From positions 248,001 to 312,000 of the forward strand of contig OW569363.1 of the NCBI GenBank assembly GCA_937625935.1: a stretch of 64,000 nucleotides of DNA, given 5' to 3'. Made by a program: the position numbers and the translations under genes. This document shows, one piece after another, positions 1-64,000 of this stretch. This DNA is from Tetramitus jugosus (lineage: Eukaryota > Protista > Heterolobosea). Numbering within the stretch: position 1 is the stretch's first letter; the number at the start of each line of letters is the position of its first letter. The notes beneath the pieces were generated by a model. It worked only from the letters and a program-made list of their open reading frames with translations. It was not told the DNA's origin and did not search any database.

Positions 1-1
1 A

Positions 2-3000
2 AGAAGATCGGGTCATCGTGACTCTCACAAGAGAAGAAGAAGTGAGAGCAGACATGAAGATAGTGATGATGACGACGACGATGATGTCTCATCCAAGAAG
101 AAGAGAAAAAAGCACAGATTAAAGCGTTTAAAAAAGAAGAACAAGTTGGAGAAGGAATTGGAAGATTTGCATAGAACTTCTGATGATGAACAAGCAGTTC
201 CATTGAGTGACGATGAAGTTCATGTGTCCAATGCCGATGAACTCAGAAACACATTGTTTTCGGCTGAGGATGAAGGGGAGATGGCCTATGATGAGGAAGA
301 TCATAACTCTCATCGATACGCAAAACAAAACAGAGGTTTCAGAGAGGATGACGAGGATGAAATGAGAGGATTCATTGTTGGTCGTTCCAAGCGCACAGAG
401 GAATATGATAATGGTGATCCATTTGGATATGGTCAAGATTATTATGAAGAGGAGGCTGCAACTACGGTCGACGCCAGAGAAACACTACAAAAGATATTTG
501 GTCCTGACGAGATTGCCGAACAATTCATGACCGAAGAAGATGAAATTATCAGAAACGAAGATATACCGGAACGTTATCAGTTGTCGAAGACTGTGAGAAC
601 TGTGACAGAGGTTGAGATTGCTGATGAAGCCAATTGGATTTATGCGCAGGTTTTTGAGTTTATGGAGTCTGGAGCACTTTTTGACAGTGGATTCACAAAC
701 GAGAACAACTACCAGAGTGGATGGGGTCAAGATATGTCGTCTTCCGAACAGGGCAATTGGGGTAGAGATGCTCCCACTGATACAGGCAATTGGGGCAGAG
801 ATGTTCCTTCTGATACAGGCAACTGGGGTCGAGATGCACCATCGGATCAAGGTAGCTGGGGTCAAGAGATGTCTTCCAATCAGGGAAGCTGGGGCCAAGA
901 ACTTCCACAGTACGATGGTATGGATGATGTTGATATGAATGGTAGCACGAGCAACTTGTTAAAGGAGAAGATTATTGCGGAAATAACTCAGGTTTTACAT
1001 TTCATTCTCATCAATCGATACGATATACCCTATATTGCACAATATAAAAAGGAGTATGTGGCCACGAACTTGAAATATGACGACTTGTGGACCATTTACG
1101 AGTATGATGAGAAGTGGTCAAGTTTGCAGTCAAAGAAGCAGTTGATACGTGATTTGTACAAAGAGTCACAAATGAGTGGCATCGATTTTTACCAAACTCT
1201 GGTCAATCAGTCCACCAATATCGAAGATGTAGAAGATTTAATTTCTCACTTCCAATTGAATGCTGGACCAAGCTCCAACACCAAAGACTCCACAGAAAGA
1301 AAAAAGAGAAGATCATCCAGAAGAGATCCATATACCGTCGCCAAACAAAGCAAGGCAAGTGGTATCACTCAACATTTTGGTCTTACTCCAATGCAATATT
1401 CTGAAAATATCAGCTTGAACTTCCAAATGCACAAGAAGAATGATCACCCTACAACAGCAGAAGTGTTAGCACAGGAGTACGTCTCCTCTCTTCATCCAAC
1501 TGGTGAAGCTGTGTTAAAGATTGCCAGGCATATTCTGGCGAGAGAGATAGCTGCTGAGCCTTATGTTCGATATGTTGTGAGACAAGCATACAAAATTTAC
1601 GCACAAATGTCTCTGACTCTAACACCAAAGGGAGAAGCCTCCTCTATTATCCGTCTTCGTGATTACAAGAATGTTCACAAGACGAGCTTCAGTAGTTATT
1701 CCAGATCATCTGATTTGATTCAATTGATGCATATATTCCGGGACGAGAGAGATGGACTCGTGCAAATCACCATCGACATACCTGACGAACGTTTGAATGA
1801 AGTTTTGAAACATGAGGATTTATATTTTTCAAGAGATGCTTCCTCGTCTCAATCATGGAACGATCAGCGCTTGCTCATTATTCAAGAAGTGAAGAAACTG
1901 TTGGCTCCTTCCATGGAAAACTTTTTGAGAAGTCATTATGCTAAGAAGGGAAAGACAGTTATCGGTCGAGCTTGCAAGCAATCATTAGAACAAATCCTGC
2001 ATCAAGGGCCATTCGGTAATGACAAGAATCATAATCCAAATTTACTTCAGGTCTATGAGCTAGAAGAGGAAGAAGAAAATCCAAGACCAACCAGACATCG
2101 TATAATGAGTTGCTGTGTTGGTATTGATCGAGAAATAACAACCTTTTCTGTACTGGATGTTGATGGACAGTTCAAGGCGACCTTGCAATGGAAATTCAAT
2201 GTGATGGGAAGAAATAGCAATGAAACTAAGGAAATTGCTGAAAAACAGGAAGACGAGCTTAGAGATTTTATTCGAGCACATGAACCTCATGCACTCGCTG
2301 TTGCAACTAGTGGATTGAATTCCATCAAGTTATTCAAAATAGTTCAAGATATTGTGAATGATCTCATTAGAACACGTAGAATCAAATGCAAGGGTGTGTT
2401 TTATGCTCCTGACAAGTTTGCCAGAATCTATGAAGTATCGCCAATTGCTCAACGCGAATTTCCAGGAGTTAGCGAAATTGAGAAACGTGCTGTATTTGTT
2501 GCTCGCTACTTTAACGATCCACTCACAGCTCTTGCTACTCTATTCAACTCAAACAACGACATTACCTGTTACAAGTACCATGAGCTTCAAGACATGTTGT
2601 CTACAGACTACTTGGTTTCTGTAATTGAACAAGCGTTTGTAACTATGGTTAATGCTGTTGGTGTGGACATTAACCGTATTGTCGAAGTCAAGAATCTTCA
2701 ATCTGTATTGCGCTTTGTCAGTGGTCTTGGTCCAAGAAAGGCTGACAAGATAATCAAGTCGCTACAGGCCAGAAAGAGTGCACTCCTAACTAAGCGTAAG
2801 CAACTTCTTGAAAGTGTAGAAAAGGGTGGTATAGATGTTGGAAAGGTCGTCTTCTTGAGTTGTGCCGCATTCATCAGAATCCTTCCACCACCAGGTGTTT
2901 CTAATGCAGAGTTCGATGTTCTTGACAACACAAGAATTCATCCAGAGAATTACAAAGTGGCTATCAAGATTGCCATGGATGCTCTCGATATGGAAGATGA

Positions 3001-4237
3001 CACCGATGAAAATAGCATTGAGCTTGTCATGAAGAATCCAAAGAGATTAGAGGATTTGGATCTTGTATCCTATGCTGAAGAGTTAGAGAAACGTGGTTAT
3101 GGTAAGCGACACAGTACGCTGCAAGACATTAAGACTGAGCTACAAGATCCCTTCAAGGATCCAAGAGATGACTTCATTGATTTATCGTCAGATGATCAAA
3201 GAGCAGTGGATTTGCTATTTACATATATAACCGGTGAAACAGACAAGACTCTGCATGTTGGCCAGCTAGTGTCCGCTATGGTACAAAGAGAGGCATTTGG
3301 AAAGAATGATCAATGGACTGGATTCAATTGTCAACTTGAAAACGGACTCAGAGCATTTTTGCATGTCGACACCATGGACACATCGAAGGAAATCAAGCCT
3401 GGATCAGTGATTGAATGTATAATAATTGATATTGACAAGAAAGGATTCTTTGTGAAGTTATCCTACAACGAATCTGAAATCCAACAAGCTAAGGAAGCTC
3501 TCGTGGTGAATCCAACGTTGAGCAAATCTAGCGGCCGATCAAGCAGTAGCTCATCTTCTCGTGCAACTCCAAAGATGAAAAGCAGACGTCAATTCAAGAG
3601 AAATATTCATCATCCTAACTTCAGAAACTATAATTATGGCCAAGCTATCGAGTTCCTCTCTGACAAACCAGCTGGCGAAACTCTCGTCAGACCAAGCAGC
3701 TTGGGACCTGATCACTTGGCAGTCACATTCAAGTATTTGAATGATCAGTTCATCAATTTGGATGTGAAAGAAGAAGACAAGGTGGATATCAACTCTTTGG
3801 GTCGCAGATTAAAGATCAAGGACAAGACATATGCCGATATCGACGAAATCTGTGTCAGCTACGTACAAAGCTTCATTGACTATGCAAAGATGTTGCAAAA
3901 TCATCACAAGTACACATCACTAGACTATGAATCGATTGAAAAGGAATTGGCACAAGAAAAACAAAAGAATCCGAAGTCCATTCCCTATAAGATAGCCGTA
4001 AATCCAAAGAGCCCTGGCAGATATATCATTTACTACATGCCAAACAAGCGAGTGAAGAAGCAACACATATCCGTTGGACCTGAGGGTTATTCGTTCAACC
4101 AACGTGCTTTCACTAATATTACAAAACTATTGAATGCCTTCAAGACTGCATTCTCTCAAAGCCAAGGTCTGAGACCAAGTTCTTCTTCATCCCACAGCCA
4201 CAGCAGTGGCACTTCCTCCGGCTGGGGAAATAAATGA
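2..4237 (+). CDS. SPT6: Transcription elongation factor / histone chaperone Spt6 (5' end lies outside the window)
   Basis: The frame is open from base 2, so the listed TTG start at 146 is not the true start. Acidic N-terminus, DIPERYQL motif, YqgF-like core, HhH (FVSGLGPRKA), LDNTRIHPENY, S1 domain and tandem SH2 region (HHPNFRNYNYGQA, RPSSLGPDHLAVT). Confidence 0.96.
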   Translation, partial: RRSGHRDSHKRRRSESRHEDSDDDDDDDVSSKKKRKKHRLKRLKKKNKLEKELEDLHRTSDDEQAVPLSDDEVHVSNADELRNTLFSAEDEGEMAYDEEDHNSHRYAKQNRGFREDDEDEMRGFIVGRSKRTEEYDNGDPFGYGQDYYEEEAATTVDARETLQKIFGPDEIAEQFMTEEDEIIRNEDIPERYQLSKTVRTVTEVEIADEANWIYAQVFEFMESGALFDSGFTNENNYQSGWGQDMSSSEQGNWGRDAPTDTGNWGRDVPSDTGNWGRDAPSDQGSWGQEMSSNQGSWGQELPQYDGMDDVDMNGSTSNLLKEKIIAEITQVLHFILINRYDIPYIAQYKKEYVATNLKYDDLWTIYEYDEKWSSLQSKKQLIRDLYKESQMSGIDFYQTLVNQSTNIEDVEDLISHFQLNAGPSSNTKDSTERKKRRSSRRDPYTVAKQSKASGITQHFGLTPMQYSENISLNFQMHKKNDHPTTAEVLAQEYVSSLHPTGEAVLKIARHILAREIAAEPYVRYVVRQAYKIYAQMSLTLTPKGEASSIIRLRDYKNVHKTSFSSYSRSSDLIQLMHIFRDERDGLVQITIDIPDERLNEVLKHEDLYFSRDASSSQSWNDQRLLIIQEVKKLLAPSMENFLRSHYAKKGKTVIGRACKQSLEQILHQGPFGNDKNHNPNLLQVYELEEEEENPRPTRHRIMSCCVGIDREITTFSVLDVDGQFKATLQWKFNVMGRNSNETKEIAEKQEDELRDFIRAHEPHALAVATSGLNSIKLFKIVQDIVNDLIRTRRIKCKGVFYAPDKFARIYEVSPIAQREFPGVSEIEKRAVFVARYFNDPLTALATLFNSNNDITCYKYHELQDMLSTDYLVSVIEQAFVTMVNAVGVDINRIVEVKNLQSVLRFVSGLGPRKADKIIKSLQARKSALLTKRKQLLESVEKGGIDVGKVVFLSCAAFIRILPPPGVSNAEFDVLDNTRIHPENYKVAIKIAMDALDMEDDTDENSIELVMKNPKRLEDLDLVSYAEELEKRGYGKRHSTLQDIKTELQDPFKDPRDDFIDLSSDDQRAVDLLFTYITGETDKTLHVGQLVSAMVQREAFGKNDQWTGFNCQLENGLRAFLHVDTMDTSKEIKPGSVIECIIIDIDKKGFFVKLSYNESEIQQAKEALVVNPTLSKSSGRSSSSSSSRATPKMKSRRQFKRNIHHPNFRNYNYGQAIEFLSDKPAGETLVRPSSLGPDHLAVTFKYLNDQFINLDVKEEDKVDINSLGRRLKIKDKTYADIDEICVSYVQSFIDYAKMLQNHHKYTSLDYESIEKELAQEKQKNPKSIPYKIAVNPKSPGRYIIYYMPNKRVKKQHISVGPEGYSFNQRAFTNITKLLNAFKTAFSQSQGLRPSSSSSHSHSSGTSSGWGNK
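716..903 (+). repeat. Coding tandem repeat of about 33 nt x 6, encoding G(N/S)WG(R/Q)(D/E) units inside Spt6
   Basis: TGG-GGN codon pairs start at 722, 758, 791, 824, 857 and 890 (spacings 36, 33, 33, 33, 33). Confidence 0.92.
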
Positions 4238-4385
4238 GCGAATTCATTGTAAAATAACCAACAAGTTCACATGAATTGTGTTGAAAGAATTGGGGATACT
4301 TGTCACTCCAAGGGGTCATGTAGATAAGATATGGTGTTTATGATGCTAATAGGTTTTTGAATAAGATAAGATCTTCCTTAATACA

Positions 4386-6339
4386 TTAGAAAAGACCAAC
4401 AACACGTCCAGTCTCAAAGTCTACATCAATATCGTAATAGGCAGGTTTTGTTGGCAACCCAGGGATAGTCTTAATGGATCCAACCAACGGAACAAGCAAA
4501 CCTGCACCTGCGTAACATCTCAATTCTCTGATTGGAAGAATAAAACCTGTTGGAGCTCCCTTCAAATTTGGATCATGACTCAAACTGTATTGAGTCTTGG
4601 CAACACAGATTGGCAGCTTGTCCAAATCCAACTTATTAAGTCTTTCTATAGTCTCTTCTACCTCCTTTGACAAAGAAACACCATCGGCTCCATAAATCTC
4701 CTTCGCAATAGTCTCCAATTTCTCCTTAATGCTTTGATTAAGGTCGTACAACACCTTAAAATTATTTGGTTGCTTGCATGCCTCAACGATGGAAGAAGCC
4801 ACATCGGTAGCTCCAGCGCCTCCTTGAGCCCAGTGGTTGCTTGGTACAGCATCAAATGCTCCAGCTTCCTTGGCAATTCTACGAACCAATTCAATTTCTT
4901 CATCACTATCACTAGTGAATCTATTGATACAGACTACACATGGCACTCCAAACTTTTGAATATTTTGAATGTGCTTGATAAGATTGGAACAACCCTTCTC
5001 CAAATACTCCAAGTTTGGAATCTTAGTTTCATTCAACTCACATCCACCATGATGCTTCAGTGCACGAATAGAGGCAACAAGAACCACACAGTTTGGAGTC
5101 AAACCACTTGCTCTGCACTTGATGTTAAAGAACTTCTCCATACCAATATCAGCACCAAAGCCAGCCTCAGTCAAAACATATCCATCCTTTGAAGCCAATT
5201 TGAGTGCAATCTTATCGGCAATAATACTCGAATTACCGTGAGCAATGTTTGCAAATGGACCAGCATGGATCAACACTGGTGTTCCTTCAATGGTTTGCAT
5301 CAGAGTTGGATGAATTGTGTCCTTCATCAAAACAGTCATTGCTCCTGACACACCCAAGTCCTCAGCTGTCACAGCATCACCACTCTTGCTATTGGCAAAA
5401 ACAATCTTTCCCATTCTTTCTCTCATATCCTTCAAGTCATGAGACAGAGCCAAGATAGCCATGGTCTCAGAGGCAACAGAGATGTCAAACGAAGTGTCTC
5501 TCGTGAATCCCTTTTCTTCTGGTCCCTTACCAATGGTGATATTTCTCAAATATCGATCACTAGTGTCCATCACTCTGTTCCATGTGATGGTGGATTCATC
5601 AATGTCCAATCTTGCCCACTTTTGCTTCTCTTCATCTGTAAATTCACTTGGCTTCTTGTTCACATCGATACCCAACTTTTCCAATCGAGAGAGCATAATC
5701 TTGCTAAACTTGTTACCAGGAGTCAACCGATTGAACAAGGCATGGGTTGGTTGAGTCTTCTCATGGAAGATACGAGTGTCAATAGCAGCGGCCAACAAAT
5801 TGTTAGCGGCTGAGATGGCATGAATATCACCAGTCAAATGAAGGTTGAAATCTTCCATCGGAATGATTTGAGCGTAGCCACCACCGGCTGCACCTCCCTT
5901 GATACCAAAAGTTGGACCCTGAGAAGGCTGTCTCAAGCATGAGAACACCTTCTTATTCAAATGAGCACCAAGAGCTTGAGAGATACCAATGGCCGTTGTT
6001 GATTTTCCCTCACCCAATGGAGTAGGAGTAATACCAGTGACGACAACATACTGTAGATGGAAAATGCGCGAAATGTAAACACAAAAAGCTTTCACGGTAC
6101 AAAATACAATACATCATAAACAACACACATACGTTGCCATCAGCTTCATTTTGTATTCTATTCAAAATGTTGATATCAATCTTTGCCTTGGTCTTTCCAT
6201 ATGGGATGATTTCATCCTCCAAGATGCCATAGCTCTTTGCTAATCCATTCACATTCATTGGTTCAACACTCTGTGAGATGACGATATCGCTTGGTGTTGG
6301 TGAAGCAATGTTTTTGATTGGGTTGCCAGTGTAACTCAT
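4386..6339 (-). CDS. FTHFS: Monofunctional formate--tetrahydrofolate ligase (FTHFS); exons 6339-6133 and 6050-4386
   Basis: Motifs [48 protein letters not shown] and [14 protein letters not shown]. Phase-0 intron 6051-6132 (GTATGT...CTACAG) joins ADGN to YVVVTG. First in-frame ATG is at 6339. Confidence 0.95.
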
Positions 6340-6635
6340 GTTGTAGTGCCGTTGTTGTTGTAGTGATGATGATGACAGGTAAGTCAAATGTTGTGAATGT
6401 GTGCCGTTGGTAAATCGTGAACGCAGTAACGCTGTTGCTTTTCTTCTTATTGAAAGGACCAAAATTTTTGCTGCCAGTTGCTTTGGTCTTGTTTAATAGA
6501 TGAGAGCTTTTGAACAAGTGTCTCTAATGCTTTTTCAGATGATGTCACCGCAAAAAAAGATCACCCACAAGCGATCTAAGCGGTTTTCGTGCTATTATTC
6601 CGTCCCCTCAACAACAAAAAGAATTGTGTGCGGAA

Positions 6636-7646
6636 ATGTCGTCAACAGTATTGGATGTCGTGATTGGAATCGATGGTGGTGCTACTAAAACCGAGTGCGC
6701 CCTCCTTCAAGTGTCAAACAAGTGTGAAATTGGCTCAGCTATCGCTGGATCCTCCAACAAGAACTCTGTAGGTGATGACATGGCAAAGAAGAATCTGACT
6801 GATAGTATGATTGGTGCTGTTGCTAGTGCTCGTGAAAGATTGTCATTAGCTGATGGTGGTGAAACAAGATTCCGATTGACTGGCGTTTGTTTTGGAATGA
6901 GTGGTGTGGATCGACCACATGACAAGCAACTTGTGAGATCCTGGGTACCAGATATGATTCAACAATTGACTGAGGCACACAGCGGTGTGATCAGTGCTGC
7001 TGATAATATTGTTGTCCAAGTGTATAATGATGCCATTTCTGCTCTATCAAGTGGAACTCTGGGTAATTTGAAGGACGCTCTGGTGATTATCAGTGGAACT
7101 GGAATGATTGTGACAGGATCGGCAGATGGTGTTCAGTTTGTCAGAACAGGTGGATGGGGTCCATTGTTGGGTGATGAAGGATCTGGATATCATATTGGAA
7201 GCGAAGTGTTGAAAGCTTGTGTCAACAGTGAAGACAAATTGTTGACAGAGCCAACAGTGCTTGTTGATTTGGTCAAGAAGCATTTAAATATGGAGAATAT
7301 GTCTCAATTAATTGATTTTGCGTACAAGGACACCGCATGGAGTCGTATTGCTGATTTAGCTCGATTGGCATTCGATGGTTATGAGCTCAATGACAATGTG
7401 TCTCGAAGAATCGTTCATAATGCAGCCTCATCCCTAGAGAGGTACATTAGAGCTACCGTAAACAACTTAGGATGGAGCTCCGACAAGGAATTCACATTGG
7501 TGTACACTGGAAGCGTTCTCACGCATGACAACTCTGTAGTTGCACAGGCTCTGTCACAGAATCTCAAGCAAGCATTCCCATCCATTACGATCACTCTTCC
7601 AAAGGTGTCAGCTGCCGTTGGTTCAGCTCTTCTTGTTGCCAACTAG
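6636..7646 (+). CDS. N-acetylglucosamine kinase-like protein (BadF/BadG/BcrA/BcrD ATPase family)
   Basis: Motifs IGIDGGATKT, NDAISAL, IISGTG and GGWGPLLGDEGSGYHIG. First ATG at 6636. Confidence 0.88.
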   Translation: MSSTVLDVVIGIDGGATKTECALLQVSNKCEIGSAIAGSSNKNSVGDDMAKKNLTDSMIGAVASARERLSLADGGETRFRLTGVCFGMSGVDRPHDKQLVRSWVPDMIQQLTEAHSGVISAADNIVVQVYNDAISALSSGTLGNLKDALVIISGTGMIVTGSADGVQFVRTGGWGPLLGDEGSGYHIGSEVLKACVNSEDKLLTEPTVLVDLVKKHLNMENMSQLIDFAYKDTAWSRIADLARLAFDGYELNDNVSRRIVHNAASSLERYIRATVNNLGWSSDKEFTLVYTGSVLTHDNSVVAQALSQNLKQAFPSITITLPKVSAAVGSALLVAN

Positions 7647-7918
7647 TCATAAGAAAAGAGCATTACAGAACGAGAGTATTATTATTACAGAAACTGCACT
7701 TTCCAACAAAACAATCGAAACTTCTTTTTCAACATGATGTCGGGGGAATTTTCTTTCACAACAAAACAACTGGTCTGAACAACAATCAAAAGAACTAGCG
7801 CGAACAATAGCAGCAACATCCAGTGACTACCCATCCTCACTCAGCAACAAACAACAAAACAACAAAACAAACAACACACAAGTTCTCTCGACAAACTACA
7901 CCCAATAGTTGATGAAGC

Positions 7919-10900
7919 ATGTTTGATTTTATAAAATCATGGCTTCCAAAAAAGAAGAATCAAAGTGGCAACAACACCAAAAACAAGAACAAGAACAAAT
8001 ATGCAAAATCGAGACGCATCTACTGCACTCAGACAAGTGACTATGAATCACTGAGAGATGAACTTCACAAGCAAGAACAGCACTTCAAGGACAACACGAT
8101 TCGAAACACAAAGTACACTGCTATTTCGTTTCTACCCAAGGCCCTCTACGAGCAATTCTCATTGCACATGAATCAATACTTTTTGATGTTGGCATTGATG
8201 CAACTGTGGAGAACTATCACTCCAGTGAATCCCATTTCGACATGGACACCGTTGGTTATTGTGGTCAGTGTTGGTATGATCAAGGAATTGGTGGATGATT
8301 TGTTTCGATTGAAAAAAGATCGAGAAGCCAATGAAAAGACTGTGTTTGTGTTGCGCGAGGGAAGAAGAACGAGAGACAAGTCAAGAAATGTGCGAGTGGG
8401 CGATCTTGTAATGCTAAAGGAAGATGAAACAGTTTGTGCCGATATGGTTGTGTTGCGGACGAGTGATGATCGTGGTGCTTGCTTCATTGAGACGAGTGCA
8501 CTGGACGGTGAAGAGGACTACAAGGAGAGAGATGCACCAAAGCTGATTCATCAAAAATCAATGCACGAAATTGAGAATTTCAATGGTGTGATTGATGCTC
8601 CAGCTCCCAATGCAGAGATTGAAAAGTTTGATAGTACTTTGACAATGGAGGACGGTTCAGTAATCTCTCTGTCTCAAAAGAATTTGTTGTTGCAGGGAAC
8701 TGTGATGAAGAGTACAGAGTGGGCGATTGGTCTGGTTGTTTATACTGGAAACGAATCGAAAATTGGTATGAATAAGCAAGAAGTGAAGATCAAATGGACA
8801 AAAATGGATAGTTTTATCAACAATGCAGTCGTTGTTATTTTCCTCATTCAATTCCTCTGTGGTGCTATCCTTGGAACAACGGGAAACATTTTGAGAGAAA
8901 AGATTGAAAGAGTATGTTTTTCTTTTGGGTTGTTTGTGTCATGCTAATGAGTACTTATTTGTTGTTGATGCAATACGTGTCTAATACGTGATTATTTCTT
9001 CAGTCATTTTATTTTGGTACTCCAAGAGACTATACTCCTTCTGTGTTTAGCTACGTGATCATTCCTTTGCGATTTATGCTCTTGTGTTCATTGATGATTC
9101 CGCAGAGTTTGAAAGTAACAAGCGATATTTGTAAATATGTGCTTTCTCTGTTGATCACGTATGATGTCAAATTGTATGATGAGAAGTCTGACACGCCTGC
9201 TGGTGCTGCCAATACATCAATCTGTGAAGATTTGGGTCAAATCGAATATCTGTTTACTGATAAGACTGGTACTCTTACAGAGAATGTGATGATTTATAGA
9301 AAGTGTATCGTGAATGGCATCATTTATGAAGCTGGAGAATCTGAACTCGAAGAACAAATTCAAAATGGTGATTCTGATGCTAAACGATTCATGGAAACAA
9401 TCGTCTTGTGCAACACTGTCTTTTCGAGTATTAATGAAGCAGGAGTTGTTCATTATCGATCTCAATCCCCTGATGAAGAAGCACTGGTCAATTTCGCAAA
9501 AGAAATGGGCTTTGTTCTGCTGAATAGAGATCATGAGTCGATCAAAATCAAAGAGTTTGGAGAGGAGAAGAACTATCAGATACTCCAAGTTTTAGAGTTC
9601 ACATCTAGTCGCAGAAGAATGTCTATCATCATCAAATCGAACGAAAATGAAGAGATTTTGATTTTGTCAAAGGGAGGTGATGATGCTATATTCTCAATGC
9701 TTGAGCATAAATCTAAAATCGATTCGTATAAAAACAGCGTGAAGATTCTGGCAGATGAAGGATTGAGAACTATGTGCATGGCTTACAAAACAATTAGTCA
9801 AGCAGAATATGAGCAATGGCGTAATGAGTATGATGAAGCAAATAATGCAATGGAGGATAGAGCACAAAGATTAGAGAGTGCTTATTCCTCAATGGAAACC
9901 AATCTCCTTTATATTGGTTGCTCTGGAATTGAAGATTCATTGCAGGAAGGTGTCGCTGATACCATTCAAGCGTTGAGAGATGCTGGAATAGTGGTATGGA
10001 TGTTGACAGGAGACAAGAAGGAAACAGCTACCATGATTGGCTATTCATGCAACTTAATTGATCGGTACTCATCATACACGGGAGGAACACACATATTTGA
10101 CATTGAGGGTGAATCTGTTGAACAAGTTTCTATTGCTCTACAGAAGGCATTGGAAGAAGTTAAAACAACATTCAACACAAACAGAGCTATCATTATCGAC
10201 GGAGGCTCCTTAAAACACATTTTCCCTGATGGGATGACTGATGATGATGAAGACGAAGATGAGGACGGAAAGAAAGAACACAACAAACTTCGCAGTTTGT
10301 CAATGTTATCTGATCTTGCAGTACAATGCAAGTCAGTGATTTGTTGTAGAATGTCACCAATTCAAAAGGGACGCATTGTTCGAATGATGAAAGGATTTGG
10401 ACCAAAACGCCGTCGATGTCTCGCGATTGGAGATGGAGGAAATGATGTCACTATGATTTTAGAATCTGATGTTGGTGTGGGGATATCGGGTAAGGAGGGA
10501 TTACAAGCTGTTCGTGCTGCTGATTTCTCAATCGCTCGATTCAAATATCTGAAACGACTCCTTCTAGTGCACGGACGCAATTCATACAGGCGAATGGCCT
10601 ATGTATCACTATACACCATGTACAAATCATTGATCCTAGCTTTTTGTCAATTGCTATTCTCTGGTTTTAGTGCATTCTCTGGTGCTCCATTGCTCAATAC
10701 CTATTCACTGACAATGTACAATCTGATATTCACTGCTGTCATTCCTATGGCGTTCGCTCTTGACAAGGACATTTCAGACGAAGCCCTTGAGAACATTCCA
10801 GAACTATATGCAGAAACGAGAAATAGCAAGTATATGAATGTGAAGACGTTCTCTTCTTGGTTCTTGTTCGCCTTTTTCCAAGCAGTAGTCATTGTTTTTG

Positions 10901-11439
10901 GTGTTCTCATTATCATGAATGGACAATATATGATCGCTGGTACTGGAAAGACAATGGACTACTGGACAGAAGGACTTGTGGTCATCACTGTTGTTTTAAT
11001 CGTTCAACAGCTTGATTGCTTGCTTCTGCTACGAAACTTTTCAATCGTCAGCTTGACCTTTACTTTTGGAAGTTTCCTTGCTTTTATTGTGGGCACATTG
11101 TTGTATTCCGCAATTCGAATGCTTTCTGGTTTCACATCAATGTACATGGCCGCAATTCATTTGGCATCCGACCCTGTCTTCTATTTTATATGCCTACTGC
11201 TGGCTGTTGTTGCCTCGGCCCCTCTATTCATGTATCAATTCGCATACTTGATGCCATTCACTCCATTGTCATTGAGTCGCTTCGTGAGAAGGAGAGAACA
11301 AGCCGAAAGAGAGAAGGATGATGACTTCTGGATGGCCTTGCGATCAGACATCAACAGAATGCAGAAGAGAAGATTAACAAACCAAGATTTTGAAAGTTAC
11401 GGAGAAGTACCAGAGGAGAGAACAAAGCTGTTGCAATAA
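7919..11439 (+). CDS. P4-type ATPase phospholipid flippase; exons 7919-8911 and 9004-11439
   Basis: Motifs DNTIRNTKYT, EDLGQIEYLFTDKTGTLTEN, SPDEEALV, WMLTGDKKETA and AIGDGGNDV. Phase-0 intron 8912-9003 (GTATGT...TTCAG) joins the two ORFs in frame. Confidence 0.95.
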
Positions 11440-11461
11440 AATAAGTGACTTTACAAGTGAT

Positions 11462-14400
11462 TTACAATCCATAAGTGGATCGCATATGTTCAATCTTCTT
11501 CTCAATGTCAGCTTCAGTCCGATCCAGCGCCTCAGCTACACTCTGCATTGTTTTGATTGTGGAGTTTGTTGACGAGTTCTTGAGTAACATTTCACACAAG
11601 TCACCATCTACAACCGATTTAACAGGGAAGTAGCTGCTTCGATATGACAAGTGATCCCGGCCACAGATGAAATAATCAATTGGTTTCACTTCAGTTGACT
11701 GATTCTGCTCTGACTTGAATGACAATTCTCTTAATGTCATTTCCATACTTTGGAATAGGTCTGCATCTTGATGATGGGCAAATGGCATGATTATACCAAG
11801 CGAACCTGTTATTGTCACATAAATGATAACTGGAGGAGAACCCAAGGCAAATGACTCGAACTGCATTTTGGTGACAACTTCTCCGACATAAAAACCGGCT
11901 TGTGGTTGCAACTTGTTTGGTGCTCCGTTCAACAAGCCACGTTGCCAAACCCACTGGGAGGAGTTATCATATGTACTATCAACTTCGTCGTCACGAACAT
12001 TCGGAGGCAATCTGGAGATAAAAATGTTTCCAAACTTATCAGCACCTGCAATTGTATCATAATCGACCGGTTGAGCGCAAGTCAACCAATGTGGCGATGA
12101 ATCATCTGCAAATAATTTGAATGCACCTTCCGTTACATCATACTTCACAAAATGGAAACTGTGTGCCATATCTCCAACATAGATACGATTTCCATCCGAG
12201 TTGAGTGTAACAATTCTCTGTGGTACACAATCTCGCAATTCACACTTTCGCAAAAGCTGCTTCTGTCCTAGTTCATACAAACGAAGAGTGTTGCCAATAC
12301 CAGCCAGCAGTTGGCCTCTGAATGGAATAATAGTTTGAGGAATTCCCTTCACGGCAGTCGAATGAATAAAGTTGAGAGATACCTGACCGTTGTTGTTCAC
12401 GATCTGATAAACTCGGAGGAAGCCATTTTGTTCAGCTTGTACCCTTTCCTTAGGAGTAGGATACAGATTCATATTAACAGCAGTACCAACGACTAAATAA
12501 TTTGGAAGGGATTTGTCAGATCTACGAATATTAGCACCTGCCTTTTGGAAAGTTACCAAGGCCATGCTGAATGCTGCTTCGTTCGTTTGGAGGTCAGTCA
12601 ACGATACAGAATGAATACGCTCCAGAGTGGTAGGATCATAGATTGAAATACACGAGTTCCACAAACCAGATCTTGGAGCTGCACGTAATCTTCCGTACTC
12701 TGATTCATCGAGTTTCTCTGATGTTTCTCCTTCATCCTTCATTTCTGTATCATCTTGCGCGACTGTTTCATCAAAGCGATTGTGGTCAGTCTCGATGACA
12801 ACTAGCTTTCTTTCTTCTTGAAGAATTTCCAACTTTCGCGGAGTGAACTGGCATGGTATAGACATCTCAAAGAACATGTTGCCCAACTCAGCTCTATTCA
12901 CATTCAGAACTCTCAAACTGTACTTGTTAAGGTTATCAACTGCCAAAGCAACGATACCTCCCTCTTGCACTGCTTCGGAATACAAACCGCAAGCATGCAC
13001 CAATGGAGCGTAGGACAAAGGAACCCACACGCGTCTTTGATCACGATTCAACATAAGCCAGGATCTGCTAGAGAGTGCAAGAACAGCATCCTCATCAGCA
13101 GCAAGTTTGATACGAACCAACTGTACTGGCTTTGTGCCCAATAGCTTTGTACGAGTGTCAGAGAGATCACCAGTTGTCTGTTCGATACGTGTCCATGTAA
13201 CCATACCATTACTAAGACCCGTAACAAGTCGAATTTCACCATTAGCCTGTTCATCAATGACGACAGACTCAGGTTCAGACACACAAGCCAAACGACTCAC
13301 AACTGTTAAACAGTCATCTGGGTTGACAGATAGAATTCTGACATTCTTGTCTGCAACACAACCAAGAGCCAAGAATCTACCTCTCGATCTTCCCTCTGGT
13401 ACATTACCAAGTGCGACACAAGTTACTTCTGCTTGAACTTCAATCTTGTTAACTTCAATCATCTGACCAGTATTTGGCTGATACTCAAAGTAGATAACCT
13501 GTCCATCACTCGTAACAATGCACACTTGCATTGAGTTTGCGGAAGCATAGCGAATAACTCTATTAGGCTTCGATGAAATGGCAGTATTAAGCTCCCAATT
13601 CGATGTACGACCATCAAGATGGAACAGATACACTCCGTTAGGATGCACCTGCAAAAATGCATCTCTATTATTACCCATACCACCTCTCGCCAAAATCGAT
13701 GCAGTGTTTACCATGAACCCACTATCATGAACCTCATCTACACTTTCTCCAATAGAGAGAACCATTGTGAATTGTGCAAACGAAATTAGGATGTACTTAT
13801 CGAACAAGAAGCCACTTTCTTCATTTCTTGCCTCAATAGTAAAAACGCGAGTACTGAGATGACTCAGAGGAGAAATAGCCAATTCATGAACTGGTGTACC
13901 GTGTCTCAAAATACGGATTGAGGATCTTTCAGCACGACCGCAGAGTGCATATATTTGTGGTTGGTTTTCACCAAGCAAGTCAGTCATTTTAAAATCGATA
14001 AATGGTGCACATGAAGACAACTCTTGAACCTTCAACAAATTCTTCAGTGGTCTCGGATTGAACAAAGGTATTGTGTTCATGACTTGCTTATCGTCACAGA
14101 GCTGCATTTCTGCTACAATAACATCCTCATTCTCATCTCCTACACCCTTGAATCGATAGAAGCTGTGATTTCCAAACTCTGATGCTGAGAATAAATAACC
14201 ACTCCGCAACACATTAATGCTGTTCGCAACAGGTGTTGTATCAAAATATTGAACGTTAATGGCTGATACAATCTTTGTGTTTTCATCAAAATTCAAGGTA
14301 ACCTTGTACAGGTCACCAACTTCGCTTTGAATAATGAAAAATAGTAGAGTACGCTTATTCTTCTTCTTGCTCTTGTGCATGCCGGATGCTACGATCATTA

Positions 14401-15244
14401 GTCCTCTTGCAACTGGCATCTGCACTCTTCTAGGTATAGCCGATCTCGTTGGTTCCTTGTTCGCATCACCAAACAATATACTATAATATGTCAAATAATT
14501 TTCAGAGGCAACAAGAATACCACTTGGGCCATCAGATCCACCAGGCACTGAAATCAAATAATGAGCCGATCGATCCACAACAATACTGTGCTTCTTCACC
14601 ACATGATTCAATCCCAGATCCAACTCATAAAATGTTAAATTTTTCGTCACACCTGCTGCATTGTTCACAGTGTCATAGTCCACTTCGAGACATGCAAACA
14701 TTGGATTCTCGAATCCGACATCAACACCCACTGTTGCATACACAAGTGTGTGTGATTTGTGAGCTTCCAGTGGTGATGAGATAGTCAACTGATTCTGTGC
14801 GTCCCTGTTCAACACATAGACAAACTTTTGTTTCTCAACGGCAGAGATCATGACAGCTCTTCCCTTTGGGTCCACTGCCAAATACTGACCAGGAACAATT
14901 CTTCGACAACCAGTCTTTCCAAACGTTTCCTGATGTACCTTGACAAAACAATTCTCCTTCTCATCAAACTCTAAAATACAAATTCGACCACTGTCACTGC
15001 CCACGACAATGTAGTCTCTGTTGGGACCAGGCATTCGAAACACCTCGAGTGAACGAACTGTAGAGTATGTTGGTTGAGAATGAACCTTCTCCATTAAGCT
15101 ACCAGTGACTCTGTACAGTGACAAATGAGTCGATTGAGCCACAACAATCTCATTGACTCTTTGTGAGGCAAGTGATGTGAAATTACCACTGACAGAGTGT
15201 GTGATACAACCACTGTTTTGCAGAGTAAGATTGTACAGGTGCAT
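11462..15244 (-). CDS. SF3B3: Splicing factor 3B subunit 3 (SF3b130/Rse1)
   Basis: Starts MHLYNLTLQ (ATG at 15244). Motifs VHQETFGKTGCRRIVPGQYLAVDPKGRA, ISSPLEAHKS and GRDHLSYRSSYFPVKSVVDGDLCE. Confidence 0.97.
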   Translation of the reverse strand: MHLYNLTLQNSGCITHSVSGNFTSLASQRVNEIVVAQSTHLSLYRVTGSLMEKVHSQPTYSTVRSLEVFRMPGPNRDYIVVGSDSGRICILEFDEKENCFVKVHQETFGKTGCRRIVPGQYLAVDPKGRAVMISAVEKQKFVYVLNRDAQNQLTISSPLEAHKSHTLVYATVGVDVGFENPMFACLEVDYDTVNNAAGVTKNLTFYELDLGLNHVVKKHSIVVDRSAHYLISVPGGSDGPSGILVASENYLTYYSILFGDANKEPTRSAIPRRVQMPVARGLMIVASGMHKSKKKNKRTLLFFIIQSEVGDLYKVTLNFDENTKIVSAINVQYFDTTPVANSINVLRSGYLFSASEFGNHSFYRFKGVGDENEDVIVAEMQLCDDKQVMNTIPLFNPRPLKNLLKVQELSSCAPFIDFKMTDLLGENQPQIYALCGRAERSSIRILRHGTPVHELAISPLSHLSTRVFTIEARNEESGFLFDKYILISFAQFTMVLSIGESVDEVHDSGFMVNTASILARGGMGNNRDAFLQVHPNGVYLFHLDGRTSNWELNTAISSKPNRVIRYASANSMQVCIVTSDGQVIYFEYQPNTGQMIEVNKIEVQAEVTCVALGNVPEGRSRGRFLALGCVADKNVRILSVNPDDCLTVVSRLACVSEPESVVIDEQANGEIRLVTGLSNGMVTWTRIEQTTGDLSDTRTKLLGTKPVQLVRIKLAADEDAVLALSSRSWLMLNRDQRRVWVPLSYAPLVHACGLYSEAVQEGGIVALAVDNLNKYSLRVLNVNRAELGNMFFEMSIPCQFTPRKLEILQEERKLVVIETDHNRFDETVAQDDTEMKDEGETSEKLDESEYGRLRAAPRSGLWNSCISIYDPTTLERIHSVSLTDLQTNEAAFSMALVTFQKAGANIRRSDKSLPNYLVVGTAVNMNLYPTPKERVQAEQNGFLRVYQIVNNNGQVSLNFIHSTAVKGIPQTIIPFRGQLLAGIGNTLRLYELGQKQLLRKCELRDCVPQRIVTLNSDGNRIYVGDMAHSFHFVKYDVTEGAFKLFADDSSPHWLTCAQPVDYDTIAGADKFGNIFISRLPPNVRDDEVDSTYDNSSQWVWQRGLLNGAPNKLQPQAGFYVGEVVTKMQFESFALGSPPVIIYVTITGSLGIIMPFAHHQDADLFQSMEMTLRELSFKSEQNQSTEVKPIDYFICGRDHLSYRSSYFPVKSVVDGDLCEMLLKNSSTNSTIKTMQSVAEALDRTEADIEKKIEHMRSTYGL

Positions 15245-15630
15245 GGTGTGATTGCGCAATAATTCGTGTTGAATAGGTTTTCACTGCAAACTGACGCTCT
15301 TTGATGATCACAACAAAAATTTTCGGCGAACAAGAAAAAAAAAACAACGACAAGAGTTTTTGTAATTTAGCATAGTTCAGCAAAATGGTTGAACATGGAA
15401 GAGGGTGGTGCTTACTTCGTAAAGATGGTTGAGATCTAAAGTTTTGTCATTGTAGTGTTCTTCTACTACAGTTCTTAGTAAGAACAGTTGCAACTGTTGT
15501 AGCTACGAGGGCTTCACCACCAACACACCCAAAATAGTTTGTTCAACAATTTGGTCCTACACCAAAACAAAAACTGCAACAACAACAGAAACCACTCAGA
15601 TCTTAAAAAGCCACCTGAACAACAAACATC

Positions 15631-16242
15631 ATGGACCCAGATGCATACACGGACATGGACTATCAAAGAGTCATGCAACACATTGCCTCCAGTACCCCAG
15701 AAGCAAGAGCTCTTAGCTTCACTCTGAACCTCAACTCTGAAATCGATGAGCCAAAAGCTGATTGCTTGAATCAATTGGACAATCATACGATTCAGCACCT
15801 ATTGACCAACAGCAGATCAATTGCAAGTGCACCACTGGTAAGTGATCTGTATTTGGAGTCTTCCTCTGACGAACAACTCCTGTTGTCCATACCTTTCAAA
15901 AACAAGGTCAATATCCGAACCATTGCGTTCTGGGCACCTGACTCGGAAGAATGCCCAAGCACGATCAAGCTCTATGTCAACAAAAGTATGGATTTTGATG
16001 ACACGGATGATGCCAAACCAACAGAGACAATTCATTTGAAGAGAGAAGATGCTGTCATTGGAAAGGAACACACTCTCAAATTCATCAACTTTAGAAATGT
16101 TGTTTCGTTGTGCGTGTTCGTTGCAGACAATCATGGTGCAGAGACATCGATCCTTCAAAGGATCAAACTGATTGGCTCTATTACCACTGATCGATCCAAA
16201 GAGAAGCTGACAGAGGTGAATCATATGCAAAGGGAAATTTAA
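15631..16242 (+). CDS. Stand-alone PITH-domain protein (PITHD1/TXNL1-like)
   Basis: Motifs CLNQ, LESSSDEQLLLSIPF, PSTIKLYVN and FRNVVSLCVFVADNHG. Confidence 0.85.
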   Translation: MDPDAYTDMDYQRVMQHIASSTPEARALSFTLNLNSEIDEPKADCLNQLDNHTIQHLLTNSRSIASAPLVSDLYLESSSDEQLLLSIPFKNKVNIRTIAFWAPDSEECPSTIKLYVNKSMDFDDTDDAKPTETIHLKREDAVIGKEHTLKFINFRNVVSLCVFVADNHGAETSILQRIKLIGSITTDRSKEKLTEVNHMQREI

Positions 16243-16710
16243 TTTGTGCCATGAAGCAATAAAATAAAGGGAACGATGAACACAAATACAATCAACAAAG
16301 GTTTGTTGTTTTGCATGTGAGTTCACTATGAGTGTGTCAAAGAGTTGGATTGGCACGAGTCAACAAAACGATCAACGTAACGAATACACAGAGTCGTGTG
16401 ATTTGTATCGTACAAACCCTACAGCTTATGTAGGGTTTTATTTGTTGTATTGGATACATGGGAATCATTCTTTCTCCATCTCCAAATCTCTATCCATCTC
16501 AGTTGTTTTTTTAATATGACACAATCCGGAGAGAGGACATCAATTGCTCTTCTTGTGTGGCAGTCAGCCAAAAAAAACACCAGAACTCTAGTGCCTTGTT
16601 TGCTGTCCACCACCATCTTGTGAGCAATTGCTGTGTTTCTCTCTCTGTTCAAATCCCTGACCTTCTACGTCTTCTCCTTTTATCTCTCTCAAAAAAAAAA
16701 GGAATCACAC

Positions 16711-17967
16711 CTACAAAATTTTCAGAGATTTTCGTATAATGGCAGTTCTGCCACAAGAGTTGCACTGGCGTTCATCATCATCTTCCATTCCATTGTCACT
16801 GGTGGTGCTATCATCCATGGATGATTGCTCCTTTTGTTGACGCATGCGCAACAATGCGTGATACTGTCTCTGTAAGTGGACAACTTCACTGATTGTTGAT
16901 GACATGGCCGTATGACTTGTCAAAATAATAGACAAAGTCAATGGTTTCTCCCCTTCGAATTCCAAGTATTCTCTCGGGAGTGCTCTCGTGCTCAATTGAA
17001 TGCTCACGTCTCTCTTGCCTTCCAACAACTCAAAGTCACACAGATCCTTAAATGTCTCACTTACAATTGGCCAAACGCATACGCTTTTGCCTTGAGCATT
17101 TGTAAATGTAACACAGAATCTGACATCGGTGCTAGACTTGTTCTTCACATTGAGTGTGAGTGACATGTGACCATTGGATCCATCGACATTCAACGGCTTC
17201 GTAATGGTCACATCAAAGTGATCATACTTGACTGGCATGGTCAATCGACCAGCAGCAGCTGCTGTAGATCCACCAATAGCGGTGGCAGCTGAAGCAGCAG
17301 CAACTGGAGAGACAATACCAGAAGAACCAGCAGCACTAGTGGTAGAGACAGAAGCAGAAGCTACAGAGACACTAGGAGTAGTGGTAGTTGTTGGAGAGGA
17401 AGGTGGCACTCTCATGTATCGATAGTTTGGCAGAGTACAAGGAGGAGAAGATGGTTGTTGCTGTTGTTGTTGTTGTTGTTGAAGAACAGCGGTGCCACCC
17501 ATGGAATGGTTCATTCTGCCCATGGTCATCATCATCTTTGCACGATGATGAAAGCGTTCTTGTTGTTGAGACAGTTCAACGTCAGTGGTAGTTTGCTTTT
17601 GTTCGTTTTGGTTTTGGAGTGGTCTTCTGGTGGTGGTGGTTGGAGTGGAGTGATTGGTGGTGGTCATGGTAGTGGAGGCAGTTGGAGGTTGATAGTACAT
17701 GGTAGCTCTCTTTTGGCTTAAAATATCTCCTCTCATTGTTGACATCATCATCATGTTCATTCTGTTGCCATTGGATGCAGTGTGATTGTATGATTCTTCG
17801 GCCAATTTTCTTTCCAAGTTCATCACATTTCTCAAATAGTTTTGGGCCTTTAGGTTGGAAGCCAACCTTTGTTTAATTTGATTCTCTTGTTTGCGAAGAG
17901 TCTTGTACATGACTTCGACGTAGTTGATGGAGGAGGAGGACTTTGTGTTGAACTGATGTGCTGGCAT
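16711..17967 (-). CDS. Hypothetical protein with N-terminal coiled coil, Q/T/M/S low-complexity middle and a beta-rich C-terminal domain
   Basis: 418-aa ATG-started ORF preceded by the CAA-rich leader typical of genes in this window. Family not recognised. Confidence 0.7.
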   Translation of the reverse strand: MPAHQFNTKSSSSINYVEVMYKTLRKQENQIKQRLASNLKAQNYLRNVMNLERKLAEESYNHTASNGNRMNMMMMSTMRGDILSQKRATMYYQPPTASTTMTTTNHSTPTTTTRRPLQNQNEQKQTTTDVELSQQQERFHHRAKMMMTMGRMNHSMGGTAVLQQQQQQQQQPSSPPCTLPNYRYMRVPPSSPTTTTTPSVSVASASVSTTSAAGSSGIVSPVAAASAATAIGGSTAAAAGRLTMPVKYDHFDVTITKPLNVDGSNGHMSLTLNVKNKSSTDVRFCVTFTNAQGKSVCVWPIVSETFKDLCDFELLEGKRDVSIQLSTRALPREYLEFEGEKPLTLSIILTSHTAMSSTISEVVHLQRQYHALLRMRQQKEQSSMDDSTTSDNGMEDDDERQCNSCGRTAIIRKSLKIL

Positions 17968-18758
17968 ATTGTGTTGTTAGGGTTTTTTTTTGTTGTTGTT
18001 GGTGTGTGTTGGATGGGTTGGGATTGAGACTTTAGAGATGAAAACTATGAATGACGAATGACAGTGACGATTGAAACTTTTAAGCTAGAATTGTTGTTGG
18101 TTGTTGGTTGTTGTTGTTGGTTGTTGTTATGAAAGCCTTTTTGCTTTTGTTGTTGTTGTTTTGGATCAGACGAGCTGTTTGGTGGTTCTTTTTTTTATTG
18201 TTGTTGGTCGTGTTGTTGATTGATTTTGAAGGTGGCAGGTTCAAAAGAATTTTTGTCGGTTGTTTATGTGCAGGCTGAAATTGCCTGTCTCTTGCACATG
18301 TTGGAAGAAGTCGTGGACACGAGTTCTGCCGCGATTTTCATGTTCAAAAATAAATCGCTAGCTTCAAATTTGAGGTGCACGGAGTTCAAATCGCATCATC
18401 GTTGCGTAATGGGAATCGAGTTCAAAGCTGGCATAGACATTGGTTGCTTGACGTAACAGATTCAACTCGTTCGTGGGAGTTCTTGGTCACCAACTTCTCA
18501 TATCATGTAGTTCTCAGGACTGTTTTTGTGAGGAATAGCAGGTGTTGTAAGCAATTTCATCGATGTGTCTTGGAGGATACCCTGTCTCCGATTGTTTGAG
18601 ATCTCGGATCTGCTTTTTCTCACCTTGAACCTCTTCTACTGTCGTCCTCCACGTAGATTAACACTTGTTCCTTTTTCTTTGAATCGCTTACAATCTTCGG
18701 GGAAATGTTACAAAACAGGTGTTGTATTGACTTCAGGTAGTGTGTCAAAATTGTTGAA

Positions 18759-21700
18759 TCAATTTTCAGTTCCGAGATTTTTTTCGTAGTTGCATAATGC
18801 ATCAGCAATGGATAGCTTGTTGAACTCAACTGCCCAAGCGATGAGATCTCTTACGAAAAGTCTTTCGCTTTGAACATTGTAAAACTTTAAGGACTGTATC
18901 TTGTTGAGAACAAGTGACACATTATCTGGCGCATTGATTGTCATGCTATCGACAGCGGCAAGGGAGCTACTCTTGAGTCTCCTGGATTTTAAGTTCCACT
19001 GTTGATTGAGTATTGACACATTGCGCTCCTTGAAAATAGAAAGGATCTCATTCCTAATTAGCATTTGTCTTTCGTCCATTGCTGCCACTAGTGTCGTTAA
19101 TGCTACAGTCCTTTCAAACACCTTGTTCAGAATCTTATCAGGTAAGGACTTCATGACAAGTGTCACTTCTGGATCATTGTTATTGACCATGGTGATAACC
19201 AATTCTTGTTGACGAGCCTTGTCGTACCGCTCAGTGCGTGCAATCTTTCTCCGCTTCTCTCCATCGGCTCCAATTGAAATTGTGGAATATCCATCTGAAG
19301 CAGAAGGTGAAGCTGCATTCGTGATACCATCCATGGCAGCTGTGTCCAGAGGTATGCCTAATGGACTCTGAACTTCACTGCTTGCTAAATTATTTACAGC
19401 GGCATTTTCATTTGATTTGAGGTCTTGTGCCTCCTGCTCCTCTTTCATCTCCATAATTTCCATTTCATCTCCCAACAAAGCAGCATTTCCATCCTCTTGT
19501 CCATGTTGCTGCTTGCTGATGCTGCCTCTCCGACTCGAAGGAGATCTGCTTCGTCGCTTCCGTTTCTCAAATGGACTTCCAAAGTTAACTTGGTTTGGAT
19601 TCTTGGATTCAGCGAGTGGATCTCTCAATATTTGTCTCCTTCGGATTACCTCATCAAAGTTACCCATGAGATGAATTGGAACACTGTGTTTTTGAATCTC
19701 TTGCTTTGAATATTGATTCATCATTGCAATGTCAGACACCTGCCTAAGTTTTGATGATTTTTCATTGAGCTTAGACAGTATACTCTTATTGTGGTACAGA
19801 TGGGAGCTCATTTGTCTCAACTGCTGTAACAAGCTCGACCGACTGACATCGAATGGATTCTTGTGTACCATCATTTGACTCGTGAACACTGCAGTGTTGG
19901 TACCTGTGGAGAATGGAGATGAAGTTTTAGTTGTGTCTGTACTGCCTACGTTCTGTTCATCACCATCCTCCGGGCTGGAAGCAGGGGATGATGTGGAATC
20001 ATCATTGGAATTTGTTGAAGCATTCGGCTCTGCATGAAATGAAGAGCGATGAAGCAATGATCGAAAATCATTATCGGACTCCTTGGATTCTACGCTCTTT
20101 GCCAAGTTGGACACTCTGACAGAGCTGATTGTGGATGCTTGGACATTGTTTTGCTGTTGCATAATACTAGCAAGCTTCTCATTTTCCATTTTCTCTTCCT
20201 TCTTCATCTTTTTCAAGAATGCAGTGAGCGAGTATGGCAGAGATCCATCAATGTGATCTGGGAAGAATACGACAGACATGTTGTTGTATCTCTTGAGTGC
20301 GATCTTCAGTGGATTGATATAGTAGGGAGGCAATCTCTGAACATATTTCTCAAAGTTCTGCTTCCATTGATTGGTTGGTTTCATCTTGTGATTATGTATC
20401 AGTTCGTCCATCAAGTAGAAGAACCGAGGGAAATTATAGGGCAGTACATAGAGGAACACGCGATAGTTTTGAGGATCAGCAGGGTTCTGATTCGATGGAT
20501 TCGGTGGCATAAACACTTTGCGAACGAATGCAAAAGGCTCTCCATATGGACCACAACTCGTCCTCACTCCGCTATTGAGAACATATGCCTTGTAACAGCC
20601 TTGTTGCTGAGACGAAGTATTGTTAATGACATACCGTGCCAAACTAGATTGTACATCGATTTCATACGTGTCTACACATGGAAACTTGTTCCTCTGTAAT
20701 GTTTGCAAGAAATCAGTTTCATGATACATGAGAAATATCGTTGGGTGGGCAGCTCGAGGTGGCATACTTGTCATTGAGATTTCTGGATAGTAGGACTCTG
20801 GAATGGGCCACAATCCAACGGCTTGTTGTTGCTGAGGAGCCAATGGCACGTACAGGATCGTTCTCTGAGATGATAAAATTAAATTGTCAGGCGTATTGTT
20901 GGTTGCCAACCGTTTCACCAACTCAAAGTTCACCACAACACACATTTGACCAGATGCAGTGGCCAGCTCTTCCATATAGTGCATAGTTTGTCCCATTTGA
21001 TTCAATGTTCTGCATTGACCACCTGTTGTCTCACAGATGGGCGCAACCAACGAGCTGTGCATATCAATTGGCTTTTCCTCACTTGTTGCGGCCTGATCAT
21101 CCGATGGCAATAAACTGCTGGTGCTGCTATCACTCACACCTTTTATCGCGCTACTTCTACTACCACCACTACTCGTGCTATTACTTGTCGAAGCAACAGC
21201 AATAGAGACTGCACTAGAAAACTGTGAGATCAGTGAGTTTGTGCTGCTCGGTGAAATCGACGGTAATTTCAACAAGCAACAAAACACGCGTTGCTCCCAT
21301 CGAAAAGGTTCCATGGTCAACTGTGAAGAGTATGATCGACTCGAACTAGGCAAAACCAAACTCTCTGACACACCACTCGTCGATGTCAATCCAGATCCAT
21401 CCGTAAACACAATGACACTCGCAGGTTCACAACGATGAGGATAACGACCCTGTCCATACGAATCCGTATTGTACTGAACTCGATATTGATTCAACAAGTC
21501 AAACGCTGTTCTTAATCCGAGTCCCAATATCGTGAGATCACTTGATCCCAAATTGCGCAACGCATTCAAAAAAGCAAATGAATTGGTGGAGTCACTCCAA
21601 CCAATTTTGATGGCTTGTGAGAGAGTGTTGGCACAGGTGACGAGCATGAATCGATCTTGTTGTTGTTGTTGTTGTTGAGCGGAGTGTGATGCTGCATGTG

Positions 21701-21833
21701 TTTGCTTGCTTCTCATTTTAATAAAGTGTTCAATGGCACTCTTGGCAACATCGAGTAAGCTCATGCCATTGACAGTTTTTTGATTCATGGAGGATGATGT
21801 GTCCACGACGAACACAACAGTGGCACTCACCAT
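18759..21833 (-). CDS. INTS6: Integrator complex subunit 6 homologue (N-terminal VWA domain)
   Basis: Motifs FVVDTSSSMNQKT, LDVAKSAIEHFIKMR, DSYGQGRYP, EPFRWEQRVF, WPIPESY and HSVPIHLMGNF. Confidence 0.92.
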   Translation of the reverse strand: MVSATVVFVVDTSSSMNQKTVNGMSLLDVAKSAIEHFIKMRSKQTHAASHSAQQQQQQQDRFMLVTCANTLSQAIKIGWSDSTNSFAFLNALRNLGSSDLTILGLGLRTAFDLLNQYRVQYNTDSYGQGRYPHRCEPASVIVFTDGSGLTSTSGVSESLVLPSSSRSYSSQLTMEPFRWEQRVFCCLLKLPSISPSSTNSLISQFSSAVSIAVASTSNSTSSGGSRSSAIKGVSDSSTSSLLPSDDQAATSEEKPIDMHSSLVAPICETTGGQCRTLNQMGQTMHYMEELATASGQMCVVVNFELVKRLATNNTPDNLILSSQRTILYVPLAPQQQQAVGLWPIPESYYPEISMTSMPPRAAHPTIFLMYHETDFLQTLQRNKFPCVDTYEIDVQSSLARYVINNTSSQQQGCYKAYVLNSGVRTSCGPYGEPFAFVRKVFMPPNPSNQNPADPQNYRVFLYVLPYNFPRFFYLMDELIHNHKMKPTNQWKQNFEKYVQRLPPYYINPLKIALKRYNNMSVVFFPDHIDGSLPYSLTAFLKKMKKEEKMENEKLASIMQQQNNVQASTISSVRVSNLAKSVESKESDNDFRSLLHRSSFHAEPNASTNSNDDSTSSPASSPEDGDEQNVGSTDTTKTSSPFSTGTNTAVFTSQMMVHKNPFDVSRSSLLQQLRQMSSHLYHNKSILSKLNEKSSKLRQVSDIAMMNQYSKQEIQKHSVPIHLMGNFDEVIRRRQILRDPLAESKNPNQVNFGSPFEKRKRRSRSPSSRRGSISKQQHGQEDGNAALLGDEMEIMEMKEEQEAQDLKSNENAAVNNLASSEVQSPLGIPLDTAAMDGITNAASPSASDGYSTISIGADGEKRRKIARTERYDKARQQELVITMVNNNDPEVTLVMKSLPDKILNKVFERTVALTTLVAAMDERQMLIRNEILSIFKERNVSILNQQWNLKSRRLKSSSLAAVDSMTINAPDNVSLVLNKIQSLKFYNVQSERLFVRDLIAWAVEFNKLSIADALCNYEKNLGTEN

Positions 21834-22031
21834 TTCTGATTGTGTGAATGACGAATGATCGTGATGGTGATTGTGTTGTTTGATGTGCTGCTTGTTTTTT
21901 GCTCCTCATTGTGGGAGAGAAAAATCGAAGAATAAAAAATTTTTCTGCTCACGATTTTTATTTAGGCCTAAATTTGATGTCATGCAACCCATCCATTGTT
22001 CTTCTTGTTCTCATCGTGCATGTGTGGTCGT

Positions 22032-23834
22032 TTAGTTGTTGCTCTTAGCAGGTATTTGCTTCACGTCGATCAAATCTCTCAACTCTGACAAGTCACGGTA
22101 CTGCTTTTTTTGTAGAATAATCTTTCTGGCGTCTCTCATGACACGAGCACCACTCACATTCCACAACAGAATACCCACAACCTTATTATCTCTCATGTAA
22201 TAAACAATTCCTCTCTTGAAGCTCTCGTTCTTCAATGGAGCAGGAGCATTGTTCCATGGAGTACCATTCTGAGAAACTGCAACACCATCCCAAACACCAT
22301 AGGTATCCAACTCGGATTTGATCTCACCAACGGCCTGGAAGGACACGTTCTTACCGACATCACTCCAGAACATGCTCACATGTCTGAAAGGCTTCATGTG
22401 TGGTGATGACATGTTCAATCCAGCATGTCTTCCGGTGGCAGTTGCATGCTCATAGTGCTCTGATCTTCTACGTCCGAGAACAACATCATAATAACTCAAT
22501 ACATCACCTGCTACAAATACATTCTGTCTCGCTTCCAATTCAGCATTGGTCACAATTCCTCCATTCACAGGATCAATCTCCAATCCGGCATTTTCTGCCA
22601 ACTCGGTATTAGGGAAGATGCCAGTTGCAGTCAAAACAAAGTCAGCCTCCAACTCTTCACCATTGTCCAATGTAACAATGACCTTCTCTACCTTTTCTTG
22701 AGAATTTGTGCTGTTGGGCTTGGATCTCTTTTGTAATGAAACCTTAATGACGTTTCGGTTAGGCTTGAGCTTCACACCAACAGATCGAAGAGCATCGCGA
22801 ACAGACTCGCTCAAATATCTTGGCAAATTACGTGCGAGCACCTCTGGCTCCAAGTACACTTGAGTCACACTGCCTACATCCTTTCCCTTCTCACTTCTCT
22901 GTGCCGTCTTGTGAGAGCTCAATGCATAGGACAACTCTGTTCCCAAGAAGCTACCACCGACAACAACGATATCAGCACCAGACTGACTCAGACGATACAC
23001 ATTCTTAAAGTCTTCCAATGTACGGAATGTGGAGATGCGATCTCTGGGCAATGCCTCAGATCCAGGAATTTCCCTCGGTGTTCCACCAGTGCCCAACAAG
23101 CACTTGTCATAACCAAATGACTTGCCATTGGCCAATGTGACAATCTGATTGATCACATCGACTTCAACAACTTTGGACCCGGTGAGCAGAGTGACATTCT
23201 TGTAACCCTCTGGCTCATACTCTACATGCGCCTTCTCATTGTTCCACGCAGTGAACAGTAGATTGGCTGCATCGGAATCCGAACTCTGCCACAACTCCTT
23301 GCTCAATGGAGGCCGTTGATAAGGTGCATAGTTCTCCTCCGTCAGAATCAAGATGGAACCTTCGGGATCATTTTCTCGAATGGCTTTGTATGCACAGTAT
23401 GATGATGTGCCTCCACCGACTAACACGTACTTGTATTGTTCATCAGCTGATTTATTTAGTGAAGTTACCTTGAGTTCGTGGTGATCATGGTGATGATGAT
23501 TCTTTCCCTCTGCCCTTTGCTTGGCCAATCTGGCATTACGTTCCTTTCTGTACTGTTCAAACTCCTCCAAAAGAGGGTCACCATTCTTAATGTCACTCTG
23601 AATCCAATAGTCAGTGTACAATGGTACAAAGACCAAAGGAAGTGCGAGCATGACAAAAAGGAATGGACCGAACTTGCCCTTTGTTTCCTGTTGGGCATTT
23701 TCAATATACTTTGGACGGTCACCCATTGTTTCGAAATGATGCTTGACAGAACTGCTGCATCTCTTTGCGAAACGATGAGTAGCCGACTTTTTGTTCGAGT
23801 TGAGTACAAATCTCTTGAATGTGTTTTGGAACAT
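22032..23834 (-). CDS. AIFM1: Mitochondrial apoptosis-inducing factor (FAD/NADH oxidoreductase)
   Basis: Basic presequence followed by a TM segment. Motifs VLVGGGTSS, PYQRPPLSKELW, VVGGSFLGTEL, GRRRSEHYEHA and SMFWSDVG. Confidence 0.9.
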   Translation of the reverse strand: MFQNTFKRFVLNSNKKSATHRFAKRCSSSVKHHFETMGDRPKYIENAQQETKGKFGPFLFVMLALPLVFVPLYTDYWIQSDIKNGDPLLEEFEQYRKERNARLAKQRAEGKNHHHHDHHELKVTSLNKSADEQYKYVLVGGGTSSYCAYKAIRENDPEGSILILTEENYAPYQRPPLSKELWQSSDSDAANLLFTAWNNEKAHVEYEPEGYKNVTLLTGSKVVEVDVINQIVTLANGKSFGYDKCLLGTGGTPREIPGSEALPRDRISTFRTLEDFKNVYRLSQSGADIVVVGGSFLGTELSYALSSHKTAQRSEKGKDVGSVTQVYLEPEVLARNLPRYLSESVRDALRSVGVKLKPNRNVIKVSLQKRSKPNSTNSQEKVEKVIVTLDNGEELEADFVLTATGIFPNTELAENAGLEIDPVNGGIVTNAELEARQNVFVAGDVLSYYDVVLGRRRSEHYEHATATGRHAGLNMSSPHMKPFRHVSMFWSDVGKNVSFQAVGEIKSELDTYGVWDGVAVSQNGTPWNNAPAPLKNESFKRGIVYYMRDNKVVGILLWNVSGARVMRDARKIILQKKQYRDLSELRDLIDVKQIPAKSNN

Positions 23835-24452
23835 TGCTTAAGCTATTCGTATGATTGTTGGTTGTTGCTGTGTTGATTGTTTTTGTTGGTTAGGGGATGG
23901 TGGTGATCTTTTTTTTCCTTTGAGACACACAACGTTGCTGGTACAGTTGCTGCTGGGGATCTTATTTTTTTAAAATAGACTGGAGACGGGAGATTGGTTT
24001 TTGGGGTACTCAAGTGACTACAACAACCCGGGTTTTTTTTCTTTGGTGCTTGCTTGATCGAAACTGATTGTTTTTTTCCAACGAGATGGCTTTTTCTTCA
24101 CAACAAATGGACGACAGTAGGAGAAAAAGTGTGTTTCTGTTCGAGTGTCGAATTTTAACAAGCAGCGAATTGTGATATCAAAAACGTCAATAAATGTTCA
24201 TAATGGTATGTTGGCACAAGATATACGAGTGCGCCACACAAGCTCGGTTCAAAACAAAAATAAAGCAGACCTACCTTCACGTTTCAAACAATAATTTGCG
24301 CAAAATTGTTCTTGTGGAATGCACTGGAGAAATTATTTTATTCCGATGGTCAACCATTCTTTGTAACATTTTCTCCTCTCTGAAACACCGGTCAAAAACA
24401 AATCATCTTCTTCCACTCACACGAGCATTTTTTGCCCACTCAAACAATTGGA

Positions 24453-25711
24453 ATGATTCGATCAGTCAAACAAATTAGCAACAAGTTTGCTTCAAACAAG
24501 AGACTTTATAGTACTGAGAGCAAGCCGACCGTTGCAGTGTTCGGTGCCGATGTTTACAATCCACTATCTGTCTATGTTCTCAAACAATTGATCCCAAAAG
24601 CAAATGTCAGAATTCAAACACAAAATATTGAACAAGTTAAAAATCATCTCAAATCCAGAGACATTGATGCATCAAAAGTCGAATTTTTCGAAGGAAATTC
24701 AGTGAACGAATACAGTGTCGAATCAACTATTTATGGATCTGATGCCGTTGTGAATGTAGAGCAACTTTTGATTGAAGCTGAGCGAAGCTATTTGGATGTT
24801 TATGTTCAGGGTCCAAGCAACATTGGAACCTTTGCTGACAAGCACAATGTAAAAACATTTGTTCAAACCAGTGTGATGGGTGCAGGTGTGTATTGATTGA
24901 ACTACGCGGAATTTATATTTTTCGTACCGCACTTTTTGTTTTTGGCTGAATGTTGTTCCTATGTTCGTTCACCTGTGCGTGGAGCTTCACAATTTTTGTG
25001 TGCACGCACGCAGTTGCAACAATAGCAACGGCAACAGCAGCAGTAGTCGTTTTCAACATTTATTAACATGTTTTTCTCTTGTTTGTTGTTGTATGCTTGT
25101 GCGTGTATGTGATTGATATTTGATTATTAGACTTGAACCATGAATCTCGATTTTTGGATGTGAATTATAGAGGTGAGGATATGGCATATGGTGCGTTCCC
25201 TAATGTGACTATCGTCAGACCAAACTTTGTTACCTTTGGTGACAAGCAAGCAATCTTTGAATTGTTCCAAACAAGATTGCCTCTCAAACTTTCTCCAATC
25301 ATTCCTTATCCTCGTCAGGCTCGCTTTGTTCGTGTCCAACCTGTTCACATCAATGATGTCGCAACCGCTATTACTAAAGTTACTTTGGAACAGGACATGT
25401 CTGGTAAGATTATAGAGTTGGGTGGTGAGACTACTCTCACTGTCAAGAACTTGTTGGGAAAGATGTTGAGTCCTAAGCTCTTCGTTCCAGTGCCAAAGGG
25501 TATTATTCACGGAATATATGGAGTTACTCAATTCTTGCCTGGTGCTGTGATCTCCAGAGATCACGTACCAATGGTTTGCTCATCTATGATGGACGACAGT
25601 GGATCCCTTTTGACTGACATGTGTGCCGGAGCTAACCTGCCTAGAGACCCTGCTCAACAGAAACGATATGCTACCTTTAAGGATCTGAACATTCAGCCAA
25701 TAGGAATCTAA
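24453..25711 (+). CDS. NDUFA9: Divergent NDUFA9-like (complex I 39-kDa) SDR protein; exons 24453-24885 and 25131-25711
   Basis: Presequence ending KRLYS, then TVAVFGA, FPNVTIVRP, VQPVHINDVA and ELGG. Phase-1 intron 24886-25130 restores SVMGADLNHESRF. Confidence 0.8.
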
Positions 25712-25832
25712 ACGGAGTGACTTTCATTCAGAAAACGGAGGGGTTAGTCACATGTCAATTTTTTGTTTGTTGAATATAAATTGTTATAGATCAAGATTGA
25801 TTCTGGTTGTATCATTTCATTTTTTCCGATAC

Positions 25833-25912
25833 TTGGCGCCAAAAGCGCGCTACACATTTTGGATAAAGAAAACAATTCGAATGCGATTCGAATGAGCAGT
25901 GAGAATTTCGAA
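25833..25912. promoter_or_regulatory. Putative E2F-like site plus three TTCGAA (CHR-like) hexamers upstream of katanin p80
   Basis: TTGGCGCCAAAA at 25833-25844 (TTTGGCGC on the minus strand). TTCGAA at 25876, 25887 and 25907. Confidence 0.35.
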
Positions 25913-25923
25913 CAAGAAACAGT

Positions 25924-27933
25924 ATGATACAAGTGAGTAGAAAGATTGAAAAAGTGAATGAATTTGTAGCTCATAGGCAGAGAATAAACTGTGCAAAGAT
26001 TGGTCCCAAATCAGGCCAGTACGTAGCAACAGGTGGTGATGATAAAGTGGTGAATGTTTGGAGCATGTTTAATAATGAAGGTAGTAGATCAATCAACAAG
26101 CCTTTATTTCAGTTGGTTGGCCACAGTAGTGCAATCAAGTGCTTGGCATTCGATGAGACCGAAGAGAGCATACTAGCAGGTTCAGAGAAAGGAAGCTTGC
26201 GTTTATGGGACCTAAACTCTCAAAATATCAATGATGTGAATAGCGTCAGTAATTGCGTTCGTAGTTTTCAACCTGGCCATAAAGCTCCGGTTACATGTCT
26301 CGATTTTCATCCGTTCGGTGCACATTTTGCGTCTGGTTCAGGGGATACCAATGTTAAAGTGTGGGACATTAGAGAAAGAAACTGTCTTCAAACATATAAA
26401 GGTCATGATAGTGCCATCACCAGCTTAAAATTTACCCCAGATGGTCAGATGTTAGTTAGTGGTTCTGCGAATGGAACAATCAAAGTATGGGATCTAACAT
26501 CAGCCAGGGAAATACCAATCACAGCTGATACCGCAATGTATCATAAGAAAGCAGTTACAAATATTCAATTTCATCCAATAGAGTTACTACTCGCCACTGG
26601 GTCAGAGGATAAAACGGTAAAGTTTTGGGAGTTTGATGATCGGAGTGTTAATTTCGTTGCATCTACCGAATTGGCCAGTTCGAGTGTCAGGAGTTTGGAG
26701 TTCATTGGACTCAGCGAAACTGGTGAATATGTTCTACCTAATGATTCAAATGCAATGCATTTATTGTCTGGAACCAATGATGGTATTCGGATTTTCTCAG
26801 ATTGGGATAAGATAGTTGATGACTCGAGAGAGTTAAGCACATTAAATTCTGTGAATATTGGATGGAGCCATCTCAGTGATATGAAAGTTGTTCCTGGAAA
26901 AGGAAATTCCCCAACTATCTTTGGTGTCAGTATGGCTAATACCTACAATGGTATTGGATACTTGAGCGTATGGGTCGTGGTGGCATCCAAGTTGTCAGAG
27001 AGAATGCCTTTGTCGTATAGTAATAGAAACTATAATTTGAATATTCCTGCCGCAAGAGTGTTTGTCCCAGATTCTGACGAAAAAGAACCAAAGAAAAACA
27101 ATCTACTCAACGAAAGTTTGACTCCTGACCTCCTTAAAGAAGTAAGAGATGGATACAACTTATCCAATGAAGACTTCTCCAAAGTTGAAGTTGAGAACTC
27201 TGAACCACTGCCTAACGTCGAAAACTCTGAAATACAACCTAGTTCAAGTGGGAATAGAAAGAGTCCCATTGAACGAACAAAATCGCAGGATGGAATTATT
27301 TCGAGGAATACATCGGGCACTCCAATAGGCTTACAAGTAGATGACTTTTTAGTGCATGGGGATGTATTCACACAATCGGACTCGGAAGTTATTTCCTCTA
27401 TCTTGTCTTCTCATGACAAGATGTGTGGAGTAATGCAAGCTCGGTTGACTAATATGAAGCTGATTGAGAGATTATGGTCCGCCAATGCCAAGGATGTTCG
27501 AGAAGCAATGAGATTAGTTGTCAATCAATTTGGAAAGCACAAAGATCATGCAATTGCAGTTGATATACTGCGAATTGTCATGAAGCCAGATTACGTGAAG
27601 AAGTACCTTAACCTGGACATTTGTGTCACTCTGTTGCCCTTGGTGAGAGATTTGTGTGGGACCAGATTTGAGGAGTACATTACGATGGCTCTGTATTCCG
27701 CGACTAATCTCTTCAATTGCTTCAGTTCGATCATTGCATCAGTTCTCAAGGCTCCCATGACAACTGGACCGTGTGATTTGAGTGCTGAAGATCGAAGAGA
27801 CAAGTGTGAAAATTGTCAGAGAGCCTTCCTAAAGATTAAACAGATTGCAGAGTCAAAATTCACCCATAGGATTGACGAGATTGGAACTCACGCAAGAACC
27901 TATGTGAAGACTCTGGGAAGTTTCGGCGAATAA
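25924..27933 (+). CDS. KATNB1: Katanin p80 WD40 regulatory subunit
   Basis: Starts EFVAH; WD40 repeats include LDFHPFGAHFASGSGDTNVKVWDIR. C-terminal con80 region with HDKMCGVMQARLTN and DLSAEDRRDKC. Confidence 0.93.
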   Translation: MIQVSRKIEKVNEFVAHRQRINCAKIGPKSGQYVATGGDDKVVNVWSMFNNEGSRSINKPLFQLVGHSSAIKCLAFDETEESILAGSEKGSLRLWDLNSQNINDVNSVSNCVRSFQPGHKAPVTCLDFHPFGAHFASGSGDTNVKVWDIRERNCLQTYKGHDSAITSLKFTPDGQMLVSGSANGTIKVWDLTSAREIPITADTAMYHKKAVTNIQFHPIELLLATGSEDKTVKFWEFDDRSVNFVASTELASSSVRSLEFIGLSETGEYVLPNDSNAMHLLSGTNDGIRIFSDWDKIVDDSRELSTLNSVNIGWSHLSDMKVVPGKGNSPTIFGVSMANTYNGIGYLSVWVVVASKLSERMPLSYSNRNYNLNIPAARVFVPDSDEKEPKKNNLLNESLTPDLLKEVRDGYNLSNEDFSKVEVENSEPLPNVENSEIQPSSSGNRKSPIERTKSQDGIISRNTSGTPIGLQVDDFLVHGDVFTQSDSEVISSILSSHDKMCGVMQARLTNMKLIERLWSANAKDVREAMRLVVNQFGKHKDHAIAVDILRIVMKPDYVKKYLNLDICVTLLPLVRDLCGTRFEEYITMALYSATNLFNCFSSIIASVLKAPMTTGPCDLSAEDRRDKCENCQRAFLKIKQIAESKFTHRIDEIGTHARTYVKTLGSFGE

Positions 27934-28154
27934 ATATTGCAAGTGTGAAAACATAGTGGAACCAAAAAATGATTTAGTTTAACTCTAGTTTTTATTCTTA
28001 TTGGAGGGAGATGTTGCCGATTGGTAAGGAGTAAATAATATGGTGTCTCTCTTATTTACAAAATAGCATAATGTAAGGTGGTGTGTGTGTTTGGTGTTGG
28101 GGTTGAGTGGATATAATCCGGTATGTGCATGTGCGTTTCACTTCACAAGCTAGC

Positions 28155-28739
28155 TTAATAGTCTTGAGACATGGCAGCGTCTTCAGATTCTTCTGGAGCA
28201 GACTTCTTTGATGACTTCTTGGTTCCAGATGACTTCTTCTTTGTGGTGGTTGCCTTCTCACCTTCTTCCTTCTTCTCTGGCAACAAGATGGAGTGAATGT
28301 TTGGCAAAACACCACCAGAAGCAATGATCGCATCGGACAAGAGCTTGTTCAACTCCTCGTCGTTTCTAATAGCCAATTGAATGTGTCTTGGAATGATTCT
28401 TCCCTTCTTGTTATCTCTTGCAGCGTTACCGGCCAACTCAAGAATTTCAGCAGCCAAGTATTCCAAAACGGCAGCCATGTACACTGGTGCACCAGCACCG
28501 ATTCTCTCAGCATATCTGCCATCTCTCAAGTATCTGGCCAATCTACCGACTGGGAATTGAAGACCAGCACGAGCAGACTTTGTGATTGCCTTCTCTCTTG
28601 GAGCACCGTCCTTTCTTTGGCCTCTGCCACCTACAGCAGCACCACCCTTCTTGCCCTTCTTACCGCCCTTCTTTGCGGTCTTGGAGGTAGTTTCAGCAGT
28701 CTCGGATGGAGTGTTCTTGGATTGTTCAGTATCAGACAT
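28155..28739 (-). CDS. H2AX: Histone H2A.X variant with extended tails
   Basis: Core [12 protein letters not shown]...[24 protein letters not shown]...[13 protein letters not shown]. Ends SQDY-stop, the SQ(E/D)-hydrophobic motif. Confidence 0.93.
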
Positions 28740-28984
28740 GATTATTTATGATTGGAAGTGTTGTTTGAACTCTTTGTTGTTTGTGTTGTTGTATTTTTTT
28801 TCTCATAGCCAAGATCAAAGAAGCTCATTTTTTATCTCTCGAGAGTTGCATGCAAACACAAATTCAGTTACAGCGCCAATCGTCTGTTACAAAATTTCGA
28901 GAAATTCTACATGGATTTTGGTAAAAACAGGATTTTGTTTTCATTTTCGCGAATGAATGTTCAACGAACAACACTCGGAGAAAA

Positions 28985-29326
28985 TTACTCATTGGAGCCA
29001 AGTTTTGACCAGACAGACCTGAGAACGGAGGCGGCAAGAGTCGATGCATAGCTGGCCTCTTCCTCCTCTTTTCTCTTTCTTTCATCTTCAATTTTTTGTA
29101 TCCGGTTGAACATGTTCATGAGAGGCCCTGTCTTGTACGCCTCATTCTCATTTGAATAGATTTGGATCAACTTACAACTGGGAAACCGTTGATGTTCAGC
29201 GGCATTACTTGTTCTCAAAGTGTTTTGAATTGTTGCAACATCAGACGTACTATCTCCATTCGGTGTCGTATCAGATAGGTCCGTGTGGCTGTTGTTGGAT
29301 GTGCTCCATGTCAAAATATGATCCAT
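28985..29326 (-). CDS. Small hypothetical protein (113 aa)
   Basis: ATG-started ORF that fills an otherwise gene-sized gap, with a charged helix (QKIEDERKRKEEEE). No family recognised. Confidence 0.5.
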   Translation of the reverse strand: MDHILTWSTSNNSHTDLSDTTPNGDSTSDVATIQNTLRTSNAAEHQRFPSCKLIQIYSNENEAYKTGPLMNMFNRIQKIEDERKRKEEEEASYASTLAASVLRSVWSKLGSNE

Positions 29327-29544
29327 ATGTTCATACTGTTTATTGTTGGGTTAGATCATTAAACATTGCATGACAAAACAACTTCACTCATGTGTGCACA
29401 TACTGTTGGCCATTCCGATTGACGTTCTGTGTTGTTCATTGTTGTTCTTCACTGGTTTTCTAAGCCACCAATGTGAATTGTCCGATCGTGGATTCGCGCC
29501 AAAAAAACACTGACAACAAACAATCATCACCAACACCACACACA

Positions 29545-30388
29545 ATGGCTGCTACCACTAAATTGACAGAATTGGAAGAATCGTACAGAGAGTCCCACCA
29601 AAAATTATTTGACTTGTATCAATTGAGAACCAACAATGTTCAAATGGCTCAAGCTCTCGAAAGAGAGAGAAGAGTGGGACAAATTGTGAATGCTGAGTTG
29701 AAGTCATTGCCAAGTGACAATGTTTGCTATAAGACCATTGGTAAAATGTATGATGACGAATGAAATGTGTGACTATAGATGTCAAGACGTCTGGTCACAC
29801 ACATTGTTTTTTTTTGTATTCATTTGTGGTCATGGCGATGCGATCAGAAAAGCATACAAGGATGAGTGGATACGAATGTGGTGATAATGGTGATGGGTCA
29901 TGCATATGTTGATCTGTGTGGTGGTACACACAAACCACAGTGTGATTGATCCATCATTATTCAACCAACAACTCTGGTTGCTTTTTTTGTATTCGAACAC
30001 ACACATGACAATCAGAATGGTGGTTCAAGTGAGATGCTGACACATGTTCTATTACAATAATAATACTCATAATAATAATAATAATAATAGGTTTATTCAA
30101 AAGTCTGTTGATGAATTGAATGAGGAATTGAAGAAGAATAGCGACTTTTTGGACGAGGAATTGTCAAAGTTGCAAAAGAAGCGTGTTGCTATTCAAGAGA
30201 GTGTAGAAAAGGAGGAAGGTATGTCATTACATCAATCGGTGTCATCATTCAATCAGTTTCAGAGTACGTGTCGTCATGCTGATTCACTGACCACTTTTTT
30301 TTATTATTTGATTTCATTCGTTCATTGTTGTACGACAGACAACTTTAGAGGTGTTCATGCCGACTTGGAAAAGGAACGTTCCAAATAA
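29545..30388 (+). CDS. PFDN1: Prefoldin subunit 1 (beta-type); exons 29545-29747, 30091-30218 and 30339-30388
   Basis: Splicing 29748-30090 restores the beta-hairpin signature CYKTIGKMFI between two coiled coils. Second intron is 30219-30338 (GTATGT...GACAG). Confidence 0.82.
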
Positions 30389-30491
30389 ACACACCATTAT
30401 TTGTTATCATCATCTAAGACACTACTCTGTCTTTCTTTGCTTAAGCTGCTTGTAACACAAGTATCTACTAGGACATGTCATGCTCCATTTA

Positions 30492-31145
30492 TTACAATTC
30501 TTCCAACACTTCATGGAACTTTTTGTATGATCTCTCGAGATCAAACGTTAGCTGTCTCGTTTGACCATCATCCAATTCCTCATGTGCCTTCATATTGTTC
30601 AATGTTGTGAGCCAACTGATCAACGTCTTCTTTTCTGGATACTTTCGATCAATTTCTGGAACTGTGGCAAAAATGTGATTGACCGAGTTGACCACCAGTG
30701 TCAATCGAGGATGAATTTGATCCATGCTGTGAAGGTTCATCTCCAACGCGTCCATCAACGTGATAAAGTGTTGTGTACATTCGGCAACGTCCTTGCCTGA
30801 TACCTTGACAGAGGATACGTCTCTTCTGGCCATTGACTCTGGTGCTCCCATGACCAACAATCGATGTTTTGCAGCAGGACAGTTCAACTTGTACGTTTGC
30901 ATAAATTCCTCCACCGATGTACTAATCATGTTCCGAAGACTCTTAAACTTTTGAATCAGTGCCAAACATTGTTTCATGTACTCGTCTTGTGATATGGAAT
31001 CTCTGATGAATGCCTTCTCTAGTTTCTCTGTGGCGTAGATGACAGAGTACAGCTCGGCCAACGTATCATACTGTTCTCTCTCTTGTCGTGTCGTTGCTAG
31101 TTTGACTCTTTCGGTAGTTGTTGTTGCTGTTGTTGCACTGCTCAT
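30492..31145 (-). CDS. VPS28: ESCRT-I subunit Vps28
   Basis: Motifs EREQYDTLAELYSVI, LEKAFIRD, VAECTQHFITLMDAL and RQLTFDLE. Likely ATG at 31145. Confidence 0.94.
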   Translation of the reverse strand: MSSATTATTTTERVKLATTRQEREQYDTLAELYSVIYATEKLEKAFIRDSISQDEYMKQCLALIQKFKSLRNMISTSVEEFMQTYKLNCPAAKHRLLVMGAPESMARRDVSSVKVSGKDVAECTQHFITLMDALEMNLHSMDQIHPRLTLVVNSVNHIFATVPEIDRKYPEKKTLISWLTTLNNMKAHEELDDGQTRQLTFDLERSYKKFHEVLEEL

Positions 31146-31434
31146 TGTTTTCTTTTGATGGGTGATGATGGTGGCGATGGTGATGGTGATCGGGTGTATG
31201 GTACAAGTTGTTTGTTTTTTTTTGTATGGAAGGAAGTCAAACACTGACCTGGAACACTCCAAATAAAACATTTATCCGACTCGTTCTACAATTGACCGAC
31301 CAGCCAATACGCTGTTCAAAGAATCTCGGGGAATAAAAAAACCCCAACTACTTGGAACCAAATCATCCCACCACACAAAAAAACTAAACAAACAACAACA
31401 ACAATTTCTTCTCCTTTCGTGTGACTTTTCAAAC

Positions 31435-32454
31435 ATGGCAACCTACGGAACAAACAACAACAATAACCCATATGAAACAGATGCTGATCCATATGACTAT
31501 GACTATCAACCGTTTGAACGAATTCCAATCAACAATGCACAAGTGTCTGGTGAGATGAATCATCCATCGAGACCCTCTCTCCCGACTCCACCTGCTCAAA
31601 ACATGTCAAGAGTCAACTCTCCTCCATTGTCCAACAACAATAACAATATCAACAATAACAATGGTGGTGGTGGTACTGTTGTGGATGAATCACTCCGATT
31701 AAAAGCAATGGAACTCGCTAGAAGAGAAGCAGAGTTGGAGAGAAGAGAACGAGACTTGATGGACATGGGTGAGCTCGGACCAAGAAAACCAAAGAACAAT
31801 TGGCCCATTTGCTACCCATTCCTCTATCATCACATCTCTGCAGAGATACCCGCTGGATTGAGAAGAACAGCCACCTACATGGGATATCTGGGATGGATGA
31901 TGATCTCGTTGGCACTCGTGTTGAACTTTGCAGGCAGTTTGTTGACTTGCTTCTCAAAGGCTGGTGACAAGGCTGGTATTGAGAGAGTGATTGAAAAGGT
32001 CAAGTTTATGTTGTTTGCAGGCTTGTTTGTCATTATTGGAATCCCATGTCACTTTATTCTGAGCTATTGGCCATTGTATCAAGCCATGAGAACAGTCAAC
32101 ATTGGTCGATTTACTCTCTTCTTTGTCGGTTATGCCATTCCTATTGTGTTTTGTGCATTCTGTATCAGTGGATGGTCCGACTATGGTCCATGTGGTGTCA
32201 TTGTTGCCATTCTGTACTTTCCTACTGGATCTCAGGGCAATGTTGCTGCTTTTGTCTACAATTTGGTCATGGGTTGCATCTGGGCGTTCCTCGTTGCCTA
32301 CTTTGTCACCATTTTCATCATGGGAATCTTGGTGTTCCGCAGAGAGAATCACACCTTGGCCAAGGCTAGAGCCTATGCTCAAAACAGTATCATGTCACGT
32401 GTGACTACTGCCGCTGTCAACAATGCATTCTCTGCCAATGGTGACGAGCAATAA
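31435..32454 (+). CDS. SCAMP: Secretory carrier membrane protein (SCAMP)
   Basis: Coiled coil ELARREAELERRE, then NNWPICYPFLYHHISAEIP, four TM segments and an E-peptide-like SYWPLYQAMR. Confidence 0.9.
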   Translation: MATYGTNNNNNPYETDADPYDYDYQPFERIPINNAQVSGEMNHPSRPSLPTPPAQNMSRVNSPPLSNNNNNINNNNGGGGTVVDESLRLKAMELARREAELERRERDLMDMGELGPRKPKNNWPICYPFLYHHISAEIPAGLRRTATYMGYLGWMMISLALVLNFAGSLLTCFSKAGDKAGIERVIEKVKFMLFAGLFVIIGIPCHFILSYWPLYQAMRTVNIGRFTLFFVGYAIPIVFCAFCISGWSDYGPCGVIVAILYFPTGSQGNVAAFVYNLVMGCIWAFLVAYFVTIFIMGILVFRRENHTLAKARAYAQNSIMSRVTTAAVNNAFSANGDEQ

Positions 32455-32703
32455 GTGAGTGATGGGTGCATTATTGTTGTCCTCACAGTCATTATCCGTC
32501 AGAATGGTGGAGCATATGTTCAGAGTTCTCGCTCATGGCATTATACAAATGGTTTATACATACGACACATGCAGCTGTGTACTGTCTGCATCTTTTTATC
32601 AGAAAACAAACATTTATTCAACACTAGTAAACATGTTAAACAATTTCTATCGTTCATGTATCTTGTGCGCGTGCCACGAATCGTTGTTGTTTGTATTGTT
32701 ATC

Positions 32704-35700
32704 TTACAGTTCTTCAGGAATAAAATTACGTTCATTCTTGAGTCGTTCGAGCATAGTCCTTGGATCGTACTTGTTCAGGCCCCATAATCTATCATTCTCC
32801 TCTTCCAATCTTCTTCGTTCTTCAGCATCAACAATATCACTGAATTCACTCATGGTGGAGGATGTGATGTCACTAGGCGTTTCAGAATTTGTTGGAGGGT
32901 CTTCACTGAATGACATCTCGTTCACTTCCAAATACAAATGACTAGTTTTTGTAGGGTCATGCGCATTGATCTTCTTGATCCGATCAGCTTCCTTGGCCAA
33001 TGTTTCATTTCGTGCTTTCTGCTTTCTAACCATTGCCATTCTCTTGTTGAGCTGTTGCGTTGCTTCTTGAATATTTAAGTATCTTTCAATTCTACCTCTA
33101 ATGTCTTCGTATTGAGATAGTTTATCTTCTCGAAGCACATCTCTTTCTTTGTTTTCTCCTTCCAGTTTCTTCCTCTCTTCTTGAATTTTTGTTTCTTCCA
33201 GTGTTCTTATTCTCTCAGACAAGTGGTTTATCTTCTCTCTAGTTAGTAGTTCGAACAATTGTCTGAATTCAACTCTGGTTTCTTCACCGGAAGAGACAAC
33301 ACGCTCTATCATTCTCGAGTCAGACTGACAAATATCCTCATCCGTTTGGACAATCTTCTCACCATTTATGTTGTTTGCACACATCTCATATGGATCTGAA
33401 GTCGTCACTATGCATTGATTAGCACTATAATCTGTGTTTGTTCTTATAGAATCCAAGCATCCATCCCTTTCTCGAATAGAAGAATCGATGTCAGTTGTTG
33501 ATTCAGCAGAAGAACTAGTTTCGTGATCAATATTTTCATCATTCTCGTCTGTCATACTCTCTCCAACATCAGGTAACCTAGATATATGGAATCTAGGCTC
33601 CTGTACCAAATGAAGAATAGGAGCAGGCACTTGATGTCTTTCGTCAACTAAGTACTGAATTCCGCCAATACCTCCACTGAAGGTTCCATTCGTGAGGTTT
33701 AGTTTGGACATTGCCCTGCTCCTAGTTCGGAAAATGTCCATATCTTGTCTGAAGGAGTCCGATATTCTCGATTCTGTTTCTTTGCTTAGAGTACCCACGT
33801 TCAACCGCAAGAAATGAATTAACGATAACAGTCTTTGTTCTTTGAATGTTGACTGAGTAGCGAGATCCCACTCTAACTCTAGAGCAGCCAATAACCTGTC
33901 CAACTGTGCCTCGACATTGGAAGTGTCCCAAGGTTCTTCGGCTTCGGAGGAGCTTCCAACCAAGATGTTCTCCATTCTATGTCCGATTGTTGATGCACGT
34001 TCATCTCGCACATAAGCGCTATGCGCAAACCTAGCTTGAAGGTCTCTGAGTTTTTGATTATAGATGGTTCGGGCAATATCTGGCTCAGCGTGCGATTCTG
34101 CATAGTTTTGTATCTCGTTAGTCCATTGGTCCCAAATGTCGTCCAATTCCTCCTTGTACTTCGTTAAAATGAGATGCGGAAGCTCGATTCGGTTATCTTC
34201 GTTGAGGTAGGTTCTTAAGAAAGCAGTGGTCTCTACTAAATGACTCTCATTCACTTCTTTTTGTTGTAGCAGTTTCTTCATATGTTCCAGTTTTGTTGCT
34301 AGTTTCTTCATCAAATGTCCATTATCGTTTTGTTTAGTTTCTAATTCTAAGCTTATCATTTGGAGTAACTGATTATTGATGACCCTTGCATCCTCATTCG
34401 TTATTATTGAAGCTAGCCTCTTATTTTGCTCAATGTGAGTTCTCTTTTTAAATTTCGAATGATCTTTCCGTAGTTGAATGGTAGTTTCCTTCAATTCCTT
34501 TATCCTATTCTTCAAGATTTCAATTGCGTTCGTTCTCAATTCTAATTCTTCTCTCAATAACTCAACTCTCTCTGTTCTTATACGCGCTTTCTCCTCTTCC
34601 AAATCTGTTTCTTGCTTGCTTGTTGTGTGGATGCTTTGTTGTCTCTCCAGTTCGGGCTCTATATTGGTTTTTAGGTCATCCTGGATTTCTTCCGATTTCT
34701 TTTCAAGTTCAACACTCTCCTGATTAAGTAAATTCGTTCTGTTTTCTATTGCGGTTAATGATACAGGGTTCAAATCATCGCCAAATAGTCTTCTCTCCTC
34801 CTCTGTAATCTTTCTTCTCTTTTCTTCAAGACCTTCAATAATGGTTCTTGTGGCTCTCAAGGAATTCCTGTCATGATCCATTTGCTGCTTCAATTGTTCG
34901 GATAACCTTGTGAACGTTGCTAAATTTCTCTTCATATTCTTTTCGTGGTTCGCAATCAGTGTTCGAATCTTATCATTTTCTACATCGATTATTCCAATAT
35001 CAGTCTCGTATGCTTCCACGTCACATTCAAGCAGATCTGCAATCTCATCAGTGGAGAGCTGCAACACAGATTTGGCATGGTTGAGCCGTTGTATTTTCGC
35101 CAGGTGGTTGTCATGAAGCTTCTTATTGTAGTGCTCAGTAACTTCTTCCTGTCTTTGCTGTATAATCGCTTCCATTGTAGAGTGATATATTTTGGGAGCA
35201 TCTTCGTGTGATTTCTCCATTGCTTTCCTTCGAGACTCTAACGAACCTTGCAGATACTCTTCCACCTGTTGTTTTGTTTCCTCTTCTTCCTTTTCTATAG
35301 GTACTCGAGTGAAGGTTTCAAAGTGATTGACAAAGTGATCATTCACAAGGTGTCTCTCATTTTCAACCTTCTCGGCCACCCACATTCTCTGCTTCGTTTT
35401 AACAACCTCCTTCACTTGTTCGTGGGTTATATTACATTGAGGCTTCCTCTTCAATTCGGTTGCAATCTTGCTCACCTGCTCCTTCACCTCAATTTCAGTC
35501 AGCTTCCTGATGAGATCAACCTTGCGCTGATAAATGTCATAAGAGGCATTTTGCAGTAGTGTTAGTTTCTCTTGTGTAGCTCGTTCTCTTTCCTTCTCTA
35601 ACAAGTACAGTTGATTCAATCGTTCCTTCTTCTTTTTTAAGCTCTCTTGTCGAATCAGTTGAACCTCCTTGTCAATCTTGTCATCCAAATGTTTCTTTAA

Positions 35701-35907
35701 TTTGTCTTGTTTCTTCTGTTCAGTTCTCCTCAAGAGTGCCAATGCAGCTTCTCGTTTCTCCTGCTCGGCCAACCTTTTGGCATCAGTTAGTTTGCTTGTT
35801 CTCCTGTTGATTGCCTTTTTGATCTCTGGTGTTCGAGTGGAAGACTCGACTTGTGAGCTCCTGTTTCCACTCGATGAGCCTGGAGAGTCTGGATGAGTTT
35901 TGGTCAT
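32704..35907 (-). CDS. Large coiled-coil hypothetical protein (1067 aa)
   Basis: Long uninterrupted ATG-started ORF with E/K/R/L-rich heptads. Family not recognised. Confidence 0.8.
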   Translation of the reverse strand: MTKTHPDSPGSSSGNRSSQVESSTRTPEIKKAINRRTSKLTDAKRLAEQEKREAALALLRRTEQKKQDKLKKHLDDKIDKEVQLIRQESLKKKKERLNQLYLLEKERERATQEKLTLLQNASYDIYQRKVDLIRKLTEIEVKEQVSKIATELKRKPQCNITHEQVKEVVKTKQRMWVAEKVENERHLVNDHFVNHFETFTRVPIEKEEEETKQQVEEYLQGSLESRRKAMEKSHEDAPKIYHSTMEAIIQQRQEEVTEHYNKKLHDNHLAKIQRLNHAKSVLQLSTDEIADLLECDVEAYETDIGIIDVENDKIRTLIANHEKNMKRNLATFTRLSEQLKQQMDHDRNSLRATRTIIEGLEEKRRKITEEERRLFGDDLNPVSLTAIENRTNLLNQESVELEKKSEEIQDDLKTNIEPELERQQSIHTTSKQETDLEEEKARIRTERVELLREELELRTNAIEILKNRIKELKETTIQLRKDHSKFKKRTHIEQNKRLASIITNEDARVINNQLLQMISLELETKQNDNGHLMKKLATKLEHMKKLLQQKEVNESHLVETTAFLRTYLNEDNRIELPHLILTKYKEELDDIWDQWTNEIQNYAESHAEPDIARTIYNQKLRDLQARFAHSAYVRDERASTIGHRMENILVGSSSEAEEPWDTSNVEAQLDRLLAALELEWDLATQSTFKEQRLLSLIHFLRLNVGTLSKETESRISDSFRQDMDIFRTRSRAMSKLNLTNGTFSGGIGGIQYLVDERHQVPAPILHLVQEPRFHISRLPDVGESMTDENDENIDHETSSSAESTTDIDSSIRERDGCLDSIRTNTDYSANQCIVTTSDPYEMCANNINGEKIVQTDEDICQSDSRMIERVVSSGEETRVEFRQLFELLTREKINHLSERIRTLEETKIQEERKKLEGENKERDVLREDKLSQYEDIRGRIERYLNIQEATQQLNKRMAMVRKQKARNETLAKEADRIKKINAHDPTKTSHLYLEVNEMSFSEDPPTNSETPSDITSSTMSEFSDIVDAEERRRLEEENDRLWGLNKYDPRTMLERLKNERNFIPEEL

Positions 35908-36390
35908 TGAACAGCTGTGTTATCCTTATTGTGTTGAAAGATTGGGAGAGTAAGCAATGTGAGTTTTTGTTAACGTTCAGCAAGAAGGAAAATTCTGGGC
36001 GCTGTAGATCGATTCTTCTCCGACTGTCCGCGGTCCGCGAGTGATGGAAAATGATTCCCATGGCCATGATTTCAAGATGACACTGCAGAACCCATGAAAA
36101 CACCAACCCAAATGACAGTCACCCTTCGTGACAGCCAATATGATGATTTGCATCACTTGGTTTCGTTCGTCCTGATTACCTCTTGCTTATTTGACCTCTT
36201 CCTGCCCAGCTCTCTTTTATCGGGGATAACTGTCGATTGTTGACGTGTGACACCACTTTCAAAAAAAAAAACCCAAAACAACAACAAGAGCAACATCCAC
36301 GCACAAACACCATCATCAAACAAATTTTTATTTCAATCATCAGCATCATCATTATCACACTCGTGCCATATATCATCTTGTTTTTTTCTG

Positions 36391-39300
36391 ATGACAACAA
36401 ACAATAACAATCCATCACCTCCAACAACATCACTGCCCATCTCAATCGCCGCTCGAAAATCCATTCGCTTCAACAGCAGTACGAGTCAAGAAAAACAACA
36501 ACACAATAGTGCACCTAGTTCACCCACTCATTCATCTCTACCGAGTGCTAGAACATCCAGTGATAGAAGAAGAGCATACACTGTTCATCATGGCAATAAC
36601 AACAATAACAACAACAACAACAATAATCAAACAGGTGAGACAACAGTGTTAGAGATCAAGAATGAAATGTTCAATAATAGTATGAATGGTGGTGGTGGTG
36701 GAGATGGTAGTCGATTGATATCCGTGTTGAATTGTAGTCAAGTCATTGATGATAGTTGCTTGTTCATGTATCGTTATTTGAGTAAGCCATTTGCAGAGAA
36801 TTGTACACTAAAGAAACAGAGTCACAACAAAGCTATCATCACAGAGGATCAAGTCCTGGAGTCAACTGAAGACTTGAAATGTAACAATATCAACCATAAC
36901 AATAACAATATCAACAATAACAACAACAATACTAGTACCACCAATAGCGATAGTCAGAGCAGCACTGATGAAAGCAACAACAATAACAACACTCACAGTA
37001 GTAGTACCACTACTGAACAACAAGTCTCGGAAACAACAACAACTACAACAACAACAACAATAACAACAGAACCAGTTGTTGAAGAATCCCTATCTTTATC
37101 AGAGAAATTATTGAGAGAGAGAGTAGTGCAATTGGAGAGAGAGTTGAGAGAGGAGAGAGAAACGAGAGAAGAGTTGGCATCCATGTGGAAATCACAGAGA
37201 GAAGAAAATCAATTGTTGAATGATCAGATTACCAAATTGAAACGTATGATGATATATACCTTACTACTACTACTACATTGTTTTTTTTTGTTTGTTTGTT
37301 GTGTTTGTTGTGTATTCCTTTGAGTGATGATATTGACACTGCTTGTGTATGGTGTAATTGAACAAACAGATGAATTGGATTATTACAAGTTGTGTGGAGA
37401 GATGGCAGAGTCACCTACACCTACACCAAGAACACCCAGAACACCATTTGGTCCTCTTTTATCATCATCTACATCATCTACGTCCTCTATTTCTACTACC
37501 ACTGCTTCTGCTGCTTCTTCTGCTACTGCTACTGCTACTACTACTACCAATGCCAATGGTGATACACTTGTTGTTGATACATTATCCAATAACAATAACA
37601 ACAATAATAGTGGCGAAGATGATGGTCTCACGACACCACTGTCAGCATCCCCCACCACAAAGAACAACAATACGAATCGACCGACAACGAGAAATCATAG
37701 ACACAGCAGAAGTGGTAGTGTCATTCGTTCTCAATTGTTCAATGCCATTGCTCATTCCAACAACAACAACAACAATAGTAATGATTCTACAACAACAACA
37801 ACAACATCACTCACTCCACGTATTCACACTGCCAACACCAATCGATTCAGAGATTTGACACCGACTCATCTCAGAAGACAACCTGATTTTGACAATGATT
37901 TGATTGCTAGTCCTTCGACACCTGGTAGTTCTCGTGGTTCACTCATCATTGAATCATCATCTTCCAATACTACAACAGCAACTACAAGTGATGCAACAGT
38001 AGAGCAAGGAGAAGAGACAATTGTAGCATCTCAACAACAACAACAACAACAACCATCATCATCATTGAATCAAGGTACAAACAGTAGTAGTAGTGGTGTT
38101 GTTCGTGGCAAAGTAGTGATACCACCATTGATGCATTCCTTGTTGCCTCCACCTGTTCCACCTACCAAACCTATTCTGACACCGAGATTGACTGCACTCT
38201 CTCTGTCATCACCATCATCCTCTGCTCCATCTTCACCATTGCCATCCTCATCATTCTCTGCACCATCTTCACCACTCGCATCACCAAGGAGTCGCAACCG
38301 TAGTCATCGCAACAATAGCAGTAATGCGAATAGCAACAACAATATGATGACTACTACTGCTACAAGTGGTGGTGAAGATGATCGTACGATGATCATGAAT
38401 CATTTGAAGCAACAAGATGACAATATATTGAATATTTTGTCTCGAGAGTTCAATCAGGGCAGCATGTGTGCGCTCACAGGAGCCACGACTACTACTACTA
38501 CCACCAATGCAACAGCGCCCTCTGCTGTTCTCCCAAGTGTAGTAGGTGCTGCTTCTTCTGGTGTGACTCCTGTGATGAGTGATACGAACAGTGAGATTAT
38601 ATCTGCGATTCACAGCGCCATATCCACTGAGCTCAATCATCAGTTGAACACTGCAAGTAGTGCCAGTACGTCTACTACTCACAAGCATCACAACAATCGT
38701 AGTAGTACTCATGTGAATAACAGCAACAATCGATCCATGGCAAATGGAAACATTCTCAACAAGGGTGTAACTGCTGCTACTGCCACTACTACGCCGAACA
38801 TGCCAACCACATCAACTGCAGAGTCAATGACTGAGAATGACGTTGCAGAGGATGTGTACAGTGATGATGATGATGTGTTGGGAGAGGAGGATGACAAGTA
38901 TGATGATGATGATGACACAATGGTTGATCACGAGTACAATGAAGAAGACATGGGTGATGAAGATCATCCTTCGTTGACTTCCTCTTCTCTGTCATCTTCA
39001 TCCATCACATCTCCACTCTCATCCAGGACTGCTGCAACGAATACGACTACTGCTACAACAAACATGATGCCAATGACAGATAATCCATCTCTGCTGAAGC
39101 ATTATGCCGTCTTGAATCGATGTGTTCAATTGTTCAACAGTCATCCATCACGGGGACCAATCCAAGCATTGGACTACTTGAATCAACACTATGAATATAG
39201 TAGCAGCAGCAACAATACTAGTGGTGATGGTAGTGGAGCTGGATTGAGTGCTGGAGCACTGTTCCTCGCACGTCTTCAATCACTCAACAAGATTACGCTG

Positions 39301-40776
39301 GGCACGTTCTTGACACTGGAGAAGAATGAGTCATTGTTGAATGATTTCAGTATGGCTGCCATGTCTGACCCTCTCTTCCGCAACAAGGGATTCGAATACT
39401 GTCTCAGAAACTTTTTCATGTTGTTCAAGTTGCCAATCGAAGGTCAGTATGTCACACGTGCAGCCACTGCATTTGCCAATGCATACACAAAGATTGTGAG
39501 TGAGAAACAGCAGAACAGTCCTATTGGAACAGATCCTGATCAATGTCTATTGTTGGTCTGTGGTCTGTTCATGGTCAACTCTGCTCACAAGAATCCAAAG
39601 GCTGTTCCAAGCATGTCCAAGGCACAATTTCTGAGCATGTTCCCTGAATCATCCATGGATCATCAATACCTGGGTGAGTTGTATGACAATATTCGAAAGA
39701 GAGCCATGGTGTTGGATTATCAGGCTCCTCCATCCAACACTACAGCATCTTCTACGTCTCAGGTGGATACTGTTGATGATCCTACGGGTAGTGACTCACT
39801 TGCCATCAAGAGACCATTTGAGTTCGAGTGGCACAGAAGTGTTGTCACAAGTGATACAACTGATCTCACGCCTGTCATCATTCGTGACATCTATCCAAAG
39901 TGTCAACTGTTGAGCAATGGAACAGTTTTGGACAGTACGCCCAACACACCTCGCATCGAACTGTCTGATGGCATCTTGTACAATCGATCAGTTCTGCGTC
40001 ATGTTATTGAATCAAAGTTCTACCTGATCACATACAATGTTCATGACCTACGATCATTCTACATTGCACAACACATTCTCCATCTCATTAGTTACTATAG
40101 ACGTGTGTATGAATCAGAGGTACTCTCTGCATCAGATGCGCAACTCTTGCAACAACTATACGAGAGTAACAACAGTAGCAGCAGCAGCAGCAGCAGCGGT
40201 AACAACAGTGACAGTATTAGCAATGCCATCTTGGATGCATCGTACATGACCCATGACAGTCATCTCATGAGATACACTCCCTACATCCATAATCCAATAT
40301 TCCTGATTGGTCTGTACAATAAGAATTTGCCTCTCTCTGCTCGACAAGTACCAAACAGACAAGGTGTGCAGTTGGCACTGGCCAGCAGTGTGTCATTCTA
40401 CGAGTGTGAACTGAATGATCATGAGCAGATTGAACATGTAATGAATGAGGCTTATCGGGAACTGTATCGCATGGAGTTTGTCAACCCAGATGATCATGGC
40501 AACTACTATTCTGCCGGTGCAAGTAATGAGACGAACAACAACATTTCTGTCTCGCCATCAACCACCATGCATACACCTAGTAGTGCAACAAGCGGCAGTA
40601 CTCTCTACTCTGCATCTACACCATCGAGCGTAGGATCTAGCTCTGCCTCCACACCAACTTCCGCTACATCTGCCACGAGCAGCACGCACTCCCAAGGTAG
40701 TTCCACCAAATATATTCTTGATGGAAAAAAGATTTCTCTGGATGAATTGTTAAACATGCCAAAGCTGTACTTTTGA
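36391..40776 (+). CDS. Sec7-domain Arf-GEF with coiled coil, long low-complexity regions and a C-terminal degenerate Ras-like domain; exons 36391-37243 and 37370-40776
   Basis: LNKITLGTFL, FKLPIEGQYVTR (equivalent to FRLPGEAQKIDR), MVNSAHKNP and MSKAQF...LGELYDNIR. Phase-1 intron 37244-37369 (GTATGA...AACAG) gives LKHELDYY. Confidence 0.82.
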
Positions 40777-41397
40777 ACGTGTAAAGAGAAATCCAGAAAA
40801 TAAGGCAATCTAGTATTCTATTCTATTAATGAGCATTATGCCGAATACGATTGTTTCCTACGTCACGGGTCATGGACGATTTTCAATAAACAATTTCGGA
40901 TAAGAATCATCATGAAAAGAATAACTTGAAACTGTTTCTTCTGGTCTGGAACCGCTTGATATGTTTCGAACTTTCTCACTATTTCCCGAAGTGATTCTTT
41001 GGCATTTTCATCAGCCATTGGTACTACTTCCTTTCTCCTGAATAACAGCCACATTAGGCAACCTGATTGAGAGTACTTTTCTCATCATCCGTAAGAAAAT
41101 CGGAAAGATAATCTCTCACGTAGATGTGTAGATGGTACTTTGCGAAGGGTTCCCTGGAGAATATATGAAGTTTGTTGATAATCAAAGATGTGTTTCAGGA
41201 GCAGAGCCTAACATCAAGAGTGGGTAATTCTTGAGGCATAATGATGTCCCACAATGATAGGGGAATATTGTAATCAGTTCCATCTGGGAACTCTTCAACG
41301 AAAATGTGTATTTGACAAGAACGAGGTGACGAACATTAATATTTCTATTTACATATTTTGGATTCCATTCTTGAAGATGGTCCGGTGCCATTTACAT

Positions 41398-42846
41398 CTA
41401 GGTGTATCTCACAACAAATATTGTCCTATTTGCAATGGAGGCGAGTTCGAAAGAATCGAGTGTGAGAGTTGGAGAGAAGTAACCAGTCGCCCACAAGTTG
41501 TCATTCTCGAAGAAGAGGGTATCACCGACAGAAACACCCGTACCATTGATGAGGCCCAAGAAATTTCCATCAACATCAAACTTGGCCACATAGTATTGAT
41601 CGGAGCCATCATTCCTATAGGTCACTCCCTCGAACGTTATATTATCGTTGTACGTTCCAATTGTGTAACAAGAGCCAGTTTGATTGTTGCATGCCAAGTC
41701 ATTTACATCATCATTCACATCTCCTCTTGTTGTTCTGAACACCACAATGTTTCCTTTCGATGAATACTTGACAAGGAAGGAGCCTGTTCCCGGTACTTCA
41801 GTTCGTTCATTGTCCGATCTCAGGAGGAAATTATCAAATGGAGCAGCAAATGTGCAAGTTCTCCTATTGTCAATCGCTACGCCATATGGAGTGGAACCGT
41901 TGGTTAAGAATCGATCAAACCACACTTGTGTGCCATTGGTGTTCAATTGTTGGAAATAGATGGATTGGAAGGGATCAGGGGAATTAAAGGTAACATTGCC
42001 AATAGTTACTGTCTCACTTGAGCGACCTATAATGCACGAGTATCCATTCCAATTCGTAGCAATTCCAAATACTTCGGTTGAGCCAACGCCTCCAAACACT
42101 TGAGCATCCAAGTAGGTTCTGTTGAATGATTTGATGTAGTATGCACTGGAAAAGCTATTGGGTGACTCCAGAACCCAGTTGTCTCCCAGTGTGATTGTTC
42201 CATTGAAGTTGCCTACGAGATACAAGTTGTTCTCACCGTCTCCACCAAGTGCAATAACATCAGTGTAGTCGCCAATTGATCCCAATACATGCAGAGAATA
42301 ATCGAACGCAGTTCCATTGGCGTGATACTTGACAAAGAAGCCCCTTGTTGTTTCAATGTTGTCATTGCTTTCAGGAATGTTCTTCAGGTCAGAATCTGGG
42401 AACTGATCAGCGAATTCACCTGTGAAATTGCCGGTGAATGAACCAGACACGTAGAATCCATCTGGAAAGACTTGAAGTCCATAACAGAAGACATCTCCTG
42501 TTGCGTTGAAAGTTATCACATACTTTTCTGTTCCATTGGGATACAATGCGAGCACATAACCAGAATAGATGGTCAAATCCGTGTACACTGTAATGTCACC
42601 GAAAGGAATTTTTCCACCACTCATGAAACCACAGACATAGGAAGTGTTGTCAGGTGCGACGGCAATTTTGAAACTCTCGACATATGTGCCTTCGATTCCA
42701 GATTCATTCTTTGGCTCCTGAATGGCCCAGAGTGCTCTTCCTTCAATCACAGAATCAGTCCATGCATCAGACATCCAGGGAAGACTAAGGCAAATTCCAA
42801 TAATGAACAAAGTACTCAGTAATAGCAATGGCTTATGGTGTGTCAT
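41398..42846 (-). CDS. Secreted beta-propeller glycoprotein with SBBP-like repeats
   Basis: Hydrophobic signal peptide. Repeated blade motifs such as DGENNLYLVGNFNGTITLG, GFYVSGSFTG and YVAKFDVDGNF. Many NxS/T sequons. Confidence 0.7.
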   Translation of the reverse strand: MTHHKPLLLLSTLFIIGICLSLPWMSDAWTDSVIEGRALWAIQEPKNESGIEGTYVESFKIAVAPDNTSYVCGFMSGGKIPFGDITVYTDLTIYSGYVLALYPNGTEKYVITFNATGDVFCYGLQVFPDGFYVSGSFTGNFTGEFADQFPDSDLKNIPESNDNIETTRGFFVKYHANGTAFDYSLHVLGSIGDYTDVIALGGDGENNLYLVGNFNGTITLGDNWVLESPNSFSSAYYIKSFNRTYLDAQVFGGVGSTEVFGIATNWNGYSCIIGRSSETVTIGNVTFNSPDPFQSIYFQQLNTNGTQVWFDRFLTNGSTPYGVAIDNRRTCTFAAPFDNFLLRSDNERTEVPGTGSFLVKYSSKGNIVVFRTTRGDVNDDVNDLACNNQTGSCYTIGTYNDNITFEGVTYRNDGSDQYYVAKFDVDGNFLGLINGTGVSVGDTLFFENDNLWATGYFSPTLTLDSFELASIANRTIFVVRYT

Positions 42847-43167
42847 GGCAACAATATGTTATTGGTTGTTGTTGTTGTTGTAAGTCAATTACTTATGACC
42901 TGTCTGTCCCAACAAACGAGCTCGAACTTTTATGTGATGGATTCGGCAGACAGGACCCAACTGAGAAGAAAGGATCAAACACTGCGAAACACCTTTTGAG
43001 ATCAGAAAGGTACAAGATCAAGATCAATTTTGATTCTCCTTTTCTTTTGAAAGAGCCTTCACATAAAATTGATCTCCGCGACATCTGTTCTGGTTCTCTT
43101 TGGGTACTATCGGAGGTTTGTTTGTTTTTAGCAACAACTCTGCTGTGTTTTTCACTCGCAAACAATC

Positions 43168-43587
43168 ATGAACAGAAACGACAATATCATGCCTCCCGAT
43201 CGAACAGACAACAACAACAACAATAAGAAGAGGAAGAGAATAATAGCAGCACCACAGGACAGCAATTGTCTTCGATGGAGAAATGGAAAAAAGGTGCACA
43301 AGGGATGTCGCAACGATCACTTTACTCACAATGGATACAAAATACCACTCTTGTACCCAAGTGCTCCTCACATGACTGCTGCTGCTACTACTACTACGAC
43401 TACTACTACAACTATCAATCAACATCAACATCAACAACAACAACAACTATTTGACTATCTTGTAATTGATAAACCATGTGATATTGTATTGAATGTAGAT
43501 GGGAAGCGCAATGTACAAGAACACTCTGAATGGAATGTCATTGACTTGTTGAAGAGAGATTATTCTCATCTATTCTTAAAAGTGCCT

Positions 43588-43618
<31 letters not shown>

Positions 43619-43653
43619 TGTCAGAAGAACAACAAGAACAATCCAAACAATAT

Positions 43654-43684
<31 letters not shown>

Positions 43685-64000: not shown

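Follow-up and report, generated by a model that had tools for sequence, protein, structure and literature searches.

Outside plants and fission yeast, the way in which Argonaute and PIWI proteins are first brought to RNA still being transcribed from active genes is an open question, and a gene at the start of the 64,000-nucleotide stretch of Tetramitus jugosus DNA analysed here (the window; G000:C20:248001-312000 of the 56-contig, 26,350,207-base assembly in which our genome searches were made) suggests that the elongation factor Spt6 may serve as one such route. Spt6 travels with elongating Pol II, its tandem SH2 domain (tSH2) binding the phosphorylated Rpb1 linker and its core sitting on the polymerase. 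In T. jugosus its coding sequence, delimited from the open reading frame, Pfam matches and RNA contigs, is intronless, encodes 1467 amino acids and occupies positions 1..4237 of the plus strand, the ATG lying 166 nt upstream of the window start (G000:C20:247834). Pfam matches to HTH_44, Tex_central, YqgF, HHH_7, HHH_9, S1 and SH2_2 were obtained, and the protein has the HtH, YqgF, HhH, S1 and tandem SH2 domains (the last at 3560..4147, plus strand, by Pfam) and the acidic N-terminus of the Spt6 family, as well as a sequence match in the PDB. The whole-genome search returned this one Spt6 gene, which rules out a specialised paralogue of the SPT5L kind.

The initial annotation had read six WG dipeptides in units of about 11 residues after the sequence EANWIYAQVF, together with a GWG at the C-terminus, and translation of the plus strand bears this out. 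The six 11-residue units (710..910, plus strand) are recognised by TRF, which detects a 33-nt period, by translation and by a WG/GW domain score of 42; they follow the consensus (D/E)-(Q/T)-G-(N/S)-W-G-(Q/R)-(D/E)-x-(P/S)-(S/T), and their Trp codons start at window positions 722, 758, 791, 824, 857 and 890, spaced by 12, 11, 11, 11 and 11 codons. The terminal GWG (4220..4228, plus strand, from translation) stands in a Ser-rich tail immediately before the stop, and the same position reads SWG in two other strains. Removal of the segment by splicing, which the initial annotation had considered fatal to its reading, was not seen: contigs from four RNA runs, one of them oligo-dT, cross the repeat without gap or joint, and the oligo-dT contig is identical to window positions 12-3946. 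These contigs are collinear with the genome and retain the segment, which rules out an intron or splicing artefact; they leave room for rare spliced forms or DNA carry-over, and their gene-length extent fits a transcript. An assembly artefact is likewise ruled out by the identical six units in independent JGI and Logan assemblies.

The repeat lies within a surface loop of 103 residues (656..964, plus strand, from alignment and model) between two helices of the HtH region. The loop is opened by the helix carrying the conserved EANWIYAQVF (626..655, plus strand; from alignments, with a model pLDDT above 90) and closed by a Q-(Y/F)-D-G-x-D motif that alignment shows to be common to relatives with and without the WG repeat (908..925, plus strand); the Pfam match to HTH_44, the Spt6 helix-turn-helix, follows directly (944..1171, plus strand). 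That the segment is an insertion relative to Spt6 orthologues, as had been proposed, is evident from the alignment, in which the median length of the anchored loop is 15 residues across the 167 Spt6 proteins having both anchors vs. 103 in T. jugosus. The same loop has ~27 residues in human Spt6, of which ~12 are kept in a cryo-EM-derived chain, so that it is partly unmodelled there. A WG-rich loop at this position was found in none of the 167 proteins outside the Tetramitus-related clade. A search of the ESM Atlas with the loop sequence gave no match. The AlphaFold2 model built from a 68-sequence alignment (mean pLDDT 85) matches the fold of solved SPT6 chains; in it the loop is the sole long stretch with pLDDT below 50, and both flanking helices exceed 90. 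The short loop elsewhere and the low pLDDT between solid helices indicate that the repeat was inserted into a disordered surface loop able to accept extra sequence, and that, as modelled, it leaves the Spt6 core intact.

Among 33,500 sampled residues of other T. jugosus ORFs, the WG frequency is 0.00024 per residue and no ORF exceeds one WG/GW per 60 residues, which puts the six-WG array well above what chance would give. A genome-wide DNA pattern search for three WG close together, which misses some contexts, returned Spt6 and one out-of-frame match, and a looser WG pattern was dominated by telomeric repeats, with 30 further, mostly telomeric matches beyond those listed; by these searches, the six-WG array is likely unique within the T. 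jugosus genome. The contig ends themselves (e.g. C7:13-160 and C14:556193-556449) carry TTTGGG-like telomeric repeats with degenerate G-rich stretches.

Selection on the array had been suggested on the ground that its units have diverged at the DNA level with every WG kept, and the comparison between units agrees. Pairwise identity is 16-26 of 33 nt, whereas TGG-GGN is invariant; WG codons give a pN of 0.00 and a pS of 0.53, vs. a pN of 0.44 for spacer codons, and pS outside WG is 0.78, close to saturation. Strains differ at three places within the repeat, each time synonymously. Since WG was the ground on which the array was chosen, the constancy of WG there is partly circular, and the cross-species evidence therefore weighs more than the within-array pN.

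Six close relatives were found, and P0001 is a 99% identical copy. In P0002 (66% identical) this loop contains G-x-W-G four times, separated by G/S/N-rich spacers whose lengths differ from those in T. jugosus, and the longer pattern G-x-W-G-(Q/S)-(E/M) is kept all four times despite the unrelated spacers. Six loop Trp in SWG, GWS, GWY and GWN contexts occur in P0005 (47% identical) and a single loop SWG in P0003 (50%), and the 49-residue loop of P0004 (48%) has Tyr and Phe and no Trp. Five loop Trp, spaced 13-17, are present in a broken Spt6 copy of another lineage (P0223/P0030); this copy contains stops, shares its frameshift between two independent metagenome assemblies (L060 and L081) and is possibly a pseudogene duplicate. 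The loop of Naegleria species, at 24-26 residues, has no Trp. The initial annotation had held that loss of the Trp residues in close relatives would speak against it, and this did not refute it: relatives at 47-66% identity keep four to six loop Trp, though P0003 keeps one and P0004 none. Taken together, these sequence comparisons indicate that the Trp residues of the repeat are under selection.

In a FastTree phylogeny, the five proteins P0001-P0005 form a well-supported clade, sister to Naegleria Spt6, in which P0004 falls beside P0005 and P0003 beside P0001/P0002; the tree is well supported within Heterolobosea only, the order of gains and losses across supergroups being beyond its resolution. 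The loop Trp may thus have arisen either once, followed by reduction along two branches, or twice. Orthology of the relatives' Spt6 is supported by conserved micro-synteny: MRG-like (L015:2650-3630), RSE1-like (RSE1/DDB1/CPSF1 family; window 11462-15259, minus strand) and FTHFS (window 4386-6400, minus strand) genes neighbour Spt6 in T. jugosus and in the relatives L016 and L019. Further along the window (18759-21833, minus strand) is an INTS6-like gene, with a VWA domain and an INTS6 beta-barrel, which points to Integrator components in a heterolobosean.

The resemblance to an Argonaute hook was scored with the plant matrix and algorithm of PMC2910046 (WG/GW dos score, threshold 6.99). The T. 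jugosus repeat reaches 42 half-bits, P0002 59 and P0005 68.5; scores of 25-150 are the medium class, and composition scores alone give false positives (PMC2910046). The Trp spacing of 11-12 residues fits that in human AGO-binding sites, where Trp pairs lie at least 10 residues apart (PMC9262622). The segment has at least three WG/GW in a G/S/N/D-rich context with few large hydrophobics and scores above the threshold; the loop is disordered and exposed (pLDDT below 50); the Trp are kept while the spacers diverge, although one relative has none and another a single one; and Argonautes exist in the same organism (two intact PIWI-clade genes, with DEDH). The repeat thus fits an AGO hook on every sequence criterion applied and is a candidate hook. 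Its units (W-G-Q/R-D/E) presumably fall outside the AP-1 ear-binding and LIR-type consensus patterns.

The genome search for small-RNA machinery, on which the proposed link depends, found AGO/PIWI, Dicer and RdRP genes all present, the Argonautes being PIWI-clade only. There are two of them, with structure matches of E ~1e-160 and 1e-159 to PIWI vs. 1e-64 to AGO, and both have an RG-rich N-tail and an intact DEDH tetrad (slicer-type); an AGO-clade Argonaute was not found in the genome. A full Dicer (helicase, dimerisation domain, PAZ, two RNase III domains and dsRBD) is encoded in two open frames, a second Dicer is short (PAZ-RNase III), and there are three RdRPs, of which L011 (G000:C5:12033-16499) is fused to an N-terminal helicase domain. 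Three further RNase III proteins of 920-980 residues (L065, L066 and L067), without PAZ or helicase, have a Drosha-like layout.

On the polymerase side, the genome has three Rpb1-family genes only, the Rpb1 CTD consisting of ordinary heptads with no hook, and a single Spt5 (L075:471-3920) with one WG only and no WG repeat. Tandem TPG-containing repeats of about nine residues occupy the C-terminal region of this Spt5. A Pol V-like polymerase and a hooked Spt5 were searched for in the genome and not found; nor did the RdDM-type features appear, there being no Pol IV/V-like extra polymerases and no match to C5 DNA methyltransferase (PF00145) in the whole genome, DNMT2-like candidates included, a negative search that falls short of proving absence. 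With PIWI-clade Argonautes only and no C5 DNA methyltransferase found, the system is not plant-type RdDM. With no hook on Spt5 or Rpb1 and no AGO-clade protein, any elongation-factor hook would be that of Spt6, its partner would be a PIWI protein and its outcome would be other than plant-type DNA methylation. Naegleria has PIWI but no loop Trp, and the loop is therefore not needed for PIWI pathways in general.

The Spt6 hook has been called a streptophyte synapomorphy, other organisms being said to be hook-less (bioRxiv 10.1101/2024.01.20.576478; 10.64898/2026.03.25.714125). WG/GW-rich tails after the SH2 region were nevertheless found in Pelomyxa (scores 104 and 57), Echinamoeba (78), Protostelium (36) and other protists (up to 102), and such tails are also present in Arcella, Thecamoeba, the malawimonad Gefionella, the cryptophyte Hanusia and diatoms (the proteins concerned are P0075, P0101/P0229, P0066, P0040, P0074, P0048, P0194, P0210-P0212, P0035 and P0178). 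Trp makes up 2.1% of Spt6 C-tails vs. 0.26% of the acidic N-tails in 135 proteins; in 104 non-plant tails it adjoins Gly 79 times vs. 40 in shuffles, and 29 of the 104, T. jugosus with its GWG among them, have Trp in the last five residues vs. 7.6 expected, these 104 sequences being phylogenetically non-independent and biased to query matches. The terminal Trp, often in the form GW, SW, QWD or QWE, is possibly an undescribed terminal motif of Spt6. Both Naegleria and T. jugosus Spt6 end in a single GW-like motif.

In the FastTree phylogeny, the tailed protist Spt6 show no supported grouping with plant SPT6L, so contamination is unlikely. As judged from these sequences, tails across protists are at odds with the published plant-only Spt6 hook, and the internal repeat of T. 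jugosus is best understood as a Trp platform, recurrent or ancient on Spt6, that here occupies a different position; the tree is compatible with ancestral presence and with repeated gain alike. The initial annotation had proposed a link independently acquired at a position unlike that in plants. The position, an internal loop, stands; the independent acquisition does not stand in the same way, as an old hook may have been relocated given the protist tails. In a literature search of incomplete coverage, neither a WG repeat inside Spt6 nor a hook on a non-plant Spt6 was found to have been described.

We give an even chance to the reading that the repeat is an AGO-hook-like dock which brings PIWI-small RNA complexes to elongating Pol II. 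It would form a multivalent Trp docking platform, carried by the Spt6 core on a flexible loop, with G/S/D/N/Q/T spacers that would keep the Trp side chains, 11-12 residues apart, soluble. These Trp might insert into a hydrophobic surface of either PIWI-clade Argonaute; the docked PIWI would carry small RNAs made by Dicer/RdRP and, held near the nascent transcript, could cause matching RNAs to be sliced, terminated or marked for chromatin silencing, the DEDH tetrad being intact and a C5 DNA methyltransferase not having been found. The old C-terminal Trp motif of Spt6, now a single terminal GW in T. jugosus and Naegleria, would have been supplemented in the Tetramitus-related clade by loop Trp motifs amplified through 33-nt tandem duplication. 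Selection on the Trp, the WG/GW scores, the Trp spacing, the disorder of the loop between well-predicted helices, the complete RNAi set in the genome and the lack of a hook on Spt5 or Rpb1 speak for such a dock, as do, by analogy, the precedents of plant SPT6L-AGO4 and the Tetrahymena Twi1p partners. Against it, both Argonautes are PIWI-clade, a clade across which, according to a structural survey, the Trp pockets known from AGO vary greatly, with additional sites allowed for (PMC12477606); composition scores yield false positives (PMC2910046); and there is no correlation with the pathway, Naegleria having PIWI without loop Trp, P0004 having no loop Trp and P0003 one.

The alternative that survives best, which we nonetheless consider unlikely, is that the Trp motifs dock another Trp-pocket partner from the machinery of transcription or RNA processing, such as CCR4-NOT, PAN3 or a partner of the terminal Spt6 Trp, with no Argonaute involved. 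CCR4-NOT subunits and PAN3 bind the Trp motifs of GW182. All the evidence of selection on Trp applies equally to a partner of this kind, and the terminal Trp enriched on Spt6 tails looks like a general short motif. The AGO pockets are not conserved in PIWIs (PMC12477606), and partners other than AGO, CCR4-NOT among them, are considered in the SPT6L paper itself (bioRxiv 10.1101/2024.01.20.576478). However, it is AGO-hooks in particular that the repeat resembles in its G/S/N/D context and its several copies, and the plant Spt6 WG domain, the only one tested so far, binds AGO4 (bioRxiv 10.64898/2026.03.25.714125).

A neutral tandem expansion in an insertion-tolerant loop, with WG persisting through its presence in the duplicated unit, would suit a loop whose length runs from 2 to ~110 residues across the Spt6 set and which carries other long inserts poor in Trp, a T. 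jugosus genome rich in simple repeats and the existence of relatives without the motif. However, WG is unchanged between units whose synonymous sites are near saturation, Trp has a single codon and accounts for 0.3% of disordered regions in T. jugosus, and species that are 47-66% identical show the motif again, set among unrelated spacers; this cross-species conservation largely refutes neutral expansion, which we regard as quite improbable. Least probable, and in our judgement very unlikely, is a sticker-and-spacer low-complexity region whose aromatics drive Spt6 into transcription/RNA condensates with no specific pocket, as the evenly spaced Trp in a polar disordered loop, the Tyr and Phe retained in Trp-less P0004 and the freely varying spacers and copy number would allow, but Trp is never swapped for Tyr/Phe in the four motif-carrying lineages and different species have kept the flanking G-x-W-G-Q-E, suggesting a specific site.

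Should the repeat be a PIWI dock, this selected WG array on the sole Spt6 of a discoban amoeba, taken with the WG-rich Spt6 tails in several other supergroups, would make Spt6 a protein that tethers small RNAs to Pol II elongation, whether recurrently or from ancestral times. T. jugosus is well suited to examining this, with two PIWI-clade Argonautes, no DNA methyltransferase found and a 60-residue peptide with six Trp, and binding, if true, would define a structurally new Trp-binding surface on PIWI proteins. More tentatively, and with more doubt than confidence, we put forward that a Spt6 Trp hook tethering Argonaute/PIWI to elongating Pol II may be an ancient and widespread eukaryotic device and not an innovation of streptophytes, situated in the C-tail in plants, amoebozoans, a malawimonad, cryptophytes and diatoms, reduced to a terminal GW in Naegleria, lost in most of the fungi and animals sampled, and shifted, in the Tetramitus clade, to the HtH loop, where it would work with PIWI and without DNA methylation.

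Among known systems, the closest by host protein is plant SPT6L/GTB1 (Arabidopsis AT1G65440), whose WG/GW tail binds AGO4 in the Pol II complex, and AGO4/AGO9 independently of Pol V (bioRxiv 10.64898/2026.03.25.714125). The two share a disordered WG/GW segment in a G/S/N/D context and an expected action at Pol II. They differ in that the plant hook lies in the C-terminal tail past the tandem SH2, whereas that of T. jugosus lies in the HtH loop with one GWG at the C-terminus; in scale, plant SPT6L homologues having 9-12 copies over ~200 residues (score 165-212) vs. six over 60 residues (score 42); and in the T. jugosus setting of a PIWI-clade candidate partner, no Pol IV/V and no C5 DNA methyltransferase found. 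T. jugosus Spt6 does not belong to the plant SPT6L clade but groups with Naegleria, away from Zea and Andrographis (FastTree). NRPE1, SPT5L/KTF1, S. pombe Tas3 and GW182/TNRC6 resemble the repeat in their multivalent Trp in disordered polar sequence with a spacing of at least 10 residues; unlike it, they bind AGO-clade proteins, and the T. jugosus Rpb1 and Spt5 are without hooks. In ciliates, Spt6 supports the small-RNA pathway through lncRNA transcription, no Spt6 hook being found in PMC10830130, and the Tetrahymena GW proteins Wag1p and CnjBp bind PIWI-clade Twi1p (PMC2910046, PMC5666084). Although Wag1p and CnjBp are separate proteins and not an elongation factor, they parallel T. jugosus in pairing GW/WG repeats with a PIWI-clade Argonaute, in a pathway that acts on nascent transcripts (PMC5666084).
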